64,000 nt of DNA from a virus. Its lineage: Duplodnaviria; Caudoviricetes. Numbering within the stretch: position 1 is the first letter of the stretch; each line of letters opens with the position of its first letter. The translations under genes and the position numbers were made by a program. Below the pieces are notes generated by a model. That model did not search any database and was not told the DNA's origin. It saw only the letters and a list, made by a program, of their open reading frames with translations. The stretch spans positions 1 through 64,000 of the IMG/VR virus record IMGVR_UViG_3300032312_001822. One strand, given 5' to 3'. This document shows positions 1 through 64,000 of the stretch, one piece after another.

Positions 1-75
1 AAGAAAGTAGCTAAAGTAATCAATCCAGATTATTTGATCTACGGAGAGAAGAATGATGTAGGAGATTCTCATTAA
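1..75 (+). CDS. 3' end of a truncated CDS, possibly an RNA ligase C-terminus
   Basis: Frame 1 reads KKVAKVINPDYLIYGEKNDVGDSH*. The AKxINPxYL tail resembles phage RNA ligase ends from memory, but only 24 aa are visible. Confidence 0.3.
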   Translation, partial: KKVAKVINPDYLIYGEKNDVGDSH

Positions 76-87
76 AAATAATTGATT

Positions 88-122
88 AAAGGCTTGGTTC
101 TCCAGGCCTTTTTTCATATATT
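88..122 (+). promoter_or_regulatory. Fused terminator hairpin and early-type promoter
   Basis: Hairpin aaaggcttgg-ttct-ccaggcc followed by T6 (88-114). TTGG at 94 and CATATATT at 115. Confidence 0.65.
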
Positions 123-151
123 ACAGTATATTAATTTAAAAAATAAAGGTT

Positions 152-712
152 ATGTATTACAAATTTAATGAAGAAACATTGTTACCCGAAAAAGTTAATG
201 TAACTAATAAAACATTAACGGGTTTAGGAGCAACAGTAGGATTATTACTATTATTTGGATTTACATCTAATCCATCAAATGAGGTACAAAATTTATCTCA
301 AGAAGACAAATTAATAGTAATTAGAGAATATAATGAGTTCTCAGAAGAAAAACTAATTGAAAAGATTACAGAATTAAATTTTAGATTCCCTCACATTATT
401 TTAGCACAAGCTAAATTAGAATCAGGGCATTTTAAATCAACTATCTTTTTAGAGAACAACAACATGTTTGGTATGAAGGAAGCTAAATTAAGAGCTAATT
501 TAGCAAAAGGTACAAACAGAAATCATGCATATTATGATACATGGCAAGAATCAGTTATTGATTATGCTTTGTACTATTCATCTTACTTAAGAAGTATTAA
601 AACTGAAGGAGAGTATTTTGAATACTTAAAACAGAATTATGCTGAGGATAAAACGTATGTTCAAAGATTAAAACAAATTATTAATAAACAAGATTTAAAA
701 AGTAAATTCTAA
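152..712 (+). CDS. GH73 glucosaminidase-like cell-wall hydrolase with N-terminal hydrophobic anchor
   Basis: Motifs ILAQAKLESG, NNNMFGMK and YDTWQESVIDY; TM-like segment LTGLGATVGLLLLFGF. Confidence 0.8.
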   Translation: MYYKFNEETLLPEKVNVTNKTLTGLGATVGLLLLFGFTSNPSNEVQNLSQEDKLIVIREYNEFSEEKLIEKITELNFRFPHIILAQAKLESGHFKSTIFLENNNMFGMKEAKLRANLAKGTNRNHAYYDTWQESVIDYALYYSSYLRSIKTEGEYFEYLKQNYAEDKTYVQRLKQIINKQDLKSKF

Positions 713-1068
713 TGGTAGGAGGAGCACAACCAAAAGTATTACTAGTACAAACCGAAGATGGTGAATTATTAATAGACCAGATGTTTGAACAAATATACGG
801 TAAAGAACAAAAACTAAACTACAAACTAGTAAGAGGAAGAGATCAACTAACTAAAACATCAGTAGGAGTAAAATGGTTAGAATTTAATGAGGATGGAACT
901 TATAAAGCAGACTTTGAAGATATTGCTGTTGGAAGAAGTTTATTAATGTCTCCATTTGGACCTTCATTCACTTGGCAAACCACTCTAGTAACAGAAATTG
1001 TAGAACAAAGAGAAGATTATATTAAATTTAATACAGAAAATTCTGTATATGAATTATTTAAACTATGA
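712..1068 (+). CDS. Hypothetical phage protein
   Basis: ORF track; TAATG-coupled to the upstream gene. Confidence 0.7.
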   Translation: MVGGAQPKVLLVQTEDGELLIDQMFEQIYGKEQKLNYKLVRGRDQLTKTSVGVKWLEFNEDGTYKADFEDIAVGRSLLMSPFGPSFTWQTTLVTEIVEQREDYIKFNTENSVYELFKL

Positions 1069-1472
1069 GACATAAAATATATTTAGACGACGTAAGAACA
1101 CCAATTGATCCAAGTTGGATCGTGGTAAGAAATTACGAAGAGTTTGTACAGAAGGTACAAGACTTAGGATTAGAAAACATTGATATAATTTCATTAGATC
1201 ATGATTTAGGACCTTCAGCAATGGCTGAATGGCACTCAAACGTGTATCACAATTACGAATTGAATTATGATAACATTGAAGAGAAAACTGGAATGGATTG
1301 CACTAAATGGTTGGTCAATCAATGGTTGGATGGATCTCCTGTTGTTGATGTTGTAATACATTCTGCAAATGCAGTTGGTAGTGCAAATATGATGGGGTAC
1401 ATAAACAACTACAGACACATCCATAGATTACCTCAGAATTGTGTAAGAGTACAAATTGAACATACAGTATAA
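1065..1472 (+). CDS. Cyclic-phosphate-processing receiver-like domain protein
   Basis: Signature motifs IYLDDVRTP, ISLDHDLG, TGMDC and IHSANAVG. Confidence 0.75.
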   Translation: MRHKIYLDDVRTPIDPSWIVVRNYEEFVQKVQDLGLENIDIISLDHDLGPSAMAEWHSNVYHNYELNYDNIEEKTGMDCTKWLVNQWLDGSPVVDVVIHSANAVGSANMMGYINNYRHIHRLPQNCVRVQIEHTV

Positions 1473-1855
1473 TGGAAAAAGAATTTATACCTTATGAACA
1501 AGCATTAGCTTTAAAAGAATTAGGATTTGAAAGCCCATATCCAATAGGTGGATATCAAGGCGGTAAAGTATTTTATTATGAAAAAGGTGAACTATATTAT
1601 GACAGTAGGCCAATGTACAGTTCAGATGCTCATTCAGGTCAAATATTAGCACCACTTTACCAACAAGCATTTAGATGGTTTAGAGAGAAGCATAATATAG
1701 ATTCATACCACATAGAACCAACAAATAATATGTTTGGTAATTTTTATGGAGTACTAGGACTAAGAACCGCAACTTTTAATGGTGGGTTTAAAACATACGA
1801 AGAAGCAGAACTTGCTTGTCTTAAAAAATTAATAGAAATTTTAAAACAAAAGTAA
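1472..1855 (+). CDS. Hypothetical protein
   Basis: ORF track; coupled start; EQALALKELGF and LYQQAFRWFREKH pattern is typical of small Bacteroidota-phage proteins. Confidence 0.7.
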   Translation: MEKEFIPYEQALALKELGFESPYPIGGYQGGKVFYYEKGELYYDSRPMYSSDAHSGQILAPLYQQAFRWFREKHNIDSYHIEPTNNMFGNFYGVLGLRTATFNGGFKTYEEAELACLKKLIEILKQK

Positions 1856-1856
1856 T

Positions 1857-2069
1857 ATGGTATCTGAGGATTTTAAAAGAATGATGAGAGAAAGTGACGG
1901 CAGCCCTCGATCAAAGGAACATATTGAACAACTTGCTAGACATCATCAGTATATCCTTGAATGGGACAAAGGTATTGCATACGCTGAGACTAGATGCGGT
2001 TGGAGGGAAGAAATACAAAGAGATAGAGAAGCAGTAAGGCGAGCTAGAGCTAGAGGCTGTTTTTATTAA
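1857..2069 (+). CDS. Hypothetical protein
   Basis: ORF track; fits operon packing. Confidence 0.55.
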   Translation: MVSEDFKRMMRESDGSPRSKEHIEQLARHHQYILEWDKGIAYAETRCGWREEIQRDREAVRRARARGCFY

Positions 2070-2088
2070 TTAGTAAAAGATAAATAAC

Positions 2089-2706
2089 ATGGAAGACTTT
2101 TTTGAAGAACTAAAAAACCAACCAAGACCAAACATATTTAAAAGAATATTGATTTGGTGGAATCATGATGGTAAATACTTACATAAAGAAATTAAATGGG
2201 GTATTCAAAATCTTATTTACTGGTTTCCAATTATCTGGAAAGATAGAAATTGGGATGGACATTACATTTATGAAGTAATGAAACATAAATTGAAAGCTCA
2301 AGCCAATTATATTGGTCGTAGAGATTTTCATACACGAGCGCAACAAGATGCTCGTAATATGAGAACATGTGTTAAATTAATTCAATTATGTCAAGATGAG
2401 CCTTATTCAATGGAGTATATGGATTATCATAAAGACAGAGTTTGGTTTACACCTTGTGAGGATCGTGAAGGATCATCTTTATACAATTCAGAAGAAGTAT
2501 GGGAAAATTATGATGAGTTCTTTAAAAAGTATCCTTTAGTTTATAAGAGAGTATTAAAAGGTGAAGGCCCATTTAATCTAGATGGTAGAGATGAATCTGA
2601 AATGAAAAGAATTATAGCAATGAATATCGCACATCTAAATCAAGACAGAGCAAGAAAGTTGTTATTTAAAATAATGGAAGAAAATATTGAGGGTTGGTGG
2701 GATTAA
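2089..2706 (+). CDS. Hypothetical protein
   Basis: ORF track; 205 aa, Trp-rich; no family recognised. Confidence 0.75.
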   Translation: MEDFFEELKNQPRPNIFKRILIWWNHDGKYLHKEIKWGIQNLIYWFPIIWKDRNWDGHYIYEVMKHKLKAQANYIGRRDFHTRAQQDARNMRTCVKLIQLCQDEPYSMEYMDYHKDRVWFTPCEDREGSSLYNSEEVWENYDEFFKKYPLVYKRVLKGEGPFNLDGRDESEMKRIIAMNIAHLNQDRARKLLFKIMEENIEGWWD

Positions 2707-3179
2707 TTAAATACATACTTTTATTATTTACTGTACTTAGTTTCAGTCAGGAACATATCTTAATAGGTGATTCACAAACATACCTGTTAGCCCGACATTC
2801 AACTGAAATAAAGCGAATACCTAAATTATCTCAATCAGGTATAGGCGTAGTACAACTAATATATAAAGTGCGTTTATATCCGGTTTCTCCAAATGTTAAA
2901 AGTGTTTCTATTTGTATTGGAGTAAATGATGCTTATAAAGACAGAGGAATACAACAATTATTTATTAGACTTAAAAACACCTTCCCAAATGCTCACTTTT
3001 ATATTATACAAGGTTCATGGGGTTGGGGTAAGGTAAGAAGAATGAATCAAAGTAATCTAGACAAGTATTACAAACACTTCCCAGGTACTATAATATATCC
3101 AGCAATTGGAAAAGGAGACCCACATAGGAATAAAAAAGTTTACAAAACTATAATGAAGAGTTTGGAAAACCAAATATAG
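2694..3179 (+). CDS. SGNH/GDSL-like hydrolase, secreted
   Basis: IGDSQ (block I) and IGVND (block III); PHR near the C-terminus; N-terminal signal-like segment. Confidence 0.6.
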   Translation: MVGLIKYILLLFTVLSFSQEHILIGDSQTYLLARHSTEIKRIPKLSQSGIGVVQLIYKVRLYPVSPNVKSVSICIGVNDAYKDRGIQQLFIRLKNTFPNAHFYIIQGSWGWGKVRRMNQSNLDKYYKHFPGTIIYPAIGKGDPHRNKKVYKTIMKSLENQI

Positions 3180-3190
3180 TTTCATATATT
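3161..3190 (+). promoter_or_regulatory. Early-type promoter of the DIP1984-like gene
   Basis: TTTGG at 3161 and CATATATT at 3183, the same 22-nt offset as the array promoters. Confidence 0.7.
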
Positions 3191-3217
3191 AAATCATATA
3201 AAATAAAAATAAAAGTC

Positions 3218-3646
3218 ATGAATGTATCTCAAGCATTAAAGAAAAAAAACAAATTAGCTATTGAATTAAAAAAACAATACGCTATCGCTCAAAAGTTTAA
3301 CTCTCAAGAAGCTGGTAACCCAAGACGTTATTCAGTACAAGCAGCTTTAGATAAAGCAGCTGAAATCACTGCTGAGTTAATTGATTTAAAAACGAAAATT
3401 CACTTGGCAAACGCGCCTGTGTATTCTAAAATATTCCGTATGGCGGAATTAAAAGGAAGAATCAAGGAATTGAAAAAAGTACCTACAGATGAAGGTAAAC
3501 ATGAGGGTAGATATGGTTCAGCCCCATCAGAAAAAGAAGTTGAAATCAACATTGCCCAATTGGATGGGTTTGTGGCGACATTAGAAGCATCAATTGAAGA
3601 AATTCAATCAGAATTAGACGTACATAACGCTACGACTACAATATAA
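3218..3646 (+). CDS. DIP1984-like coiled-coil protein
   Basis: All-helical 142 aa with family pattern M.v.qAL...kL ... LktkIhlaN ... IQseLDvhNatTtI. Confidence 0.7.
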   Translation: MNVSQALKKKNKLAIELKKQYAIAQKFNSQEAGNPRRYSVQAALDKAAEITAELIDLKTKIHLANAPVYSKIFRMAELKGRIKELKKVPTDEGKHEGRYGSAPSEKEVEINIAQLDGFVATLEASIEEIQSELDVHNATTTI

Positions 3647-3648
3647 TT

Positions 3649-3847
3649 TAAGGGTAAGGGAGTGATGATAAGATAGTATTCGAGGGTTCTTACAACTTTA
3701 CTGACAGCCAACCAGGGTGATAAGTGATAATGAATACGAAAATCAATCCTCAACATCTCAACACATCAACAATCGCGCACGTTCAATAAATTCAACATTC
3801 TTTGAAACCGGGATCTAGAATATTGTTTTTGATTTACTCCCCCTTAT
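3649..3847 (+). ncRNA. Putative structured ncRNA with UCAA repeats
   Basis: Ends pair (taagggtaagggagt 3649-3663 with actcccccttat 3836-3847). Inner stem gtattc/gaatac. TCAA at 3743, 3750, 3758, 3766, 3783 and 3792. No ORF. Confidence 0.6.
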
Positions 3848-3862
3848 TTTAAAATTTAAATT

Positions 3863-3955
3863 ATGAAGTACTTTATAATATGGTTAGGTTACGAATTCAT
3901 TAGACCTAAATTAATTTGGTTGTGGTATTACTTAATAAATAAAGGAGAAAAATAA
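3863..3955 (+). CDS. 30-aa hydrophobic microprotein (not in ORF track)
   Basis: MKYFIIWLGYEFIRPKLIWLWYYLINKGEK*; A-rich start; the stop abuts the next ATG. Confidence 0.5.
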   Translation: MKYFIIWLGYEFIRPKLIWLWYYLINKGEK

Positions 3956-3956
3956 A

Positions 3957-4673
3957 ATGAGAATTACAGTATTATCAGACACACATACAAGACATGGATT
4001 GATTCCTATGGAAGATTTACCAGGTGGTGATTTGATACTTCATGCTGGAGATATAATGAACTCAGGTTACAATAAAAATGACATTCATGATTTTTGTACT
4101 TGGTTTCATTCACTTGATCAATATCAAGATAAAGTATTTATAGCAGGTAATCATGATAGAATGTTTGAAAATCATCCATTAGAAGCTAATACTATTGTTA
4201 ATAATTATGGTAGTGTGATTTATCTACAAGATGATGATTTAGTTTTATATGGAGATGGTCCAAATGGAGACTCTCCTCAAGACAACATTCGCATTTACGG
4301 ATCACCTTGGCAACCAGAATTCTATTCATGGGCATTCAATTTAAAAAGAAATGGAATTGAGATATCAGGTAAATGGGAAGCAATTCCTGACAACACAGAC
4401 ATTTTAATTACACATGGTCCATCATTTGGAACTTTAGATACAGTAACAGGAAGACCTTGGGATAATTTAGGATGTGAATTATTGGCTGAAAGAATTGAGA
4501 GACTAAGGCCAAAGATTCATATATGCGGACATATTCATTCAGGATATGGGTATGAGTTTAAAGATGGTACTCACTTTTTCAACGCTGCTGTATTGAATGA
4601 AAGTTATGAGTACACTCAAAAACCAATGACATTTGATTGGGATAAAGAAACAAATACAATAAAATTTATTTAA
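3957..4673 (+). CDS. Calcineurin-like metallophosphoesterase
   Basis: Motifs SDTH, HAGD, GNHD, THGP and GHIH. Confidence 0.9.
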   Translation: MRITVLSDTHTRHGLIPMEDLPGGDLILHAGDIMNSGYNKNDIHDFCTWFHSLDQYQDKVFIAGNHDRMFENHPLEANTIVNNYGSVIYLQDDDLVLYGDGPNGDSPQDNIRIYGSPWQPEFYSWAFNLKRNGIEISGKWEAIPDNTDILITHGPSFGTLDTVTGRPWDNLGCELLAERIERLRPKIHICGHIHSGYGYEFKDGTHFFNAAVLNESYEYTQKPMTFDWDKETNTIKFI

Positions 4674-4674
4674 G

Positions 4675-4710
4675 AAAAGGCTTGGTATTCCAAGTCTTTT
4701 TTTATATATT
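4675..4710 (+). terminator. Intrinsic terminator fused to an early-type promoter
   Basis: Hairpin aaaaggcttgg-tatt-ccaagtctttt plus T tract. TTGG at 4682 and TATATATT at 4703. Confidence 0.7.
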
Positions 4711-4735
4711 AAGGTATTAATTTAAAACAAAGGTT

Positions 4736-5080
4736 ATGTTCAAAAGATTTTTCAAGTACACACTAACACAACAAGAACAACAATTTATAGATATTGTTGA
4801 CAAATTATTAGCACACCCAAAAACATCTTTAAGGATGACACCTCTAACAGATAAGTATTTTCTTATCAATGAGCAAAAACATTATTATGTTCTTTTAAAA
4901 CAGAATGGTATTCAAATTACCAATTCTAAATTCTCTTTTGCAAAGTCTTTACATGAAAAAGCTTATGACAAGATTATTAAAAACATTCATACTCATATGG
5001 AAGAGAATAGACAAACTCTAGAAGATAAATTATTTAAAAACGAAACAGATACACTAGATGCTGTATTAAACAATTTGTAA
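4736..5080 (+). CDS. Hypothetical protein
   Basis: ORF track; GTTATG start after a promoter. Confidence 0.75.
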   Translation: MFKRFFKYTLTQQEQQFIDIVDKLLAHPKTSLRMTPLTDKYFLINEQKHYYVLLKQNGIQITNSKFSFAKSLHEKAYDKIIKNIHTHMEENRQTLEDKLFKNETDTLDAVLNNL

Positions 5081-5081
5081 G

Positions 5082-5339
5082 ATGAAGGATCAGCAAAAAC
5101 AACATTTAATCGATATGATGAAAGCAGATGAAGAGTTAGGATTGTATGATGAACCAAATGAAACAATTGAAGAAGCTGCTGAAAGATATTGGGCTAAGCA
5201 ACCTTACAATGAAGATGCTTTTATTGAAGGCGCTAAGTGGCAACAAGAACAAGAAAAGAAATGTTATCATCCATTACCTTATAGATTAGCTAAATCAGAT
5301 GTTAATTATGAATGTACTTTGTGTGGTAAATTTATTTAA
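5082..5339 (+). CDS. Hypothetical protein with C-terminal Cys/His knuckle
   Basis: ETIEEAAERY...FIEGAKWQQEQ, then CYH...CTLCG. Confidence 0.7.
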   Translation: MKDQQKQHLIDMMKADEELGLYDEPNETIEEAAERYWAKQPYNEDAFIEGAKWQQEQEKKCYHPLPYRLAKSDVNYECTLCGKFI

Positions 5340-5362
5340 AATAATTTAAAAACAAATAAGAT

Positions 5363-5614
5363 ATGAAAAAAGGAAAATTAACTGAGGTAAAGTCTTTATT
5401 ATTAAAAATTATTGCTGAAAAAGTATTATCTGAAAATACTTACACAGATATTGAACAAACTAAATCTGTTTTGATGGAAATATTAAGTTATTTAAAATTT
5501 GAAACTACCATTTCAGACATTAAAACTACAAACAACATTACTTTCTTACAAATATATTACAAAAGTGATGAATTAAAAGATTTTGATAAAGTTATCGATG
5601 TTACAGTGGCTTAA
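5363..5614 (+). CDS. Hypothetical protein
   Basis: ORF track. Confidence 0.6.
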   Translation: MKKGKLTEVKSLLLKIIAEKVLSENTYTDIEQTKSVLMEILSYLKFETTISDIKTTNNITFLQIYYKSDELKDFDKVIDVTVA

Positions 5615-5681
5615 GCAATTTATAAAAACAAATAAGTTATGAAACAAATATGCTAGATACAGTATTAACAAGCTTATAGTA

Positions 5682-6011
5682 ATGCAAAGACTTGAAAAAT
5701 ATTCTGAGAGATTTGATAATGATAAATCTCCAATAGGCAACTCAGATACTTGGGGTAAGAGGTTAGTTGAAGATAAAAATCCTTACATAGGATCATTTCT
5801 ACTTAAGAATGGATTTTCAAAGGACGTACTCGATAACAATAAGTACTTTAATCTAGAATGTATTATAACAGTTCTAGATGAATGCTACCAGATTGACTTT
5901 GATCATCCAGAGTATGGATCTGTTTCAACCTACACAGACTCCTATTCAATTATACATTTAGTAGGAATTTTAACCTGGAACGATTTAATAGATAGAAATT
6001 ATATAAAATGA
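5682..6011 (+). CDS. Hypothetical protein; true start may be 5639 with a 1-nt frameshift
   Basis: Frame is open from 5643. The canonical AAATAAGTTATG start at 5639 is one base out of frame. Confidence 0.6.
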   Translation: MQRLEKYSERFDNDKSPIGNSDTWGKRLVEDKNPYIGSFLLKNGFSKDVLDNNKYFNLECIITVLDECYQIDFDHPEYGSVSTYTDSYSIIHLVGILTWNDLIDRNYIK

Positions 6012-6226
6012 GAAAAACATTATTGACAGTGACGGTGAATGGAAATGAAATTGCATTTGTAAAAGATCAAGGACATTACTTTATTCATTGGGGAGAGGGA
6101 GGAAAGCCTAGAGCAGTAAAGAAGATAACAACTCCAACTGGAAGAAAGCCTTCACAAAAATCAGCACACAGACAGTTCCTAGAAGCAGTACAAGCAACTA
6201 AGATATTAAAATTCAGTAAACTATAA
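6008..6226 (+). CDS. Hypothetical basic protein
   Basis: ORF track; ATGA overlap. Confidence 0.65.
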   Translation: MRKTLLTVTVNGNEIAFVKDQGHYFIHWGEGGKPRAVKKITTPTGRKPSQKSAHRQFLEAVQATKILKFSKL

Positions 6227-6462
6227 TGGCAGCAGAAAGTAACACACCGGTAGATATTGAAATCTGGATTGAGAAAGTAATCAAGTCCTGTGAGACACTG
6301 AGACATCGTATCAATGCTGAGAGATTAGTTAGATTCTATGTAAAAAGATTACAAGAGGGAGGAATGCCTTATTACCAGTATACTCATATTAGAGATAAGT
6401 TTGAAGGTATGTTATGGCATTTAGAAGAAGATATAAAAAGTAAACAACTACTAAAAGGATAA
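6226..6462 (+). CDS. Hypothetical protein
   Basis: ORF track; TAATG coupling. Confidence 0.65.
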   Translation: MAAESNTPVDIEIWIEKVIKSCETLRHRINAERLVRFYVKRLQEGGMPYYQYTHIRDKFEGMLWHLEEDIKSKQLLKG

Positions 6463-6465
6463 TTT

Positions 6466-6873
6466 ATGACCATTACACAAAAATATGTAGAATTTATTTT
6501 AGATAATATTATCCAGGATACTACCACAGTTCAACTTTATAAGCCAATGGAAGACGGTGCTAGAATGTATATTAAGTTAGGTCCTGTATTACACTGTACA
6601 GTTCAAATTGAAGTACTTGAAAAGTATACTCGATCAGCTAAATTAAAATTAACATTTGATAAGTACGAACATGAAGATATCTTTTTTATACCTTTTAGTT
6701 CAAGTCCTGAATCAATTGAAGGTAAAACACGCACTAAAATTGAAAAGATTGTTAATAAAACTTTTATTGATGATAATAGAACCGAAGATATTAAACAGAT
6801 GTATAAAGATAAATATCAAAATTTTGCTTTATCATTATCAAATTTTATAAGTGAAAAAAATGAGCAAAATTAA
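6466..6873 (+). CDS. Hypothetical protein
   Basis: ORF track. Confidence 0.65.
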   Translation: MTITQKYVEFILDNIIQDTTTVQLYKPMEDGARMYIKLGPVLHCTVQIEVLEKYTRSAKLKLTFDKYEHEDIFFIPFSSSPESIEGKTRTKIEKIVNKTFIDDNRTEDIKQMYKDKYQNFALSLSNFISEKNEQN

Positions 6874-7057
6874 TTTAATAGAAGAAGATCTTTGGGATCA
6901 CTATAGTGGTTTACCAAACCCAACATGGTATGAATATAAAAACCAGTTAGAAGATGAAGAAGATGATACAAGTGATAGTACTGATATTACAGTTATTACT
7001 AAACAAAATAAAAAGGAAAAGAAAAAGCATTTGGGATCTATAAAAAATAAATTATGA
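6851..7057 (+). CDS. Hypothetical protein with acidic and basic tracts
   Basis: ORF track; LWDHYSGLPNP motif. Confidence 0.6.
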   Translation: MKKMSKINLIEEDLWDHYSGLPNPTWYEYKNQLEDEEDDTSDSTDITVITKQNKKEKKKHLGSIKNKL

Positions 7058-7392
7058 ACTTTATAATAGGTTTTAGCTTTGGAGTACTAGCACAAGTACT
7101 AACATTTGTCCAACTACAAGGACAATTCAGATGGGAATGGTTTAAACAACATCCAATGGTTATTTCATTAATGGGAGTACCAATTTCTTTTCTTTATATT
7201 ATGTCTGTAAAATATATGGTATCACATTTTGGAGGAGAATTATGGCCTTCAAGACTAATGGGTTTTTCAATAGGTGCTATAGTGTTTAGTTATATGGCTC
7301 ATTTATGGTTTCAAGAACCATTCACTCTTAAAACACTTATATGTCTTGGATTAGCTTTTGCTATAATGATGGTTCAACTATTTTGGAAATAA
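7054..7392 (+). CDS. Four-TM small membrane protein (SMR/DMT-like)
   Basis: 112 aa with four hydrophobic helices; C-terminal FQEPFTLKTLICLGL resembles the DMT superfamily. Confidence 0.6.
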   Translation: MNFIIGFSFGVLAQVLTFVQLQGQFRWEWFKQHPMVISLMGVPISFLYIMSVKYMVSHFGGELWPSRLMGFSIGAIVFSYMAHLWFQEPFTLKTLICLGLAFAIMMVQLFWK

Positions 7393-7393
7393 G

Positions 7394-7426
7394 TTTGGGG
7401 TCCTAAGATATATTTGTTATATTTAT
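7394..7426 (+). promoter_or_regulatory. Promoter of the que operon (early-type, overlapping the ATATTTAT motif)
   Basis: TTTGG at 7394 and ATATTTAT at 7419. Confidence 0.6.
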
Positions 7427-7447
7427 AATAACAAAAAATAAAAAGTT

Positions 7448-7651
7448 ATGGCAAAAATTAATGAACACATGAAATCAGTTATGGAAAAACAAACAAAACA
7501 ACCTGATGCTAAAAAGCATTTAGAATTATCAATGGCCAAATCTGCAATTAGAATAGTATCTTGTGGAGCAGGTATATTTGGCATGTACGATGTAGCCTTT
7601 ATAGGTTTCCTTTTAGCCGAAATAGTAGGAATTAAAGAAGAATTAGTATAA
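7448..7651 (+). CDS. Small membrane protein
   Basis: KSAIRIVSC...GFLLAEIVGIKEELV; hydrophobic C-terminal half. Confidence 0.65.
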   Translation: MAKINEHMKSVMEKQTKQPDAKKHLELSMAKSAIRIVSCGAGIFGMYDVAFIGFLLAEIVGIKEELV

Positions 7652-7743
7652 TGAAAAAAAATTATACTAAAGCATTTGTATGGATCCTATTAGGAGCTAT
7701 TACAGTTGCTATATGGACAACAATTTACAACTTAATATTTTAA
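7651..7743 (+). CDS. 30-aa single-TM microprotein (not in ORF track)
   Basis: MKKNYTKAFVWILLGAITVAIWTTIYNLIF*; TAATG-coupled and fills the gap to queD exactly. Confidence 0.55.
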   Translation: MKKNYTKAFVWILLGAITVAIWTTIYNLIF

Positions 7744-7744
7744 T

Positions 7745-8206
7745 ATGAAATTTCAATCAACAAAAATCTTTGATGGTTACTCAACAGTATTTCGTCAATG
7801 GAGAGCAGAAGGTACTCACTGTAGTTTTCTTCATGGTTATGGTATTTCTTTCAAAATTGTATTTGAAGGAGACTTAGACGAGAGAAACTGGGTGTGGGAT
7901 TTTGGAGGAATGAAGAGAGCTAAAAACACTATTGATGGTGTGCCTCCTAAAGTATGGATGGACTATATGTTTGATCACACTATGCTAGTAGCAGAAGATG
8001 ATCCATTTTTACCAGCAGCTATAGAGATGGATAAAGCAGGTGTAGTTCAATTGAGAATAATTCCAGCTACAGGAGCAGAAAAATTTGCTGAATTTATCTA
8101 TAATAAAGTATCTGAATTTATTAAAATAGAAACAGAAGGTAGAGTAAGAGTAGTGAGTGTAGAATTTAGAGAACATACTAAAAATTCAGCAATATATGGA
8201 GAGTAA
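7745..8206 (+). CDS. queD: 6-carboxy-5,6,7,8-tetrahydropterin synthase (QueD/PTPS family)
   Basis: HCSFLHGY, WVWDFG and FDHT motifs; adjacent to queE and folE. Confidence 0.85.
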   Translation: MKFQSTKIFDGYSTVFRQWRAEGTHCSFLHGYGISFKIVFEGDLDERNWVWDFGGMKRAKNTIDGVPPKVWMDYMFDHTMLVAEDDPFLPAAIEMDKAGVVQLRIIPATGAEKFAEFIYNKVSEFIKIETEGRVRVVSVEFREHTKNSAIYGE

Positions 8207-8981
8207 ATTAAAGAGAATTGAAGATTATAATAAAACACTCCCAGTTGTAGAACTTTATACAGCAGTACAATCAGAAGGAAGTAGAGCAGGTTATCCAACA
8301 GTAGTAATTAGAACAACAGGTTGTACTCACAGATGTTATTTTGGTGAAGGTGGATGGTGTGATTCTTGGTATACAAGTATTCATCCTGAAAAAGGACATA
8401 TTACTTTCCAAGACATTATAAACATGTATGATGCAAATCCTCACATCACAGAGATGATGCTAACAGGAGGATCACCTACAATGCATCCTGCATTAGTAAA
8501 TGAATTAACACATTTTGCACATGAAAGAAAAATCTTCATTACAATCGAAACTGAAGGCTCTCATTTTCTGGAGACTGACTATCCTATTAATTTACTTTCC
8601 ATATCACCTAAGTTTAGTAACTCAGTTCCTAAAATTGGAGTACTCACACCTCAAGGAGCGGTTACAGATGAGAAAATGATTAAACAACATAATAAGTTAA
8701 GACTCAATTATGATGCAATGTCTAAAATGATTTCATACCATTCTGATTATCATTTAAAACCAGTATGGGATGGAGAGGATCAAGAAGCATTAGCTGAAAT
8801 TATGGCTTGTATTAAAATGCTAGACATACCACAAGACAAAGTATGGTTCATGCCAGCAGGAGATTCAAGAGAAGCTTTATTCAAATCATATCCAAAAATG
8901 TTTGATTGGGTTAGAGATAACGGTTATAGATTAACCTGGAGACCTCATATCATTGCATTTGAAGACCAAAGAGAAGTATAA
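8196..8981 (+). CDS. queE: 7-carboxy-7-deazaguanine synthase (radical SAM)
   Basis: ELYTAVQSEG..AGYP, GCTHRC..WCDS, LTGGSP, TIETEG and ISPK motifs. Confidence 0.9.
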   Translation: MESKLKRIEDYNKTLPVVELYTAVQSEGSRAGYPTVVIRTTGCTHRCYFGEGGWCDSWYTSIHPEKGHITFQDIINMYDANPHITEMMLTGGSPTMHPALVNELTHFAHERKIFITIETEGSHFLETDYPINLLSISPKFSNSVPKIGVLTPQGAVTDEKMIKQHNKLRLNYDAMSKMISYHSDYHLKPVWDGEDQEALAEIMACIKMLDIPQDKVWFMPAGDSREALFKSYPKMFDWVRDNGYRLTWRPHIIAFEDQREV

Positions 8982-9184
8982 TGGATTTTAGAGAAGCACA
9001 TTTAAACGAAATTGATATACTAAACACTTTATGGTGGATGTGGTGTAATCAAAAAATTAATCTAGGTGATGTAAAATTTCATGCAGAATGTTTGGACCTT
9101 GAAATAGAGTTTATTACATTAGACAAATATAAATTTTCAAATAAAGATAAAACAATTACTTATTCTTATGACAGACAACAATAG
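8981..9184 (+). CDS. Hypothetical protein
   Basis: ORF track; coupled on both sides. Confidence 0.55.
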   Translation: MDFREAHLNEIDILNTLWWMWCNQKINLGDVKFHAECLDLEIEFITLDKYKFSNKDKTITYSYDRQQ

Positions 9185-9866
9185 AAAGAAAATCCACAAT
9201 GATTTAGAAGTGGTACAAGTAGGTTATGCTAATGGTGTTGCACCTGGTTTTCCTTTAAATGATCTTCAAAAACAACATATGATTGAAGATGCAACTGAAG
9301 CATATGGTCAGTTTTTAACAGCATTAGGTTGCGATTGGAAAAATGATCCAAACTCATCTGATACACCAAGACGTGTAGCTAAAGCTTATGTTAATGATTT
9401 ATGGAAAGGTAGATACACTCCAATGTCAGAAATTACTTCATTTCCATCAGATGGTTATGATGGGATTGTAATTGAAAGAAACATTCCATTAACATCAATG
9501 TGTTCACACCACCATCAAACAATTGGAGGAGTAGTTCATATTGGTTATGTAGTGGGTGAAAATGGTAGAGTAATTGGTTTATCTAAATTAAATAGAATTG
9601 TAGAGCATTTTGGTCGTAGAGGTGCTATTCAAGAACAATTAACATCTGCAGTTCACCAAGCAGTAGATAAAATTTGTGAAAATAATAGAGGTGTAATTGT
9701 TTCTATTGTTGGTACTCACAATTGTGTATCTTGTAGAGGTGTTAAACATCAAGGAGCATCAATGGTTACAACTAAAGCCTCAGGTGTGTTTATGGAAAAT
9801 GATAATCAAGCTCGTAAAGAGTTCTTTGACTCAATTAAAATTAATAACGGTAATCATCCAGTATAA
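9168..9866 (+). CDS. folE: GTP cyclohydrolase I
   Basis: DTPRRVAK, SMCSHH, GLSKLNR, QEQLT and HNCVSCRG motifs. Confidence 0.95.
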   Translation: MTDNNRKKIHNDLEVVQVGYANGVAPGFPLNDLQKQHMIEDATEAYGQFLTALGCDWKNDPNSSDTPRRVAKAYVNDLWKGRYTPMSEITSFPSDGYDGIVIERNIPLTSMCSHHHQTIGGVVHIGYVVGENGRVIGLSKLNRIVEHFGRRGAIQEQLTSAVHQAVDKICENNRGVIVSIVGTHNCVSCRGVKHQGASMVTTKASGVFMENDNQARKEFFDSIKINNGNHPV

Positions 9867-10267
9867 TGGCTCTAAAAATTGCAAATAAAATTTACTTAAG
9901 TTGGGATGATATATCTCAACTAGTAGACACATTATGTGAAAAAATTATTACTGAACAACCTAATATTGATTCAGTATTTGGTTTAAAACGTGGTGGACTT
10001 ATACCTGCTGTGATGGTGTCACATAAGCTAGGTTTGCCGTGGTCTGACGTAATGCTACCTAATACTTTAGTGGTAGATGACATTTGTGATACAGGAGTAA
10101 CATTAAAAAATACAATTGGGGTTTATACAGCAGTATTACATCATAAACCACACACTTCATGTTATACACCTAATATTTATGCTACACTGCATGAAGGGGA
10201 TGAATGGATTATTTATCCATGGGAAAGAAAAGATTCAGAACAAATACAAGACTATTTAAAAAAATAA
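9866..10267 (+). CDS. Purine phosphoribosyltransferase (Gpt-like)
   Basis: LSWD, RGG, PRPP loop LVVDDICDTGVT and terminal YPWE. Confidence 0.85.
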   Translation: MALKIANKIYLSWDDISQLVDTLCEKIITEQPNIDSVFGLKRGGLIPAVMVSHKLGLPWSDVMLPNTLVVDDICDTGVTLKNTIGVYTAVLHHKPHTSCYTPNIYATLHEGDEWIIYPWERKDSEQIQDYLKK

Positions 10268-10269
10268 TT

Positions 10270-10782
10270 ATGATTACAAAACCATCAGTTCCATTCTTAG
10301 ATGAAGTAGAAGAATTTAACGCTGTAATGGGCAAACCAAACAATTATGAACCAGTTATCCCCGAAAGAAAAGAATGGGAATTTGTATACAATTTCGTCCT
10401 TGAAGAACTTGAAGAATATAGAGAAGCTTGCGAAAGAGGAGACATCGTTGAGGTTCTGGACGCTTTGTGTGATATTACTTATGTTGCCGTTGGGAACGGT
10501 GCTATGTTACATGGCCTTAAGGATAAGGTATGGCCAGCGTATCAAGAGGTTCAAGCGTCAAATTTATCTAAAGCTTGTAAAACAGAAGAAGAAGCTCAAG
10601 CAACAGTCGATAAAAGAAGCATCGAACAGAATGAAGCGTGTCATTACGAAAAAGTGGGAGAGTATTATATCGTTTATAGAACAAGAGATAGAAAAGTAAT
10701 GAAGAATGTAAATTACTTCAGACCAGATTTATCACAATTCTTCACAGAAGAACAATTAAGTAAGTTTAACAGAATAAAATAA
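10270..10782 (+). CDS. All-alpha NTP pyrophosphohydrolase (MazG/PRA-PH-like)
   Basis: EELEEY..DIVEVLDALCDITYV..EVQASNLSK. ATG 10270 preferred over 10204, which overlaps the PRTase by 64 nt. Confidence 0.8.
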   Translation: MITKPSVPFLDEVEEFNAVMGKPNNYEPVIPERKEWEFVYNFVLEELEEYREACERGDIVEVLDALCDITYVAVGNGAMLHGLKDKVWPAYQEVQASNLSKACKTEEEAQATVDKRSIEQNEACHYEKVGEYYIVYRTRDRKVMKNVNYFRPDLSQFFTEEQLSKFNRIK

Positions 10783-10810
10783 ATTATTAACACAACAAAA
10801 ACCAATTATT

Positions 10811-11113
10811 ATGAGTGGATTTGATATTATCGTCCTGATTATTGCTATCGTAGTTATAGCAGCGGTTGTAGGAGCCTTTGTTACAAGAGAACAAAAATCC
10901 TTAAAAGAAATGACTAAAGACTTTTACAACAATGAGGAAGCTCAAGAAGTAGTAGATTTAGCTAAAGAATTATACAATAAAGACTTACGTCCAGTTGTAG
11001 CTAAGAAAGCACCTAAGGAAGTTAAGGAAACAAAATCAGAATTTCCTATTGAACAACCAGCTAAGAAAAAAAGAAAATATTATCCAAGAAAGAAAAAACA
11101 AGAGGGTAATTAA
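10811..11113 (+). CDS. Membrane-anchored protein with basic tail
   Basis: N-terminal TM helix; C-terminal KKKRKYYPRKKK. Confidence 0.65.
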   Translation: MSGFDIIVLIIAIVVIAAVVGAFVTREQKSLKEMTKDFYNNEEAQEVVDLAKELYNKDLRPVVAKKAPKEVKETKSEFPIEQPAKKKRKYYPRKKKQEGN

Positions 11114-11129
11114 TCTAAAACAGTAAATA

Positions 11130-12323
11130 ATGGAAAATACTAAAAACAAAATTTTCCCTTATATTATAGCACTAACGGCTTTGTCTGTTAGTGCTTCTGC
11201 TGCGTTTTACTCTGTTACTGGACTAAGTAAATTATTCGCGGGGGCATCTACACAAGTGATGATAATGGCGGGAAGTTTAGAAGTAGCTAAATTGGTAATA
11301 GCTTCTTTATTATATCAATATTGGGATACACTTAATAAAACATTACGTGCTTATTTAATGGGTGCTACTATAGTATTAATATTAATAACATCTATGGGTA
11401 TTTACGGGTACCTATCTGCTGCCTATCAAACAACAGCTTCTCAAGCTGGTAATGCTGAAGCACAAGTAACTTTACTTGAAACTAAAAAGCAAAACTTTGT
11501 ACAACAAAGAGATTTATACAATACTGAAAAGACAAATTTAGTACAAGGTATTACTCAGTTACAATCTGGTTTAGCTAATAATAAAACATCTTATGTTGAT
11601 AAAAGAGGTAATCTAATACAATCAACAAATAACTCTAATAGAAAATCATTTGAAAAACAGTTAGACAACTCCACATTGAGACAGTCGGAAATTTCAGCTA
11701 AATTAGACGTTATTAACGACTCAATATTCAAATTGGACACTCAGATTGTAGAAGCAAGAACTACCAATAACTCCGCTGGTGAATTAGGTCCACTAAAATA
11801 TTTAAGTAATTTAACAGGAGTTGCGATGGATAGAATTATAAATTGGCTATTACTAGTTATAATATTTGTATTTGATCCGTTAGCAATTGCCTTAGTAATT
11901 GCTGCCAATTTTGCTTTTACTAGATTAAGAAAACCTGATGTGCTAGAGACATTTAAAGAAAATGTTAAAAGAATTGAAAATGATTTAGATTGGGAATTGT
12001 TAGTTAATGAAAGTTTAGATAATGAACCATGGTATGATGAAGAAGCAGAACGTAGAATGGATATTATAGGTCAAAATGGAAATGAAGGAGAACATTATGA
12101 AAATGAATTGGCTTCCCAACAAGAATTTGATATATTAGATCTAAATAAAGATGGAGTTGTTGATGATGAAGAAAGATTAATAGCTGAAAATAAAATCGCG
12201 GTTATTGAAAACGAATTGCAAAACACTTCTATGTCAGGGTGGAGAGCTAATAAAATGAGACAAGAAGCTGAAGAGTTAAGACAAAAAATAACTAAAGACA
12301 ATAATATTATAGATTACAACTAA
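11130..12323 (+). CDS. Multi-TM coiled-coil membrane protein with EF-hand-like loop
   Basis: Three N-terminal TMs, a long coiled coil, GELGPLKY, TM IIFVFDPLAI, and loop DLNKDGVVDDEE. Confidence 0.7.
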   Translation: MENTKNKIFPYIIALTALSVSASAAFYSVTGLSKLFAGASTQVMIMAGSLEVAKLVIASLLYQYWDTLNKTLRAYLMGATIVLILITSMGIYGYLSAAYQTTASQAGNAEAQVTLLETKKQNFVQQRDLYNTEKTNLVQGITQLQSGLANNKTSYVDKRGNLIQSTNNSNRKSFEKQLDNSTLRQSEISAKLDVINDSIFKLDTQIVEARTTNNSAGELGPLKYLSNLTGVAMDRIINWLLLVIIFVFDPLAIALVIAANFAFTRLRKPDVLETFKENVKRIENDLDWELLVNESLDNEPWYDEEAERRMDIIGQNGNEGEHYENELASQQEFDILDLNKDGVVDDEERLIAENKIAVIENELQNTSMSGWRANKMRQEAEELRQKITKDNNIIDYN

Positions 12324-12336
12324 TAAAAGGTTATAA

Positions 12337-14070
12337 ATGAGTTATAAAAACATTGTTACCCAAACATTGGGTAAAAATAGACATGCTGTTACTTTATGGA
12401 CTGATGATGGAGTAGAACAATATGAATTTCAGAATTACGCTTATGAAAAGTGCTATGAAAAAGACGCGACTCATTTAGGTCTAAAAGGAGAACCACTACG
12501 TAAAGTTACATATTGGGAAGCAACAAACCCTTTTATCCATTATCATGATATGCCGGTTCATCAAAAATTCCTAATTGACAAATATGGAATCAATGATGAA
12601 CCATCAACCACTCACCAAGAAATATTTTTTGATATTGAGATTGAGATGGGAGGTGCTCTTACACCTGATTATATCAGAAGAGCACCTAAACCTGTCACAT
12701 CAATTGGTTGGTGGCACCGTCAACAAGACAAATGGTACATCTTAATTTTAGATAAACAAGGTAAAATAGAAAAAACTATTAATGGTAATAAACAAATTAT
12801 ACCTTGTGCTACTGAAAGAGATTTACTAACTAAATGGTTAAATTATTTAGGTAAAGTTCAACCTGACATACTAATTGGTTATAACAGTGATTATTTCGAT
12901 ATACCTTACCTATACTATAGAATTTTAAATCAGTTAGGTGAACGTAGAGCAAATGATTTATCTCCTATAGGTAAAGTTAAAATTCAAAAATTCACTAATA
13001 AAGAAACAGGTGTTGACATCTATAATGAAGATCAACCAGTTAGAATTGAAGGGATGTATTCACTTGATTATATCAGATTACATAAAAAATATTCAATGTC
13101 TGATGAGCCATCTTATAAATTAGATGCTTTAGGTGAAAAATATTGTAAGTTAGGTAAAATTGAATATAATGGTAGTTTAGATAGATTGTTTATTGATGAT
13201 ATAGATAAATTTATTGAGTACAACTTTCGAGATGTTGAAATCTTAAAGGCATTAGATAATAAATTCAATTATATTGGTTTAACAAAAAACTTAGCACATA
13301 AAGGTAAAATCCATTATGATGATGTTTACCAATCTTCAAAAATACATGATGGCGCTATTTCAGCCTATCTATTATCTGAAAATATAGTACCTCCATCAAG
13401 AGATAGAAATCCAATTAAGAAAGCTAATTACGCAGGTGGTTATTTATTCTGCCCTAAAGCGGGTCTATATAGATACATGTTTGATGAGGATTTAACATCA
13501 CTATACCCTTCAATTATTATGTCTCTTAATATTGGTAAAGAAACATTAGTAGGTAGAATTATAGATCCTAATGATAGAAACAATAGATTGGGATTAAATG
13601 ATTTATTAAATGATGTTGATGATAAACCACGAGTTACAGAATGGTTTGTTAACCAACAGAAATTCAATAAAATAGAATGGACTAGTTTAAAATTAGCTAA
13701 ACTACTTCAACAATACAATTTGGCTATCTCAGCAAATGGTGTTATATTCCGAAATGATGAGCCTTCAGTATTATCAACAATTTTATCTAAATGGTTTGAT
13801 GAAAGGGTATTATATAAAAATAAAATGAAAGATGCTTATAAAACAGGTGATAAAGTAGCAGGTGAAAAATATCATTTAATGCAATACACAATGAAAATTC
13901 TATTAAACAGTTTATATGGCGCCACAGCATTACCTTCATTTAGATATGGAAATGTAATATTATCAGAAGCCATCACTTTATCAGGACAAAGAATTATTCA
14001 AGAATCAGCACTTTGTGCTAATAGACACATGAATAAAGTTATTAGAAACGAAATTAAATTAGATATATAA
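12337..14070 (+). CDS. polB: Family B DNA polymerase, N-terminal part (exonuclease, motifs A and B)
   Basis: FDIE, GYNSDYFD, YNFRD; DLTSLYPSII (motif A); KILLNSLYG (motif B); motif C absent. Confidence 0.9.
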   Translation: MSYKNIVTQTLGKNRHAVTLWTDDGVEQYEFQNYAYEKCYEKDATHLGLKGEPLRKVTYWEATNPFIHYHDMPVHQKFLIDKYGINDEPSTTHQEIFFDIEIEMGGALTPDYIRRAPKPVTSIGWWHRQQDKWYILILDKQGKIEKTINGNKQIIPCATERDLLTKWLNYLGKVQPDILIGYNSDYFDIPYLYYRILNQLGERRANDLSPIGKVKIQKFTNKETGVDIYNEDQPVRIEGMYSLDYIRLHKKYSMSDEPSYKLDALGEKYCKLGKIEYNGSLDRLFIDDIDKFIEYNFRDVEILKALDNKFNYIGLTKNLAHKGKIHYDDVYQSSKIHDGAISAYLLSENIVPPSRDRNPIKKANYAGGYLFCPKAGLYRYMFDEDLTSLYPSIIMSLNIGKETLVGRIIDPNDRNNRLGLNDLLNDVDDKPRVTEWFVNQQKFNKIEWTSLKLAKLLQQYNLAISANGVIFRNDEPSVLSTILSKWFDERVLYKNKMKDAYKTGDKVAGEKYHLMQYTMKILLNSLYGATALPSFRYGNVILSEAITLSGQRIIQESALCANRHMNKVIRNEIKLDI

Positions 14071-14333
14071 TGGCATTAAAAGGACAATCAATTAGAAATG
14101 GAGTTACTATTACTCAGAATGGTAAACCAGTTGATAAAAAAGTAATCATTGAGGCAAGTGAAACTTGGACTGAACAACAAGAATCATTCTTTAAGAAAAT
14201 GCTTAAACAAGGTGGTAAATGTAAAGTAGGTGGGGAGTTATATAATATTACTCTTAAAGAAAGAAATGACTTAGACTCAAGAGGAAATAGACCAGTTAAT
14301 TTACCTCCAGTACCAGGAGAAAGAACATTTTAA
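14070..14333 (+). CDS. 87-aa hypothetical protein between the polymerase halves
   Basis: Starts in TAATG overlap with polB-N and stops 1 nt before polB-C. Confidence 0.7.
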   Translation: MALKGQSIRNGVTITQNGKPVDKKVIIEASETWTEQQESFFKKMLKQGGKCKVGGELYNITLKERNDLDSRGNRPVNLPPVPGERTF

Positions 14334-14334
14334 T

Positions 14335-15270
14335 ATGAAGCATTTAGAAGATACTCCATGGTGGATTTGTGATGAAGATGACTTCAACTTCTGTGCCTAT
14401 GTGGATACTGACTCTAATTACTTTAATGCTGAACCTCTATTAAAACATTTATATCCTAACTTTGAAGAGTTTAATGACCAAGAAAAAGATGATATCTTAG
14501 AAAAAGTAGCTTTAAAATATGAAGGTATTATTACTAAACATTATGATGAATTAGCAAGAGAATGTTTTAATGTACCTACACATAGATTAGAAATGAAAAC
14601 TGAATGTGTTATTCGTTCAGCTTATTTTAGAGCCACTAGAAGATATGCTCAGTGGATCACAAAACAAGAAGGTAGAGCAAATGAGATATTAGATATTAAA
14701 GGTTTAGAGTTTAAGAAAGCTAATTTTCCTAAATATTTTGGTAAGTTTTATCAAGAGATATTAGAGTTAATTATTAAAGGTACTCCACAAACTATAATTG
14801 ATAAGAAAATACAAGACTTTAGAAACGAATCAACAGGTAAAGATGTAGACTTTACATTAATTGGTAATCCAACATCAGTTAAGGTATTAAATGATTATGT
14901 TGAAGCAGTTCCTAGACCAGGTAAAATATTATCTACACTTAAAAAAGGTGCTGGTGCAAATGTTAAAGCTGCCACTTGTTATAATGACTTATTAAGATTC
15001 TGGCAGTTAGATAAAGATTATAGTCAAATTGTACAAGGTGATAAAATTAAATGGGTTTATTTGAAATCCAATCCATACCAAATGGAAGCTATAGCTTTCC
15101 TAGAATTTGATATGCCTGATAAAATTAAAGATTTTATTAATGAGTATATTGATAGAGAAAAAAGTTTTGAAACTATATTACAAAATAAATTACAAGGGTT
15201 CTATGATGATTTAGAATGGGTATTACCACCATCAAATCCTTTAATAAATAAATTCTTCACATTCAATTAA
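14335..15270 (+). CDS. polB: Family B DNA polymerase, C-terminal part (motif C, thumb)
   Basis: YVDTDS (motif C), RRYA, IKGLE.KK and GDKIKWVY. Confidence 0.9.
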   Translation: MKHLEDTPWWICDEDDFNFCAYVDTDSNYFNAEPLLKHLYPNFEEFNDQEKDDILEKVALKYEGIITKHYDELARECFNVPTHRLEMKTECVIRSAYFRATRRYAQWITKQEGRANEILDIKGLEFKKANFPKYFGKFYQEILELIIKGTPQTIIDKKIQDFRNESTGKDVDFTLIGNPTSVKVLNDYVEAVPRPGKILSTLKKGAGANVKAATCYNDLLRFWQLDKDYSQIVQGDKIKWVYLKSNPYQMEAIAFLEFDMPDKIKDFINEYIDREKSFETILQNKLQGFYDDLEWVLPPSNPLINKFFTFN

Positions 15271-15271
15271 A

Positions 15272-15994
15272 ATGGAAAAAAAGTTATTAATACAATTAAT
15301 CGAAAGTTTTTACCTTAATGGTTTAGCTACTCAAGTTAAATTTAAAGTTAAAGATAATGAAGCTCACATTAAATTTGCAACCGACAATAAAGACTGTATT
15401 GGTGAAATAAAAGCACCTGTACAATTGGAAGATTGTGAGATTGGTATTTTTAATACTGCTCAATTACTAAAATTACTTAACATTACAAATGAGTATATTG
15501 AGTTAAAATTAGAAAAACAAGGTAGTCATTTCCTAAAACTTCATATTAGTGATAATCAATTTGACCTATCATATAACTTAAGTGATTTAGGTTTAATTCA
15601 GGATCCAGGTGTAGTACCAAACTTACCACCACATGATTTAGAATTTGATATTAACTTTGATTTCACTCAAAAGTATATTAAGGCACATAACGCTTTAGAT
15701 AAACCACCTCGTTTTGAAATAGGTGTAACTAAAGATTTTCAAGGTGAAGAGGTAGTTAACTTTATGGTAGGTGAAAAATCAACATATTCTAATAAAGTAA
15801 CATTTACTGAAGCAGGAACTGTTATTAATCAAGTTAAACCAGTATCATTCAGTGCTGCTAATTTTAGAGAAATTGTTTCTGTAGCTAAAAGTGCTAATGG
15901 TAAGGCTTATCTATTTAAAGATGGTTTATTAAAAATCAATTTAGAAGAAGAAGGAGTAATATCTGAATATTTTTTAGTAGCTTTACATGAGTAG
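15272..15994 (+). CDS. Sliding clamp (T4 gp45-like)
   Basis: 240 aa; IGIFNTAQLLKLL; T4-like position after the polymerase. Confidence 0.7.
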   Translation: MEKKLLIQLIESFYLNGLATQVKFKVKDNEAHIKFATDNKDCIGEIKAPVQLEDCEIGIFNTAQLLKLLNITNEYIELKLEKQGSHFLKLHISDNQFDLSYNLSDLGLIQDPGVVPNLPPHDLEFDINFDFTQKYIKAHNALDKPPRFEIGVTKDFQGEEVVNFMVGEKSTYSNKVTFTEAGTVINQVKPVSFSAANFREIVSVAKSANGKAYLFKDGLLKINLEEEGVISEYFLVALHE

Positions 15995-15996
15995 TA

Positions 15997-16071
15997 ATAT
16001 TTATGACAAATCGACTCTAGGGCGAGATCAAAACAGTTGTGTAAAAAATTATTAACGCGATCTTAGGACGC
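15997..16071 (+). promoter_or_regulatory. ATATTTAT motif plus twin-hairpin leader of hsp20
   Basis: ATATTTAT at 15997; 15-mers tcgactctagggcga (16011) and gcgatcttaggacgc (16057). Confidence 0.5.
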
Positions 16072-16087
16072 ACAAAATGTAAATCAA

Positions 16088-16495
16088 ATGAGTACAAATT
16101 TTAATGAATGGGACATCTTATTCCATAACTTTTTCCACCCAACAAGCGGATTCTTATCTGCTTCAACTACAAAACAACCACATCCTTTAAACATTTTTTA
16201 TGACAAAACAGGCCTTCACTTTGAAGTAGCATGTACTGGTCTTACTAAAGATGATGTTAAATTAGATATTGAAGATGATATCTTAAAAATTAGTTACGAA
16301 AAACCTGAAGAAGAAAAATCATTCCATTCAGGAACAATTGTAAATGGTCTATCAAAAAGATCATTTAATTTAGGTTATAAAATTTCAAGTAAATATGATT
16401 TAAGTAAAGCTGATGGTAAACTAGAAAATGGTTTACTAACAATCTTTATTCCTATTACTGAAAAAGCTAAACCGAAAACTATCAAAATTAAATAA
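16088..16495 (+). CDS. hsp20: Hsp20 small heat-shock protein
   Basis: Alpha-crystallin pattern GLSKRSF, LENGLLTI and terminal PKTIKI. Confidence 0.9.
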   Translation: MSTNFNEWDILFHNFFHPTSGFLSASTTKQPHPLNIFYDKTGLHFEVACTGLTKDDVKLDIEDDILKISYEKPEEEKSFHSGTIVNGLSKRSFNLGYKISSKYDLSKADGKLENGLLTIFIPITEKAKPKTIKIK

Positions 16496-16512
16496 AAACT
16501 CTCGCCCAAGAG

Positions 16513-16542
16513 TTTGGTTATCGGTTTATTCTTACGTACATT
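16513..16542 (+). promoter_or_regulatory. Early-type promoter
   Basis: TTTGG at 16513 and CGTACATT at 16535 (22-nt offset). Confidence 0.65.
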
Positions 16543-16562
16543 AAATAAAACAAATAAGTTAT

Positions 16563-16865
16563 ATGGCAAATCCAAATTTCAAAGGTAGACAAAAAGGATC
16601 TATCAAAAAGACATCAACTATTTCTGATCCACTTTTAGGTGATTATAAAATAGTATTTGATGAAAGTAGTTATAATTTAATTTTCACTGAACCTGACACT
16701 CAGAAAGAAAAGGTAATAGGGTATTACTCTCAATTACCTAGTGCGTTAAGACGTATAGCTAAAGAGCAGGTTATAGAGAAAAAATCAATTTATTCTTTAA
16801 AAGAGTATCTAACAGAATTAGAATCAACAATAACCCAATTAAAAACTTTAATGAATTATGAGTAA
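16563..16865 (+). CDS. Hypothetical protein
   Basis: ORF track; GTTATG start after a promoter. Confidence 0.7.
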   Translation: MANPNFKGRQKGSIKKTSTISDPLLGDYKIVFDESSYNLIFTEPDTQKEKVIGYYSQLPSALRRIAKEQVIEKKSIYSLKEYLTELESTITQLKTLMNYE

Positions 16866-17151
16866 ATTAGTACCAAGAGATGGTAATATTATTTTAAAGC
16901 AAATTGAAACTGCTGAGACTACAGTAGGTAATATTATCATTCCTGATATGGGTGATGATAGATCACTTATAGCTGAAGTTGTAGCAGTATCTGACATTTA
17001 CAATTACCACAAAGGTGAATTCATTCCAACAGATTTAAAAGTAGGTATGAAAGTTGCAATTCCACCAATGGGAGCACAAAAAATTAAAATTGATAATGTA
17101 GATTACCTTATCATGGCACAAAACAACATTCCATCAATTATAGAAGATTAA
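16858..17151 (+). CDS. groES: Co-chaperonin GroES
   Basis: LVPRDGNIIL, mobile loop TTVGNIIIPD, AEVVAV; directly before groEL. Confidence 0.85.
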   Translation: MSKLVPRDGNIILKQIETAETTVGNIIIPDMGDDRSLIAEVVAVSDIYNYHKGEFIPTDLKVGMKVAIPPMGAQKIKIDNVDYLIMAQNNIPSIIED

Positions 17152-17153
17152 TT

Positions 17154-18791
17154 ATGACAGAAACAGTATTCGGAAGAGAATTAAAAGGTAAATTATTAAA
17201 AGGTGTTGAAAAATTAAACAATAGTGTAGCATCAACATTAGGTCCAGCTGGTAGAACAGTTTTAATTAAGGACAATCAAGGTCAATTAACCATCACTAAA
17301 GATGGTGTATCAGTTGCTAAAGCGTTTGGTGACTTAGAAGATCAAGTAGAATCAATTGGAGCTCAAGCAGTAAAACAAGTATCAATCAAAACTGGTAATT
17401 TAGTAGGTGATGGTACAACTACTTCAACAGTTTTAGCTCACGCTATTCTAGAAGAGGGATTAAAACATGTATCTGCTGGTCAAAATCCAGTTGAAATTAA
17501 AAAAGGAATTGATGCCGCTGTAGAGGAAATTAAATCTGCATTAGATAACTTAACAGAAGATATCTCGGATAATCAACAAATAAAAGAAGTTGCTACTATA
17601 TCTGGTAACAATGATGAGGAAGTGGGTAATTTAATTGCTACTGCTTTAGAAAAAGTGGGTAGAGATGGAATTGTAGCTATTGAACAATCAAAAACTGGAG
17701 AAACATCTTTAGAAATTGTTGAGGGTATGCAGTTTGATAGAGGTTATAAATCACCTTATTTTGTAACTGATAATAACACTATGAATGCGTTGTTAGACAA
17801 TCCATACATTTTAATTTACAATGGTAGAATTGGTAATGTAAATGAATTAGTAAATGTATTAACATTAGCTAACTCAGAAACAAGAGCATTATTAATTGTA
17901 GCTGAGGATATTGATGGTGAAGCTTTAGCTTTAACAATCGTTAACAAAGCAAGAGGAGTTGTAAAAGTAGCTGCTGTTAAAGCTCCTGAATTTGGAGATA
18001 GAAGAACAATGGCTTTAGAAGACTTAGCTGTTATTACAGGTGGTCAAGTATTATCTAAAGACAAAGGTCATAAATTGGATAAAATTGATGTTGCTACTTT
18101 AAAACAAGTATTAGGTTCAGCTCGTTCAGCCATTGTAGGTAAAGATAAAACAACAATTGTTGATGGTAGAGGTGAGGAAGAAGCTATTAAATTAAGAGCT
18201 GAAGAAATCAAAATACAAATTGATAATGCAACTTCACCATTTGAAAAAGAAAAATTACAAGAACGTTTAGGTAAACTAATCGGAGGGGTAGCTATTATTA
18301 ATGTTGGTGGTAACAGTGAATTGGAAATTAAAGAGAAAAAAGATAGAGTAGAAGATGCTTTATTCGCTACAAAAGCTGCTCTTGAAGAAGGAATTGTAAT
18401 TGGTGGTGGTACAGCTTTAATGTACGCTAGAAAAGCAATTACATTTGAAGGTTCAAATGACTTTATAAATGGTAAAAAAATTGTTTATAGAGCAGCTGGA
18501 GCTCCATTCTCTAAGATTTTAACTAACGCAGGACATGATCTTATGGAGGTTCAATATTTAGGTTCTAAATTAACTGATTCAGAAAAAGGAAGCAATTGGG
18601 CAGGTCTTAACTATAAAGACTTATCAACTGTAGATTTTAAAGAATTAGGTATTATTGATCCTAAAAAAGTAACTAGAGTAGCATTAGAAAATGCAGCTTC
18701 AGTCGCAGGTACATTATTGACAACTGAGTCAGTAATTTATGAAAAAATTGAAGACAAAGAAGAATCAAATCCTATGCAAGGTATGATGTAA
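17154..18791 (+). CDS. groEL: Chaperonin GroEL
   Basis: [34 protein letters not shown] and a Met/Gly tail. Confidence 0.97.
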
Positions 18792-18795
18792 TAAA

Positions 18796-18825
18796 TTTGG
18801 AGCCTCGAAAGAGGCTCCATATATT
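18796..18825 (+). promoter_or_regulatory. Hairpin fused to an early-type promoter
   Basis: ggagcctc-gaaa-gaggctcc (18799-18818) fills the promoter spacer between TTTGG and CATATATT. Confidence 0.7.
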
Positions 18826-18845
18826 ATAATAAATTAATAAGTTAT

Positions 18846-19757
18846 ATGTTTAATAAAAAACACACTTTATTTACTGAAAAATATAGACCTGATACATTAG
18901 AAGGTTACATTGGTAATGATGATTTTAAATCATCTCTACAACAATGGATTGACACTAATGATGTTCCTCACTTACTACTATGTGGAGGCGCTGGTACAGG
19001 TAAAACTACAGCCGCTAAATTAATTGTTAACAATATTAATTGTGACTACGTTTACATCAACTGTTCAGATGAAAATGGTATTGATACAATCAGAGATAAA
19101 GTAAAATCATTCGCTTCAGCTGCTAGTTTCAAACCTCAGAAAGTAGTGATAATGGATGAAGCTGATTTCTTAACAATTAACGCTCAAGCAGCTCTACGTA
19201 ATGTAATTGAAACATTCAGTTTAACAACTCGTTTTATCTTTACTTGCAACTATGTTGAACGTATTATTGATCCAATCCAATCTAGAACAATAGTATTTGA
19301 ATTAACACCTCCATCAATGCAGGATGTTGCTTTCAAATGTGTTGAGATTTTAGATTTAGAGGGTGTCACTTATACTAAAGCTGATATAGTAAGAATTGTT
19401 AAACAAACTTATCCTGATATTAGAAAGACTTTAAACTTGTTACAATCATCTATTAAAAATGGAGATTTACAACAAAGTAGAGAAGTTACTAATTTCAACC
19501 AAACATCAGATCAAATAATAACTTTACTTAAAGGTCAAAACATTAAAAACTTTACTACTATAAGACAACTAGTAATGGATTCAAATGTTAGAGATTATAA
19601 TGAGTTATATAGAGTGTTATTTGAACGAGCAGATGAATTTACTAATTCAGCTATAGCAACTCTTATTATAGCAGATTATCAATACAAATCAATCATGGCA
19701 CCTGACAAAGAAATCACATTTTGCGGGTGTATAGCAAAATTATTAACAACTAAATAA
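18846..19757 (+). CDS. Clamp loader AAA+ subunit (gp44/RFC-like)
   Basis: EKYRP, Walker A GGAGTGKT, Walker B IMDEAD, and QSR motif. Confidence 0.93.
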   Translation: MFNKKHTLFTEKYRPDTLEGYIGNDDFKSSLQQWIDTNDVPHLLLCGGAGTGKTTAAKLIVNNINCDYVYINCSDENGIDTIRDKVKSFASAASFKPQKVVIMDEADFLTINAQAALRNVIETFSLTTRFIFTCNYVERIIDPIQSRTIVFELTPPSMQDVAFKCVEILDLEGVTYTKADIVRIVKQTYPDIRKTLNLLQSSIKNGDLQQSREVTNFNQTSDQIITLLKGQNIKNFTTIRQLVMDSNVRDYNELYRVLFERADEFTNSAIATLIIADYQYKSIMAPDKEITFCGCIAKLLTTK

Positions 19758-19765
19758 AAATCGCA

Positions 19766-20008
19766 ATGGACGAAATGCAACCACAAATGAATCTTGATTT
19801 AACTAAAACAACTCCAATTTTAACTGCTGCTGGTGGTAAAATTTGGCACCAAGGTTATATCTTGAGAAAAGTATCTAAATTTGTAACTGGAACACCAGAT
19901 GACAATGTTTTACCAATTCAGGTATTTTATGACCCAGAAACAGGTGAAATTTTAAAAGAAGGATTACCAGCTGAATTATCATTTATTATTGAAGGTGACG
20001 AAGCTTAA
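19766..20008 (+). CDS. Hypothetical protein
   Basis: ORF track. Confidence 0.7.
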   Translation: MDEMQPQMNLDLTKTTPILTAAGGKIWHQGYILRKVSKFVTGTPDDNVLPIQVFYDPETGEILKEGLPAELSFIIEGDEA

Positions 20009-20414
20009 AAGTATTTTTGATTGGGTGAAGCAAATATCATATGATAAAGAACCTTGGTCCTCATTTACTATTGAGGAACAAGATATGTTTAACAATTTTA
20101 TGATAAATAAGATCATATCAATGAATCCAAACTATATTGAATTAGTAGCTGAGATTCAAGAGCACCAAATGCCTAAAGACAAATTATATCAATTCTATTG
20201 TCAAGCTTTACCTAAACAAAAGTTTTTTAACAAGTATCAAAAACCATCAAAACAACAGTATAGTAAAGAAGTATTAGGTTTATTAGCTGAGTACTTCCAA
20301 GCTAGTACTAGAGAAGTTTTAGACTACTGTGATATTTTATCTAAACAAGACATTGTAGATATTATATTACAATTAGGTAAAGATGACAAAGAAATTAAAA
20401 AATTATTAAAATGA
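19989..20414 (+). CDS. Clamp loader small subunit (gp62-like)
   Basis: SIFDWVKQI...FNNFMINKIIS pattern and position; non-ATG start uncertain. Confidence 0.65.
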   Translation: MKVTKLKSIFDWVKQISYDKEPWSSFTIEEQDMFNNFMINKIISMNPNYIELVAEIQEHQMPKDKLYQFYCQALPKQKFFNKYQKPSKQQYSKEVLGLLAEYFQASTREVLDYCDILSKQDIVDIILQLGKDDKEIKKLLK

Positions 20415-20632
20415 ACACACCACTAAACCCACATTTGTATAGAATGTTAAAAACATCAGCTGAAGCAGATAAAGCAAAAGCTATGTTAACGTTAAATTTA
20501 TTATCAGAAAACCCAGCTGGTATTGGAGATCACTCAACAGAAGATTTCTATAACAATGCTGAAGATGCATTAAAAATGTTAATTGACGCTGATGATAGAT
20601 TAGATGCATTAAAAATGTATTTTGAACAATAA
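20411..20632 (+). CDS. Hypothetical protein
   Basis: ORF track; PAGIGDHS motif. Confidence 0.7.
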   Translation: MNTPLNPHLYRMLKTSAEADKAKAMLTLNLLSENPAGIGDHSTEDFYNNAEDALKMLIDADDRLDALKMYFEQ

Positions 20633-20634
20633 TC

Positions 20635-21072
20635 ATGAGCGACTCAGTAAAAAAATACGAAGAGATGACTAAAAACATAGATGTAAAACCTAATTTCAAA
20701 ATATCAGATAAATCTCCTGATTACCCTAAAATGTCTGATACTGTTAGACAATTGGAAAAAGAATATCCAGTTATAGCAGATGAATTTAAGGAAATACTAG
20801 TAGCACAGTATGAGTTATTCGCTCAAAAGATGCTATCATATGGTATGGGAAACATCTCAATGGGTTCTAATTTAGAAACTAAAGAGGAAACTAGATTTTC
20901 ACTTACAGCTATTTGGATTAGAATGAACGATAAAATGAATCGTTTGAAAAATCTAGTTTTATTAGGCAATAAAAATCCTTTAGATAATGAGCCTACAATT
21001 GACACATGGATTGACATGGTTAATTATTCTGTTATAGCTCAGATTGTTAGTAAAGGTAAATGGAAAAAATAA
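20635..21072 (+). CDS. DUF1599 / nucleotide-modification-associated all-alpha protein
   Basis: KMLSYG..IRMNDKMNRL..E...DTWIDMVNYSVI pattern. Confidence 0.7.
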   Translation: MSDSVKKYEEMTKNIDVKPNFKISDKSPDYPKMSDTVRQLEKEYPVIADEFKEILVAQYELFAQKMLSYGMGNISMGSNLETKEETRFSLTAIWIRMNDKMNRLKNLVLLGNKNPLDNEPTIDTWIDMVNYSVIAQIVSKGKWKK

Positions 21073-21078
21073 GATATT

Positions 21079-22050
21079 TTGGCTAAAAAAATTCCTCAAG
21101 TATTAAGAGAAATAAAAAAAGTAAGTGTACCTGAAATAGACTATGCTTTTAATAAAAATATTTCTTACTCACAGTTAAGTATCTACTCCGCTTGCCCTTA
21201 TAGATGGGGATTAAGATATAGAGATGGGTATAAGGTATTTGAACCTAGCATACACGCTGTGTTCGGAACTGCCTTACACGTCACTCTTCAAGAATACTTA
21301 ACTGTACTATATGAGGAAAGTAAAGCAGCTGCTGATAGATTAGATTCAGAAACTACCTTAAAGAACTCAATACGAGACGAGTATCAAAATTTCTATGATA
21401 AGAATAAAAAAATTCATTTTAGTAACGCGGCTGAATTAGCTGAGTTTTATGAAGATGGAATGAATATTATCAATTATGTTAGAAAGAAAAGTGGTACTTA
21501 TTTTTCAAAGCGTGGATGGTATTTAGTAGGTTGTGAAATGCCTTTAGTATTAAAACCTACTAAAAATATATCCAATGTATTGTTTGGAGGATTTTTAGAT
21601 GTAGTATTCTATCATGAACCTACAAACACCATAAAGATTCTTGATATTAAAACCTCAACTAGAGGTTGGGGTGATAAAGATAAAAAAGATGATATTAAAA
21701 CATCTCAATTAGTCCTATATAAAAAATTCTTCGCTGAACAGTATAATTTCCCTATTGACAATATTGAAGTAGAGTATTTTATTACTAGAAGAAAAGTATA
21801 TGAAGAAGGTGACTTCCCTCAAAAACGTATACAAGAATTTAAACCAGCGGCCGGTAAAGTCAAAATAAACAAATCAACTCAACTATTAGAGACATTTATA
21901 AATGATACATTTAATTCAGATGGAACATTTAAAATGCATGAGTTAGAGAAAAAACCCTCACCATCAAATTGTAGGTTTTGTCAATACAAAGACAATCCCG
22001 ATTTATGTAATAAAAATGAAGAAGTTAAAAAGCAATTCACATTTTATTAA
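21079..22050 (+). CDS. PD-(D/E)XK nuclease (RecB/Cas4-like) with Cys cluster
   Basis: SYSQL..CP, GFLD, DIKT, QLVLY and terminal CRFC..C; TTG start. Confidence 0.8.
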   Translation: MAKKIPQVLREIKKVSVPEIDYAFNKNISYSQLSIYSACPYRWGLRYRDGYKVFEPSIHAVFGTALHVTLQEYLTVLYEESKAAADRLDSETTLKNSIRDEYQNFYDKNKKIHFSNAAELAEFYEDGMNIINYVRKKSGTYFSKRGWYLVGCEMPLVLKPTKNISNVLFGGFLDVVFYHEPTNTIKILDIKTSTRGWGDKDKKDDIKTSQLVLYKKFFAEQYNFPIDNIEVEYFITRRKVYEEGDFPQKRIQEFKPAAGKVKINKSTQLLETFINDTFNSDGTFKMHELEKKPSPSNCRFCQYKDNPDLCNKNEEVKKQFTFY

Positions 22051-22058
22051 GACTCCAT

Positions 22059-22066
22059 ATATTTAT
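22059..22066 (+). promoter_or_regulatory. Putative late promoter motif heading the glycosyltransferase operon
   Basis: ATATTTAT in a 38-nt intergenic gap with no upstream TTTGG. Confidence 0.45.
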
Positions 22067-22088
22067 ATATAACATTAAAACATAAATT

Positions 22089-22277
22089 ATGGCAAACAAT
22101 CAACAATTAACAAGTGTAAAGGTAGATAAAGAAATATTTGAAGCCTTCAAAATCGAATGTGTTAAAACTAAGTTTTCACTTCAAAAATTAGCAGATCGTG
22201 GTATGCATTTATACTTAACTGATCCTGAATTCCAAAAAATAGTTCATAACCATATGAACTTAGAGTTAAAAAAATAA
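22089..22277 (+). CDS. Small ribbon-helix-helix-like protein
   Basis: Alternating strand LTSVKVD followed by two helices; 62 aa. Confidence 0.5.
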   Translation: MANNQQLTSVKVDKEIFEAFKIECVKTKFSLQKLADRGMHLYLTDPEFQKIVHNHMNLELKK

Positions 22278-22296
22278 TAAAAACAAAATCAGTTTT

Positions 22297-23724
22297 ATGC
22301 AAATAGAAGGTTATTTACCTCCTGATCAACGTAAGAAAATCTTATTCATTTGTGATGACATAAGAATGCATTCAGGAGTAGCTACAATGTCCCGAGAAAT
22401 AGTTTTAGGTACAGCACAACATTATAATTGGGTATCAATAGCAGCAGCTATAGATCATCCTGAAGCTGGAAAAAGATTAGATTTATCTCAAGCCACTAAT
22501 CAAGAAACAGGTTTAACTGACTCATCAGTTATATTATATCCTAATAATGGTTATGGTAATGCAGATTTAATTAGAGCTTTAATCAAAGCTGAAAAACCAG
22601 ATGCTTTATTCTTCTTTACAGATCCAAGATATTATGATTGGTTATTTGCAATTGAGAATGAAATTAGAAAACAAATTCCAATGATTTATATTAACATTTG
22701 GGATGACTTACCAGCTCCATTATACAATAGAGCATTTTATGAATCATGTGATACCTTATTAGCAATTAGTAAACAAACTAGAAACATTAATGAAATGGTT
22801 TTAGGTTCTAAAGCTAAAGACAAAATCATTACTTATGTACCTCATGGTATCAATGAGAAACAATTCTATCCAATTGAAAATCAAGACGAATTAAAAGAAA
22901 CTAAGAAAAAAATATTCGGTGATAAAGAATTTGACTTTACTGTATTCTTTAATTCTAGAAACATTAGAAGAAAGTGTATTAGTGATTTAATGGCTGCTCA
23001 TAAATTATTCTTAGATTCATTACCTAAAGAAAAAGCAGATAAAGTAGCGTTAGTATTACATACTCAACCTGTTGATAATAATGGTACAGATTTATATGCT
23101 GTTAGAGAATTATTATTTGGTAAAAACTCAAATGTATTTTTCTCAGATGGTAGAATTGAAACTCCTGAATTAAATAGATTATATAATATAGGGGATGTAA
23201 CAGTATTACCTACTTCAAATGAAGGATGGGGATTAGCGCTTACTGAAGCTATGATGTCAGGTAAAATGATTATAGCCAATGTCACAGGTGGTATGCAAGA
23301 TCAAATGAGATTCACTGATGAAAATGGTAAATGGATTGATTTTACTCCTGAATTCCCTTCTAATCATTTTGGTAAATATAAAAACCATGGTAAATGGGCG
23401 GTACCTGTATTTCCAAATAACATGTCTTTAGTAGGTTCACCTACAACACCTTATATTTGGGATGATAAATTAGACTTTAGAGAATTAGCAACTGCTATTC
23501 AAAAAGTATATGAAATGTCTCCTGAAACTAGAAAAGAAAATGGCTTAGCGGCTAGAGAATGGGTTACATCTGATGAATCAGGTATGTCAGCTAGAGTGAT
23601 GTGTGAAAATATTATTAAAGATATTGATTTAACTTTAAATACATTTACACCTAGAAAATCATTTGAATTTATTAAAACAACAGAAATACCAGCTTTAGAA
23701 TTGGTTCATCCATTAACATATTAA
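22297..23724 (+). CDS. GT-B (GT4-like) glycosyltransferase
   Basis: YVPHG, NIRRK, and EGWGLALTEAM (Ex7E). Confidence 0.85.
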   Translation: MQIEGYLPPDQRKKILFICDDIRMHSGVATMSREIVLGTAQHYNWVSIAAAIDHPEAGKRLDLSQATNQETGLTDSSVILYPNNGYGNADLIRALIKAEKPDALFFFTDPRYYDWLFAIENEIRKQIPMIYINIWDDLPAPLYNRAFYESCDTLLAISKQTRNINEMVLGSKAKDKIITYVPHGINEKQFYPIENQDELKETKKKIFGDKEFDFTVFFNSRNIRRKCISDLMAAHKLFLDSLPKEKADKVALVLHTQPVDNNGTDLYAVRELLFGKNSNVFFSDGRIETPELNRLYNIGDVTVLPTSNEGWGLALTEAMMSGKMIIANVTGGMQDQMRFTDENGKWIDFTPEFPSNHFGKYKNHGKWAVPVFPNNMSLVGSPTTPYIWDDKLDFRELATAIQKVYEMSPETRKENGLAAREWVTSDESGMSARVMCENIIKDIDLTLNTFTPRKSFEFIKTTEIPALELVHPLTY

Positions 23725-23730
23725 TACGTT

Positions 23731-25038
23731 ATGAAAAATACATTTGTAATAAGTTGTCCTATTGACACTTACAGCGGATACGGTTCTCGTTCAAGAGACT
23801 TAGTTAAGGCCTTAATTAACCTAGATAAGTACGATGTTAAAATTATGCCACAACGTTGGGGTAATACACCTTGGAACTTTATTGAGGATCATAAAGAAGA
23901 ATGGGGATTCTTAGTTCCTCATATATTAACAGGTCAAATGACTTCACAACCTGATATTTGGGCTCAAATTACAGTACCTAATGAATTTCAGCCAGTTGGT
24001 AAATTCAATATTGGTATAACAGCTGGTATTGAAACTACAGTATGTGCTCCACAATGGATTGAAGGAATGAATAGAATGAACTTAAATTTAGTTTCATCTG
24101 AACATTCTAAAAAAGTATTTGTAGATTCTAAATTCCAAAAACAAGATGATCAAACTAGACAAGTAATAGGTACAGTTGAATTAACATCACCAATTAAAGT
24201 ATTATTTGAAGGAGTAGATATTACTAAATACTTCCCTACTACTTTAACTCCAGCATCTGAAATAGGTCAAGCTTTAGATACTATAGAAGAAAATTTTGCC
24301 TTCTTATTCGCGGGTCACTGGTTACAGGGTGATTTAGGCCAAGATAGAAAAGATGTAAGTGGTTTAATTAAAATATTTTTTGAAACCTTTAAAAATAAAA
24401 AATCAAAACCCGCATTAATATTAAAAACAATGTCTGGTCCAGCTTCTATTATTGATAGAGATCAAATATTAAAGAAAATTGATATGATTAGAGGTACAGT
24501 TAATTCTAAAAACTTACCTAATATTTACTTATTTCATGGTGAAATATCAGATGATGAAGTAAATCAATTATACAATCATTCCAAAATTAAAGCAATGGTT
24601 AGTTTAACTAAAGGAGAAGGATTTGGTAGACCGTTATTAGAGTTTACTCAAACTAAAAAACCAGTTATTGCCTCAAACTGGAGTGGTCAAGTAGATTTCT
24701 TAAATTCAGAATTCACTTCATTAGTACCAGGTAATTTAACTCCAATTCATCCATCTGCTCAAGTTAAAGATATGTTAATTGAAGGTTCACAATGGTTTAC
24801 AGCTGATTATGGGTTTGTAAGTGGGTTATTAAAAGATTATTTTGAAAATTATAAAAAATATCAAGATAATGGTAAGCGTTTAGCACATTATTGTAAAACT
24901 AATTTCTCATTTGAAAAAATGCAAGAAAAATTAGACACAATATTAACTTCTAATATACCAGAATTACCTAAACAAGTACAATTGAAATTACCCCAATTAA
25001 AAAAAATAGAATTACCCAAACTTAAAAAAGTAGAATAA
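23731..25038 (+). CDS. GT-B (GT4-like) glycosyltransferase
   Basis: YSGYG, GEGFGRPLLE (Ex7E). Confidence 0.85.
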   Translation: MKNTFVISCPIDTYSGYGSRSRDLVKALINLDKYDVKIMPQRWGNTPWNFIEDHKEEWGFLVPHILTGQMTSQPDIWAQITVPNEFQPVGKFNIGITAGIETTVCAPQWIEGMNRMNLNLVSSEHSKKVFVDSKFQKQDDQTRQVIGTVELTSPIKVLFEGVDITKYFPTTLTPASEIGQALDTIEENFAFLFAGHWLQGDLGQDRKDVSGLIKIFFETFKNKKSKPALILKTMSGPASIIDRDQILKKIDMIRGTVNSKNLPNIYLFHGEISDDEVNQLYNHSKIKAMVSLTKGEGFGRPLLEFTQTKKPVIASNWSGQVDFLNSEFTSLVPGNLTPIHPSAQVKDMLIEGSQWFTADYGFVSGLLKDYFENYKKYQDNGKRLAHYCKTNFSFEKMQEKLDTILTSNIPELPKQVQLKLPQLKKIELPKLKKVE

Positions 25039-25493
25039 TGACAGATAAAGTAATAGAAAGTCCATTAAATGGAGGATTGTGTTATGTGACTCCACTTAAT
25101 GAAACTAAAAATAGTTATTTTTGTTTCTCAACAGGATTCAAAACAAATGATTTGATGATTGAGGGTGAATTTGATTTTGACACATACGAAGAAACACTTC
25201 CTGAACTATACAAAGACATAAAACGAGTTGATGATAACAAACGAGTATGGTACCCAGCTACTATGAATATTCAGGACAAAGGAACGGTATTCGCCAATGG
25301 TACTAGTAAGGACGCATGGGCATGGGCAGGAGTATTAGCAGTTGAAGTAAGCGAAGAAGAAAAAGGTAAATTTAAAATACCTGGTACTGAAGAATTTTAC
25401 ACTCATAAAACAGATATCAAAACTTTAAAAAACTTCCCACAAGTAGATTTTATTGAAGCATTAGATTATATAGGATTCTTTAAAGAAAACTAA
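25038..25493 (+). CDS. Hypothetical protein
   Basis: ORF track; lies inside the GT operon. Confidence 0.7.
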   Translation: MTDKVIESPLNGGLCYVTPLNETKNSYFCFSTGFKTNDLMIEGEFDFDTYEETLPELYKDIKRVDDNKRVWYPATMNIQDKGTVFANGTSKDAWAWAGVLAVEVSEEEKGKFKIPGTEEFYTHKTDIKTLKNFPQVDFIEALDYIGFFKEN

Positions 25494-25497
25494 AAAT

Positions 25498-26118
25498 ATG
25501 AAAATAAGTTATGCAATAACAGTTTGTAATGAGTTTCTTGAAATACAGAAACTTGTTACATTCCTTTTAGATAATAAAAGGCGAGAAGATGAGATAGTAA
25601 TACTTTATGACCAAGGTAATGGGGACAAAGGTATAGAAGAATATCTTAGAAGTAAATCAGTGAATGGAGCTTTTAATTGGCATTCAGGAACATTTGAAGG
25701 TCACTTTGCTAATTGGAAAAACAAATTAACATCTTTATGTAATGGAGATTATATCTTTAATATAGACGCTGATGAGATTCCTCATATCAATTTAATACAA
25801 AACCTTCCTGAAATGTTGAGCACTAACAATATTGACATGCTTAGAATACCTAGAGTAAATACTGTGGAGGGTTTAACTCAAGAGCATATTCAGAAGTGGG
25901 GATGGAATGTAAATGAAAAAGGATGGGTGAATTGGGCGGATTGGCAAATGAGAATATACAAAAATACTCCTCACATTAAATGGGTTAATAAAGTACATGA
26001 AGTCTTAGAAGGATTTAAGATACATGGTATGCTTCCACCAGAAGAGGAATGGGCCTTATATCATCCAAAAACTATTGCTAAACAAGAAAAACAAAATAAT
26101 TACTATAATACATTATGA
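25498..26118 (+). CDS. GT2-like glycosyltransferase
   Basis: DYIFNIDADE and VHEVLEG motifs. Confidence 0.8.
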   Translation: MKISYAITVCNEFLEIQKLVTFLLDNKRREDEIVILYDQGNGDKGIEEYLRSKSVNGAFNWHSGTFEGHFANWKNKLTSLCNGDYIFNIDADEIPHINLIQNLPEMLSTNNIDMLRIPRVNTVEGLTQEHIQKWGWNVNEKGWVNWADWQMRIYKNTPHIKWVNKVHEVLEGFKIHGMLPPEEEWALYHPKTIAKQEKQNNYYNTL

Positions 26119-27467
26119 TAAAATTTATAATATTTGATTTAGATGGGGTTTTAGTAGAAGCTAAAAATATTCATTTTGAAGCATTAAATAAAGCTTTAGG
26201 ACCTCAATATGAAATAACTTGGAATGAACATTTAAGTAGATATGATGGTTTAAAAACTAATCAAAAACTTGAGATGTTAAATCAAGATAAAGGATTACCT
26301 ACTAAACTTTACAAGCAAGTTTGGGATGATAAACAAAAATATACTTTAGAAGCATTATCAAGCTTAAAACCTAACCCTCAATTACAGGTTTGTATGGATC
26401 TTTTAATTCAAGAAGGTTTTAAATTAGCAGTATGTTCTAATAGTATTAGAAAAACTGTATTAACTGTCTTATCTAAATTTGATATAATTGATCGTTTTGA
26501 TTTAATACTATCAAATGAGGATGTAGTTAGTAGTAAACCACACCCTGAAATATATTGGTCAGCTATGAGTAAGATGGGTTATTTACCTGAAGAAACCTTA
26601 ATAGTAGAAGATTCACCATATGGTTTATTAGCTGCTTCTCGTAGTAAAGCTTCTGTAATGAGAGTTGGCTCTCCAAAAGATGTTACTTATAATAATATAC
26701 ATAAACACTTAAACCAAACTAAAATGAATTTAACACCAAAATGGAAGGATGATAAATTAAATGTTTTGATTCCAATGGCTGGAGCTGGTTCTAGATTTGA
26801 ACAAGCTGGTTATACGTTTCCTAAACCTTTAATTGAAGTAAAAGGAAAACCTATGATCCAGGTAGTAGTTGAAAATCTAAACTTAGATGCTAATTATATC
26901 TATGTTGTACAAAAATCTCATAGAGAAAAATATAACCTAGACACTCTACTTAATCTAATTACACCCGGATGTAAAATTGTAGAAACTGATGGGTTAACTG
27001 AGGGAGCGGCTTGTACTGCTTTATTAGCTAAAGAGTATATTGATAATGATAGTCCATTATTTTTTGCTAACTCAGATCAATTTGTAGAATGGGATTCAAA
27101 TGAGTTTATGTATAAGATGCAAGAAACTAATACTGATGGAGGTATAGTTACATTTACTGCTACTCATCCTAAATGGTCATTTGCTAAAATAGATGATAAT
27201 GGATTAGTGACTGAAGTAGCTGAAAAGAATCCAATTTCAGATATTGCTACAGTAGGTTATTATTATTGGAAGAATGGTTCAGATTTTGTTAAATACGCTG
27301 AACAAATGATTGATAAAAATATTAGAGTAAATAATGAATTTTATGTTTGTCCTGTATTTAATCAAGCAATTAAAGATTGTAAACAAATTAGAACATTTAA
27401 TGTTAAGGGAATGTGGGGTCTAGGAACCCCAGAAGATTTAAAAAATTACTTAGAAAATTATAAATAA
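26115..27467 (+). CDS. HAD phosphatase fused to a sugar-phosphate nucleotidyltransferase-like domain
   Basis: FDLDGVL, KPHP and VEDS; then IPMAGAGSRF..PKPLI, ANSDQ and GLGTPEDL. Confidence 0.85.
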   Translation: MIKFIIFDLDGVLVEAKNIHFEALNKALGPQYEITWNEHLSRYDGLKTNQKLEMLNQDKGLPTKLYKQVWDDKQKYTLEALSSLKPNPQLQVCMDLLIQEGFKLAVCSNSIRKTVLTVLSKFDIIDRFDLILSNEDVVSSKPHPEIYWSAMSKMGYLPEETLIVEDSPYGLLAASRSKASVMRVGSPKDVTYNNIHKHLNQTKMNLTPKWKDDKLNVLIPMAGAGSRFEQAGYTFPKPLIEVKGKPMIQVVVENLNLDANYIYVVQKSHREKYNLDTLLNLITPGCKIVETDGLTEGAACTALLAKEYIDNDSPLFFANSDQFVEWDSNEFMYKMQETNTDGGIVTFTATHPKWSFAKIDDNGLVTEVAEKNPISDIATVGYYYWKNGSDFVKYAEQMIDKNIRVNNEFYVCPVFNQAIKDCKQIRTFNVKGMWGLGTPEDLKNYLENYK

Positions 27468-27469
27468 AT

Positions 27470-28087
27470 ATGGAATATAGTTGGTATTATTCACAATGGC
27501 AAAATGCTAGATTAGAATTTATTATGTCAAAATACTCACCTGATTTTTTTAAAGGAAAATATATATTAGAATTAGGAGCGTGTAATGCATTTTTTAGTAA
27601 TTATTTTAAATCTTTAGGCGCAAAAGTATTAGCGATAGAAGGTAGAGAAGAGAATATTCAAAAAATTAAAGAACAATATCCTGAGTTAGAAGTTCAACAG
27701 GCTGATTTAGACTCACCTAACTGGAGTTGGGGGAAATTTGATATTATTATCAATTTTGGATTATATTATCATTTGGAAAAATTTCATAAGGAACATTTAA
27801 AAAACTGTATTGATAATTGTGATTTAATGTTTTTTGAAAGTGTAATATATGATAGTAATGAATCTGAAATTTATTTTAGAGAAGAGGAAGGATATGATCA
27901 ATCTTTAACGTTATTGGGGGGTACACCCTCAACATCATATGTAGAAAATATTTTTAAAAATTCTAATAAAGATTATAAGATCTTTAAAAATAAAGAATTA
28001 AATGGTGAATTTCATCACTATGATTGGGAAGATAAAAATACAAAAATACTAGATCCTTTTTCTAGAAGATTTTGGATAGTCCAATAA
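27470..28087 (+). CDS. Class I SAM-dependent methyltransferase
   Basis: ILELGAC, AIEGR and FDIIINFGLYYHL. Confidence 0.8.
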   Translation: MEYSWYYSQWQNARLEFIMSKYSPDFFKGKYILELGACNAFFSNYFKSLGAKVLAIEGREENIQKIKEQYPELEVQQADLDSPNWSWGKFDIIINFGLYYHLEKFHKEHLKNCIDNCDLMFFESVIYDSNESEIYFREEEGYDQSLTLLGGTPSTSYVENIFKNSNKDYKIFKNKELNGEFHHYDWEDKNTKILDPFSRRFWIVQ

Positions 28088-28099
28088 TTTATATTTAAC

Positions 28100-28795
28100 A
28101 TGTTATCAGAAACTACAATATTACTTCAAGGAAAAATAGATCCTCTAGTTTATAGTTTTTACTTAAAACATTACAAGAACACTCCAATTGTAGTTTCAAC
28201 TTGGGAAGATACTACATTAGATGATACACTTATAAATGAATATACTTTACTTATAAAGAATAAATATCCTTCAACTAATGGTAAGCAGAATGTTTGTTTG
28301 CAACTACTATCTACCTTAAATGGATTAAATCATATCAAAACTAAGTATCTTATAAAAATTAGAGGTGATGAAATGTATTCAAATTTAGAATATATAAAAT
28401 CTCTACTAGTACAGAATGATAAATTAATCTATACTACTCCTATATTTTTTAGAAAATGGAATGAATCCCCCTACCATATAAGTGATCATTTAATAGCTGG
28501 GTTGACATCTAATATATTTAATATGTTCAACTCAGCACATTTTAATTATTATTCAAATCTTTATGAGTATAATGACACAGTTGAAGTATTATTAGGAAAA
28601 TCATATATAGATTTTTGTGAAAATACAATATTAGATTTTAATGACAGTAATATACAATACATGAAAAAATACTACTCTATATTAAATTTAGAGGAATTAA
28701 AACCTTATAAAGTTGTAGCTAACGCTTTTAATAAGGTATGGTACAATAATTTCAATGATGATTGGAGTATTTTTAATATATCCCAAATAGTTTAA
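28100..28795 (+). CDS. WavE-like polysaccharide synthesis protein
   Basis: ILLQG, IVVSTW, QLLSTLNGL, KIRGD and SDH pattern. Confidence 0.55.
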   Translation: MLSETTILLQGKIDPLVYSFYLKHYKNTPIVVSTWEDTTLDDTLINEYTLLIKNKYPSTNGKQNVCLQLLSTLNGLNHIKTKYLIKIRGDEMYSNLEYIKSLLVQNDKLIYTTPIFFRKWNESPYHISDHLIAGLTSNIFNMFNSAHFNYYSNLYEYNDTVEVLLGKSYIDFCENTILDFNDSNIQYMKKYYSILNLEELKPYKVVANAFNKVWYNNFNDDWSIFNISQIV

Positions 28796-28799
28796 AAAT

Positions 28800-29660
28800 A
28801 TGAATACAGTTATATTTACCACCCACACCACATTAGATTTAAAACATGCTGATTATAGTTTAAAATCTTTATTAGCGTTACAAAATACTGATATTATATG
28901 GGATAATTTTGTTATATATAATACTCATGAACATGAGTTATCTAATGATGATTTAATTGAACTTATCTTTAAATATGATAAGAAAAACTATATTCAGGAG
29001 ATATCAATTTTCCCTTACAACCCAGAACATAATAAGAAAAACTTACTTCAAGATATTCGTAATTGGTATGATATAGGTTTATCTTTAAATCTTCAACATA
29101 CACCTGGTAAAGTTCTTTGGTTAAAATCTGATTATTGTGTTTCAAACAATTTTAATCAAGTATTTTTAGAACATAAGAATAATAATTTTATGTGGTCATT
29201 ACCTACTTTAGGGGCTAAACAAAAAATATCTTATGATAATGTCTTAACTAAACTTAACTTACCAGAATTTACTCCTTCAGATTTTGAAACATATTATAGA
29301 GGAGGAGACAATCCAAATAACACTTTACCAAACCAAGAGATCTCACCTAATGGAGAAATGGATTATCATCCATCTATAAGCTATGTATCTCATAATTATG
29401 TTCATGATTTTAATTTACATGTTATATCAAATGATACTTTAGAGATGGGTAGAGAAATAGCATTCCATCCTCAAGTATTTGATATGAATTCAACTTGGGG
29501 TGGGCCACATAATTTATTTTATGGTTTAAAACAAAATGGAGTATATTTTAGTGGTGAATACAGAGCTTATGGTATTCATATGTTTCATGAAATAATTTCT
29601 GAAAATAGATTAGAGGACCGAGGAGATGATCGTAAATTATATATAGGAGAAAAATACTAA
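28800..29660 (+). CDS. Putative GT-A-like protein
   Basis: WLKSDY (DxD-like), C-terminal HMFH; operon context. Confidence 0.45.
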   Translation: MNTVIFTTHTTLDLKHADYSLKSLLALQNTDIIWDNFVIYNTHEHELSNDDLIELIFKYDKKNYIQEISIFPYNPEHNKKNLLQDIRNWYDIGLSLNLQHTPGKVLWLKSDYCVSNNFNQVFLEHKNNNFMWSLPTLGAKQKISYDNVLTKLNLPEFTPSDFETYYRGGDNPNNTLPNQEISPNGEMDYHPSISYVSHNYVHDFNLHVISNDTLEMGREIAFHPQVFDMNSTWGGPHNLFYGLKQNGVYFSGEYRAYGIHMFHEIISENRLEDRGDDRKLYIGEKY

Positions 29661-29663
29661 ATT

Positions 29664-30101
29664 ATGATATTAATTTCACACAGAGGAAACATAAACGGAA
29701 AAATTCCAGGAAAAGAAAATAATCCTGAATATATTGATAAAGCTATTTCTTTAGGATATGAAGTTGAGGTTGATGTTTGGGGGGCTGATGATATTTTTTT
29801 ATTAGGACATGATGAACCTCAATATGGTGTAAGTCAACTTTGGCTAAGTCAAAGATCACAATCTCTTTGGATACATTGTAAAACTATAGAGACTATGGAA
29901 TGGTTTAACACTATTGGTGGGTTTAATTATTTTTGGCATGAAGAAGATACAGTAACATTAACATCTAAAGGATTTATTTGGGCTTATCCAGGTAAACAAC
30001 CTATAAAACGATCAATAGCAGTAATGCCTGAAATTTATAATGATGATGTGACACAATGTATAGGAATTTGTAGTGATTATATAGAAAATTATAAAAAATG
30101 A
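29664..30101 (+). CDS. GDPD-like phosphodiesterase-fold protein
   Basis: ISHRG, EVDV, LGHD, IHCK and GICSD. Confidence 0.7.
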   Translation: MILISHRGNINGKIPGKENNPEYIDKAISLGYEVEVDVWGADDIFLLGHDEPQYGVSQLWLSQRSQSLWIHCKTIETMEWFNTIGGFNYFWHEEDTVTLTSKGFIWAYPGKQPIKRSIAVMPEIYNDDVTQCIGICSDYIENYKK

Positions 30102-30811
30102 AAATAGCAATTTGTATAAGTGGCCAGCCTAGAAATTTTAAACAAAGTTATGAAAGTTTAAAAACTTATTTTTTAGATAAATACGATTGTGATGTTTATT
30201 TTCATACTTGGGAAACTGATAATTTTGAGTCTACTAATTTTGGGTTTGGTAACCATCAATATAATCTTAATAAAAACAATTATAAAGAATTAATTGATTT
30301 ATACCAGCCTAAAAAATATATTTTAGAACAACCTATAACATTTGATGCTAGTGATTATAAATGCCCTATATGGAGACAACCATTAAATAATACATTAAGC
30401 ATGTTCTATTCAATATATAAATCATTCCAGCTAATTAAAGGTGAATATGATTTAATTGTTAGAACTAGATTTGATATAGATTATTCAAAATTTAATTTGG
30501 AGTTCCCAAAAGAAGGTATTATATTACCTGAATGGAACACTGATATAAGAGTTAAACATAGAGGTTACTATGATGTGTTTGCTTTAGGCAAACAAGAAGA
30601 TATGATAGTTTACTCACAAGTGTTTTCAAATGTTATATCATATGTGACTAATGATGAAGAGATACTCAACCATCTCTCAGGTGGCTGGCCGGGTCAAGAT
30701 TCACCATTAAGAAATGAATATTTACTTAAATGGCATCTAATAAAAAATAATATTAAAGTAATAGAATTACCTACATTAGAAAATAAAGCTGATGTAGGGT
30801 TAATAAGATAA
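30098..30811 (+). CDS. Putative glycosyltransferase-like protein
   Basis: KIAICISGQPR, FHTW and YDLIVRTRFD. Confidence 0.6.
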   Translation: MKIAICISGQPRNFKQSYESLKTYFLDKYDCDVYFHTWETDNFESTNFGFGNHQYNLNKNNYKELIDLYQPKKYILEQPITFDASDYKCPIWRQPLNNTLSMFYSIYKSFQLIKGEYDLIVRTRFDIDYSKFNLEFPKEGIILPEWNTDIRVKHRGYYDVFALGKQEDMIVYSQVFSNVISYVTNDEEILNHLSGGWPGQDSPLRNEYLLKWHLIKNNIKVIELPTLENKADVGLIR

Positions 30812-30812
30812 T

Positions 30813-31727
30813 ATGAAAGGAATTATAACTATATTTGCTTTACCACAAGAATTAGAGGATTTAGCTTTAACATTATACAACCTAAAAAGAAACTCAATAT
30901 ACTTAGATCCTGACACTCAATATAAAATAGACATAACAATGTGTCTATCAGATGATTTGACAGATTGGGGTAAAACTAAATTGCCTAAAGAATATATTCA
31001 AGAAAGGACTACTGAATTAGTTACTAAATTTTTAGATTGGTGTGAATGGAATTTAATGTGGGGACATGAAGAAAATATTTTAGGATGTGTTTCTCAAAGA
31101 AGATATAGTCTTGAAAATAATCCAAATGCTGATTTCTTTATTTGGCTAGATTGTGATTTTATATTTAAAGATACTACTTTAAGTTATATGACCCAAGCAT
31201 ATAAGACTATTAAAGAATCAAATACTAATTTATTTATACTTACACCTCAATTTGTAAAACAATGGGATAACACCTGGGATGTACTTGTTAATAAATCATT
31301 TCTAAATCATCCTATAGATTATGAATTAATAGCTGATGTTTATAAGGATACTTTACCTGATATAGGTGAAGTAGAAGTAAAAACTATTCCTAACTTTAAA
31401 TTTGCAGGTGGTTGGTTTACTCTAATTTCTAAAGACTTATTAAGTAGAACAGGAATACCTGAATCTTTAGGTCACTATGGTTTAGAAGATACTTATGTAA
31501 CTGAATGCTGTAATATATTAAGACGTAATAATGAAAATATATATCAATTTATATTAGAAAATCATATAATAGGTGAAAGTTATACTCACAGGCCTAATGA
31601 AACTGTAAAAAAATATATATCAAGTATAAGTAAAAAAGATGAGTTTACTAAAATAGCTCACACAAATTTTCCAATTGAAATAAATAAATTTTATGAAAGA
31701 AGTAACAGTAGTACTAACAGCTTGTAA
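30813..31727 (+). CDS. GT-A-fold glycosyltransferase-like protein
   Basis: WLDCD (DxD), FAGGWF and YGLEDT. Confidence 0.6.
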   Translation: MKGIITIFALPQELEDLALTLYNLKRNSIYLDPDTQYKIDITMCLSDDLTDWGKTKLPKEYIQERTTELVTKFLDWCEWNLMWGHEENILGCVSQRRYSLENNPNADFFIWLDCDFIFKDTTLSYMTQAYKTIKESNTNLFILTPQFVKQWDNTWDVLVNKSFLNHPIDYELIADVYKDTLPDIGEVEVKTIPNFKFAGGWFTLISKDLLSRTGIPESLGHYGLEDTYVTECCNILRRNNENIYQFILENHIIGESYTHRPNETVKKYISSISKKDEFTKIAHTNFPIEINKFYERSNSSTNSL

Positions 31728-32382
31728 CAGAGCAGATTTATTAGAACAAACTTTAGATAGTTTTTTCAAAATGAATACTTATCCCCTTAAACGTTTTATT
31801 ATTATTGATGATGGAATGAATTTTGGGTGTAATGATTTTATTAAAGACAAATATGATTTTCCTATAGAAGTTATTTATAACGATCCTAAATTATTTCAAA
31901 TCAAATCTATAGATTATGCTTATTCTTTAGTAGACACTGAATATATCTTTCATATGGAAGAAGATTGGTTATTTTTAAAGAAAGGATTTATTGAAGATTC
32001 AATGAAAGTATTAGAAGAGGATCCAAACATATTACAAGTATGGTTAAGAGGAATTGATGACACTACTGCTCCTCATCCATGGGAAAATGATGTATATGAG
32101 ATAGATGGATTACAATGTGTCCTTCTTAAATACACAGGTATTTGGAATGGATTTAGTCTCAACCCAGGATTAAAAAGATTATCAGATTGGAAAAAATTAC
32201 CTAATGGGTATGAGGGATGTGATAGAATAACACCTGCAGAACAGAGTGGAGGAGTTACTCTTGAATGTGATATTTCAGTTGAGTATGCTAAACAAGGAAT
32301 GATTGCTATGAGATTTTTAGAAACATATATTACTCATATTGGTTGGGATAGACATATAATAGATGGAGTTAATGGAAAATAA
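31693..32382 (+). CDS. GT2-like glycosyltransferase
   Basis: LTACNR, IIIDDG, YIFHMEEDW and HIG. Confidence 0.75.
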   Translation: MKEVTVVLTACNRADLLEQTLDSFFKMNTYPLKRFIIIDDGMNFGCNDFIKDKYDFPIEVIYNDPKLFQIKSIDYAYSLVDTEYIFHMEEDWLFLKKGFIEDSMKVLEEDPNILQVWLRGIDDTTAPHPWENDVYEIDGLQCVLLKYTGIWNGFSLNPGLKRLSDWKKLPNGYEGCDRITPAEQSGGVTLECDISVEYAKQGMIAMRFLETYITHIGWDRHIIDGVNGK

Positions 32383-33577
32383 TATACCTAAATTTACATT
32401 TTGTATTACCTCTAAAAATAATTTGAGGTATTTAAAACACGCTGTTTACTATATTAAACAAAACTCAGCTGTTGAACATGATATTTTAGTATTCATAGAT
32501 GCAGACAATGATGGAACTGAAAAATGGTGTACTGAAAATAATATCAAGTATATTAAAAATTCATCTACAGAGTTATTTGGAATAGGTAATGCTTATAATT
32601 TATTAGTTGAGAAATCTGAAACTGATTTTGTAGTAATATATCATGCTGATATGATTATGGGTAAGGGGTTTGATACCGCTCTATACAAAAATTGGAAGCC
32701 TAAAACAGTAATATCAGCCACTAGAATTGAACCCCCACTACATCCATCAGACCCTGCTAAAATTGTTTTAGATTTGGGATTATGGCCTGAAACTGATATT
32801 AAAGATGGATTTAAGGTAAATGAATTTAATACATTTGTAGAACAAAATAAAAAAGATTTAATTACAAATGGTATTTTTGCTCCTTGGTTAATACATAAAG
32901 ATGATTTTAATAATGTAGGAGGACACGATCCTATTATGAAGTCACACAGTGAAGATAGAGACTTATTTAATAGATTTTTATTAAACGGGTACAAATTAAT
33001 TCAGAGTTGGGAGGCATTAGTTTATCATTTAACTTGTAGAGGAGGTCAATTTGAACATGCAAGTGAAACTAAAGATTTAACTCATAAATCAGATGAGTGG
33101 AATAATTTAGCTTATAACCAAACTAGAGAATTTATTAGAAAATGGGGAACACAACCTAAATATGATGAATTTCAACATCCTATTATAGCTCCTAAATATA
33201 ATATAGCATTTGTAGTTAAAAGTTGTAATTCACAAGCATTAGAAACATTTGAACCATGGTGTGATAGAATTTATATTGATGATGAAATGGGAGTATTATT
33301 TGCTTCATATTATGAAAATGGTCATAAAAACACCTCATATGATTTAAAAAAGAGGATATTAAATACTAAATATAATGACCCCCAAGGAGAGAATGATATA
33401 ATAGTGGAGTTTGATATGAAACAATTTACACAACAGTCTTATAATATTATACAACAACTACCAGAAATTATAAAAGAAAGTGGTGAAGTAGGTTCATTTG
33501 AATTAGATATATTTAAAATAATAATTAATAATTTAGCTGAGTATCAAAATGATTTAATATATCTTAAAAATAACTAA
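32363..33577 (+). CDS. GT2-like glycosyltransferase with C-terminal extension
   Basis: YHADM, GGHD..SEDRD and VYHLTCRG. Confidence 0.8.
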   Translation: MELMENNIPKFTFCITSKNNLRYLKHAVYYIKQNSAVEHDILVFIDADNDGTEKWCTENNIKYIKNSSTELFGIGNAYNLLVEKSETDFVVIYHADMIMGKGFDTALYKNWKPKTVISATRIEPPLHPSDPAKIVLDLGLWPETDIKDGFKVNEFNTFVEQNKKDLITNGIFAPWLIHKDDFNNVGGHDPIMKSHSEDRDLFNRFLLNGYKLIQSWEALVYHLTCRGGQFEHASETKDLTHKSDEWNNLAYNQTREFIRKWGTQPKYDEFQHPIIAPKYNIAFVVKSCNSQALETFEPWCDRIYIDDEMGVLFASYYENGHKNTSYDLKKRILNTKYNDPQGENDIIVEFDMKQFTQQSYNIIQQLPEIIKESGEVGSFELDIFKIIINNLAEYQNDLIYLKNN

Positions 33578-33584
33578 TATTTAT
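33577..33584 (+). promoter_or_regulatory. Putative late promoter motif
   Basis: ATATTTAT in a short intergenic gap. Confidence 0.45.
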
Positions 33585-33598
33585 ACTAAAATAAAACT

Positions 33599-34021
33599 AT
33601 GGCTTATAAATTAAAAGAATTCTTCTTAGGTGAAGATTTACTTAAAGAAGAAGGAGAATTAAATTACAACGCTACCTTTAATGGTGAAAAATTTAAAGTG
33701 GTAGTTGATGTAAATAAAAATCCAAGTAAAAAAGGTATTAAAGTTAAATTCTTCCCTGTTAATCAAGAGGGTATGGTAATTTCTAACTTAACACCTGAAG
33801 AAATTGATACATTACAAAACAGTTTAGCAACTACTATATCTAAAAAATTCATTAATTATGGTTTAGAATTTGATAGAGATACAGACGCTCCAGATAAACA
33901 AGCAGCTAATTTTCAAATACCATTAGACTCAGTATTTACATTTATTAGAGATAAAGTATTAGGTAGCACACCTGAAAACGATCCAGAAGAAGAAGTTCCG
34001 GCAGATGAAGAAAACTCCTAA
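33599..34021 (+). CDS. Hypothetical acidic protein
   Basis: ORF track; N-terminal KLKE..LLKEE. Confidence 0.7.
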   Translation: MAYKLKEFFLGEDLLKEEGELNYNATFNGEKFKVVVDVNKNPSKKGIKVKFFPVNQEGMVISNLTPEEIDTLQNSLATTISKKFINYGLEFDRDTDAPDKQAANFQIPLDSVFTFIRDKVLGSTPENDPEEEVPADEENS

Positions 34022-34313
34022 TATAGTATTTATAGATTATAGCTTAAGGGGTATCATGGATACCCTTTTTGCCCCTAAAATACAAAAGTTATTATTTGAA
34101 AATGTTTTTACAAGTATAAAAAGTGCTTTAAAGACTAAAAAGAAAGAGGTTATTATATGTGATATCACTCAAGTAGAAACTAGTATATTAATACCTAAAA
34201 CTCATTGGGTTCATGCTTTAAAATCAGTTTTAGAATATTATGTTAGAGTTGAAGACTACTCAATGTGTACTCAAGTTAATAAACTGATTAAAGATATAGA
34301 AGATGGACGATGA
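34005..34313 (+). CDS. Hypothetical protein with UVR-like C-terminal motif
   Basis: EYYVRVEDYSMCTQVNKLI. Confidence 0.6.
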   Translation: MKKTPNIVFIDYSLRGIMDTLFAPKIQKLLFENVFTSIKSALKTKKKEVIICDITQVETSILIPKTHWVHALKSVLEYYVRVEDYSMCTQVNKLIKDIEDGR

Positions 34314-34731
34314 ATTAAAACATAACTTAGAAGCCGGATTCAATAAATTATTTAACTCCCCAGTTATAATAAGAAAGAAAAAACGTGATCAGGCTCTAAA
34401 GAAAAAGGCGTTATTCATATCTTTAATAACCCAATACGAAATTTCTCTTAACAAATCAGTTAAATTGCAAGAAGAATTTGCTATTGATTTATTTGACTAT
34501 GAAGGGTCATATTATGAAGTTATAGACAAGTTAATGTTGTTAATGTGGGGTGGTGATGTTTATGAAATAATAACTTACTATTTATATGAAAGACTTAATT
34601 TAGATGGTAGTTTAAATAGTATAATTGAAACTAATGAAGAAGGAGTAGAAACTGAAGTGTTCTTAAAAACTTCTGAGGAGTTATATAATTACTTACTAAA
34701 AATTAATCCTATTTTCTTAAACGAAAAATAA
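34303..34731 (+). CDS. Hypothetical protein
   Basis: ORF track. Confidence 0.7.
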   Translation: MDDELKHNLEAGFNKLFNSPVIIRKKKRDQALKKKALFISLITQYEISLNKSVKLQEEFAIDLFDYEGSYYEVIDKLMLLMWGGDVYEIITYYLYERLNLDGSLNSIIETNEEGVETEVFLKTSEELYNYLLKINPIFLNEK

Positions 34732-34736
34732 GTTAT

Positions 34737-35390
34737 ATGGCTAGAGCAGCTAAAATATTCTCTAAGGATGATTTACTTAGAGCAATGAAGGTGACTAAAA
34801 GTGTTAGAGCAGCAGCTCGTTACTTAAATTGTTCATATCAGCATCTTAAACCATATATGAAATCTTATAGGTTAGATGATAATGACATTAACTCCCCTAC
34901 TCTATTTGAAACTCATAAAAACCAAGTTGGTAAAGGTATTCCTAAATTCTTAACTAACCATGGTAAGGGACCTGACTTACAAAAACTATTATCAGGTGAA
35001 TTATACACTGAATCATATAGTATAGATAAATTTAAGCAACGTCTAATAACTGAGGCTATATTACCTGAAGAATGTTCATGTTGTGGGTTTAAAGAACAAC
35101 GAGTATCAGATTATAGAGTACCATTATTATTAAGTTTTAAAGATTATAATAAACGTAATTGGAAAAAAGATAATATAGAATTCTTATGTTACAACTGTTA
35201 TTTCTTAACTATTGGAGACATATTTTCAGCTAAACAAATTCAGGGTATAGAAGATTATAAAGACGTTCCTAAAATACAAGAGGTAAAATGGGAAATGGAT
35301 GATAACACTTATGAACATTTTAAATCATTAGGATTAATAGGTAATGATGAAATTAATGAGGATGATGATTTAGTATCTTATAATAGATAG
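34737..35390 (+). CDS. HTH plus Zn-binding degenerate HNH-like protein
   Basis: SVRAAARYLNCSY (HTH-like), CSCCG and LCYNC; the HNH histidines are not seen. Confidence 0.6.
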   Translation: MARAAKIFSKDDLLRAMKVTKSVRAAARYLNCSYQHLKPYMKSYRLDDNDINSPTLFETHKNQVGKGIPKFLTNHGKGPDLQKLLSGELYTESYSIDKFKQRLITEAILPEECSCCGFKEQRVSDYRVPLLLSFKDYNKRNWKKDNIEFLCYNCYFLTIGDIFSAKQIQGIEDYKDVPKIQEVKWEMDDNTYEHFKSLGLIGNDEINEDDDLVSYNR

Positions 35391-35391
35391 T

Positions 35392-35424
35392 TTTGGCTAT
35401 CTAATATTTCTTTTATATATTTAT
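35392..35424 (+). promoter_or_regulatory. Promoter (early-type overlapping ATATTTAT)
   Basis: TTTGG at 35392 and ATATTTAT at 35417. Confidence 0.55.
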
Positions 35425-35447
35425 AGCATATAAATTAAAACATAAAA

Positions 35448-35891
35448 ATGGAAAATACATTCAACTTAAAAAAATTCCTAGCTGAAGGAAAATTAACTGA
35501 AAATGTAACTGATTTAGTAGTTACTTATTATAAAGATAAAGATAACTATGGTGAAAAAGGTCTAGCTGATGGTTTTCACACAGAAGATGGAAAAAAAGTA
35601 AAATATATTGTTGGATACGATGATATGGATGAAATGGATGATATAGGATACATTTATTCAAAAAGTGGTGCAGATATTGAAACAGATTATACTGAAGATG
35701 ATTTAGATGATGCTTTTATGAACTCATTAAATGAAGTTAAAAAAGTAGTAAATGAAGGAACATATAACTTTACACCTGAAGAAATAGAAATATTAAAAAA
35801 TGGTTTAGGTTGGATACTTGAATACCAAGAAGGTGTTGCTTCTGATGAGTATATTAACGCTGTTAAAGAATTAGAAGTAAAATTAGGATAA
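35448..35891 (+). CDS. Very acidic hypothetical protein
   Basis: FNLKKFLAEGKLTEN start; recurrent LxE. Confidence 0.7.
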   Translation: MENTFNLKKFLAEGKLTENVTDLVVTYYKDKDNYGEKGLADGFHTEDGKKVKYIVGYDDMDEMDDIGYIYSKSGADIETDYTEDDLDDAFMNSLNEVKKVVNEGTYNFTPEEIEILKNGLGWILEYQEGVASDEYINAVKELEVKLG

Positions 35892-35917
35892 AATCCTCAC
35901 CCACTATATAAAAAATG

Positions 35918-35947
35918 TTTGGCTCCCGTAGGGAGCCTTCATATATT
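35918..35947 (+). promoter_or_regulatory. Hairpin fused to an early-type promoter
   Basis: TTTGG at 35918, ggctccc-gta-gggagcc, and CATATATT at 35940. Confidence 0.7.
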
Positions 35948-35967
35948 TAAGTATTAAAATAAAAGTT

Positions 35968-36390
35968 ATGTTATACCAAGTATCAAATGAATGGAAATGT
36001 GGGTTTATGGAAGATTTTATAGCCTACTCTAAAGGTGGTTATACAATAGATTCACCCCAAACTAAAATATCTATTGTAAAAGTATTCAAATACAAAATTG
36101 AATCAAGACAAACACCTGGTATAGCTAACATAAAAGGTAAAAAATTTATAACACCAGGTTGGATACCATGTCATCCAAACACTGAGTTGAGTGATATTAC
36201 TTGGATACAAAAAGTATCAAAACAAGAACAAGTAAAGGAAATTGATACATGGAGATTCAAATCATCAAGTGGTGATGGTGAGTATGTTACTAAACGAAAT
36301 GGTTTTAAATATACTTGTAACTGTCCTGGGTTTTGGAGAGCTAAAGATAGAGAATGTAAGCATATTAAAGAAGTAAAATCATATAAGTAA
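35968..36390 (+). CDS. SWIM zinc-finger protein
   Basis: YTCNCPGF..ECKHI (CxC...CxH). Confidence 0.75.
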   Translation: MLYQVSNEWKCGFMEDFIAYSKGGYTIDSPQTKISIVKVFKYKIESRQTPGIANIKGKKFITPGWIPCHPNTELSDITWIQKVSKQEQVKEIDTWRFKSSSGDGEYVTKRNGFKYTCNCPGFWRAKDRECKHIKEVKSYK

Positions 36391-36395
36391 TATTT

Positions 36396-36626
36396 ATGAG
36401 TATGATAACAACTGAGTACATACATAAATTTATTGACCATACTATTATAAAGTATGTTCCTGAAGGTATAGATCCTATATTACATGTTAATGCTAGAGTT
36501 GAAATTAGATCTGTTATAATGAAATTATTAAAAAACAATCAATTACCTCTAAAGTTATCTTTAATTAAATTAGTTATTATAGATTATAAAGAGATACTTC
36601 ATGCTAAATATTCTGTATTAAATTAG
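36396..36626 (+). CDS. Hypothetical protein
   Basis: ORF track. Confidence 0.5.
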   Translation: MSMITTEYIHKFIDHTIIKYVPEGIDPILHVNARVEIRSVIMKLLKNNQLPLKLSLIKLVIIDYKEILHAKYSVLN

Positions 36627-36652
36627 GCTCCCCAAATTTGATTTCGTATATT
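36624..36652 (+). promoter_or_regulatory. Early-type promoter
   Basis: TTAGGCTCCCC spacer followed by CGTATATT at 36645. Confidence 0.65.
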
Positions 36653-36676
36653 AAGGTATAATTAAAATTAAATGTT

Positions 36677-37039
36677 ATGACTAAAGCACCAAATAGAGGA
36701 AGACCAACTGAAAATGATACTCCAATACTTCAGTACACTCAGAATTTTAAAGAATATACAGGTGAAACATTTACTTGGAATTGGGACAAAACTCGATTCC
36801 CAAATGGACCATTAAATGTTGAAATTAAAGATCCACAATGGAGTACTTTTGATAGACTAGAAAATAAATTAGCATCATTGTTATCTCAATATGAAGTAAA
36901 AGGTAATGAACGTAAAAAACGAATTACTAAAACTGATAAATTAGAAATAGAAGCATTAGAAAGTGAAATAAATGAAATATGGTATGGTTTCTATCCTGAA
37001 GACAGGCCTAAAGTAAGAAAAAACGCTAAACTTAAATAG
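36677..37039 (+). CDS. Hypothetical protein
   Basis: ORF track; GTTATG start. Confidence 0.7.
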   Translation: MTKAPNRGRPTENDTPILQYTQNFKEYTGETFTWNWDKTRFPNGPLNVEIKDPQWSTFDRLENKLASLLSQYEVKGNERKKRITKTDKLEIEALESEINEIWYGFYPEDRPKVRKNAKLK

Positions 37040-37354
37040 ATGAAGGCTAAACAACTTAAATTTAGAGACTTAGATGAACTAATGGAGTTCAATGAACAAC
37101 AAGCTCGTGACATACACCTTCATACTTTTAAATTCTTAAGATATGAATGGAATAAGAATAAAAAGTTTAGTGATATAGATCTTTTCAATATAGACTTTGA
37201 AGGTGATATAGAATTTGATAATATAGTCTTAACTATTTACTCCACAGAGTGGATTAAGGCTTTAGAATTAGGATTAGAATATTTTGTAGAACAAGAAGAA
37301 TACGAGACATGCTCTCAAATTAGAAATTTATTAATTAAAATTAAAAAGAAATGA
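37040..37354 (+). CDS. Hypothetical protein with UVR-like C-terminal motif
   Basis: EYFVEQEEYETCSQIRNLL. Confidence 0.65.
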   Translation: MKAKQLKFRDLDELMEFNEQQARDIHLHTFKFLRYEWNKNKKFSDIDLFNIDFEGDIEFDNIVLTIYSTEWIKALELGLEYFVEQEEYETCSQIRNLLIKIKKK

Positions 37355-37557
37355 GTTATTTTCAAGCAACAGTAGAAATCCTTGACATGAGTGAAAAAGG
37401 TAAACAAACAAAAAACAGAGAGTTATATTTAGTAGATGCTGTTTCGGTAACAGATGCAGAAGTTAAAGTAACAAAAATGTTTGAAGATGAAGGTTCACAA
37501 GTAGATTTTCAAGTAAAAAGTGTTAGAGAAACAAAGATTTTACAAGTAATTGAATAA
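37351..37557 (+). CDS. DUF4494-like protein (Bacteroidota family)
   Basis: ELYLVDAVSVTDAE...VKSVRETKI pattern. Confidence 0.7.
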   Translation: MSYFQATVEILDMSEKGKQTKNRELYLVDAVSVTDAEVKVTKMFEDEGSQVDFQVKSVRETKILQVIE

Positions 37558-37605
37558 AAGCTTTTTGAAGCACACCCCATCCTTAGATACATATATACGC
37601 CACAA

Positions 37606-37815
37606 ATGAATTACCTTTATAAACATAATGATAAATTATATTTGGTGCTTAGAAACATGCCCGAACATAATTTTAAAAATAAGGATGGGTCTTTTAATAT
37701 GGAGGTTTTAAGGGCATGGCGCGATCATTTAGGTGGCGACCATGTCTTAAAACAACATGACAGATTTTTAATAGTAGAAACAATACAAGAAATAGAATAT
37801 GAAACAAGTAATTAG
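37606..37815 (+). CDS. Hypothetical protein
   Basis: ORF track. Confidence 0.65.
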   Translation: MNYLYKHNDKLYLVLRNMPEHNFKNKDGSFNMEVLRAWRDHLGGDHVLKQHDRFLIVETIQEIEYETSN

Positions 37816-38050
37816 ATTTACAGCCGCTTGGTGCGGCCCATGTAAAGTATATGCCCCAACATTTGAAAGAGTGGCTAATGAGGTATCAGGAGTACAATTT
37901 GAAACAGTAGATGTTGATTCAACAGATCCAAGAATAACTGAAATGGGTATTAGAGGAGTACCAACAACTGTGGTTTTAGAAAACGGTCAGGTTGTTAAAA
38001 AACAATCTGGGAATATGGGAGCAGAACAGTTGAAACAACTTATTGGATAA
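37799..38050 (+). CDS. trxA: Thioredoxin
   Basis: WCGPC active site and cis-Pro loop GVPT. Confidence 0.93.
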   Translation: MKQVIRFTAAWCGPCKVYAPTFERVANEVSGVQFETVDVDSTDPRITEMGIRGVPTTVVLENGQVVKKQSGNMGAEQLKQLIG

Positions 38051-38297
38051 AATTCATATGAATAAGATACAAGAAATTTTTACAGCATGGGCTATAGCAT
38101 TTGACCCAACACAAGAACAATCTGAATTAGCAAGTGAAAGAATTCAAATTTGTAATGAATGTGAATTTAAAAATACCATTCCTATCATACATTGTGGTGA
38201 GTGTGGGTGTGCTTTAAAAGCTAAAATATTTTCACCTGTTAAAGGAGCTTGTCCTAAGAGTAAATGGGATGAAGTTGATAATAAATTCTTACCGTAG
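38043..38297 (+). CDS. Small Cys-rich metal-binding protein
   Basis: CNEC, CGECGC and CP..KW. Confidence 0.7.
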   Translation: MDKIHMNKIQEIFTAWAIAFDPTQEQSELASERIQICNECEFKNTIPIIHCGECGCALKAKIFSPVKGACPKSKWDEVDNKFLP

Positions 38298-38303
38298 GAA
38301 ATG

Positions 38304-38333
38304 TTTGGAAAACTAGAAAACACTTCGTATATT
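38304..38333 (+). promoter_or_regulatory. Early-type promoter of the ligase gene
   Basis: TTTGG at 38304 and CGTATATT at 38326. Confidence 0.7.
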
Positions 38334-38357
38334 AAGGTATAAATAAAAATAAAAGTT

Positions 38358-39473
38358 ATGATATTACCAATTTTATATAAGCGTTCAAATAGTAAAGAAC
38401 ATATCAACCAATGGCAAATTGAAGTTGAAGGAAATAAATTTAGAACTACAACTGGGTTTGTAGGTATGAAGATGTTTACAGGTGATTGGACTGAATGTAC
38501 TCCCAAAAATATAGGTAAAAAGAATTCAACAACAGCTGAAGAACAAGCCTTATTTGAAGCTAATGCACTTCATACTAAACGTAAAGATTTAGGTTATTGG
38601 GAAGATATAAATGACTGTGATAAGAAAGTATTCTTTCAACCTATGTTAGCTCAAGACTATGATAAGAGAAAAGACAAAATTAAATTTCCTATACTTTCTC
38701 AACCTAAATTAGATGGTATCAGATGTATTATTAAATCAGATGGTATGTGGACAAGAAATGGTAAAGAGATTATATCCGCACCTCACATATATGAATATTT
38801 AAAACATATCTTTGATAATCAACCCGACTTAGTATTAGACGGTGAATTATATACTTCAGATAGAGATGTTGATTTTAATACTATTATTTCATGTGTTAGA
38901 AAAACAAAACCCACACAAGCTGATTTAGAAATGTCAGCTAAATATATTGAGTTTTGGGCTTATGATTTATATGATGGTGAAGATTTAACCTATGAAGATA
39001 GAAGAAATTTATTAAAAGAGTTAGAAAGTAGATATAATGTTTATTATCCTTTATACAGAGTAGTTACAACTTATCAATTGCCTGATGAAAAACATGTTAT
39101 GGAACAACTTCAACATTACATTGAACAAGGTTTTGAAGGCCAAATATTAAGAGATCCAAATACACCTTATGAAAATAAAAGATCAAATGGTTTATTAAAA
39201 CATAAAACATTTTTTGATGAGGAGTTTGATATCATTGGTTACGCTGAGGGTGTAGGTAAATTTTCAGGTAAATTAGCAACTTTAAAAGTAGATGTTAATG
39301 GGATTCAAGTTGATTGTACTATAAATGGTACAATGAGTTATTTAGAAGAATTATTTGAAATTAAAGATAGTTTAATAGGTAAAAAAGCAACTGTAAAATA
39401 TTTTGAGAAAACAACTGATAATTCATTACGTTTTCCAAAAGTGATTCAAATTGATAGAAACAGTTATGAATAG
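38358..39473 (+). CDS. lig: ATP-dependent DNA ligase with WGR-like N-terminus
   Basis: PMLAQ, QPKLDGIRC, LDGELY, EGQILR, LLKHK and LRFP. Confidence 0.93.
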   Translation: MILPILYKRSNSKEHINQWQIEVEGNKFRTTTGFVGMKMFTGDWTECTPKNIGKKNSTTAEEQALFEANALHTKRKDLGYWEDINDCDKKVFFQPMLAQDYDKRKDKIKFPILSQPKLDGIRCIIKSDGMWTRNGKEIISAPHIYEYLKHIFDNQPDLVLDGELYTSDRDVDFNTIISCVRKTKPTQADLEMSAKYIEFWAYDLYDGEDLTYEDRRNLLKELESRYNVYYPLYRVVTTYQLPDEKHVMEQLQHYIEQGFEGQILRDPNTPYENKRSNGLLKHKTFFDEEFDIIGYAEGVGKFSGKLATLKVDVNGIQVDCTINGTMSYLEELFEIKDSLIGKKATVKYFEKTTDNSLRFPKVIQIDRNSYE

Positions 39474-39476
39474 AAG

Positions 39477-40094
39477 ATGAAATTAGCAATAGGATTATTT
39501 GGAATACATTATATAAATGAATTGAATCATTGGATGGGTTGGAGAAATGGAGTAGATTATAGAAAAACTTACACTAACCAATCTAATTTAATATACTCTA
39601 AATTCCAAACTAAATATTATTCAGCTACTTATTATTCTGATATTGAAAATGAATTATTATCTAATTATAATTTTTCTAATATCTTATTTAAAGAAGTAGA
39701 TAATTCATCTTCAAATCCCTTAATAAAAAGGAATACTATTTTTAAAAACACAGTTAAATTGATATTGGATAATGATAAAGATTCTGATTTAATTCTTCTA
39801 ACAAGATATGATTTAGAGTTTAAAGGAGGATTTGATTTATTTAATATTGATTATAATAAAATAAATTTCCTTTGTGGAAATAGAAGTGGTAATGATTCTG
39901 ATTTAGTAGATGATAATTTTTATATAATCCCAAAATCTCTTTTAAAATATTTTTATGAAACCATAAATGAAGCACCTGAAAATGTTTCATCTCATTTATA
40001 TCATAAGTTATTTGAAGATTATAATTTTATGATAAATGAATGGTACTACAGTCATGAAAATCCTTTTTATGAAATAACAAGAATTAAATTATGA
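39477..40094 (+). CDS. Glycosyltransferase-like protein (resembles 30098..30811)
   Basis: KLAIGLFG, DLILLTRYD and DDNFY. Confidence 0.5.
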   Translation: MKLAIGLFGIHYINELNHWMGWRNGVDYRKTYTNQSNLIYSKFQTKYYSATYYSDIENELLSNYNFSNILFKEVDNSSSNPLIKRNTIFKNTVKLILDNDKDSDLILLTRYDLEFKGGFDLFNIDYNKINFLCGNRSGNDSDLVDDNFYIIPKSLLKYFYETINEAPENVSSHLYHKLFEDYNFMINEWYYSHENPFYEITRIKL

Positions 40095-40297
40095 GTAGAA
40101 AACCTTATAGAAGATTTTATTGTGAAGATACATCTCCTACATTAAAATCAATAAGAACCGTCAAGAATCATGGTAAAATTAGGACAATAAATGATTTAAC
40201 TTACGAGCAAATAGGGGATGATATGCTGTATTGTTTTAAAACCTCTCGCGTTGTTAAACTTGGCTCTCTAGAATTGGATTCGTATATTAAGACATAA
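40091..40297 (+). CDS. Hypothetical protein
   Basis: ORF track; the 3' end runs through the next promoter. Confidence 0.45.
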   Translation: MSRKPYRRFYCEDTSPTLKSIRTVKNHGKIRTINDLTYEQIGDDMLYCFKTSRVVKLGSLELDSYIKT

Positions 40298-40313
40298 TTA
40301 AAATATAAAAATT

Positions 40314-40508
40314 ATGAGTAAAGAATTAAGTGAATTAAGTATAGATGAAATTAATAATAAATTAATTGAAAACTATAAAACTCAAGTTGAGATTTTAAAA
40401 TCAATGGTGGCTGATAGAGATAAATTAATTTCTATGTATGAAAAACAATTACTAATTCAGGATAAACATATTGATGAAATTAATAAAATTATAAAATCAA
40501 ATTTATAA
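40314..40508 (+). CDS. Coiled-coil hypothetical protein
   Basis: ORF track; cassette gene. Confidence 0.7.
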   Translation: MSKELSELSIDEINNKLIENYKTQVEILKSMVADRDKLISMYEKQLLIQDKHIDEINKIIKSNL

Positions 40509-40512
40509 TAAG

Positions 40513-40791
40513 ATGGAGAAAACAGGCAATCTTGAAAAACTAACTTATGACTTTAATACAGCCTCTAATTTAGAAGTTTGGATGCCTAATTTAGATGGGT
40601 GGTATAGAGTTACAAGTAGAGAATTCAGAAGTTTTAATGGTAAGAGGAGAATTAATGGAGAAGAATATAAAGGAGTTGTATTCCATTATGGAACTAATAA
40701 AAGAGCTAACAAGTCATTAGTAGAAGCTAATAAAATAGCAAGTCATAATTACAAAAGTGTTAGGAGACCCGGAGATCAATTAGTATATTAA
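40513..40791 (+). CDS. Hypothetical protein
   Basis: ORF track; WYRVTSREFRSFNG motif. Confidence 0.7.
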   Translation: MEKTGNLEKLTYDFNTASNLEVWMPNLDGWYRVTSREFRSFNGKRRINGEEYKGVVFHYGTNKRANKSLVEANKIASHNYKSVRRPGDQLVY

Positions 40792-40813
40792 ATTAAATAA
40801 AAAATAAATATAA

Positions 40814-41011
40814 ATGGAGAAATTAGGAGCAATATTAACAGCAGTAGCATTATTAGCATTAGGTGCAATTGTATTAGCATGGCCTGTGCAATTATTATGG
40901 AACTATTCACTTGTGGGGGCAGTAGATGGAATAAATCCAATTACATTTTGGCAAGCATTAGGAATTAATTTCTTATTCGGAATATTATTTAAAAATTCAA
41001 GTTCAAAATAA
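40814..41011 (+). CDS. Two-TM small membrane protein
   Basis: Hydrophobic helices; ITFWQALGI motif. Confidence 0.7.
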   Translation: MEKLGAILTAVALLALGAIVLAWPVQLLWNYSLVGAVDGINPITFWQALGINFLFGILFKNSSSK

Positions 41012-41187
41012 TGAGTTACTATCAAGTTATATTAAAATCAGGAAAAGCACACCCGTCTCTTTATAAAACTATACCTAATGCCATTAAAAATGTAGGAGTA
41101 GAGAATATAAAGGAGATTAAAGAAATTAGATCGGAGTTAGTAGATGCTAAATACGAAGAACCAACAGGAACATCAAATATAGAATAA
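41011..41187 (+). CDS. 58-aa hypothetical protein (not in ORF track)
   Basis: MSYYQVILKSGKAHP...GTSNIE*; TAATG-coupled. Confidence 0.6.
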   Translation: MSYYQVILKSGKAHPSLYKTIPNAIKNVGVENIKEIKEIRSELVDAKYEEPTGTSNIE

Positions 41188-41188
41188 T

Positions 41189-41329
41189 ATGAGCAAAAAC
41201 AGCGCCAAAACAAACTACGAACAATTAATTCAGTGGTTACCAACATTAGGACAACCTAAAGTAAAAAAAGAACAACAGTCAACTAAATTTAGTAAAGCTG
41301 ATCATTACAAGAGTAAAGGGGTTAAGTAA
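41189..41329 (+). CDS. 46-aa basic hypothetical protein (not in ORF track)
   Basis: MSKNSAKTNYEQLIQWL...HYKSKGVK*; the stop abuts the next promoter. Confidence 0.6.
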   Translation: MSKNSAKTNYEQLIQWLPTLGQPKVKKEQQSTKFSKADHYKSKGVK

Positions 41330-41379
41330 GTTTTGCTTTTCAAATATCTTTTCGTATATTTAGGTATAAATGAAATGAA

Positions 41380-41556
41380 ATGAAAACTGTACAATTTACC
41401 TTACAAGAAAGATGGGCTGCTTCAAAGCATATGGTTCAAAAATCTAAAAAAACTTACACTAGAAAAGATAAACATAAAAACAAGGACCATAAAGGTCCTT
41501 CTTTTATTGTAATGTTTGGCTCTCCGGGGTATGCTTCGTATATTAAATCATATTAA
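41380..41556 (+). CDS. ArfA/BrfA-like alternative ribosome-rescue factor candidate (not in ORF track)
   Basis: MKTVQFTLQERWAASKHMVQKSKKTYTRKDKHKNKDHKGPSFIVMFGSPGYASYIKSY*; VxKSKK..YxRKxKH motif; has its own promoter and an internal terminator. Confidence 0.55.
   Translation: MKTVQFTLQERWAASKHMVQKSKKTYTRKDKHKNKDHKGPSFIVMFGSPGYASYIKSY
41482..41508 (+). terminator. Intrinsic terminator inside the ArfA-like ORF
   Basis: aaggacc-ataaa-ggtcctt followed by cttttatt. Confidence 0.7.
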
Positions 41557-41575
41557 TAATTAAAAATAAAATGTT

Positions 41576-42313
41576 ATGACAAATCAAGAAACACAATTAG
41601 AATTAGATTTCGGAATGTTAACAGTTGCTCAACAGGAGCGTGTTGACTCATTTATTCAAAACCAAAAAAATATTATTCAAAATAATATTAAAAATAGTAA
41701 TGCTATTGAAATATTATTAAATGAAGGTGGTTTTATTAAAGGTGTTGATTATGAAAACACTATTAAAACTAAAATTGTAACAGAAGTAAAAGAATTTTAT
41801 TGTGATGGTAATTTTAAAACTGATATTACTTATGAAACAGTAGATGGTAATATTTCAATTTTATATAAAAAATATGATTCTAGAGAAAATAAAATTGTAA
41901 CTCAAAAATCATATGTTGGTAAAGAATTAAATAAACTTCAATGTAGTTCTATCACCCCACAATATAGAGCTTACAAACCGAAATCATTATATGAAAAACT
42001 ATTAGAAAATAATAGTAAAGCTCAAAATGAGTATGATAGTGCTAATCGTGAAAAAGCTGTTATTAATTATACTATTGAAAAATACAAAAATTTATTTCCA
42101 AAAGCTGAAATTACAGTAGGTAAAGATTACTATAAAAATTATAGAAGTAATTATATTGAATTTCCAATTGTAATGGTTAAATTTGAAAGTGGTTCATACA
42201 TTAGCTTCAGAATGGGTTTTAAAATTGATGAAGAAGTTGTTTATAAAAAACATGATGCAGTTGCTTCTCAATTAAGCCCAATTGAAATATTAAATATTTT
42301 TAACCAACAATAA
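41576..42313 (+). CDS. Hypothetical cassette protein
   Basis: ORF track; 245 aa. Confidence 0.8.
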   Translation: MTNQETQLELDFGMLTVAQQERVDSFIQNQKNIIQNNIKNSNAIEILLNEGGFIKGVDYENTIKTKIVTEVKEFYCDGNFKTDITYETVDGNISILYKKYDSRENKIVTQKSYVGKELNKLQCSSITPQYRAYKPKSLYEKLLENNSKAQNEYDSANREKAVINYTIEKYKNLFPKAEITVGKDYYKNYRSNYIEFPIVMVKFESGSYISFRMGFKIDEEVVYKKHDAVASQLSPIEILNIFNQQ

Positions 42314-42599
42314 AGTTTGGCTCCCCTAAATTAAATTCGTATATTAAAGTATAATAATAAAAAATATAAATGTTATGACACAAGTAGAAGAAGTAGTTAA
42401 AATTATTGAAAAAAATAAAAATTTAAAAACCAATGAACTAATTTGGTTACCAGAAGTAAAAAAATATAATTTACCAACTTCTACCATTTTAGTATTAATA
42501 GAGGAAGTAAGAAAAAGTGACTTAAAGTAAAGTTTGGCTCCCCTAAATTGATTTCGTATATTAAAGTATAATAATAAAAAATATAAATGTTATGACACA
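42311..42599 (+). repeat. 72-bp direct repeat pair (70/72 identical) flanking one microgene
   Basis: Copies at 42311-42382 and 42528-42599; each runs from the upstream TAA to ATGACACA. Confidence 0.9.
42375..42530 (+). CDS. 51-aa cassette protein (not in ORF track)
   Basis: MTQVEEVVKIIEKNKNL...VRKSDLK*. Confidence 0.7.
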   Translation: MTQVEEVVKIIEKNKNLKTNELIWLPEVKKYNLPTSTILVLIEEVRKSDLK

Positions 42600-43392
42600 G
42601 TTAAAAAAATTATCAAGAGAGGAGTTAAAATCATTAGCACCTCAAGTATTCAATCATCAAGTTAGTTCTAAGTTAACTGACAAGTATGTTCACATTCCAA
42701 CTGATACTATAGTTGAAGATATGGAAAAGTTAGGTTGGTTCCCATATCAAGTGAAAACAGTTAAGGCTAGAAAATCATCAGGCGCAATGGGTAAACACTT
42801 AATTCAGTTTTTTAATCCTGAAATTGTTATTAATAATGAAGCAGGTGAAGCTGATTTATTCCCAAATTTATTATTAATTAATTCACATGACGGTTCTACT
42901 TCAGTAAGATTTGAAATGGGAGTATTCAGATTAGTATGTGAAAATGGTTTAGTAATTAAATCAAAAGATTTTGGAGGTTTCAAAATGAGACATATGGGTT
43001 ATAATTTTGAAGATTTAAGAACCCATATTAGTTCTTTAGTTAAAACATTACCTGATGTAGTTGATAATTTGAATAAATTCTCTCAAGTAATTATGACACC
43101 TGAGCAACAAAATGAATTTGCAAATAAGGCAATTGAAGCTAGGTTTAATGAAGAAAAAACATTACCTCAAAGTGAAATTGATTATTTATTAACACCTGAA
43201 CGTAAAGAAGATAAAGGTGACAATTTATGGGTTGTACTAAATCGTGTACAAGAAAAATTAACTCAAGGGGGTTTTGGTTATTTAAACGCCAAGGGTAAAT
43301 TAAGAAAAACAAGAGCTGTTAAAAACTTTACAATGGATACTGAAATGAATATGAAGTTATGGGAAATTGCTGAAGAGTATTTAGTTAACTAA
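42592..43392 (+). CDS. DUF932 family protein
   Basis: KYVHIPT, LLINSHDGS, FRLVCENG, NLWVVLNRVQE pattern. Confidence 0.8.
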   Translation: MTQLKKLSREELKSLAPQVFNHQVSSKLTDKYVHIPTDTIVEDMEKLGWFPYQVKTVKARKSSGAMGKHLIQFFNPEIVINNEAGEADLFPNLLLINSHDGSTSVRFEMGVFRLVCENGLVIKSKDFGGFKMRHMGYNFEDLRTHISSLVKTLPDVVDNLNKFSQVIMTPEQQNEFANKAIEARFNEEKTLPQSEIDYLLTPERKEDKGDNLWVVLNRVQEKLTQGGFGYLNAKGKLRKTRAVKNFTMDTEMNMKLWEIAEEYLVN

Positions 43393-43397
43393 AATTA

Positions 43398-43416
43398 AGG
43401 GGAGCTTGGCTCCCCT
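43398..43416 (+). terminator. Hairpin overlapping the promoter -33 element
   Basis: aggggagc-ttg-gctcccct. Confidence 0.55.
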
Positions 43417-43453
43417 AATATAAAATCGTATATTAAGTTAAATAAGATAAAAA

Positions 43454-43612
43454 ATGGAAATAATTGTATTACAATTTTCTTTATGTGGGTTAAATTTATT
43501 CGCGGCCAAAGCAACAAAAGATAGAGGTAGAAACCCAGCTTTTAGTTACTTTGTAGCAGGAATGACTTTTGGTTTTGGGGTTGCAAGATTAATTGAATTA
43601 CTATTAAAATAA
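43454..43612 (+). CDS. 52-aa two-TM cassette protein (not in ORF track)
   Basis: MEIIVLQFSLCGLNLFAAKATKDRGRNPAFSYFVAGMTFGFGVARLIELLLK*. Confidence 0.6.
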   Translation: MEIIVLQFSLCGLNLFAAKATKDRGRNPAFSYFVAGMTFGFGVARLIELLLK

Positions 43613-43617
43613 ATAAG

Positions 43618-43806
43618 ATGACATTAACCCCAATTCAAAAATTAAGAGAAGATATTAGAAGCTTTGATTCAGGTTTGTACTTAGGAGTATTATCTTTATT
43701 AGTTGAAGCAGAAGGTCAAGAGAAAGTATTCTTGGAAAAAGTTTATAACGAACCCAAAACAACTGAGTTTGAAGAATATTATAAACAGTTTGGAAAACCT
43801 AAATAG
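43618..43806 (+). CDS. Hypothetical protein
   Basis: ORF track. Confidence 0.6.
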   Translation: MTLTPIQKLREDIRSFDSGLYLGVLSLLVEAEGQEKVFLEKVYNEPKTTEFEEYYKQFGKPK

Positions 43807-43846
43807 GATTCGTATATTAAAGTATAATAATTAAAAATAGAGAGTT

Positions 43847-44035
43847 ATGATATTACAAGTAATTAATACTAAAAAGGAAAAGTTCAATCAAATTAGAACA
43901 ACTAAAGAAAATTTATTTGCTGATTTAAAATTTCAAGGTTGGCATGTACAAGATTGCAAAATAAGTGAATTAAAAGAAGAATTAGTTCACACATTGTACA
44001 GAAGTGCAGATGGTAAAAACACTAGTACAAGATAA
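43847..44035 (+). CDS. Hypothetical cassette protein
   Basis: ORF track; GTTATG start. Confidence 0.7.
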   Translation: MILQVINTKKEKFNQIRTTKENLFADLKFQGWHVQDCKISELKEELVHTLYRSADGKNTSTR

Positions 44036-44043
44036 AAACAAAG

Positions 44044-44145
44044 AGTCAGGAGTCCATTGGTTGGAAGCACCTCCCCAAGGTTAAGTAACATTAAGGCTGA
44101 CTTTTAATGGCAAAGCTGGAGTAGGTTCAAATCCTACCCTGACTT
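44044..44145 (+). ncRNA. tRNA-like RNA with non-canonical core
   Basis: Acceptor stem agtcagg/cctgact; T arm gtagg-ttcaaat-cctac; D-like arm tcca-ttggt-tgga; 55-nt interior with no canonical anticodon loop; no encoded CCA. Confidence 0.65.
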
Positions 44146-44146
44146 C

Positions 44147-44218
44147 TAATAAATGCCTCATAACCATTTATTATTTTTAATTATCGAAAAAGAGCCTAAC
44201 AGAAATGTTAGGCTTTTT
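44147..44218 (+). ncRNA. Putative antisense sRNA 1 (anti-start hairpin plus terminator)
   Basis: taataaatg-cctcataac-catttatta hairpin, then tttttaattat, then terminator agcctaaca-gaaa-tgttaggct-tttt. Confidence 0.55.
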
Positions 44219-44263
44219 GGGTTTAACTTCGTATATTAGGGCATAATTAAAAATTAATATGTT

Positions 44264-44539
44264 ATGAAAAACGAGAAAGTAGGTTACAGTAGAGAAGCAA
44301 TGATTAAGTTTCTAAAAATTGAAGGTGTTTATGTTATTGGAACAACTGAAGAATTTTCAGGTCAAGAAGGTGGAATTTGGGTTGGGGGTGAAGAAATGGA
44401 TGATTTATTTGAATATTATAATAATAGTTCTAAATTCACATTTGGAGTAGAGAAAAAATTAAACGAAGCTGTTAATAAAAGAGGGTGGTGGTTTAGTTGG
44501 AATGATCCGGGTACAATGATGGTGTGGCCAATTAATTAA
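44264..44539 (+). CDS. Hypothetical cassette protein
   Basis: ORF track; RGWWFSWNDPGT motif. Confidence 0.75.
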   Translation: MKNEKVGYSREAMIKFLKIEGVYVIGTTEEFSGQEGGIWVGGEEMDDLFEYYNNSSKFTFGVEKKLNEAVNKRGWWFSWNDPGTMMVWPIN

Positions 44540-44596
44540 AATTTGGCCCCCCTAAATTGAATTCGTATATTAAAGTATAATTAAAAATTAAATGTT

Positions 44597-44809
44597 ATGA
44601 AAATTATTAAAGTTACAAGTTTATCTGATAAAAAATCAGTTTATCTAAATGTTGAAGCCATAGGACACTTTTACACAGTGCCTGAAAAAAGAGATTATGG
44701 TAGAGTTGAAAAAGTAGAACATACTAGAATTGGAGTTACAACCCACAATAATGGAGGGTTTGAAATAACTGAAACCCCTGAAATGTTAATTAAACTAATT
44801 AATAATTAA
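44597..44809 (+). CDS. Hypothetical cassette protein
   Basis: ORF track; YLNVEAI..EITETPE pattern. Confidence 0.7.
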   Translation: MKIIKVTSLSDKKSVYLNVEAIGHFYTVPEKRDYGRVEKVEHTRIGVTTHNNGGFEITETPEMLIKLINN

Positions 44810-44865
44810 TTGGCTTCTAAATATTAAATTCGTATATTATAGTATAATTAAAAATATAAAAAGTT

Positions 44866-45621
44866 ATGAAAAACATTGAAACATTAAATCAGGAAATTGT
44901 AAAGTTAGAAGAACAAAAAACAAATTTCTTAAATTTAGAACAAGATTTAAAAGATGCAAGATCTAATATCTATGTTAGAGAACAACAAGCATTGAGTGAT
45001 TCTTTATTACCATTTTTTGAAAATTTTAAATATGGTGTTAATATTGAAGTTAAAAGAGACTCTATTTATTTTAAAACTGATCACCCTGATTACACTTATC
45101 AAAAAGAATTATTTAGTATTTATTTAAGAGAAAGATACTCAAGTGAGGGTAAAAAATATGATGGGGCTGATTTATCTTATTACACAACTTCTACTAAAGG
45201 AGAAAATACTTGGGAGTTAAAAAGATTACAATTATTAGGAAGAGTAGCTGAAATTTTAGAAGACCAACAAGGACTTATTGTTGATACAGCTAATGATGTT
45301 TCAAATAAATTCAAAGAAGAATTTAATGAAGTTTATGGTAAAATGGGTGTTGTTGGAAATTCTATTAGAGACTTAAATAACCAAATTAGAGAAATCCAAA
45401 AACAAGTAAAAAGAATTGAATTATTTGGAGAAGGAATCCAATTTGAAAAATCAAGATGCATTACTTTGAAACATAATTATGAACCAAGAGTTGTATCTTT
45501 AAAATTAATTGAAGTTTCTAAATCAGGTAAAAAAGCAACTGCTGTATTTGAGTGGGAGAAAGGAAGAGAATCAAGAGAAGAAGGTGTAAATGTTGAAAAA
45601 ATCATTTACCAAGTTATATAA
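44866..45621 (+). CDS. Coiled-coil hypothetical cassette protein
   Basis: ORF track; 251 aa. Confidence 0.8.
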   Translation: MKNIETLNQEIVKLEEQKTNFLNLEQDLKDARSNIYVREQQALSDSLLPFFENFKYGVNIEVKRDSIYFKTDHPDYTYQKELFSIYLRERYSSEGKKYDGADLSYYTTSTKGENTWELKRLQLLGRVAEILEDQQGLIVDTANDVSNKFKEEFNEVYGKMGVVGNSIRDLNNQIREIQKQVKRIELFGEGIQFEKSRCITLKHNYEPRVVSLKLIEVSKSGKKATAVFEWEKGRESREEGVNVEKIIYQVI

Positions 45622-45683
45622 GTGCCTCATAACCACTTATTATTTTAATTATATTTTGTTAAAGCTCCTTATTAAGGGGCTTT
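45618..45683 (+). ncRNA. Putative antisense sRNA 2 (anti-start hairpin plus hairpin)
   Basis: ataagtg-cctcataac-cacttat hairpin, then tattttaattat, then aaagctcctt-att-aaggggcttt. Confidence 0.55.
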
Positions 45684-45736
45684 GGCTTTCTAAATTATAA
45701 TTCGTATATTTAAGTATAATTAAAAAATAAAATGTT

Positions 45737-45973
45737 ATGATGAGTTTTAAATTGCAAGATGAAGCAAATGGGTCTTTTAAAATATTTGATTTAAGACAAG
45801 CTATAGGTAGAGAATTTAGTGATAATCACTCTCCAACTTTAAGGAGTAAATTATTAGAAGTAAGTGATTGTGGGAATGTTTGTACTGTAATTAGTGTAGA
45901 AGCCTATAATAAACAAGGGGGTAAAGTAAGTAAACAACCTTCTTATTTAACTTGGAATGCCTTATTTTATTAA
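45737..45973 (+). CDS. Hypothetical cassette protein
   Basis: ORF track. Confidence 0.7.
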   Translation: MMSFKLQDEANGSFKIFDLRQAIGREFSDNHSPTLRSKLLEVSDCGNVCTVISVEAYNKQGGKVSKQPSYLTWNALFY

Positions 45974-46030
45974 AATTTGGCTTTTATAGGTCAGCTTCGT
46001 ATATTAAAGTATAATTAAAAATTAAATGTT

Positions 46031-46156
46031 ATGAAAAAAATAGTATTGTTAGGAGTTATTTATTGGGAAGTAGAAATTGGAGGGGTAACTCATATGTCAT
46101 TCAACCCTCAAGAATTAGTTGTAAAAATGGCCTCAATGGGTTTAAGTTTAAATTAA
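46031..46156 (+). CDS. 41-aa cassette protein (not in ORF track)
   Basis: MKKIVLLGVIYWEVEIGG...MGLSLN*. Confidence 0.6.
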   Translation: MKKIVLLGVIYWEVEIGGVTHMSFNPQELVVKMASMGLSLN

Positions 46157-46168
46157 AAATATAAAGTT

Positions 46169-46387
46169 ATGAGTTTACATTCAGTTTACATATGTGAAGA
46201 TTTTGAAATTGGTAATGGTATTTTAACTATTTGGGATGCCAAAGAAGTAGCTAAGGTAAAAGATATAGATGGTTTTAATAGAATTAATGAAATTCTAATT
46301 TCTGAAACGGGAGTATTACCTAATGGAATTATATGTCCTAATTTATTTCATAATTCTGGATTTTTTGATATTATACTTTTTGAATAA
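46169..46387 (+). CDS. Hypothetical cassette protein
   Basis: ORF track; cassette-type start region without its own promoter. Confidence 0.7.
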   Translation: MSLHSVYICEDFEIGNGILTIWDAKEVAKVKDIDGFNRINEILISETGVLPNGIICPNLFHNSGFFDIILFE

Positions 46388-46444
46388 TATTTGGCTTTTA
46401 TAAGTCAGCTTCGTATATTAGGGTATAATTAAAAATATAAAGTT

Positions 46445-46747
46445 ATGACAAAGAAAGAAAGATTAAGATTAAATACAGTTCATGTAATTGAAATGGTACA
46501 AAAGAATTTTGAAGTAAGTACTGATTTTTGTGATGATGAAGGTCATGGTTATTTTACTTTTGGGGTAATGAAAGATGGAGTAGAATACTTATTTGATTTA
46601 AGTAGAAGAGATTTTAGTGTTATTATCCATAAAATAAGAGGTGAAAAAGATTATGAAATTGGAGCTGATTTGGAGGCTGAATTAGAAAGATTTATTTTCT
46701 TAGAATTAGAAATTTCAAACGCCCGTATTGATAATATGATTAAATAA
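46445..46747 (+). CDS. Hypothetical cassette protein
   Basis: ORF track. Confidence 0.7.
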   Translation: MTKKERLRLNTVHVIEMVQKNFEVSTDFCDDEGHGYFTFGVMKDGVEYLFDLSRRDFSVIIHKIRGEKDYEIGADLEAELERFIFLELEISNARIDNMIK

Positions 46748-46812
46748 TATAATTTGGCTTTATTAAATTAAATTCGTATATTATAGTATAATAATTAAAA
46801 ATATAAAATGTT

Positions 46813-47178
46813 ATGGCAACAAGATCAAGAATCGGAATCGAAAATGAAAATGGTACAATTAGTTCAATTTATTGTCATGGGGATGGTTACCCAGATGGTG
46901 TAGGGGCAACTTTAGAAGAACATTACTCCAATAGACAAAAATTAAGAATGTTAATCAATTTAGGTGACATTAGTATTTTAGGAGAACATGTAGCAACAAT
47001 GGATGAACACTCTTTTGATAATAGAAAAGAAGGTGTTACAGTAGCTTACCATAGAGATAGAGGTGAAGAAAAACGAGAAGCAAGAGAAGATAGCTCATTA
47101 GATTCATTTTTAAAATCCGGATATGAACAATATGGTTATGTTTATACTAAGGATGAAAAATGGGTAATGTTTGAATAA
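46813..47178 (+). CDS. Conserved phage early protein of unknown function
   Basis: MATRSRIG..SIYCHGDGYP..GVG..L..HY, a widespread phage family pattern. Confidence 0.75.
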   Translation: MATRSRIGIENENGTISSIYCHGDGYPDGVGATLEEHYSNRQKLRMLINLGDISILGEHVATMDEHSFDNRKEGVTVAYHRDRGEEKREAREDSSLDSFLKSGYEQYGYVYTKDEKWVMFE

Positions 47179-47184
47179 TAAAAA

Positions 47185-47198
47185 GGGGCTTCGGCCCC
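47185..47198 (+). terminator. c(UUCG)g hairpin
   Basis: ggggc-ttcg-gcccc after the stop codon; weak + strand U tract. Confidence 0.55.
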
Positions 47199-47260
47199 CA
47201 TATTATTTGGCTCCTATATATATATTTCGTATATTATAGTATAATTAAAAATATAGAGTT

Positions 47261-47434
47261 ATGACACAAGAAGAAATGAATACCGAAAATGCTTTAGTAA
47301 ATGAGAAATATGAAGTGATTAGAAAATTAGATGCTTACTTACATATTGAGTCTTTTAATAGAACTAAATTAACAAGTGAAATGTTAAAGGAGTTAAGAGG
47401 TAAAATTGACGAAATGTTATTATCCGATTTTTAA
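47261..47434 (+). CDS. 57-aa cassette protein (not in ORF track)
   Basis: MTQEEMNTENAL...EMLLSDF*. Confidence 0.65.
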   Translation: MTQEEMNTENALVNEKYEVIRKLDAYLHIESFNRTKLTSEMLKELRGKIDEMLLSDF

Positions 47435-47493
47435 TATTTGGCTTTTAAGATTATTATTCGTATATTAAGGTATAATTAAAAAGATAAATTGTT

Positions 47494-47715
47494 ATGAAAG
47501 TAAAAGATTTAATTAAGTTTTTAAGTGAACAAGATCAAAATTTAGAAGTAGTTATTAAATATATTGATCCTTCAAATTGGAATTATGAATTACCTTTAAG
47601 AGCTCAAGATGTTTATGTGGACGAAGTATTTGAGGTGGATGAAGCTAATTTAGAAGAGGGTCAATCTATTGAATCAGGGGATGAGTGTTTGGTAATTGAA
47701 TTAAGTTTTGAATAA
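47494..47715 (+). CDS. Acidic cassette protein
   Basis: MKVKDLIKFL..DQNLEVV, a common phage small-protein pattern. Confidence 0.7.
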   Translation: MKVKDLIKFLSEQDQNLEVVIKYIDPSNWNYELPLRAQDVYVDEVFEVDEANLEEGQSIESGDECLVIELSFE

Positions 47716-47721
47716 CATATT

Positions 47722-47826
47722 ATGAAAGAGAAATTATATATTGTTGATGGATTTGAAATATGGGCGGATAGTGAAGCCGGGGCTATTGAAAAATATAGAT
47801 TATGGTGTTTACCATGTTGGGATTAA
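47722..47826 (+). CDS. 34-aa protein (not in ORF track)
   Basis: MKEKLYIVDGFEIWADSEAGAIEKYRLWCLPCWD*; the stop abuts the next promoter. Confidence 0.55.
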   Translation: MKEKLYIVDGFEIWADSEAGAIEKYRLWCLPCWD

Positions 47827-47886
47827 TATTTGGCTTTTAAAATTATATTTCGTATATTATAGTATAATAATTAAAAATAATATGTT

Positions 47887-48063
47887 ATGGAAAGTAGATT
47901 TGGTATTGAATTAGAGGTATTAGAAAAAGCATTACAAAATATGATCAGTGAAGGTTATATGGGTAAAGATGATACAATTGAAGATTTAGAAGATTTAGCT
48001 TATACATCTTGTGAAGGATTAGCTTGGTACGCCAAATCTAAAATATATGATTGGGCAAATTAA
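47887..48063 (+). CDS. 58-aa cassette protein (not in ORF track)
   Basis: MESRFGIELEV...IYDWAN*. Confidence 0.65.
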   Translation: MESRFGIELEVLEKALQNMISEGYMGKDDTIEDLEDLAYTSCEGLAWYAKSKIYDWAN

Positions 48064-48122
48064 TATTTGGCCTTTAAAAATATTATTCGTATATTAAGGT
48101 ATAATTAAAAAGATAAATTGTT

Positions 48123-48290
48123 ATGGAAAATCAAGTTACAGAATTAGAGTTAATGTTCATTAGGTTAGAAAGATTAGAATTACAATTAGTGGAAAACGAT
48201 GTAATAGAAGATGGAGACATGATAAGTGAAGCATTGGGTGAATTGAAAGAGAGATTGTATGACAAAATAAGAGAAGTGAGCAACGAATAA
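48123..48290 (+). CDS. 55-aa acidic cassette protein (not in ORF track)
   Basis: MENQVTELELMF...IREVSNE*. Confidence 0.65.
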   Translation: MENQVTELELMFIRLERLELQLVENDVIEDGDMISEALGELKERLYDKIREVSNE

Positions 48291-48757
48291 AATTCAGTAT
48301 ATGAAACCAATAATATTCTATCATACGGAGAAAGAGACATGGGTAAAAGTAGATGAAATACTCACCGGGGAAACGATCATTTCCTCACCCGTTTCACCCC
48401 TCACATAATGTGACAAATTGGAATTAATATACCCTAACAAGTAATGGGATATGGATATTGGGATATAGGGATAGTATAGTATGTGGAAAATAGATTATAT
48501 GGGATGTGGAGATACTAGGGCAGGGTACGTGACTTCATTGAGGTGGAAGGCCAAGCCTTACTCGAACAGAGGAGTATATACCTTACCCTAAATAATGTTT
48601 TAAAACGCTGATTATACCCTGAAAAATAAATGTTAAAATGTTTGGCTTAGTTAAAAAGGTTTTATAAATTAAATTAAAAAAGGGTTTTAAACGCTGCCAT
48701 GTTGTGAACCTAAAGTAGACGCGGCCCCACTCCCCCGGGGCCCCTACTTAAATTTTG
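48291..48757 (+). other. Non-coding region with repeats, palindromes and G/C-biased tracts
   Basis: No + strand ORF. GGATAT-like repeats at 48446-48475, TCACA-TAA-TGTGA, duplicated ttttaaa(a)cgctg, and a GC-rich hairpin at 48718-48748. Confidence 0.5.
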
Positions 48758-48814
48758 TTTGGCTATTGGAAAATTGCTTCGTATATTATAGCATAATTAA
48801 AAAAATAAAACGTT

Positions 48815-49102
48815 ATGACAAAGCAAGAATTTTTATCGGGTAAGTGTTTTACAATTGGGGCTCCGACTTATAAGGGTGCTAACACCTATAGCTATTATAA
48901 AAGTGATAGGAATGAGGGTTGTATAATGAGACAATCAAGATCATCATTAGACAATAGAATAGTATTAAATGATTATGAGTGTAACGCTCCAACAGTGGGG
49001 TCAAAATCGTTTACTGGATTTACTTACGTAATGAAAAAGAAAGTAGTGGTTAAATACAGGTTTGAGGACCTAATATTGTTTGAGGAAACTGTAGGGGAGT
49101 AA
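48815..49102 (+). CDS. Hypothetical cassette protein
   Basis: ORF track. Confidence 0.7.
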   Translation: MTKQEFLSGKCFTIGAPTYKGANTYSYYKSDRNEGCIMRQSRSSLDNRIVLNDYECNAPTVGSKSFTGFTYVMKKKVVVKYRFEDLILFEETVGE

Positions 49103-49136
49103 ATCCCCTGCATAGTTATAGAGAAAATCTATAGCA

Positions 49137-49370
49137 ATGAACATAACTAAACAACTAAGTGGGTTAAGCACCCGTCTAAACGAATTACTTGAGGATATGG
49201 ACCGAATAATGGACTATATCGATAATGACGAATTATATAACGAGATAGACAATAATGTCAAATCTCAGCTGGAAAACGCAGTTACGCACCTAGATATCGC
49301 AGTTGACGACCTTAATGACGGAATGTATGAAGATACGCCCGTGGACGAAGAAGATTTAGATTGGGATTAG
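49137..49370 (+). CDS. Acidic helical hypothetical protein
   Basis: ORF track. Confidence 0.65.
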   Translation: MNITKQLSGLSTRLNELLEDMDRIMDYIDNDELYNEIDNNVKSQLENAVTHLDIAVDDLNDGMYEDTPVDEEDLDWD

Positions 49371-49711
49371 AAAAGAATGATTTTGTATCCTTACAGTTCG
49401 GACCCGTTCGGTAATGGATTAAAAACGTATAGCCACGCGTCGTTGCTGTCCATCGACGGATCCGCGGGATCACAGGACAAGATTATGGTGATAAGAGATC
49501 GAAAACACTCTTTACCCAACCCCCTTGTATATACAAATATATATGAGTTTCAAATAACCCCTTTGATATAAGATTCATAAGGGTTAAAAAAAGAGATCTT
49601 AAAAAGATTTTACCAAATAAAAAAGTATATACAAAATAAATGGGGAGTGGTTTGGCTTCCCAATTTCTGTTTCGTATATTGTTACATAATAATAATAAAA
49701 ACAAATAGGTT

Positions 49712-50377
49712 ATGTTAAAATTAAAAAATCTTTTCTTAGTAATTCTTTTAGGAATTAGTTTTATCTCATGTACTCCAGAAGACATAAGAGATAATTGCCC
49801 ATGTGTAGATGGAAATTGTGACGCATCATTTTATATAGATGTAATACAAAATCCAGGTTCGTATCAAGATGCTCAGGGTGTATGGCATGTTAAATGGTCA
49901 GGTTTACATTACTTTAGAATTAAAGGTCAAACAGATCAATTAGATCCAGAGTATGTAGTAAATGGAGTGCCATTAATTGAAACGGGTTATGATTCAAATT
50001 TCTTTTACACACCATCAGGTATTACATGGACGTTTCCATTATATTCATATTTAGGAGTTTTTTCCAATAATAACTTAACAAATCCAATTCCAATAGGTAA
50101 TGGTACATATACTTTACCTCAAATAGTAGGTGACACTAGTGTTTCTAATTTAGCCGGGTATGAGATTAACAGGTACTTCAACTTTAATCACCCGGCTGCG
50201 AAAACAATGCTCCAAACTTACTCTAAATACAATTATAATCCAGTTCAACAAATGCCTTTTCATCAGGGTATGATTGGTAAAACAGCTGATATATACATTC
50301 GAGTTTTATTTAATTCTGATTTTTCGGGTCCCACTCAGGAGCGTTTATATAAATTAACTGTTAAATTTGAGCAATAA
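49712..50377 (+). CDS. Lipoprotein
   Basis: Signal peptide with lipobox FISC at Cys20; last cassette-type promoter upstream. Confidence 0.75.
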   Translation: MLKLKNLFLVILLGISFISCTPEDIRDNCPCVDGNCDASFYIDVIQNPGSYQDAQGVWHVKWSGLHYFRIKGQTDQLDPEYVVNGVPLIETGYDSNFFYTPSGITWTFPLYSYLGVFSNNNLTNPIPIGNGTYTLPQIVGDTSVSNLAGYEINRYFNFNHPAAKTMLQTYSKYNYNPVQQMPFHQGMIGKTADIYIRVLFNSDFSGPTQERLYKLTVKFEQ

Positions 50378-51003
50378 TGTCTGAGGTAATTTCAATTCAT
50401 AAAGCACTTATATTAGAAGCTCGTTCTGATATAGAGATTTACGCTACTAATAGAGTTTCATCTCCTCTAAATAAACTTCCTAATTTTAGTATTTGGAAAA
50501 ACAATTGGGATGAATTAGCTTCACGTTACCATAAAATTCCTTCTCATAAATTAGCTTCATTTGTTAATTTTGATTATACTATTGAATATAAATTTAAAGA
50601 GGAAGGTGAGGAAGGTACTGTTTCTTGGGTATATATGTATGGCAAGACGCGTGCGGGTAGGGAACAGCTTGATCGTTCTTTTACTAAAGGAAAATATGTA
50701 TACGTATTAACCAATATAGCTTACCCCGGAGTTTGCAAAATAGGAAAAGCTGTTAATCCACAAGAAAGAATAAAACAAATTAATAACGCAGGAGTGGTTT
50801 CCGAATGGGAGCTAAAGTATGCCTTACCTGTTAGTGATGATTTTTTAGTTGAAAATTTAGTTCATCAAGAATTAGCTACTTTAAGATTAAGTTCACATCA
50901 AGGTTCATCTAGAGAGTTTTTTTCTGTAAGTTTAGAAGAAGCAATTTCTACTATAGAGAAAATGGGTTTTGAGTTTAGTACCAACCCACCAATTTATTAT
51001 TAA
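50377..51003 (+). CDS. T5orf172 / GIY-YIG-like domain protein
   Basis: GKYVYVLTN..CKIGKA..ERIKQIN..REFF. Confidence 0.8.
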   Translation: MSEVISIHKALILEARSDIEIYATNRVSSPLNKLPNFSIWKNNWDELASRYHKIPSHKLASFVNFDYTIEYKFKEEGEEGTVSWVYMYGKTRAGREQLDRSFTKGKYVYVLTNIAYPGVCKIGKAVNPQERIKQINNAGVVSEWELKYALPVSDDFLVENLVHQELATLRLSSHQGSSREFFSVSLEEAISTIEKMGFEFSTNPPIYY

Positions 51004-51019
51004 TTAAAAACTTATTATT

Positions 51020-51229
51020 ATGTTAGAATTTATTTTAATTTTACTTTTTACTTTTTTAAAATTTTATTTAATTTTAGGATGTATTTTTACTTTATTCGCA
51101 GGATTATTTGCTTTTGCAACTAAAACTGAAAATGAATTCACTACTGGAGAGATATTTACTGTTATTTTTATTTACCCTATTGTAATTTATTATTTATTAA
51201 ACCCAGAAAAAAATGATTATGAGCAATAA
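51020..51229 (+). CDS. Two-TM membrane protein
   Basis: Hydrophobic ORF. Confidence 0.55.
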   Translation: MLEFILILLFTFLKFYLILGCIFTLFAGLFAFATKTENEFTTGEIFTVIFIYPIVIYYLLNPEKNDYEQ

Positions 51230-51521
51230 TTTTGAGAATTTTTTAATTTCCCAAATGGAAGAAGTTATGAATTCATTTACTTCTAATCTAGAAGGAATTC
51301 TTGAAGGTGAAAATGAAATTCCACAAAATCAAAAAGAAGATATTTTAAAAGACTTATTAGATATAGTAGAAACTATTTCTCCTTATCAAGGTGTATTAGG
51401 ACCACAATTAAAGGATAAAATCAACTATATTAAACACTTATTAGACACTTCAAACGATATACATGAGGGTGAAGAGCACCCACTTAATACCACATCTTTA
51501 TCAGATATTCAAGAAAATTAA
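51213..51521 (+). CDS. Acidic hypothetical protein
   Basis: ORF track. Confidence 0.6.
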   Translation: MIMSNNFENFLISQMEEVMNSFTSNLEGILEGENEIPQNQKEDILKDLLDIVETISPYQGVLGPQLKDKINYIKHLLDTSNDIHEGEEHPLNTTSLSDIQEN

Positions 51522-51624
51522 CCTCTTTTGAAGACTTCACACAAAAGGCTTGGCTTGCAGTTTTTAATTTATTATATTAGGAGCACGGAAGAAGATAAAA
51601 CTATAATATATAAAAGATAGAAAA

Positions 51625-51933
51625 ATGAGAAAATGGGAAATGGTAGTATATGGCATCGAGGGTTGTGATTATTGCCGCGAATTAAAGAATGGATTAGGGG
51701 TAATGAACATCCCTTTCACTTACATCAATATCTCAGACAACGATGAGTTGGGAGATAAAATAGAGGATATATATAAATGTCCTGTTTACCCTATGGTTTC
51801 TCTTAGACAAGATAAAATACCTCAGCAAATAGCTTGGCTACCCGGAACTTCTTTATTACATTCCACGTCAATTCGAGTTTTCGATACAATCAATCAGTTA
51901 TTAATTAATATTAAAGAAACATATGACAATTAA
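51625..51933 (+). CDS. Glutaredoxin-like protein
   Basis: VYGIEGCDYC and cis-Pro loop YP. Confidence 0.8.
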   Translation: MRKWEMVVYGIEGCDYCRELKNGLGVMNIPFTYINISDNDELGDKIEDIYKCPVYPMVSLRQDKIPQQIAWLPGTSLLHSTSIRVFDTINQLLINIKETYDN

Positions 51934-52690
51934 ATTATCAGCAGATCAAATATCAGCTAATTGGGATTTATTTATATCTAATATAGATACTTATATCTCA
52001 GAACCAAGACGTTCACAACTTAAGACTTTCTACACTAAGTATCAAGAACGTATTATGATGATGCCAGCATCTAATAAAAAAGAATATCATTCAGCATTCC
52101 CAGGAGGATATGTGGATCATGTTAATCGTGTAGTTTTAGGTGCAAGAAAATTGCATTCTTTATGGACAGAAATGGGTTGTGATACTTCAACTTACACTTT
52201 AGAAGAATTAGTATTCTCAGCTATTAACCATGATTTAGGTAAAATGGGAGATGATGAGAATGAAGCTTACATACCACAGACAGACGCGTGGAGAAAGGAT
52301 AAATTAGGTGAAGACTACATGTTTAATACTAAGTTAGCATTTGCGTCGGTTCCTGATAGATCGCTGTTTTTACTTATGTCTAACGATATTAAATATACTT
52401 TTAATGAAATGATCGCTATTCAAACTCATGATGGTTTATATGATGAAGGTAATAAAAAATATCTTATGGGTTATATGCCAGAATTAAAACCAAGAACTGC
52501 TTTACCTTATATCTTACATCAAGCTGATATGATGGCGGCGCGTATTGAATGGGAAACTGATTATTTACCTAAATTTAAAGGAGATAAAAAAGTAGAAGTA
52601 AAATTACAACCTGCTAATAAATTTTCTATTAAAGCTCCTAAATTATCAAATCCTGACGCTCCTTTTGCTAATCTTTTAAACAATATATAA
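51923..52690 (+). CDS. HD-domain phosphohydrolase
   Basis: HSAFPGGYVDHV, NHDLGK, THDG and HQAD. Confidence 0.85.
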   Translation: MTIKLSADQISANWDLFISNIDTYISEPRRSQLKTFYTKYQERIMMMPASNKKEYHSAFPGGYVDHVNRVVLGARKLHSLWTEMGCDTSTYTLEELVFSAINHDLGKMGDDENEAYIPQTDAWRKDKLGEDYMFNTKLAFASVPDRSLFLLMSNDIKYTFNEMIAIQTHDGLYDEGNKKYLMGYMPELKPRTALPYILHQADMMAARIEWETDYLPKFKGDKKVEVKLQPANKFSIKAPKLSNPDAPFANLLNNI

Positions 52691-52691
52691 T

Positions 52692-52973
52692 ATGGAAACA
52701 ATTATTTTAATTAACGTAATAGTAATACTTGTTGGTGTAATAGGCTATATAATTTGGAATTTAATGAAGAAAGTTGAAAAACTTGAATCAATGATTGATG
52801 TACAAGAAAGATATATAACTGATTTTTATGAATTAGTTAAACAATCTGAATTGAAAATTAAAGAAATTGATTCAAAACAGTTATTTCAATCAGATGATGA
52901 GGTAGGTTTCTTCTTTAATAATTTAAAAACAATACAAGAGGCTTTATCTGATTATATCAAATTTATAAAATAA
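52692..52973 (+). CDS. Membrane-anchored coiled-coil protein
   Basis: N-terminal TM helix; FQSDDEVG motif. Confidence 0.7.
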   Translation: METIILINVIVILVGVIGYIIWNLMKKVEKLESMIDVQERYITDFYELVKQSELKIKEIDSKQLFQSDDEVGFFFNNLKTIQEALSDYIKFIK

Positions 52974-52974
52974 C

Positions 52975-53775
52975 ATGGAAGTATTAAGTTCAGAAATTAA
53001 GATACTTCATGTCCCTCAAGAAGAAACAGAAGTACAATATACTAAAAAAGGTACAGTAAGGAAAAGAAAGCCTAAAACTAAAAAAATGTATTTCACTCAG
53101 GACACTGAGGACGCAATTGTAGAGTATTTAACCGCCACAGATCATTACACCCGAAATAAGATTTATAATGAAAGAATAAAATATGCTTTTCATAAATTAA
53201 CAGAAAATATAATTCACACTTTTAAATTTTATTATACAGAAGTAGAAACAATAGCTGAGCTTCAACATGAAGTTACAGCCTTTCTCCTTGAAAAACTGCA
53301 TCTCTATAATCAATCCAAAGGTAAAGCTTATTCTTATTTTGGTACTATTGCTAAACGTTATTTAATTCTTTATAATAATAAGAATTATGAGAAGCTAAAA
53401 GGTAAAGCTGGTGTAGACGCTATTGATGAAGATAAAACAATTGTAATCAATATTTTAAACTCTTCTACACCTACAGATGATCCTTTAGTTAGTGAGAATT
53501 ATTTTATAGAACAGTTTATTAAATATATGGATATTCATTTATTTAGAATATTCCCTGATAAAGAAGATGCTAAGACAACTGACGCTATTATGGAGTTATT
53601 TAAACGAAGAGAAGATTTAGACATTTTTAATAAGAAAGGAATTTACATTTATATTAGAGAGATGACTAATCAAGATACTCCTCAAATAACTAAAGTAATA
53701 AAAAGTTTAAAGAAAGTATATCTTAGATTATTAAACCAATACCTAGATTATGGTTATGTTGGGTTAAACTATTAA
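52975..53775 (+). CDS. Phage sigma factor (T4 gp55-like late sigma)
   Basis: Region-2-like EKLHLYNQSKGKAYSYFGTIAKRYLI; precedes the structural operon. Confidence 0.65.
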   Translation: MEVLSSEIKILHVPQEETEVQYTKKGTVRKRKPKTKKMYFTQDTEDAIVEYLTATDHYTRNKIYNERIKYAFHKLTENIIHTFKFYYTEVETIAELQHEVTAFLLEKLHLYNQSKGKAYSYFGTIAKRYLILYNNKNYEKLKGKAGVDAIDEDKTIVINILNSSTPTDDPLVSENYFIEQFIKYMDIHLFRIFPDKEDAKTTDAIMELFKRREDLDIFNKKGIYIYIREMTNQDTPQITKVIKSLKKVYLRLLNQYLDYGYVGLNY

Positions 53776-53793
53776 GAAATTTTTATTTAATTT

Positions 53794-53801
53794 ATATTTA
53801 T
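53794..53801 (+). promoter_or_regulatory. Putative late promoter motif
   Basis: ATATTTAT between the sigma gene and the structural genes; also at 56996 and 59798. Confidence 0.5.
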
Positions 53802-53815
53802 AATAAAAATATATC

Positions 53816-54193
53816 ATGGATTTTAATACCATAACACTCTTTGGTAAGAAGACTTTTGCAGATTTACTAAAAGAGATACATACTAATTCCTCTAATAAGG
53901 AAAAAGAAATTAGAAATTTAATAGACAATTTAAAACCATTCATCAACTCAGCTGGTGACGCGGTTATTATTGTCCCTTTAATTAAGGATTACTTAGATGT
54001 ATCTGTAAAGAATGATGACTTACTAATTAAAATGGCAGGTATTGTACAACGTGCAATGAATTCTAATCAAGGATCAGATGATTTATTATTATCAGATTCA
54101 GATAAAGAAATGTTATTCCAGTCAATGAATGAGTTAGATGCTCAAGTAAAAGAAGAATTACCTAAAATAGAAAATGAGCAGTTTATATCCTAG
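53816..54193 (+). CDS. Helical late protein, possibly terminase small subunit-like
   Basis: Helical pattern (IVPLIKDYLDVSVKNDD) and position only. Confidence 0.35.
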   Translation: MDFNTITLFGKKTFADLLKEIHTNSSNKEKEIRNLIDNLKPFINSAGDAVIIVPLIKDYLDVSVKNDDLLIKMAGIVQRAMNSNQGSDDLLLSDSDKEMLFQSMNELDAQVKEELPKIENEQFIS

Positions 54194-55097
54194 TTTACAA
54201 ACCACTGTATCTAGTAATTCTAAAGGAGGAGGAAGTAGTGGTAATACTTTTTTCTTTGCTAGAGTTAATGATATTTTATTATCAACTAATACTGTAACTG
54301 AAAATTTTTTTAATGATGCAGGTGGTTGGTCAGGGTTAGGTTCTATTAAGTTTACTCAATTAGGAACTACTACTGATGATGATAAACCCTCTCAATTAAT
54401 TGCAAAACCACTTTTTACTAATATAATACAATATCCTATTTTACAAGAAATTGTATTAATTTTACAAGCACCTTCTGATGGTTTAAATTCTGACCCTCAA
54501 TCTAAAACTTATTATTATTTAACTACTATAGGTTTATGGAATAGTATTCACCATAATGCTTTCCCTGATATACTTAATTTTAATAAAAAAATTAATAAAA
54601 AGAATGATAATTCTATTCAGCAAGTAGAAGAAGGTAGTACAACATCAACCTCTCCTAATACTGATGTTTTAAAATTTGGTAATTCTTTTAAAGAAAAATC
54701 AGGTATTAGAACATTACTTCCAGAAGAGGGAGATATTATGGTTGAAGGAAGATGGGGACAATCTATTAGATTTTCATCAACAACAGCTAAGAAATTACCA
54801 ACTAATTCATGGAGTGCTCAGGGTGAATTAGGATCACCTATTACTATTATACGTAATGGGCAAACTAAAGAGCAAAACACCTCAGCACCATGGGTTCCAA
54901 TTTACGAAGATATTAATAAAGATGGATCCTCAATTTATATGTCATCAGGTCAAGATATACCTTTAGAACTTGCTTCTAAAAATTTAAAATCTTTTGATAT
55001 AACTGTAGGAGCAGCATTTAATTCTGCATTACAAATTCCTGATCCGTTTTTCCCATCACCTGATATTTCACCTAAACAAGCAGATAATCTTAAATAA
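54174..55097 (+). CDS. Baseplate hub/spike-associated protein (gp5-like)
   Basis: LPEEGDIMVEGRWGQSIRF, EDINKDGSSIY; baseplate context. Confidence 0.55.
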   Translation: MSSLYPSLQTTVSSNSKGGGSSGNTFFFARVNDILLSTNTVTENFFNDAGGWSGLGSIKFTQLGTTTDDDKPSQLIAKPLFTNIIQYPILQEIVLILQAPSDGLNSDPQSKTYYYLTTIGLWNSIHHNAFPDILNFNKKINKKNDNSIQQVEEGSTTSTSPNTDVLKFGNSFKEKSGIRTLLPEEGDIMVEGRWGQSIRFSSTTAKKLPTNSWSAQGELGSPITIIRNGQTKEQNTSAPWVPIYEDINKDGSSIYMSSGQDIPLELASKNLKSFDITVGAAFNSALQIPDPFFPSPDISPKQADNLK

Positions 55098-55516
55098 TGG
55101 CAGACTACAAACCAGACTTTCCTTACTTAGGAGAACAAATAATAATAAATTCAGGTAGAGTTATTCTTAATTCTAAGGATGATTCTGTGTTTTTATTTGG
55201 TAAAAAAGCTATAGGTTTTTCATCAGCGGGTACTATTAATTTTGATGCTGATGAGGCAGTTATAGTTAATGCCCCTGAAATTTATTTAGGTTTAGGTGCT
55301 ACAGAACCTTTAGTTAAAGGTACTCAATTAACTATAATGTTAGATGATATATTAGATGCTTTAAGAGTTTTAGCGGCTCAATTAGATGGTACTCAAGATA
55401 GTAATGGAGTATTTTTAACTAATATAATAACAGCTAGTGATAGTTTAAGTAAATCTGTAGGTAGAATTAAATCTCGATTAAAAGATATAACCTCTAATCA
55501 AAATTACACTGTATAA
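55097..55516 (+). CDS. Baseplate spike beta-helix-like protein
   Basis: QIIINSGRVILNSK, IYLG..A.EPLVKG. Confidence 0.55.
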   Translation: MADYKPDFPYLGEQIIINSGRVILNSKDDSVFLFGKKAIGFSSAGTINFDADEAVIVNAPEIYLGLGATEPLVKGTQLTIMLDDILDALRVLAAQLDGTQDSNGVFLTNIITASDSLSKSVGRIKSRLKDITSNQNYTV

Positions 55517-56976
55517 TGGCTATACCAACCGGGTTATCTGATATTTTAACTAAAACAGCTCCTAAGCGTATAAATGACGCTGTGGAGAAGATATTAGATA
55601 TCCTAAATAAAGTTAATGAGGCTGTCAGAAAAATTAATGAGATAGATTTTTGTAACCCTTTAGGATATATTTTAACTAAAGCTTTACCTCCAGGAGGAGT
55701 TTTAGAAAATAAAATGTTAAAATATGCTAAATCTGTAACAGATTTTATAAATAAACAAGAAGAAAAATTAGATCCTTTTAAAAGAGAAAATGAAACTGAA
55801 GAACAATATAAAACTAGATTATTATCATATCAAGCATCAATTGAAGAGATAAGAGTATCTTTAGAAGAAATTATACCTCCCCCAGATTTAGTAGAAATAT
55901 TTCCAGGTGGAGAAGGTTTAGTACAAACTATTAATCAAATTAATTCAGTTTTAACCTCTACAAGTAATACTCTTGATGCTAAAGTTGATCCTAAACAGAC
56001 TATTTTAAATCAAATATCTTTTATTAAATCTTTTGCTGATAAATTAAGACCTTTTATGAGTCCTATTAATATAGCTACTTTAGCTATAGGAGATCAAGCT
56101 GAGGAGTTAAATAAAAAATTAAGAGATTTTATTAGACCTGAACGATTTGCTTCAAGTGTAGCTTTTATTATAAGACAAGTAAAAGCTATAGATAAAGCTA
56201 TTTTGCAAATTCAAAAAATGGTTCAATTAATTAATACTATTTTAAAGGTAATAAATATTCTTATAAAAATCTTTAAATTTGTATGTAAAATATTAAAAAT
56301 AGCTCCTATACCTGTAGCTGTTGGTGGTGGTGGTTCTCCTGTTATAGCAGTAACAACAGGTTCATTAACTTCAAAAGCAGATAGAGTGGCGAAATTCCAA
56401 GCTGATATTGATGATTATGGTAAAGTAATTAGAATGATATCTAATTTTTTAAGTAAAAGTATAATTCTTCAAATACAAAGAATAAGAAAAGAAATTATAA
56501 GATTATTAACAGGTTTAAATATTTTATATAAAAATCTTTTAGCATGTCCATATACAAATGATCCTTTATTAGAGCAAAGTTTACAAAGTGCTATCTCTTC
56601 TCTAGAAAATAATTTAACTACTTTAGATAATTTATTTCCTACAGCTAAAACAGATACTCTTTTACCTTCATTATATGGAGGATATGAAATTGATATTATT
56701 AAAGAAGAAGTTGTTGACGCTGGAATAAAATTATTACGAAGAAGAGTAATAGTTGCTGATCAAAGAGGAATTACAGTTTATGAAGGTACACCTACTTTTG
56801 CTTCTGATGATCAGGTTTTAATAAAAGAAGGTCAATATCAAGTAGATAAATTAGGAAATGTAGGTACTAGTGATGAAGGTAACTCTGCTCCTACTAATCA
56901 ACAAATAATAGATGATATGAATGAATTAGGATTCAACCCAGATAATGTCACTGTTACTCCTGATGACATAGATTAA
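55516..56976 (+). CDS. Helical structural-module protein
   Basis: ORF track; 486 aa; context only. Confidence 0.6.
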   Translation: MAIPTGLSDILTKTAPKRINDAVEKILDILNKVNEAVRKINEIDFCNPLGYILTKALPPGGVLENKMLKYAKSVTDFINKQEEKLDPFKRENETEEQYKTRLLSYQASIEEIRVSLEEIIPPPDLVEIFPGGEGLVQTINQINSVLTSTSNTLDAKVDPKQTILNQISFIKSFADKLRPFMSPINIATLAIGDQAEELNKKLRDFIRPERFASSVAFIIRQVKAIDKAILQIQKMVQLINTILKVINILIKIFKFVCKILKIAPIPVAVGGGGSPVIAVTTGSLTSKADRVAKFQADIDDYGKVIRMISNFLSKSIILQIQRIRKEIIRLLTGLNILYKNLLACPYTNDPLLEQSLQSAISSLENNLTTLDNLFPTAKTDTLLPSLYGGYEIDIIKEEVVDAGIKLLRRRVIVADQRGITVYEGTPTFASDDQVLIKEGQYQVDKLGNVGTSDEGNSAPTNQQIIDDMNELGFNPDNVTVTPDDID

Positions 56977-57007
56977 AAACAAGTTGTATTATTAAATATT
57001 TATAATT

Positions 57008-57487
57008 ATGAATTTAGAAGCTTTAAGAAAATTAATCAGAGAAGAAATGAGAACTGTAATTAGGGAGGAACTAAAAGGTATCCTTACTGAAGCGGTAGTC
57101 ATAGCAAGTACACCTGAAATAAAATCTCAAGTTCAAAACTTTAAACCTCATGTTAAAACTGAGTCTACTTACAAACCTAAATTTTCAGAAATTTTAGCTG
57201 AAAAGAAAACTCCTGTATCTACTGGAAATCCAATATTTGATTTATTAAATGAAACTGCAAACGAAGGTGAATGGAGATCTATAAACGGTGGTTATAACGC
57301 GCAAGATGCTGTAAGTTGGGTTGGTGGAATGCCAGGTATGGGAGGTATGAATACTCCTGTAGTATCATCGGTAGATCAAATGATATCAAAACATGCCCCT
57401 GTGCATGATATCAATGATGTAAGAATAGATGCTGTACCTGATTTTACAGGATTAATGGGTAAATTAAAAGAAAACGGTAAATTATAA
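57008..57487 (+). CDS. Late hypothetical protein
   Basis: LRKLIREE..IREEL..ILTE N-terminus; ATATTTAT upstream. Confidence 0.65.
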   Translation: MNLEALRKLIREEMRTVIREELKGILTEAVVIASTPEIKSQVQNFKPHVKTESTYKPKFSEILAEKKTPVSTGNPIFDLLNETANEGEWRSINGGYNAQDAVSWVGGMPGMGGMNTPVVSSVDQMISKHAPVHDINDVRIDAVPDFTGLMGKLKENGKL

Positions 57488-57897
57488 TGGCTTATAATGT
57501 AATTAATATTAATCCTTTAGACTTACAACCTAGTAAAGGTGTAGGTATTAAAGTACCATTTGATGGTCCTACAGGATTAAATATAACTTACACTACTAAA
57601 GATGCTGTTAAATCTAATATTTTAAATTTCTTTCTAACAGGTAAAAGAGAAAGACTAATGAATCCTAATATGGGAGCGGGTATTAGAGAACAACTATTTG
57701 AACAAATTACAAATAATACCGCAGAAAATTTAGAAGACATTATAAAATTTGGTTTAGGTGATTATTTCCCTCAAATTCAATTAAATGATTTGAATGTTAA
57801 TGCTTCACCTGATCAAAATTTAATACAAATTTATTTTAGTTATTCAATAAAGAATACTAATATGCAAGACGAAATTACAATAAATTTCAATAATTAA
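57487..57897 (+). CDS. Baseplate wedge protein (gp25-like)
   Basis: KSNILNFFLTGKRERLMNPNMG..QLFE. Confidence 0.85.
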   Translation: MAYNVININPLDLQPSKGVGIKVPFDGPTGLNITYTTKDAVKSNILNFFLTGKRERLMNPNMGAGIREQLFEQITNNTAENLEDIIKFGLGDYFPQIQLNDLNVNASPDQNLIQIYFSYSIKNTNMQDEITINFNN

Positions 57898-57899
57898 TA

Positions 57900-59780
57900 A
57901 TGGCTAATTCAAAGACCGTACAATACTTAAATAAAGATTTTGATAGTTTAAAAGCTCAATTAATAAATTTTGCTCAAACTTACTATCCAAATACTTATAA
58001 TGATTTTAATGAGGCTTCACCTGGTATGATGCTTATTGAAATGGCATCTTATGTAGGGGATGTTTTATCATTTTATATTGATAATCAAATACAAGAGAAT
58101 TTTCTTCAATTTGCTAAACAAAGAAAAAATTTATTAGCTCAAGCTTACACTTTTGGTTACCAACCTAAGGTAACTAAAGCTGCTTCTGTATTATTATCAG
58201 TTTATCAAGTAGTACCTTCAACTATAGCCTCAGGTCAATATGAACCTGATTTTAATTATGCTTTAATTTTAGAAGAAGGAGGTAAAGTATCATCAAATTT
58301 AGATTCTAATGTTCAATTCTTTATAAATGAAAAATTAGACTTTTCAAGATCTACACCTGGCTCTGAAACAGAAATCTCAGTTTATTCTACTGATGTTTTT
58401 CAGAATCCTCAATTTTATTTATTAAAGAAAACAGTTAAAGCATCAGCAGGAACTTTAACCTCTACTAGTATAACATTTGGTAATCCTGAGCGTTTTCCTA
58501 CAGTAGATATTATTGACACTAATATTATTGAAATAGTTAGTGTAGTTGATTCTAATAATAATAAATGGTATGAGGTACCTTATTTAGCTCAAGATACAAT
58601 TTTTGAACCTACAGCTAATATAGCTCAAAATGATCCTAATTTATCTCAATATAATGAGACTGTACCTTATTTATTAAAATTAAAAAAAGTACCTAGAAGA
58701 TTTGTAACTAGATTTAAAGCTAATAACCAAATGCAAATGCAATTTGGACCTGGGGTTTCATCAGGAGCAGATGAAGAAATTATTCCTAATTCAGATAATA
58801 TAGGTTTAGGATTACCTTATGGGGTAAATAAAATGACAACTGCGTTTGATCCTTCAAACTTCTTATATACTCAAACTTATGGAATAGCACCTTCAAATAC
58901 TACTTTAACTGTAAATTATTTAAAAGGTGGGGGAGCAACTTCAAACGCCCCTGTAGGTACATTAACTCAAAATTCAGGTGTCACTACTACATTTAATGGT
59001 AATAATATAGATACTACTTTATCTAATACAGTTTTAGCTTCTTTAGCTTTTAATAATGAAGATGCTGCTAACGGTGGAGGAGATGGAGATACAAATGAGC
59101 AAATAAGACAAAACGCTTTATCATCATATCCTACTCAATTAAGAACTGTAACTAAAGATGATTATATTATTAGAGCTTTATCTTTACCTTCAAAATTTGG
59201 AGTAGTTTCAAAAGCTTATATAAATCAAGATATTAGTATCCAAAATAATTTCACAACAGATTTAATGGCTACTCAAAATTATAATGCTATTTCATTATAT
59301 ATTTTATCCAGAGATAATGATAATAAATTAATAGTACCTAATAATGCTTTAAAACAAAATCTAAAAACTTATCTTTCTCAATATAGAATGATAACTGATG
59401 CTGTTAATATAAATAATGCTTTTATTATTAATATTGGAGTAAATTTTGAAATTATAGTTAGACCTAATTATAATAATAGATTAGTATTAAATAATTGTTT
59501 AACAGCGTTACAATCATATTTCCAAATAGATAAATGGCAAATAAACCAACCTATAATTTTACCAGAAATTTATAGTAATCTAGATCAAATTGAAGGAGTT
59601 CAAACTGTACAAAAAGTAGAAATTGTAAATAAAGCCGGAAGTAATACTAATTATTCACCATATTCATATGATATTAAAGGAGCTACAATTAATAATATAG
59701 TTTATCCATCATTAGATCCAAGTATTTTTGAAGTTAAATTTCCTACAACAGACATACAAGGTAGAGTAGTTACTTTTTAA
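57900..59780 (+). CDS. Baseplate wedge subunit (gp6 / baseplate-J-like)
   Basis: DFDSLK..YNDF..GMMLIE, GGGDGDT..IR..A, RTVTKDDY. Confidence 0.85.
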   Translation: MANSKTVQYLNKDFDSLKAQLINFAQTYYPNTYNDFNEASPGMMLIEMASYVGDVLSFYIDNQIQENFLQFAKQRKNLLAQAYTFGYQPKVTKAASVLLSVYQVVPSTIASGQYEPDFNYALILEEGGKVSSNLDSNVQFFINEKLDFSRSTPGSETEISVYSTDVFQNPQFYLLKKTVKASAGTLTSTSITFGNPERFPTVDIIDTNIIEIVSVVDSNNNKWYEVPYLAQDTIFEPTANIAQNDPNLSQYNETVPYLLKLKKVPRRFVTRFKANNQMQMQFGPGVSSGADEEIIPNSDNIGLGLPYGVNKMTTAFDPSNFLYTQTYGIAPSNTTLTVNYLKGGGATSNAPVGTLTQNSGVTTTFNGNNIDTTLSNTVLASLAFNNEDAANGGGDGDTNEQIRQNALSSYPTQLRTVTKDDYIIRALSLPSKFGVVSKAYINQDISIQNNFTTDLMATQNYNAISLYILSRDNDNKLIVPNNALKQNLKTYLSQYRMITDAVNINNAFIINIGVNFEIIVRPNYNNRLVLNNCLTALQSYFQIDKWQINQPIILPEIYSNLDQIEGVQTVQKVEIVNKAGSNTNYSPYSYDIKGATINNIVYPSLDPSIFEVKFPTTDIQGRVVTF

Positions 59781-59821
59781 AGAAATTAATTTAATGTATA
59801 TTTATAATATATATTAGATTT

Positions 59822-60853
59822 ATGGCTATTTACAAAATATTTCCTGAAAAAGACACTTTCATTTCTCACTATCGCCCTACTCAAAACTTTGGTAGAGATG
59901 AAGTATTAGAAATTTCAAATGAAACTGAATTAACCTCATTACATGCTGATAAGACTAGAGCTTTAATACAATTCCCTACATCTCAAATATCAGATGTTAT
60001 TACTAATAAAGTAAGTGGTAGTTTTGTATCTTATCTAAGATTATTTCTAGCTACAGCTTATACTCCTTCAGATTATACAATATTAGCTTATCCAATTTCA
60101 AGAAGTTGGGAAATGGGATTAGGTAGATCTACTGATGATCCTATTAGTACTCTTGGATGTACTTGGAACGCCGCTGCTCAATCTTCAAGTTGGACCACTG
60201 CTGGTGGAGATTATTTGCAAAATATATCTTCGTCTCAAAATTTTAATTATATATCTAGTAAGGATGTTAACATGAATGTTAGCAACATAGTTCTAGGTTG
60301 GAATTCAAGTTCATTTCAAAATTATGGTATTTTATTAAAACAAAGTAGTAGTATAGAAGGAACTGATAATCCTCTTATCACTAAATTCTTTTCAATGGAT
60401 ACCCATACTATTTATCCTCCTCAATTAGAATTTAGGTGGGATGATAGTTTATATAATACTACTTTAACACAAATAACATCTTCAGATTTTATATCTACTA
60501 TATCTAATAATAAAACAGAATTTGAAGAAAATACAATTTATAAATTTAGAATTAAAGCCAGAGATAGATTCCCAGCTAGATCATTTTCAACAGTATCAGT
60601 TTATTTAACTACAAAAGCTTTACCATCAACAACATATTGGGCTTTAAAAGATGTTAAAACAGAAGAAATAGTAATTGATTTTGATACTACTTATACTAAA
60701 GTAAGTTGTGATAATACTAGTAATTATTTTAAATTATATATGGATGGTTTAGAACCTGAAAGATATTATCAAATTATATATAAAACTATATTATCAAGTG
60801 GTGAAACTGTAGTTATAGATGATCCATCAAATTATTTTAAAATAGTTAGATAA
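59822..60853 (+). CDS. Baseplate-associated beta-rich protein
   Basis: EKDTFI..QNFGRDEVLEI..NYGILLK..FFS..T.YPP, resembling DNRLRE-type modules. Confidence 0.55.
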   Translation: MAIYKIFPEKDTFISHYRPTQNFGRDEVLEISNETELTSLHADKTRALIQFPTSQISDVITNKVSGSFVSYLRLFLATAYTPSDYTILAYPISRSWEMGLGRSTDDPISTLGCTWNAAAQSSSWTTAGGDYLQNISSSQNFNYISSKDVNMNVSNIVLGWNSSSFQNYGILLKQSSSIEGTDNPLITKFFSMDTHTIYPPQLEFRWDDSLYNTTLTQITSSDFISTISNNKTEFEENTIYKFRIKARDRFPARSFSTVSVYLTTKALPSTTYWALKDVKTEEIVIDFDTTYTKVSCDNTSNYFKLYMDGLEPERYYQIIYKTILSSGETVVIDDPSNYFKIVR

Positions 60854-61188
60854 TGGCTGAATCAATTCAATTAAATAAAACAGTCTATGGTAAAATTACA
60901 TATCCTAATGTAATTAATACTCAATTTACTCAATTAGTAGGTGCAAATCCTGCTGATGGTCCTGTTCCTATTACTATAGAAGAATTTTTTCAAGCCTACA
61001 ATGATTTATTTTTTGAAATTCCTATTGATGGAGAATTTAATTCTCATTTAGAATTAATAAAAAGAAGTACAGAATATGTTGGTGTTACTCAAACACCAGA
61101 TGAAATTGATGCTTTACTAACAGAAATAAATCAATTAAGATTAGAAAATCTTAGATTAAATCAACAATTAGATGAATTAAATTCATAA
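60853..61188 (+). CDS. Hypothetical structural-module protein
   Basis: ORF track; C-terminal coiled coil. Confidence 0.65.
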   Translation: MAESIQLNKTVYGKITYPNVINTQFTQLVGANPADGPVPITIEEFFQAYNDLFFEIPIDGEFNSHLELIKRSTEYVGVTQTPDEIDALLTEINQLRLENLRLNQQLDELNS

Positions 61189-61197
61189 TAAAAATAA

Positions 61198-64000
61198 ATG
61201 GAAATAACTAATATATCAAGTCTAGATAGAAATACTTTTGTAAATCAAGACTATAATCCTAAAGATGAAATCCTACTAAATGCTCTAGAAGTAAATAGTG
61301 AGTTTGGTAATCCTGGGGATACAATAGAAATCCATATTATAGGCCCAAATGATGAGGTTATAGAGTCTGTTTATGATTTTGGAAATTACACAATAACAAA
61401 TACTCTTCAAGACACTTCTTTATATAATCAAATAGAATTAGACCCTAAATCAGATTTGGAGTCATTTGGTTATTTCTCAGGACAATATGATGTTAATTAT
61501 AATTTTTATAGACAATTATTTTTAAGTTCATACACTTCTAATTACTATATATCAGAAATATCATCAGATAGAACTGAAATAAAAATTAGTAATAATGATA
61601 TATCTTATACTAATTTAGGTCAAAATTACTTAAATTATGTGGCTACCAGAAATTCAAGAAATTTTTATTCAGATTTTATTTTAAATTTTGGAAGTAATGA
61701 TACATACATAGCTGTTAATGTAGCCTTAGATAATGTTAATACTACTATTCCAAGTTTATATATTAAATTATATGAACCACTCCCAGCTGAGATTGCTTTA
61801 AAAGATACTTTATGGTTAGTAGAATCTATATCTGAACCTTATTCATTTAGAGTAAATACAGATTTTATAGCTGAAGATATTAATACTACTGTTCCTTTAA
61901 AAGGACCAAATATTAATATTGATTTAAATGATAAGATTAATTTAACTACACCCTATTTAAATTTATCTAATTTATTAACTAATTCTTCTACTTCATCTTA
62001 TCAACAATTACAATCTTGGTTAGATGAAAAAAGTATAGAGATAACAGTTGATTATACTGATTTTCCTAATTTTGTTCACTTCTCATCCGCTGTTGAAAGA
62101 TTAGACAATTTTAAATATAAATTAACTCAAATTCAATCTTTACAATCAGATATAAATGCTTTAAATTCTATAAATCCTTTAACAGGTCCAACTTATATTA
62201 ATAGTAATAAAGCTATTTTACAAACTAAATTAGATACTCTTATCCAAAAATTAGATGGATATGAATATTACTTATATTATGAAACTGGCTCAAAAGCTTG
62301 GCCTAAAACTAATAATGTAAAACCTTATATTAACGCTGGAGTAAATGATCCTCAAGCTAGAACATGGTTTGGTAGTACTGATGAAAGTTCAAATTATTAT
62401 GGGGGAGAAATATTATCTGCTTCTAATTTTGATGCTTCTAATAGAGATTATATTTGGAATAATCTACCAGATTATATTAAAGCTGATTCTCAAAATTCTA
62501 ATTTAGAGTTATTTACATCAATGTTAGGTCAGCATTATGATTATATTTGGACTTATATTAAAGATATAACTGATATTCAAATTGCAGATAATAGAATTGA
62601 TTTTGGTATTTCAAAAGATTTAGTAGCTGATACTTTAAGAAGTTTTGGTATTAAATTATATACTAACTCTAGAAATCAAGATGATATTTATTCTTCTTTA
62701 TTAGGAATAAATGCTGAAGGTAGTTTTTTACCTTCAACCGGATCTTATTTAATTAATAATTATGTAACTGCATCTCAATATACTATCCCTGACAATGATA
62801 TTGTAAAAGAAACATATAAAAGGATTTATCACAACATGCCTTATTTACTTAAGACTCGTGGTACAAGAGCAGGGTTACGCGCATTAATCAACTGTTTTGG
62901 TATTCCTGAAACAATCTTAAAAGTAAGAGAATTTGGTGGTTTAGATAAAGATTCAAATAATGTAACTACATTTTATGAAAAATTCGCTTATGGATTTAAT
63001 ACTAATGGTAGTTCATCTTTATCAATACCTTGGTTACCTTTAAATTCACAATTTCTAGATACTACTTATAGAGATATAGTACCTGATACTTTAGAATTTA
63101 GATTTAAAACACCTGGTATACCAGATGTAAGTCATTATTCTCAATCATTATTTTATGTAACTTCTCCAACAGAAGGATTACAATTTGGTATTCAATTATT
63201 ATACCCTTCAGGAACTAACACTTCTTATAATACTACTGAGTTAAATGAAGCTTACTCTAAGTACGGAGAATTAAGATTCTTCTTATCAGGTTCACAAGGA
63301 TACGCTAAAACTTCTCCTTTATATTTACCTTTCTTTAATGGAGATTGGTGGAATATAAAATTAAATAGAGAAACAGGAAGTTTAAGATTAAACCAAACTG
63401 GTTCAGATAACACCTATACTTTATCTACTAAAAATTCTATATATAATGGATATAATGGAATTAGTGTAGGTTTTGAAGGTTCTACTTCTTTATTTATATC
63501 AGGTTCAACATCTTCTTCATATAATAGAGCATGGAGTAATTATACTACATTTGATGTTTCCCAACCATATGGATATGATTCACCTTTAGCTTTATATGAT
63601 TTTGATTTTGTACTTTATGATGATAATACAATTGTACCTCCATATTTTGGTTATTTAGGAGGAGATGGTACCCATAATTCACCTTTAGCTCCTAATAATA
63701 TTTTTAGTGGTTCATTTCAAGAATTTAGATATTGGATAGGTAATTTAGAAAATACATCATTTAATGATCATACTTTACATCCACGTTCTATAGTAGGTAA
63801 TAATACTTCAGCTTCATATTCTGAATTAAGTTTTAGATTACCTTTAGGAAATGAATTAGATAATAATTTAACTGAGTTTTTAACTTCAGCTCACCCTACA
63901 ATAGCAGGTAGTCAAATAACATCTTCATTCTTATTTGAATCAGGAAGTACTTCTGTAGTATTATCAACAGCAAAAATAAATAATTTAGCATCAGCTTCAT
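61198..64000 (+). CDS. Large baseplate wedge protein (gp7-like), truncated by the window end; not in ORF track
   Basis: ATG at 61198; frame 1 open at the lines checked through 64000 (about 934 codons); YLLKTRGTRAGLRALINCFGIP resembles the gp7/P2-I KGT..GL motif. Confidence 0.75.
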   Translation, partial: MEITNISSLDRNTFVNQDYNPKDEILLNALEVNSEFGNPGDTIEIHIIGPNDEVIESVYDFGNYTITNTLQDTSLYNQIELDPKSDLESFGYFSGQYDVNYNFYRQLFLSSYTSNYYISEISSDRTEIKISNNDISYTNLGQNYLNYVATRNSRNFYSDFILNFGSNDTYIAVNVALDNVNTTIPSLYIKLYEPLPAEIALKDTLWLVESISEPYSFRVNTDFIAEDINTTVPLKGPNINIDLNDKINLTTPYLNLSNLLTNSSTSSYQQLQSWLDEKSIEITVDYTDFPNFVHFSSAVERLDNFKYKLTQIQSLQSDINALNSINPLTGPTYINSNKAILQTKLDTLIQKLDGYEYYLYYETGSKAWPKTNNVKPYINAGVNDPQARTWFGSTDESSNYYGGEILSASNFDASNRDYIWNNLPDYIKADSQNSNLELFTSMLGQHYDYIWTYIKDITDIQIADNRIDFGISKDLVADTLRSFGIKLYTNSRNQDDIYSSLLGINAEGSFLPSTGSYLINNYVTASQYTIPDNDIVKETYKRIYHNMPYLLKTRGTRAGLRALINCFGIPETILKVREFGGLDKDSNNVTTFYEKFAYGFNTNGSSSLSIPWLPLNSQFLDTTYRDIVPDTLEFRFKTPGIPDVSHYSQSLFYVTSPTEGLQFGIQLLYPSGTNTSYNTTELNEAYSKYGELRFFLSGSQGYAKTSPLYLPFFNGDWWNIKLNRETGSLRLNQTGSDNTYTLSTKNSIYNGYNGISVGFEGSTSLFISGSTSSSYNRAWSNYTTFDVSQPYGYDSPLALYDFDFVLYDDNTIVPPYFGYLGGDGTHNSPLAPNNIFSGSFQEFRYWIGNLENTSFNDHTLHPRSIVGNNTSASYSELSFRLPLGNELDNNLTEFLTSAHPTIAGSQITSSFLFESGSTSVVLSTAKINNLASAS

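What the first reader, a model, noticed from the sequence alone, without database searches (positions are those of the whole stretch)
3218..3850. DIP1984-like gene followed by a 200-nt closed RNA displaying six UCAA repeats
Seen: three bases after the stop, a non-coding stretch begins whose ends pair (3649-3663 with 3836-3847). The 5' half is G/A-rich, with three TGATAA copies and an inner stem (gtattc 3676 / gaatac 3732). The 3' half is G-poor, with TCAA at 3743, 3750, 3758, 3766, 3783 and 3792 (spacing 7, 8, 8, then 9). Known: repeated single-stranded motifs in an RNA can act as multivalent protein-binding sites, as in CsrB or type III antitoxin RNAs; DIP1984-like proteins have no function I can name. 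Inference: protein and RNA form a two-component ribonucleoprotein, such as an RNA-templated oligomer, a sponge or an RNA antitoxin, made early from its own promoter.
Basis: partly seen in the sequence, partly recalled or inferred. Interest (0 to 1): 0.8.

Follow-up and report, generated by a model that had tools for sequence, protein, structure and literature searches.

The report
Phage protein gene with partner RNA
Directly behind a small helical-protein gene of unknown function, this Flavobacterium-type phage encodes a real, conserved, roughly 200-base folded RNA carrying a row of evenly spaced UCAA units. The same uncatalogued gene-plus-RNA pair sits inside phage tRNA gene arrays and at the head of a bacterial RtcB RNA-repair operon, so it is probably an undescribed protein-RNA particle that acts when RNA is damaged.

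Summary

**The gene.** ORF 3218-3646 is a remote member of the DIP1984/DUF6847 family:
- its own HMM match is weak, but the model superposes on PDB 3KDQ at Z 13.2;
- all 13 relatives tested hit NF038048.

**The RNA.** The about 200 nt after its stop (3647-3850) are a conserved structured RNA:
- a long closing helix with heavy covariation;
- a symmetric UGAU/UGAU loop and three GAU units;
- a G-poor tract of five to seven UCAA units spaced 7-9 nt apart.

It follows the gene on the same strand in every lineage examined (phage contigs, Arcicella, a Chlorobiota MAG, GC-rich Verrucomicrobia-type contigs). It matches nothing in Rfam 15, and I found no paper describing it.

**Context.**
- 39 of 154 loci carry co-oriented tRNA genes, often dense arrays.
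- RNA ligase or RtcB is adjacent in several lineages.
- One Verrucomicrobiia contig reads rtcR | sigma-54 promoter | gene | RNA | rtcB. That is the slot Ro60 and Y RNAs occupy in Salmonella.

**Reading.** The best reading is a protein-RNA particle linked to RNA or tRNA damage. Binding, expression and function are inferred, not shown.

This scan has already noted the same pair on other DNA, in at least 46 genomes.

The parts
3161..3190 (+). Phage promoter-type motif TTTGG-N17-CATATATT, 28 nt upstream of the ATG
   Evidence: Pattern TTTGG-N17-CRTATATT: 19 matches in the window, 0 in 100 shuffles; one at 3161-3190. No such motif lies between the gene and the RNA.
3218..3646 (+). 142-aa DIP1984/DUF6847-like helical protein gene (P0001)
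   Evidence: NF038048 E 0.023, full-length. 13 of 13 relatives hit it. AF2 model pLDDT 91.8. 3KDQ match Z 13.2, rmsd 2.2 A over 140 residues. 1722 cluster representatives at E <= 1e-3.
3647..3850 (+). Conserved structured non-coding RNA (covariance-model match 3649-3848)
   Evidence: R1 match 201 bits; the only copy in the 90.6-kb record. 86% of cells paired against 58% in shuffles; 38 of 39 pairs carry double changes. No Rfam match.
3649..3665 (+). 5' strands of closing helices P1 (3649-3653) and P2 (3658-3665)
   Evidence: They pair with 3842-3846 and 3834-3841. Helices 1 and 2 covary in every pair. Cognate against non-cognate arm test p = 6e-16.
3666..3669 (+). UGAU, 5' side of a symmetric 4x4 internal loop (partner UGAU 3830-3833); candidate tandem G-A pairs
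   Evidence: GA is conserved at 70% or more on both strands across 36 sequences. The pairing geometry is inferred.
3670..3689 (+). 5' strands of P3 (3670-3681) and P4 (3685-3689)
   Evidence: They pair with 3818-3829 and 3810-3815. Helices 3-5 covary.
3690..3727 (+). 5' domain: P5 (3690-3693 with 3724-3727) enclosing the small hairpin 3701-3703 with 3713-3715 and its AGCCA-type loop
   Evidence: RNAalifold on A3. Helices 6-8; helix 8 is 94% paired.
3716..3735 (+). GAU-repeat block (GUGAUAAGUGAUAAUGAA), holding two of the three TGATAA
   Evidence: GAU x3 conserved family-wide. Unit logo uGAUaa.
3742..3800 (+). G-poor tract with six UCAA units (3743, 3750, 3758, 3766, 3783, 3792)
   Evidence: Spacing across the family is 7, 8 or 9 nt or their doubles. 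Unit logo aa(u)UCAAaa(n)U, with U at +7 in 70%.
3782..3806 (+). 3' hairpin UUCAA / UUGAA with 3787-3801 in its loop (the 3792 UCAA unit included)
   Evidence: Helix 9: 85.5% paired, all 5 pairs with double changes. UCAAA/UUUGA changes to UUAAAA/UUUUAA in other lineages.
3810..3850 (+). 3' strands of P4-P1, followed by a U-rich tail (UUAUUUUAAAAUUU)
   Evidence: Relatives have U5-U8 right after the closing helix (L126, L132, L135, L138, L150) or a separate terminator hairpin (L020, L029, L032).

Best explanation
The cassette is one transcription unit. A phage promoter (3161-3190) drives a 142-aa DIP1984/DUF6847-fold helical protein, followed by a ~200-nt RNA that folds on itself at the 3' end of the same transcript.

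I propose that protein and RNA assemble into a ribonucleoprotein:
- the long closing helix with its conserved UGAU/UGAU loop gives a stable handle;
- the G-poor row of 7-9-nt UCAA units offers several equivalent sites for copies of the protein.

The particle would act in the handling of damaged RNA, most likely cut tRNA. It would work alongside RNA ligases, as a functional counterpart of Ro60 with Y RNA.

**Shown:** the RNA is real, structured, conserved and genetically locked to the gene, and the pair recurs in tRNA arrays and next to RNA ligase, RtcB and RtcR.

**Inferred:** direct binding, the stoichiometry, and the role in RNA damage.
For: **1. The RNA is real.**
- The closing stem covaries. 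Cognate 5'/3' arms give -29.5 kcal/mol against -18.5 for non-cognate arms under the same search; 29 of 34 cognates win; p = 6e-16.
- On the covariance-model alignment, 86% of cells pair against 58% in shuffles (0 of 500 reach it). 38 of 39 pairs have compensatory changes. Slid controls give 37-48%.

**2. Linkage to the gene.**
- R1 finds a full-length match directly after the gene, on the same strand, in 36 of 37 sources at E <= 0.05.
- The core model R2 also reaches lineages outside its seed: L020 1e-6, L029 2e-9, L131 8e-5.
- In 53 representative loci the first ORF of 70 aa or more taken beyond the RNA starts at least 188 nt after the stop (ORFs overlapping the first 180 nt were set aside by the script).
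- There is one copy in the whole record.

**3. Strand and transcript end.**
- Matches lie on the strand of the gene, and G-U pairs are common.
- A U-run or a terminator follows the closing helix.

**4. Periodicity.**
- Unit spacing is 7 (41 cases), 9 (27) and 8 (21), then 14-17 (31).
- A canonical DIP1984 locus (L166) has a different unit, CAC, at exact 7-nt steps.

**5. Context.**
- 39 of 154 loci have tRNA genes in the flanks, all co-oriented and often arrays of 9-17.
- RNA ligase lies 61 nt upstream in L055, and also in L067 and L076.
- RtcB follows the RNA in L141 and L153.
- L150 reads rtcR | TGGCAC-N5-TTGC | gene | RNA | rtcB. In Salmonella that slot holds rsr-yrlBA (PMC7790460).

**6. 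The protein is conserved.** There are 31 invariant positions, many of them Lys, His, Asn or Tyr.
Against: - There are no expression data and no binding data of any kind.
- This phage fragment itself holds no tRNA, RNA ligase or RtcB gene.
- RNA-repair neighbours occur in a minority of loci, and most neighbours are unrelated small ORFs.
- The UCAA units are only modestly predicted to be unpaired, and some lie in helices.
- Many 'bacterial' MAG loci look like phage contigs, being dense tRNA arrays. Firm cellular cases are therefore few: the Arcicella aurantiaca isolate, and L150 with rtcR.
- The covariance-model alignment was fitted to the structure, which inflates the pair counts somewhat.
- An earlier check in this scan of a like claim on other DNA reported that 'part of it fell'. 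It did not say which part.
Confidence: 0.5

Rival explanations
1. Decoy or sponge. The RNA's row of UCAA heptads titrates a host factor that binds or cuts single-stranded RNA, such as an anticodon nuclease or another ribonuclease. The units resemble U33 plus a CAA/UAA anticodon plus A37-A38. The small protein would only protect or present the RNA.
For: - Unit logo aa(u)UCAAaa.
- The pair sits among phage tRNA genes and RNA ligases, the classic kit against anticodon nucleases.
- Hughes et al. proposed a competitive-inhibitor role for the tRNA-like part of YrlA.
- In Verrucomicrobia-type RNAs two hairpins carry 7-nt CU-NNN-AA loops.
Against: - The unit sequence changes between clades (UCAA here, CAC in L166) while the gene stays, which fits co-evolution with its own protein better.
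- A decoy makes less sense inside a cell's own RtcR-controlled repair operon.
- No nuclease target is identified.
Confidence: 0.2
2. A purely cis-acting 3' UTR. The structure terminates transcription, protects the mRNA from 3' exonucleases, or lets the protein repress its own mRNA. It would have no separate trans function.
For: - The RNA begins 1-10 nt after the stop codon, so a terminating ribosome must melt P1 and P2.
- The closing helix is followed by a U-run in many lineages.
- No promoter motif lies between the gene and the RNA.
Against: - About 200 nt with at least nine covarying helices and family-wide invariant loop nucleotides is far more than a terminator or a stabiliser needs.
- Several lineages add a separate canonical terminator after it.
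Confidence: 0.15
3. A type III-like toxin-antitoxin or abortive-infection pair. The helical protein, labelled 'putative septicolysin' in some databases, would be harmful and the multivalent RNA would neutralise it.
For: - Patchy distribution: NF038048 clears its cut-off in 1 of 301 Bacteroidota genomes.
- The pair lies in islands next to HsdR (L133) and McrBC (L146).
- The repeat RNA sits beside the protein gene.
- The 'septicolysin' label appears.
Against: - The RNA lies downstream, not upstream behind a terminator.
- Units are 7-9 nt, not about 36-nt pseudoknot repeats.
- There are no Pfam or PADLOC family hits.
- The rtcR/rtcB and tRNA-array contexts argue otherwise.
- The 'septicolysin' name is an unsupported annotation.
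Confidence: 0.07
4. A DNA-level element, such as iterons, a partition site or a recombination site, rather than an RNA.
For: Short direct repeats at regular spacing.
Against: - Compensatory changes keep long-range helices, with frequent G-U pairs that work on one strand only.
- The orientation relative to the gene is fixed, and a terminator follows.
Confidence: 0.03

Closest known systems
DIP1984 family / DUF6847 (NCBIfam NF038048, Pfam PF20935; crystal structure 3KDQ of a Corynebacterium diphtheriae protein of unknown function)
   Same: - Length about 145 aa.
- End-to-end colinear HMM alignment.
- The same four-helix plus beta-hairpin fold (Z 13.2, rmsd 2.2 A over 140 residues).
- A canonical member (L166) also has a long non-coding tail with 7-nt periodic units and a terminator.
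   Different: - The window protein scores 14.8 bits against a cut-off of 70 and gets no Pfam hit, so this is a divergent phage clade.
- No function is known for any member.
- The 'septicolysin' label on some members is unsupported.
Ro60 (Rsr) with Y RNAs (Yrn1, YrlA/YrlB), as in Salmonella rtcR | rsr-yrlBA-rtcBA (Hughes et al. 2020, PMC7790460)
   Same: - A protein plus a structured RNA of about 100-200 nt whose 5' and 3' ends form a long helix.
- In L150 the pair is encoded between rtcR and rtcB behind a sigma-54 promoter.
- The pair also occurs in phages near tRNA genes.
   Different: - The protein has no TROVE/vWA ring fold.
- Rfam Y-RNA models do not match.
- The window RNA has no tRNA-like module.
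- Y RNAs have no heptad-repeat tract.
HutP with hut mRNA and TRAP with the trp leader (Bacillus subtilis)
   Same: A row of short units at fixed spacing in single-stranded RNA (NAG every 7 nt for HutP), read by a homo-oligomer with one unit per subunit. (This rests on my own knowledge of those systems.)
   Different: - Unrelated protein folds.
- Those are cis-acting attenuation leaders, not closed RNAs at a 3' end.
- Oligomer formation is not shown here.
Type III toxin-antitoxin systems (ToxIN, CptIN, TenpIN)
   Same: A protein gene next to a repeat-bearing RNA, carried by mobile elements and phages.
   Different: - Those repeats are about 36 nt, lie upstream, and are processed by the toxin, which is an endoribonuclease.
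- None of these features is met here.
T4 stable RNAs C and D; GOLLD and ROOL RNAs
   Same: Phage-borne structured RNAs of unknown function, encoded in or beside tRNA gene clusters. (This rests on my own knowledge.)
   Different: - No sequence or model match (Rfam).
- Different sizes.
- None of them has a dedicated partner protein gene.

Membership tests
DIP1984 family (NF038048 / DUF6847) | HMM score above the curated cut-off (70 bits) | tested here: not met
   14.8 bits, E 0.023 for the window protein. Relatives reach E 9.4e-8, and none of the genome matches tested cleared the cut-off. No Pfam hit.
DIP1984 family (NF038048 / DUF6847) | Full-length colinear alignment to the family profile, and a length of about 150 aa | tested here: met
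   Residues 4-137 align with profile positions 3-144 of 149. 13 of 13 relatives match.
DIP1984 family (NF038048 / DUF6847) | Fold of the founding structure 3KDQ | tested here: met
   Foldseek TM 0.83/0.77, prob 1.00. VIA Z 13.2, rmsd 2.2 A, 140 of 142 residues; the next hit is Z 8.7.
Ro60 / Y RNA ribonucleoprotein | Ro60 TROVE ring protein | tested here: not met
   No Pfam family for the protein. The fold is a four-helix bundle.
Ro60 / Y RNA ribonucleoprotein | RNA matches the Y RNA / YrlA covariance models | tested here: not met
   No Rfam match at E <= 10 within 3647-3863; the five weak hits in the 3500-4000 scan lie outside it. No Y RNA or YrlA match in the L150 or L166 tails.
Ro60 / Y RNA ribonucleoprotein | Encoded with rtcB under RtcR and sigma-54 | tested here: inconclusive
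   Met in relative L150, and RtcB is adjacent in L141 and L153. Not met in this phage fragment.
Type III toxin-antitoxin (ToxIN-like) | Tandem ~36-nt RNA repeats upstream of the toxin gene, separated from it by a terminator | tested here: not met
   The units are 7-9 nt and lie downstream of the gene.
Type III toxin-antitoxin (ToxIN-like) | ToxN/AbiQ-type endoribonuclease toxin | tested here: not met
   No Pfam or PADLOC match of that kind. The fold is 3KDQ.
Box C/D (kink-turn) RNA | C box RUGAUGA and D box CUGA beside the terminal stem, forming an asymmetric kink-turn | tested here: inconclusive
   GUGAUGA is present at 3662-3668, but the 3' partner is UUGAU here (CUGA in some relatives). The loop is a symmetric 4x4. 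In the 3500-4000 Rfam scan, the three snoRNA-family hits all lie outside 3647-3863 and far below threshold.
tRNA / tmRNA | Recognised by ARAGORN or the Rfam tRNA-clan models | tested here: not met
   No tRNA or tmRNA in the window or the record. Only a weak tRNA-Sec-like hit (E 0.15) in the canonical locus L166.
CsrB/RsmZ-type or 6S-type regulatory RNA | GGA motifs in hairpin loops, or a 6S central bubble, matching the Rfam models | tested here: not met
   No Rfam match. The repeated unit is UCAA in a G-poor tract.

The most novel reading that the evidence does not exclude
A new class of ribonucleoprotein. A heptad-repeat RNA would serve as a ruler on which a DIP1984-fold helical protein polymerises. 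Bacteria would use it in place of Ro60/Y RNA at the head of RtcR-controlled RtcB operons. Large phages would carry it inside their tRNA arrays to sense, shield or present cut tRNAs during the fight with host anticodon nucleases.
Probability: 0.3. Interest if true: 0.9.

Novelty: categorically new. Interest (0 to 1): 0.8.

Why it matters
The pair is large, widespread and undescribed:
- The protein family is large: 1722 cluster representatives at 50% identity.
- Its partner RNA is absent from Rfam and from every paper I could search.
- It recurs in abundant freshwater phages and in bacterial RNA-repair operons.

If it is a ribonucleoprotein of the RNA-damage response, three things follow:
- It gives a function to DUF6847/DIP1984, whose structure has been solved since 2009 without a role.
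- It adds a second, unrelated solution to the Ro60/Y-RNA problem.
- It points to a new player in the tRNA-cleavage arms race between phages and hosts.

The hypothesis is directly testable with simple co-expression, pull-down and cryo-EM experiments.

Tried and rejected
- **Rfam:** gathering threshold on the whole window, and E <= 10 on 3500-4000: nothing real.
- **ARAGORN:** no tRNA or tmRNA.
- **PDB by sequence or profile:** only coiled-coil noise.
- **PADLOC:** only weak coiled-coil LmuB noise.
- **PHROGs:** none.
- **MAFFT plus RNAalifold on broad sets** gave empty structures because the stems misalign. This was solved with a narrow seed and a covariance model.
- **mafft-qinsi/xinsi** were not usable.
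I built a sequence-only core model instead. It does not reach the GC-rich Verrucomicrobia-type RNAs, which I linked only by architecture.
- **T5 link** from earlier scan notes: no NF038048 hit and no A1-profile hit in NC_005859, so it is not confirmed by sequence here.
- **GenBank phages:** only one uncultured megaphage by tblastn.
- **Burroughs & Aravind 2016** (PMC5062991) is not held, so I could not check whether that survey of RNA-repair neighbourhoods lists this family.
- **Box C/D reading:** rejected as membership, because the loop is symmetric and no partner protein is present.
- **Weak extra model hits** at 51482-51532 and 54908-54989 (E 0.24 and 0.87) are taken as chance.

Full report
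**What the window is.** The window is the first 64 kb of a 90.6-kb IMG/VR virus record, about 55% complete. It is related to Flavobacterium phages of the genus Immutovirus, with 75% nucleotide identity over the phosphoesterase gene 3957-4673. In those phages the slot between the 205-aa gene and the phosphoesterase holds only an 84-codon ORF. Here it holds a 161-aa ORF (2694-3179), the 142-aa ORF 3218-3646, and 310 nt with no ORF of 40 aa or more on the + strand. The cassette is therefore an accessory insertion.

**The observation.**
- TCAA lies at 3743, 3750, 3758, 3766, 3783 and 3792. TGATAA lies at 3666, 3718 and 3725.
- Six TCAA compares with 1.96 +/- 1.2 in dinucleotide shuffles (9 of 2000 reach six). 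No other 60-nt window in the 64 kb holds six.
- G drops from 27% in the 5' half to 7% in the repeat tract.
- The ends pair: P1 is 3649-3653 with 3842-3846, and P2 is 3658-3665 with 3834-3841.
The family instead pairs 3670-3681 with 3818-3829.

**The protein.**
- Pfam and PHROGs give nothing.
- NCBIfam NF038048 (DIP1984 family) matches end to end but weakly: E 0.023, 14.8 bits against a cut-off of 70.
- All 13 diverse homologues hit the same model, the best at 9.4e-8.
- An AlphaFold model built on their alignment has pLDDT 91.8. It shows four helices and a beta hairpin.
- The model superposes on 3KDQ, the Corynebacterium diphtheriae structure of unknown function, at Z 13.2 and rmsd 2.2 A over 140 of 142 residues. 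Everything else is generic helical bundles.
- A profile search of 1.84 billion representatives finds 1722 clusters at E <= 1e-3, almost all of them stand-alone proteins of 140-150 aa.
- The language-model atlas puts the protein among viral hypothetical proteins and DUF6847 clusters, one of them auto-named 'putative septicolysin'. That name appears only as an annotation in Acinetobacter plasmid papers. I treat it as unsupported.

**The RNA is real.** I fetched 38 viral, 80 metagenome and 40 genome loci that encode homologues.
- *A closed stretch follows the gene everywhere.* In all lineages, down to 33-45% protein identity, the gene is followed within a few bases by a non-coding stretch of 160-260 nt whose ends form a strong duplex, although the arm sequences differ completely.
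- *Alignment-free covariation test.* The 5' arm of each RNA finds a much better partner in its own 3' region than in the 3' region of other lineages under the same search. Means are -29.5 against -18.5 kcal/mol; 29 of 34 cognates beat all four non-cognates; p = 6e-16.
- *Full-length covariance model (R1).* It was built from 13 close sequences. It finds full-length matches directly after the gene, on the same strand, in 36 of 37 sources at E <= 0.05. It finds a single copy in the whole virus record.
- *Pair counts.* On the resulting alignment 86% of cells pair, against 58% in shuffles (0 of 500 shuffles reach it). 38 of 39 pairs show changes on both sides. Slid controls give 37-48%. The alignment is fitted to the model, so these numbers lean upward, but the margin is large and agrees with the alignment-free test.
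- *Core model (R2).* This sequence-only model of the conserved core comes from 53 sequences. It detects lineages outside its seed, including Arcicella genomes: L131 at 8e-5, L136 at 2e-4, and the isolate A. aurantiaca at 0.05.
- *GC-rich contigs.* The Verrucomicrobia-type contigs are not reached by either model. They share the architecture: a closing helix, 5' hairpins, a GAU block pairing back onto the start of a (G/U)CAA row, and a U-run.
- *No known family.* Rfam 15 has no match.

**Anatomy (window coordinates).**
- P1, then P2, then a symmetric UGAU/UGAU loop. Its GA is conserved on both strands and probably forms tandem G-A pairs.
- P3 (12 bp), then P4.
- A 5' domain holding a small hairpin.
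- A block of three GAU units.
- A G-poor tract of UCAA units with the consensus aa(u)UCAAaa(n)U. U recurs at +7 in 70% of 267 units.
- A small hairpin (UUCAA 3782-3786 with UUGAA 3802-3806) whose 5' strand holds the unit at 3783; the last unit (3792) lies in its loop.
- The 3' strands of P4 to P1, then a U-rich tail.

Unit spacing across the family is 7 (41 cases), 9 (27) and 8 (21), or doubles of these (31). In a canonical DIP1984 locus (L166) the unit is different, CAC, but falls at exact 7-nt steps.

**Transcription.**
- The phage's recurrent promoter motif TTTGG-N17-CRTATATT occurs 19 times in the window and never in shuffles.
- One copy lies 28 nt before the ATG (3161-3190), and none lies before the RNA.
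- Relatives show U5-U8 directly after the closing helix, or a separate terminator hairpin after the RNA.
- The RNA therefore most likely forms the 3' end of the gene's own transcript. Whether it is then cut free is unknown.

**Context.**
- ARAGORN finds tRNA genes in the flanks of 39 of 154 loci. All are on the gene's strand, and many are arrays of 9-17.
- In nine Verrucomicrobia-type loci a tRNA-Phe gene starts 243-299 nt after the stop, directly behind the RNA.
- In one Bacteroidota-phage group tRNA-Ser(UGA) follows.
- Such arrays mean that many 'MAG' loci are probably phage contigs.
- Pfam scans of neighbours show:
  - an RNA ligase 61 nt upstream in L055 (and in L067 and L076);
  - RtcB behind the RNA in L141 and L153;
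  - in L150, a 102-kb Verrucomicrobiia contig: rtcR divergent, a textbook sigma-54 promoter (TGGCAC-N5-TTGC) 26 nt before the ATG, the DIP1984-like gene, the RNA, then rtcB.
- That is the position of rsr and the Y RNAs in the Salmonella rtcR | rsr-yrlBA-rtcBA operon, which is switched on by cut tRNAs (PMC7790460).
- Other loci lie beside HsdR (Arcicella) or McrBC.
- The canonical family clears its cut-off in only 1 of 301 Bacteroidota genomes sampled. The pair therefore behaves as an accessory, mobile module.
- This phage fragment has no tRNA, RNA ligase or RtcB gene. By synteny with Immutovirus, however, the contig begins just downstream of where the tRNA cluster would lie.

**Interpretation.** The firm result is a new, widespread pair: a structured RNA genetically tied to DUF6847/DIP1984 proteins.
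- Its most likely nature is a ribonucleoprotein in which the periodic units bind copies of the protein.
- Its most likely field of action is RNA, especially tRNA, damage, by analogy of position with Ro60 and Y RNA.
- The rivals, ranked in their own section, are a decoy for a host RNA-binding or RNA-cutting factor, a purely cis-acting 3' UTR, a type III-like toxin-antitoxin pair, and a DNA element.
- None of the functional steps is shown. Expression and binding tests are the obvious next experiments.

**Relation to earlier notes of this scan.** The same pair has been noted before on other DNA, in at least 46 genomes, with the same Ro60/Y-RNA comparison.
- I re-derived the RNA, the DIP1984 link, the tRNA and RNA-repair context and the rtcR operon independently on this family.
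- I could not confirm the reported T5 member by sequence.
- One earlier check of a like claim reported that part of it fell, without saying which part. Here the untested parts are expression and binding.

Noticed in passing
window 3863-3955 (+): A 30-codon ORF (MKYFIIWLGYEFIRPKLIWLWYYLINKGEK) lies between the RNA and the phosphoesterase gene. It is hydrophobic and Trp/Tyr-rich, and it ends two bases before the next ATG (3957). A near-identical reading frame is visible in relative L004. It may be a small membrane protein missed by ORF cut-offs.
   Followed up: partly
window 2694-3179 (+): A 161-aa ORF with a TTG start and a signal-peptide-like N-terminus lies directly upstream of the cassette. 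It has no Pfam, NCBIfam or PHROG hit. ORFs of 161 and 170 aa occupy the same upstream position in the close relatives L007 and L008, but distant loci have other upstream genes, so it is not part of the pair.
   Followed up: partly
window 3161-3190 and 18 other sites (e.g. 41515-49680): The motif TTTGG-N17-CRTATATT occurs 19 times on the + strand and never in shuffles. It looks like this phage's own promoter class; the cassette carries one copy.
   Followed up: partly
window 3957-4673 (+): A calcineurin-like metallophosphoesterase lies right after the cassette. Enzymes of this class heal 2',3'-cyclic phosphate RNA ends in some RNA-repair systems (my own knowledge). Only 2 of 77 neighbour proteins in related loci are of this family, so a link to the pair is unproven.
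   Followed up: partly
L141, L151-L154, L157-L159 (about 70-115 nt into each RNA): In Verrucomicrobia-type RNAs two 5' hairpins have 5-6-bp stems and 7-nt loops of the form CU-NNN-AA, like anticodon arms. The middle three bases vary: UCA, CUG, CCA and UGA in one hairpin; GAA and GAU in the other. The adjacent genes are tRNA-Phe(GAA), and in some of these loci also tRNA-Ile(GAU).
   Followed up: no
L150 3519-3533; L166 2041-2058: There are T-arm-like hairpins inside the RNAs of two GC-rich loci: UUGG-UUCGAAU-CCAA and GUGGG-UUCGAUC-CCCAC. L166 also gives a weak tRNA-Sec-like Rfam hit (E 0.15). This hints at a tRNA-like module, as in YrlA; the window RNA lacks it.
   Followed up: partly
L166 1380-1425: The one canonical DIP1984 gene found in 301 Bacteroidota genomes sits immediately downstream of a tRNA gene's 3' end, as genomic islands often do.
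   Followed up: no
L145 / L146 flanks: The Saprospiraceae and Chitinophagales loci carry an AAA_14/DUF4143 ATPase (L145) and McrBC (L146) downstream of the pair. This suggests a defence-island setting in some bacteria.
   Followed up: no

Follow-up and report, generated by a model that had tools for sequence, protein, structure and literature searches.

An in-frame terminator-like hairpin in a small gene of a Flavobacterium-type phage, and the case for a candidate ArfA/BrfA-like ribosome-rescue factor made from non-stop mRNA

The phage DNA analysed here, a single stretch of 64,000 nucleotides (the window) taken from a 90.6-kb IMG/VR virus record that is closest, among named phages, to the immuto group of Flavobacterium phages, contains on its + strand a small gene (41380..41556) with a terminator-like hairpin inside the reading frame. 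The gene is real, protein-coding and conserved, and 70 of the 87 distinct loci of its own clade carry a hairpin with a T-rich tail at the same position before the stop codon. On the basis of its sequence, the gene may encode an ArfA/BrfA-like, release-factor-dependent phage rescue factor of about 43 residues that is made from non-stop mRNA, a reading which we hold tentatively, as close to an even call.

The small gene, its promoter cassette and the in-frame hairpin

The ORF, as delimited by the ORF list, comprises 58 codons (58 aa) from its start to the first in-frame stop (41554-41556). The earlier note had singled it out for the motifs VQKSKK and TYTRKDKH, and it was borne out as a conserved protein gene with homologues. 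Alignments and an AlphaFold2 model define residues 1-35 (41380..41484, + strand) as the conserved coding core, in which an extended N-terminus leads into a short predicted helix (residues 8-15) and then a basic tail. After residue 35, both the length and the sequence of the tail are variable among the homologues. In the window, the non-conserved read-through tail SFIVMFGSPGYASYIKSY (41510..41556, + strand) is encoded by the T tract together with the overlapping promoter module at 41515-41544, which serves the next gene; the last 13 codons of the ORF are this module in translation. The hydrophobic read-through tail described previously is accordingly present in the letters, but it amounts to a T tract plus a promoter and is unconserved in homologues. 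The start codon (41380) is overlapped by a threefold ATGAA repeat (41370..41383, + strand) containing two 2-codon mini-ORFs (ATG AAA TGA), which is not conserved in the closest relative L002 (96% identical).

Approximately 22 copies of one promoter-plus-leader module were located on the + strand between 36.6 and 49.7 kb (36643-49680), with TTTGGCT-N13-TTCGTATATT, a TATAAT-like box and an A-rich leader ending in GTTATG as its elements. Exact and one-mismatch matches amounted to 31, against 11 expected. The promoter module of the small gene, TTTTGCT-N13-TTCGTATATT-TAGGTATAA (41331..41369, + strand), is a one-mismatch copy of this repeated early-gene cassette, the copy itself (41331-41360) beginning with TTTTGCT in place of TTTGGCT; the own promoter that had been claimed for the ORF is this copy. 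The next gene (41576..42313, + strand, 245 aa), which marks the feature boundary and lies outside the feature, has a full module copy of its own at 41515-41544.

Each cassette copy serves one small gene, and several upstream ORFs terminate within the next cassette. For example, a 68-aa ORF (40091-40297) enters the next cassette in the frame of the small gene, ending in ...LGS...DSYIKT, with no hairpin before it, and overlap of ORF and promoter as such is therefore common here. No RF-1/ArfB-type domain and no tmRNA were found in the phage record, which is about 55% complete.

The hairpin AAGGACC-ATAAA-GGTCCTT (41482..41500, + strand) begins at codon 35 and comprises a stem of 7 pairs (4 of them G-C) and a 5-nt loop, followed by the T tract CTTTTATTG (41501..41509, + strand). 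The free energy of the 19-nt hairpin was -9.5 kcal/mol, or -12.3 kcal/mol including the flanking A/T extension, and 56 nt lie between the end of the stem and the last base of the stop codon. The sequence 41482-41509 contains the two elements of an intrinsic terminator, i.e. a G+C-rich hairpin and then a T-rich tract; in the terminator scan, five such sites were found in 7 kb, against 1.3 expected. A strong intrinsic terminator in frame had been proposed for this position, of which the in-frame location was upheld, whereas the strength is moderate (7-bp stem, interrupted T tract).

Transcripts are usually released 7-9 nt after a terminator stem. With the predicted 3′ end at this distance, within the T tract, the transcript would have no stop codon and its final complete codon would fall at about position 43, giving a product of about 43 residues. 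Termination at the hairpin in vivo would be expected on these grounds. Elsewhere in the region, the compact G+C-rich hairpins that precede promoter modules come after the stop of the upstream gene, so that the order of hairpin, promoter and stop is exceptional in this genome.

Distribution of the protein family and of the hairpin

A tblastn search recovered gp147 (49 aa) of Flavobacterium phage immuto, which shows 75% identity over residues 1-43; the DNA flanking the small gene was not alignable between the window and immuto. A search of 5.8 billion proteins resulted in 21 close clusters, and a profile search of 1.84 billion representatives in 204 clusters at E<=1e-3, nearly all of 35-80 aa and almost all from phage or metagenome DNA. 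Residues T7, E10, W12, K23, K24, Y26, R28 and K31 were invariant in the first 31 sequences, with K29 and H32 near-invariant. When 185,579 species genomes were scanned with the pattern, only nine loci of the family were recovered, and among 201 genomes of one carrier's family the single match was the carrier itself (0/200 sampled relatives). The family is essentially one of phages or mobile elements.

One copy was found in a cultured genome, on a 247 kb contig of Flavobacterium aciduliphilum DSM 25663 (L022). It encodes 38 aa with an ordinary stop, and has a SIR2-family gene on one side and SLOG/DprA-like and DUF4116 genes on the other, surroundings that look like a mobile or defence-type island.

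No meaningful match for the family was obtained from PHROGs or NCBIfam, and a PDB search with the single sequence returned noise only. In Pfam, only DUF7230 (PF23876) matched, below its gathering threshold, the window protein reaching 12.2 bits against the 27-bit threshold and 23 of 31 members matching weakly (best E 4.6e-4). DUF7230, which was absent from the genomes tried and for which no paper naming the domain was found, may be a related family.

For the hairpin, about 190 loci from viral and metagenome contigs, reduced to 145 distinct ones, were each scored for the core, the stop, and any hairpin with a T-rich tail after it, and the clade of the window was defined by the signature QERW or AASRH. 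Within this clade of 87 distinct loci, 70 had the hairpin and T tail before the stop and 17 had other outcomes. None of the 58 distinct loci in the rest of the family had this arrangement: the stop was followed by a hairpin in 16, the stop was inside a hairpin in six, and there was no hairpin in 36. In the 70 clade loci, the hairpin begins at most about 18 nt past the core, and 10-208 nt separate its end from the stop. As a positive control, the same script recovered the known in-frame hairpin of E. coli arfA.

The folding energies of the 48 nt after the core followed the same division, with a mean of -12.1 kcal/mol in the clade (z -3.4 versus shuffles; 86% below z -2) and -3.2 kcal/mol in the rest of the family (z -0.45). 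On the tree, which is poorly resolved, the hairpin trait was clustered, requiring nine changes versus 40 in shuffles.

The hairpins were found as 43 variants with 27 distinct inner 6-bp helices, their stem arms including AAGGACC/GGTCCTT, AAGGGCTC/GGGCCCTT and AAGAGTC/GACTCTT. When arms were exchanged between loci, full pairing resulted in only 20% of the combinations, which indicates compensatory change in the stems. At the protein level the stems read differently from locus to locus (KDHKGPS, KGSQQGPS, KSRKDSS), and selection therefore acts on the RNA. No consensus structure emerged from RNAalifold when 39 hairpin regions were aligned with MAFFT, loops of unequal length being misaligned; per-locus folding, shuffle z-scores and the arm-swap control were used instead.

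The T tracts are weak at several loci, e.g. TTTCCCCTT. In the immuto-like locus L004:1501-1641, as compared with L001:3001-3230, a deletion has removed the T tract along with about 40 nt past the hairpin, which is itself still in frame. An array of CTTTAAGTTAAAG-like repeats was observed downstream of the immuto-type genes. A DUF932 gene (42592-43392 in the window) adjoins the small gene in 13 of the 145 distinct loci, in both clades, and often starts at, or a few bases from, the stop of the small gene; loci with this neighbour include L011, L014, L017, L065, L075, L172, L188, L143 and L070.

That homologues keep the in-frame terminator, as the earlier note would have it, holds for the gene's own clade (70/87, with compensatory changes) but not for the wider family (0/58), in which stops are ordinary. 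Non-stop expression, as predicted from these loci, is a trait of one clade and not of the whole family. Since most of the family has ordinary stops, it does not seem to be needed for the function of the protein.

Likeness to ArfA, proposed mechanism and alternatives

The profile of 31 members, when run against 177,635 distinct PDB sequences, gave four matches at E<=10, all of which were ArfA chains (best E 0.03). With 147 members in the profile, ArfA was again first (E 0.017) and accounted for six of the top seven matches. In the profile alignment, family residues 16-40 fall on ArfA residues 26-53, KH on KH, the aligned pattern being R-x-x-V-x-K-x-K-K, a 3-residue gap at the ArfA GKG, and then Y-x-R-K-x-K-H, with R16-x-x-V19-x-K21 on ArfA R26-V29-K31. 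Within ArfA 26-53 lie the strand Q27-E30, by which RF2 is recruited, a loop that closes off the mRNA entry channel, and KH, the only motif common to ArfA and BrfA (PMC8012679).

The hhalign comparison with an ArfA alignment, which was shallow and composed of Enterobacteriaceae only, returned P-values of 2.8e-4 to 5e-4 with a probability of only 31-41%. The region matched to ArfA is short and lysine-rich, and the E-values are marginal. When ArfA residues 1-55, or 26-55 alone, were shuffled 20,000 times with their composition kept, the real score was never reached, and the match is therefore more than composition. A language-model feature search placed an ArfA cluster at rank 12, which is of value as a lead only. 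In the AlphaFold2 model (mean pLDDT 81), helix 8-15 is followed by an extended chain and is located where ArfA has its helix 15-24; Foldseek with the 40-residue model found no match in the PDB.

The Pfam ArfA model PF03889 matched neither the window protein, the immuto homologue nor the 31 family members at E<=10. The KGKGS loop is missing, a 3-residue gap being present in every alignment at the GKG of the KKGKGS motif, the absence of which had already been noticed in the single sequence. ArfA residues 1-14 have no counterpart, since nothing upstream of ArfA residue 25 aligns and about 7 residues precede the phage helix, and ArfA F25 aligns with Ser/Thr in the phage family. In ArfA, the N-terminal residues 1-14 and the A18 region are needed for RF2 activation, upon which residues 1-14 become ordered, and F25 helps to explain the preference for RF2.

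Because PF03889, the KGKGS loop, the N-terminus and F25 are all lacking, the gene was not filed as a member of the ArfA family, and membership of the ArfA, BrfA or ArfT families could not be demonstrated for it by the comparisons made. The likeness suggested in the earlier note was thus supported in part: the basic motif has ArfA as its top PDB match and passes the shuffle control (0/20,000), but has no PF03889 match and no KGKGS, and in the profile searches ArfA came first whereas BrfA gave no match and the ArfT motif was absent. The phage protein probably works like ArfA.

A second protein family, of 60 aa and from Bacteroidaceae/Prevotella (323 clusters; e.g. L028:2890-3069 and loci L195-L204), was reached via a scan hit. 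Its C-terminal module (I/V)HKSKKTYTRKxKHK is the same as in the phage family, and the two families were aligned by hhalign with a probability of 95% (E 3e-8). Unlike the phage family, it has a longer conserved N-terminal half of its own, LDAIKAMRRG..REAEQELLGPGFH. The genes are chromosomal and single copy, occur in 22 of 151 sampled genomes, and have ordinary stops with no in-frame hairpin; their neighbourhood is not conserved (glycoside hydrolases, and RtcB in one locus), and the family profile matched BrfA at only E=2. The module common to both families suggests a functional, probably ribosome-directed tail that is used by hosts and phages; the Bacteroidaceae family is a candidate for a host-encoded ribosome-directed factor.

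If the phage protein is a rescue factor, transcription from its own early promoter would stop at the in-frame hairpin and T tract, so that most of the mRNA would be without a stop codon, and ribosomes would reach the mRNA 3′ end and stall. As long as trans-translation by the host (tmRNA-SmpB) has spare capacity, the nascent peptide would be tagged and degraded. Once trans-translation is saturated, e.g. by many truncated mRNAs during infection, the untagged peptide would build up. Its basic tail (the K-KK, Y-RK and KH positions) would then go into the empty mRNA channel of the stalled 30S, and the R-x-x-V-x-K strand with the short helix would recruit and activate the host release factor, leading to peptidyl-tRNA hydrolysis. 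The relatives with ordinary stops would be produced constitutively, as is ArfT. In this scheme the termination in vivo, the tmRNA tagging, the ribosome binding, the recruitment of the release factor and any benefit to the phage are transferred by analogy from ArfA and BrfA, and a switch-on when host defences cut mRNA is speculation.

Several features of the loci would also suit an ordinary small basic phage protein, whose 3′ end overlaps the terminator of the unit by chance, termination being leaky or occurring after the stop so that the full ORF is translated. ORFs here often run into the next promoter module, as at 40091-40297, most family members have ordinary stops, and in 24 of the 70 hairpin loci the stop is only 10-15 nt past the stem, where a slightly later 3′ end would include it. 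We consider this explanation unlikely, though deserving of real weight, and we judge in the same way its corollary that the marginal ArfA match reflects convergence of lysine-rich sequence. The distribution of the hairpin (0/58 versus 70/87) is unlike random overlap, the tails past the hairpin are unconserved in length and sequence, and the other terminators of the genome come after the stop. The order-specific ArfA match survives 20,000 shuffles, and the recurrence of the tail motif in the unrelated-looking Bacteroidaceae family points to a functional module.

A peptide that binds the ribosome without rescuing it could, as an occupant of the channel or decoding site, block or redirect tmRNA-SmpB, ArfB or idle ribosomes, and would be a phage takeover or anti-defence device and not a rescue factor. 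It is only the ribosome- and channel-binding region that resembles ArfA, the activating ArfA N-terminus being missing; the gene lies within an early cassette array of host-takeover type, and the family is essentially phage-only (1/201 sampled host-family genomes). The R-x-x-V-x-K strand, which recruits RF2 in ArfA, is nevertheless matched too, a rescue inhibitor made from non-stop mRNA would hamper its own release, and only true rescue factors are known to have the non-stop layout (PMC8012679). Such a blocker therefore seems rather improbable to us.

A leader peptide or attenuator, in which a ribosome on the small ORF prevents the terminator and gates read-through into the downstream gene, would account for a hairpin within the translated frame, the geometry being such that a ribosome could melt it. 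The downstream gene, however, has its own full promoter module (41515-41544), and the peptide is strongly conserved in about 200 clusters, many of them without any hairpin, which is unlike a mere leader peptide; we regard attenuation as very improbable. That the unit from promoter to terminator makes no protein and is instead a small non-coding RNA (about 140 nt), as the short transcript bounded by promoter and terminator and the lack of a PHROGs, Pfam or NCBIfam entry might suggest, is hardly credible in view of the protein-level conservation despite diverged DNA, the invariant residues and the open frame in all homologues. An Rfam scan of 40-43 kb at E<=1 returned nothing, and an sRNA reading was rejected, the whole promoter-to-terminator unit folding no better than shuffles (z -0.43).

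For the rescue-factor reading, it is possible, if doubtful, that the gene is a virus-encoded, release-factor-dependent rescue factor in which non-stop self-regulation was reached independently or by distant descent. The phage would in this way sense saturated trans-translation, e.g. upon mRNA cleavage driven by the phage or by defence, and free stalled ribosomes for its own synthesis. The literature search found no report of a virus- or phage-encoded Arf, nor of an ArfA-like system linked to Bacteroidota. If the reading is true, release of stalled ribosomes switched on by tmRNA failure would represent a new form of host takeover or counter-defence, with relevance to RNA-cleaving abortive-infection systems. 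The tail module shared with the chromosomal Bacteroidaceae family would point to a broader class of rescue factors in the phylum that has so far gone unrecognised, and the recurring in-frame terminators would make non-stop self-regulation a general design principle. The reading is directly testable, as the homologue gp147 belongs to a cultured phage-host pair, Flavobacterium phage vB_FspM_immuto and Flavobacterium sp. LMO8.

Comparison with known rescue systems

To our knowledge, no genes other than those of the rescue factors ArfA and BrfA have been described with the non-stop layout of an in-frame terminator (PMC8012679), and the alternative rescue factors recognised so far (ArfA, BrfA, ArfT, ArfB) are all cellular. 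ArfT of Francisella tularensis (40 aa) is near in size to the 37-40 aa family members with ordinary stops and is likewise basic near the C-terminus. It has an ordinary stop and no in-frame terminator (PMC6299226), and its KKGGSTNKK motif places it in a family of KGG-repeat type (PMC6514570). Kinship with ArfT was rejected, the KKGGSTNKK or KGG-type motif being absent from all aligned members.

In BrfA of B. subtilis (YqkK, PDB 6SZS), as is predicted for the phage gene, a Rho-independent terminator precedes the stop within the ORF; BrfA is regulated by trans-translation, and its KH motif belongs to the basic C-terminal part of the protein, which is inserted into the mRNA channel (PMC8012679). 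BrfA differs in its own N-terminal helix, which binds between the subunits, and in belonging to a different phylum, and 6SZS chain y was absent among the PDB matches of the phage-family profiles at E<=10.

ArfA (PF03889; E. coli YhdL) occurs only in gamma- and some beta-proteobacteria, whereas the phage gene is found in phages of Bacteroidota; in a survey of 15,259 genomes, arfA was present in 0 of 1,956 genomes of the FCB group (Fibrobacterota-Chlorobiota-Bacteroidota) (PMC11633108). The N-terminus of the phage protein is shorter by about 10 residues and F25 is not conserved, and the hairpin of the phage gene is short and of intrinsic-terminator type, whereas E. coli arfA has a long stem cut by RNase III. 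Common to the two is a small basic protein with a short helix, predicted in the case of the phage, just upstream of the aligned stretch, in which R-x-x-V-x-K-x-K-K ... Y-x-R-K-x-K-H of the phage family matches ArfA residues 26-45. The read-through tail is unconserved and hydrophobic in both. In both, the hairpin lies inside the ORF a few codons past KH, which leaves the mRNA with no stop, and about 10 residues follow KH in the mature product; for the phage gene, the non-stop mRNA and the end of the product are predictions.

Follow-up and report, generated by a model that had tools for sequence, protein, structure and literature searches.

The early-gene cassettes and two hairpin sites

The window (the whole 64,000-nt stretch of DNA analysed, part of a 90.6-kb contig) comes from a Flavobacterium-type phage in which about 20 early genes share a short leader. 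A total of 22 sense-strand cassettes were found, all conforming to one consensus, and 21 of these lie between 35.9 and 48.8 kb. Single small genes are preceded by a recurring composite early-promoter motif, which often has a stem-loop ahead of it, an arrangement that resembles the PeSL arrays of T4-type phages in organisation and not by homology. Terminator-like sites numbered 10, compared to 3.9 expected. Neither PHROGs nor Pfam returned a function for the five genes that border the two hairpins described here (43847-45973). Of two further upstream genes included in the scan, one gave a DUF932 match and the other a weak match to a eukaryotic N-terminal domain.

Both sites consist of a first hairpin (hairpin 1), a U/A tail and a second hairpin (Table 1), an architecture that a sequence-only reading had described and that sequence and folds confirmed. 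Hairpin 1 of copy 1 has nine Watson-Crick pairs around the loop CCTCATAAC and is followed by the tail TTTTTAATTAT, while that of copy 2 has seven pairs. The 9-nt loop CCUCAUAAC is common to both, and at the third stem pair, counting from the loop, copy 1 has A-U where copy 2 has G-C, which amounts to one compensatory change. Hairpin 1 alone folded weakly (-4.0 and -3.6 kcal/mol for copies 1 and 2). The two-hairpin segments folded better than 200 of 200 shuffles (z of -3.8 and -3.2), mostly because of the second hairpins, which are intrinsic terminators, each with a G+C-rich 13-bp stem and a U tract. This tract reads UUUUU after copy 1 and only UUUGG after copy 2, making the latter weaker. Terminator 2 is probably leaky, since its U tract is broken by the TTTGGC element of the next promoter, and the placement of the copy 1 terminator hairpin on the minus strand by a terminator scan suggests that terminator 1 may be bidirectional. 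Several upstream promoters feed each of the two terminators. A sense-strand mini-ORF starting from the 5' arm (M/V-P-H-N-H-L-L-F...) was rejected because its length shifts with single-base tail differences among copies and relatives.

A tRNA-like element ends no more than 1 nt before copy 1. Its score against the Rfam tRNA model falls below the 29-bit cut-off (Table 1), and the ortholog in L002 passes with 33.6 bits and has a 66-nt insert in the anticodon region. ARAGORN found no tRNA in the 64-kb window, and no Rfam family reached its gathering threshold there. Matches obtained at low threshold (MicC, HPnc0260 and others) only reflected the terminator hairpin.

Table 1. Features at the two hairpin sites and the third inverted copy, with positions in the window.
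Feature	Position	Strand	Remarks
tRNA-like element	44044-44146	+	Directly 5' of copy 1; Rfam tRNA model 18.8 bits
Hairpin 1, copy 1	44147-44173	+	9-bp stem, 9-nt loop CCUCAUAAC; 5' arm 44147-44155, loop 44156-44164, 3' arm 44165-44173, tail 44174-44184; from sequence and fold
Anti-leader, copy 1	44156-44184	+	Inverted leader, from predicted transcript start to AUG + 5 nt; top minus-strand match of the leader profile
Intrinsic terminator 1	44189-44218	+	13-bp stem, then UUUUU (TTTTT in the DNA); from fold and terminator scan
Next cassette: promoter core, leader, start codon (ATG 44264)	44228-44270	+	Predicted 3' strand of long-range helix; start region pairs with upstream RNA, probability 0.73
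Hairpin 1, copy 2	45618-45640	+	7-bp stem, same loop as copy 1; 5' arm 45618-45624, includes TAA stop (45619-45621) of the 251-aa gene; loop 45625-45633, 3' arm 45634-45640, tail to 45652
Anti-leader, copy 2	45625-45652	+	From leader comparison and pattern search
Terminator 2	45658-45686	+	U tract broken by TTTGGC; from sequence and fold
Next cassette: promoter core, leader, start codon (ATG 45737)	45701-45743	+	Predicted pairing probability 0.76
Third inverted cassette copy	46347-46376	+	Degenerate; conserved in L002, L006 and L239; predicted to pair with leader of gene at 46445, probability 0.70

An inverted copy of the early leader

Read backwards, the stretch from the loop through the 3' arm to the tail is an inverted leader of the early cassettes, start codon included, which we refer to as the anti-leader; the sense RNA is indeed antisense to the shared leader and start codon, as had been claimed. 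This 29-nt inverted leader is the significant feature, and not the loop word. The exact loop 9-mer occurs three times in the 90.6 kb, and with one mismatch it was found 13 times where 12.2 were expected, a chance-level frequency that makes the loop word alone not significant. Clear anti-leaders in the 90.6-kb contig were limited to the two sites, plus one degenerate third copy that has no terminator and lies within the 3' end of an ORF (46169-46387). A search for the pattern ATAATTAAAA followed by 0 to 12 nt and GTTATG gave 15 forward and 2 inverted matches, the latter exactly at both sites. With a profile HMM of the leader, the two sites ranked first and third on the minus strand, at E-values (0.098 and 6.3) that are weak because of indels and AT bias. 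The TTCGTATATT promoter core was absent from the minus strand at both sites, in agreement with the earlier statement that no inverted promoter accompanies them.

The transcript start of the cassettes was predicted from the geometry of the Flavobacterium -7 element (T-12 to G-5, PMC6847099). The inverted copies in copy 1 and in the related phage immuto begin no more than 1 nt from this predicted start, which fits an RNA-level logic, and in copy 2 and its orthologs the complementarity runs a few bases upstream of it. By sequence comparison the anti-leader fits the family consensus and not the adjacent leader specifically, the latter ranking 17/27, 5/27, 6/17, 9/17, 13/18, 3/4, 1/13, 11/11, 2/12, 6/17 and 3/5 among the leaders compared. 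Since these ranks are scattered, the test does not separate pairing in cis from pairing in trans.

Anti-leaders in related phages

Judging from the relatives, the conserved feature is the anti-leader and not the hairpin. The sequence-only reading had suggested searching related genomes for the loop and stem, and this search recovered anti-leaders matching each phage's own leader variant, while in the immuto-like and L087-like phages the hairpin itself was absent. In the immuto-like phages the anti-leader is a 15-mer that begins their own leaders; it directly follows the stop codon of the 251-aa gene ortholog and precedes a terminator. The whole 160-kb immuto genome contains this 15-mer 16 times forward and once inverted (0 matches for the reversed control), and the complementarity ends at least 10 nt before the AUG. 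A third lineage (L087, L017, L089) carries the complement of its own CAATAAAGG-type leader. The anti-leader thus follows the leader variant of each lineage.

The claim of covarying stems held for one compensatory pair only. The loop is kept in L225 with a C-A mismatch in the stem, and because the hairpin is limited to this lineage and imperfect in L225, the covariation comes down to that single pair. When viral and metagenome contigs were scanned for the loop plus tail pattern, most matches were chance ones in AT-rich DNA, and true new modules were observed only in L151, L225 and L239, so that no deeper stem covariation was obtained. A strong upstream hairpin was present at 10 of 12 anti-leader junctions compared to 36 of the 137 junctions that lack an anti-leader (Fisher p = 1.4e-4, with no phylogenetic independence among the modules).

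Predicted pairing within read-through RNA

In RNAs reading through the two sites (44140-44300 and 45608-45775), the anti-leader was predicted to pair with the next leader, including its GUUAUGA, at pair probabilities of about 0.9. The start region was predicted to pair with RNA from upstream of the promoter at all three anti-leader junctions (0.70 to 0.76, Table 1), while the other 18 of the 21 cassettes tested in the contig had a median start-region pairing probability of about 0.1. Start regions in own-promoter transcripts were about 0.2 paired. The long-range helix was the minimum-energy fold in 11 of 11 modules from four lineages. All of these structures are thermodynamic predictions in sequence of 29% GC, where U-rich and A-rich stretches pair easily. 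Strand preference by G-U wobble was also compared, and the plus-strand duplex was better in 12/12, 17/17 and 5/5 leaders of L087, L017 and L089, respectively; the asymmetry was reversed in this phage (3/27 and 0/27) and is therefore not a general strand test.

We tentatively favour, at somewhat below even confidence, a model in which the anti-leaders act through RNA-level occlusion of the leader and AUG, mainly in cis. An RNA running on from an upstream promoter would hold both strands, the anti-leader and the next leader, having passed the terminator at copies 1 and 2 or met none at the third copy. The long-range helix would enclose the terminator and promoter sequence and bury the start codon of the next gene, while RNA from that gene's own promoter, without the anti-leader, would stay open. 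Such a helix, if formed in vivo on RNA transcribed through the site, would affect translation as a back-up to the terminator and insulate the downstream gene from upstream transcription. Start-site structure lowers initiation in Flavobacterium johnsoniae (PMC6847099), and a paired leader and AUG would be expected to block initiation in a host without Shine-Dalgarno sites, which needs an unstructured start region. The copy 2 complementarity that runs past the predicted transcript start and the third copy without a terminator both fit pairing in cis better than a terminator-defined trans RNA. As an additional route, trans pairing with any of the cassette leaders may be open to the terminated 3' ends, about 75 nt that comprise hairpin, tail and terminator.

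Comparison with known systems

A close parallel is that of the T4 genes e, soc, 49 and I-TevI (reviewed in PMC3014915), where a helix buries the start codon in RNA from an upstream promoter, and transcripts from the own promoter lack the 5' strand and hence are translated. The same burial is predicted at the sites described here, and own-promoter transcripts likewise lack the 5' strand, with the promoter cores (from 44228 and 45701) lying between the two strands. In T4 the own promoter is of a later class and provides temporal control, whereas here one consensus class covers the promoters on both sides of the anti-leaders. The helix here is also long-range (a 50-110-nt loop) and encloses a terminator, and its 5' strand is a copy of a leader common to about 20 genes. 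Three observations sit poorly with a role in cis: the same-class promoters, with which the temporal logic of the T4 precedents is missing and silencing of read-through copies has no obvious benefit; the placement of the anti-leader upstream of a terminator, which is needless for such a role; and the masking of part of the anti-leader by hairpin 1, a design more typical of trans antisense RNAs.

In CopA/CopT and RNA-OUT/RNA-IN, as at our sites, the loop of a hairpin is the complement of a start region, and at our sites the YUNR-type loop could initiate the pairing. Those RNAs come from a promoter of their own on the strand complementary to the target, whereas the element here is a sense-strand segment of another locus and no inverted promoter was found. 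The c4 antisense RNA of phages P1 and P7 was reportedly the subject of work by Citron and Schuster and by Hartmann et al. in 1995. Like the anti-leaders, c4 is a sense-strand antisense RNA in the same transcript as its downstream target (PMC5320573). RNase P excises c4 at a tRNA-like feature, and the c4 loops base-pair to a ribosome-binding site, which they block in part. It differs in having one target operon in a temperate immunity circuit, compared to about 20 potential targets among tandem promoter cassettes here, and the Rfam C4 model gave no gathering-level match in the 64-kb window and was not among the matches at E<=10 in 43950-44300. The icaR mRNA of Staphylococcus aureus (PMC3868564) carries a 3' UTR motif upstream of its terminator that is complementary to the initiation region, with pairing possible within the same molecule; this anti-SD-like motif pairs with its own SD, whereas the target here is an SD-less leader with its AUG and the best-predicted partner is the leader of the next gene. 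PeSL cassettes (PMC2839356, PMC4122927) are likewise single small genes, each behind a conserved terminator and early-promoter motif, and recombination within such arrays could plausibly give rise to inverted copies, although no mention of inverted copies was found in PMC4122927. They belong to another phage group, and the promoter here is Bacteroidetes-type.

Alternative explanations

The sequence-only reading had held that discrete 3'-end-derived small RNAs, one of them freed by RNase P or RNase Z at the tRNA-like element, silence the early regulon in trans through pairing of the loop with GUUAUG, which we consider unlikely. Pairing was enriched for cassette leaders as claimed, with duplex energies of -14.9 and -13.7 kcal/mol compared to -7.9 and -7.1 kcal/mol for 90 other gene starts and about -6.4 kcal/mol for shuffled anti-leaders. 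With the opening cost included, mean net binding in trans was -10.8 and -9.5 kcal/mol for copies 1 and 2, and 20 of 22 and 19 of 22 leaders, respectively, were bound at -6 kcal/mol or lower. Shuffled U-rich anti-leaders reached -7.5 (sd 1.5) and -8.2 (sd 1.0) kcal/mol, a margin of only 2.2 and 1.3 sd, and in these calculations trans pairing was feasible but barely beat the shuffled controls. A seed just upstream of a terminator hairpin is the architecture of 3'-UTR-derived small RNAs, and loop and tail are predicted to remain unpaired in that position. The loop also contains a YUNR motif (CUCA) positioned to present the following CAUAAC for pairing, and U-turn loops speed antisense pairing (PMC6562991). 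The fit to the consensus leader rather than the neighbour, the tRNA-like element abutting copy 1 with its tRNA-scoring ortholog in L002, and the several promoters feeding each terminator are further points in favour of small RNAs. However, the hairpin is missing from the immuto-like and L087-like lineages and imperfect in L225, the immuto complementarity stops at least 10 nt short of the AUG, and that of copy 2 reaches upstream beyond the 5' end predicted for the mRNA. Anti-leaders would come from only two transcription-unit ends for about 20 target leaders, and the third copy, without a terminator and inside a coding region, cannot be a terminator-defined small RNA. The antisense match to the shared leader, the enriched pairing and the anti-leaders kept in relatives support the proposed master switch; the lineage-specific hairpin, the modest margin over shuffles, the strongly predicted cis route and the third copy weaken it, leaving the interpretation as a whole partly supported. 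It also seems doubtful to us that a family of Flavobacterium phages encodes a sense-strand global translational switch, in which 3'-end fragments with an inverted early leader (here with an initiator-tRNA-like CUCAUAA loop) would accumulate early, pair with the GUUAUGA of about 20 early mRNAs in trans and shut off early protein synthesis in a host without Shine-Dalgarno sites.

The sites could instead be non-functional relics, inverted cassettes that arose by recombination among repeats, were tolerated after loss of the promoter core and were kept similar to the forward leaders by gene conversion, although we find this improbable. Read backwards, copy 1 and the immuto element resemble a cassette with the -7 element precisely deleted and TTCG joined to the leader, coding sequence has taken in the third, degenerate copy, and the module follows different genes in this phage, L151 and L225. 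The match to the family consensus is what conversion would give, and such cassette arrays are recombination substrates in T4-type phages (PeSLs; PMC2839356, PMC4122927). Yet the element is kept at the orthologous site across lineages whose neighbouring protein is only 54-55% identical, where neutral intergenic sequence should be unrecognisable, and immuto retains exactly one inverted copy in its whole genome. The constant extent (leader only) and position (immediately ahead of the next promoter and mostly followed by a terminator), the compensatory stem change, and a tract of 15-29 nt, short for conversion, also argue against relics. Very unlikely, in our estimation, is a protein-mediated role, whether by a DNA-binding regulator reading the leader in both orientations or by a ribosomal or initiation component bound by the CUCAUAA-loop hairpin. 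The leader core does hold the palindrome TAATTA, and the loop is invariant in this phage, L002, L151 and L225, though most leaders offer no pairing partner for its CC(U) part. It includes the initiator-tRNA anticodon loop sequence CUCAUAA, and the loop 8-mer CUCAUAAC presumably equals positions 32-39 of bacterial initiator tRNA. The shared start context, in turn, resembles the T4 RegA SELEX operator (PMC3014915). Loop identity is, however, mostly automatic as the complement of GUUAUGA, other lineages lack the hairpin, and 1 inverted compared to 16-20 forward sites follows no obvious operator logic. No candidate protein was found, and a RegA-like repressor was rejected because PF01818 had no match in the contig (55% complete). 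Least credible of all, and close to being dismissed, are minus-strand promoters or gene starts giving an antisense transcript or micro-protein, which the earlier reading had itself named as a refuting alternative. Copy 2 has a perfect TATAAT on the minus strand, which a sigma-70-style scan pairs with TTAATA at 16 nt, and an ATG stands in cassette position from which translation of either copy would start M-R-H-L. Neither the conserved promoter core nor the TTTGG element is present, however, and the host group uses -33/-7 promoters and not TATAAT (PMC6847099). The ORFs of 26 and 19 codons overlap the tRNA-like element and a sense-strand gene, share only stem-fixed residues and were rejected; immuto has no ATG there.

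Implications

Conserved antisense hairpins in cassette arrays call for caution, as they may be cis elements or recombination relics and not small RNAs. The co-variation of anti-leader and leader across lineages supplies ready natural compensatory variants, and since vB_FspM_immuto, a cultured relative, has a known host (Flavobacterium sp. LMO8), the idea is directly testable. If functional, the anti-leaders would provide a simple, sequence-encoded translation control over a whole promoter-cassette array, either by insulating its units or by silencing the class, and would do so in Bacteroidetes, where initiation proceeds without Shine-Dalgarno pairing and RNA regulation is poorly known.

Early cassettes and their inverted leaders

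The contig, whose first 64 kb make up the window, is 90.6 kb long with 29% GC and an estimated completeness of 55%, and its closest named relatives are the vB_FspM_immuto Flavobacterium phages. Early cassettes were observed on the plus strand, 21 between 35.9 and 48.8 kb and a 22nd at 113. Their promoter geometry agrees with the Bacteroidetes -33/-7 type (TTTG / TAHHTTTG, T-12 to G-5; PMC6847099), with an imperfect match at -7; on this geometry, transcription would begin at or close to the A of ATAATT. Two neighbouring cassettes (42336-42380 and 42553-42597) were identical in promoter, leader and first codons, suggesting that this part of the array recently underwent duplication or conversion. 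We also observed in the immuto genome (L001:3880-3990, ~67.5 kb) a complete minus-strand cassette promoter facing G+C-rich, non-coding-looking sequence, where it may drive an RNA gene.

Cassette layout and features around the inverted leader copies (window coordinates)
Feature	Position	Description
Early cassette, parts in order		TTTGGC element, spacer, core TTCGTATATT..TATAAT, short A/U leader, usually GTTATGA at start codon
tRNA-like element	44044-44146	
Copy 1, hairpin 1	44147-44173	
Copy 1, anti-leader	44156-44184	
Copy 1, second hairpin	44189-44218	
Copy 2, hairpin 1	45618-45640	251-aa gene ends in 5' arm
Copy 2, anti-leader	45625-45652	
Copy 2, second hairpin	45658-45686	
Third, degenerate inverted cassette copy	46347-46376	within 3' end of ORF 46169-46387; from junction scan

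Both hairpins described by the sequence-only reading were recovered, with an identical 9-nt loop on perfect 9-bp and 7-bp stems that differ by one A-U to G-C double change, each followed by UUUU(U)AAUUAU and a strong second hairpin. Hairpin 1 alone is weak (about -4 kcal/mol). Each second hairpin is an intrinsic terminator; that of copy 2 has a poor U tract overlapping the TTTGGC of the next promoter. In some relatives (L089, reverse complement, 1305-1345; L225:2375-2410) the -33-type element of the next promoter (TTGC/TTGG) was observed in the loop or 3' arm of the terminator hairpin, so that terminator and promoter physically overlap.

As had been proposed, the loop, 3' arm and tail, when reversed, correspond to the cassette leader; the match (the anti-leader) runs from near the predicted start of the transcript to five bases past the ATG. 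In the 90.6 kb, leader-type words had 15 forward occurrences and exactly two inverted ones. The 9-mer loop word by itself was statistically not unusual in this sequence and the leader-profile E-values for the inverted copies were weak, so what makes the element significant is its length, position and recurrence. Testing each 140 nt upstream of a promoter for complementarity to the leaders, at all junctions, gave the third copy, which has no more than 7 mismatches over 30 nt to the reverse complement of true cassettes, is kept in three relatives (L002, L006, L239) and has no terminator after it.

Conservation in related phages

Base-for-base conservation was observed for both hairpins in L002/L006, and for the copy 2 hairpin in L004/L007, whose compared DNA covers the copy 2 site; these four share 84-88% identity with the window phage in the 251-aa protein. 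Copy 2 is also present in L239, and in L151 its module, including the 5' arm, lies behind a different gene, which makes the arm part of the module. The more distant L225 retains the loop and anti-leader with a C-A mismatch in the stem. Immuto-like phages (54-55% identity) are without hairpin 1 and carry TTTT(T)AATTATTGAT directly 3' of the orthologous gene's stop codon, ahead of a terminator; this sequence is complementary to the opening 15 nt of the leader variant that these phages use. Across the whole immuto genome (160 kb) the leader word had 16 forward occurrences, each within the early array, and a single inverted one at the orthologous site, with 0 matches to a reversed-word control. 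A third lineage (L087, L017, L089) has a CAATAAAGG-type leader and a matching complement ahead of a terminator, which in L017 covers the start codon. We also observed UUUUAAUUAA, a leader-core complement, in the loop of a short hairpin directly 5' of a cassette promoter (L087:4940-4990; L017, reverse complement, ~6455-6505), a different way to present an anti-leader.

Because relatives keep the anti-leader while hairpin 1 varies or is absent in the more distant ones, the conserved feature is an anti-leader adjoining the following promoter, usually before a terminator. A strong hairpin was found at 10 of 12 anti-leader junctions versus 36 of 137 without one (p = 1.4e-4, the modules not being independent). 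As to the covarying stems noted earlier, the compensatory change stands, but it concerns one pair, and hairpin 1 is an elaboration specific to the lineage.

The tRNA-like element represents a tRNA that has either decayed or been interrupted. Its L002 ortholog (L002:7351-7480) scored 33.6 bits, above the Rfam tRNA cut-off, with a Leu/Ser-type D arm and a 66-nt insert at the expected anticodon-loop site, and the T stem has two compensatory double changes between the window phage and L002.

Start context

The hairpin 1 loop 8-mer CUCAUAAC is presumably identical to bacterial initiator tRNA over positions 32-39, and we take the shared GUUAUGA context to be the complement of that tRNA's extended anticodon loop (positions 33-39). 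GUUAUGA across the cassette starts (e.g. 44261-44267) also resembles the T4 RegA SELEX operator aaAAUUGUUAUGUAA (PMC3014915). At position -3, where A is favoured (PMC6847099), the cassettes have U. A RegA homolog was not found in the 55% complete contig. Given these two resemblances, no antisense RNA is needed to account for the conserved start context.

Pairing predictions and alternative explanations

We tentatively favour, at rather less than even confidence, RNA-level occlusion of the start site, mainly in cis. In RNA running from upstream into the next cassette, the anti-leader would pair with the next leader and AUG, and the helix would enclose terminator and promoter sequence. For the start region, the predicted probability of pairing with upstream RNA was 0.73, 0.76 and 0.70 where an anti-leader is present (three junctions) versus a median of about 0.1 at the other 18, and start regions in own-promoter transcripts were predicted to be about 0.2 paired. 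For the third copy, the predicted partner is the leader and AUG of the gene that begins at 46445, and in this model ribosomes completing ORF 46169-46387 would melt the helix, in effect coupling translation of the two genes. The missing terminator at the third copy leans to cis, as does the complementarity of copy 2, which extends beyond the predicted mRNA start by a few bases in the upstream direction. The anti-leader fits the family consensus and not the neighbouring leader, so this match test does not separate cis from trans, nor does G-U asymmetry, which favours the sense strand in one lineage only.

The master switch suggested by the sequence-only reading, with anti-leader RNAs acting on early leaders in trans, appears unlikely. 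The elements' location directly upstream of a terminator, the adjoining tRNA-like element at copy 1 and a self-masked hairpin exposing a YUNR motif (CUCA) in its loop speak for it; YUNR motifs present the following bases for pairing (PMC6562991), here CAUAAC. Duplex energies of the anti-leaders to the 22 leaders averaged -14.9 and -13.7 kcal/mol, compared with -7.9 and -7.1 for the starts of 90 other genes; shuffled anti-leaders gave about -6.4. After opening hairpin 1 and mRNA structure, net binding was -10.8 and -9.5 kcal/mol, only somewhat better than shuffled U-rich anti-leaders (-7.5, sd 1.5, and -8.2, sd 1.0), and thus trans pairing is feasible with a small specificity margin. Overall, the sequence-only reading is borne out and extended as an observation and partly supported as an interpretation, and the values reached by the shuffled anti-leaders justify the earlier caution that AT-richness inflates complementarity. 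Copy 1 and the immuto element, reversed, resemble a cassette minus its -7 element, with TTCG directly joined to the leader, and such cassette arrays recombine (the promoter/stem-loop cassettes, PeSLs, of T4-type phages; PMC2839356, PMC4122927), so the elements could be inverted cassettes that have been disarmed and that gene conversion has homogenised. We consider this doubtful, given an element kept at the orthologous site despite about 45% protein divergence, its occurrence just once in the 160-kb immuto genome, and its consistent position and extent. Protein-mediated action seems quite improbable, and minus-strand gene starts highly so: the inverted copies lack the promoter core and, as previously noted, have no inverted promoter, and are therefore not minus-strand cassettes.

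For the favoured occlusion in cis, T4 e, soc, 49 and I-TevI (PMC3014915) follow the same logic of a start buried in upstream-initiated RNA; unlike in those genes, internal and upstream promoters here share one class, and hence no temporal switch is obvious. For a sense-strand antisense cut from its target's own transcript, P1/P7 c4 (PMC5320573) is the closest analogue, and that of pairing between a 3'-UTR and a start site is icaR (PMC3868564).
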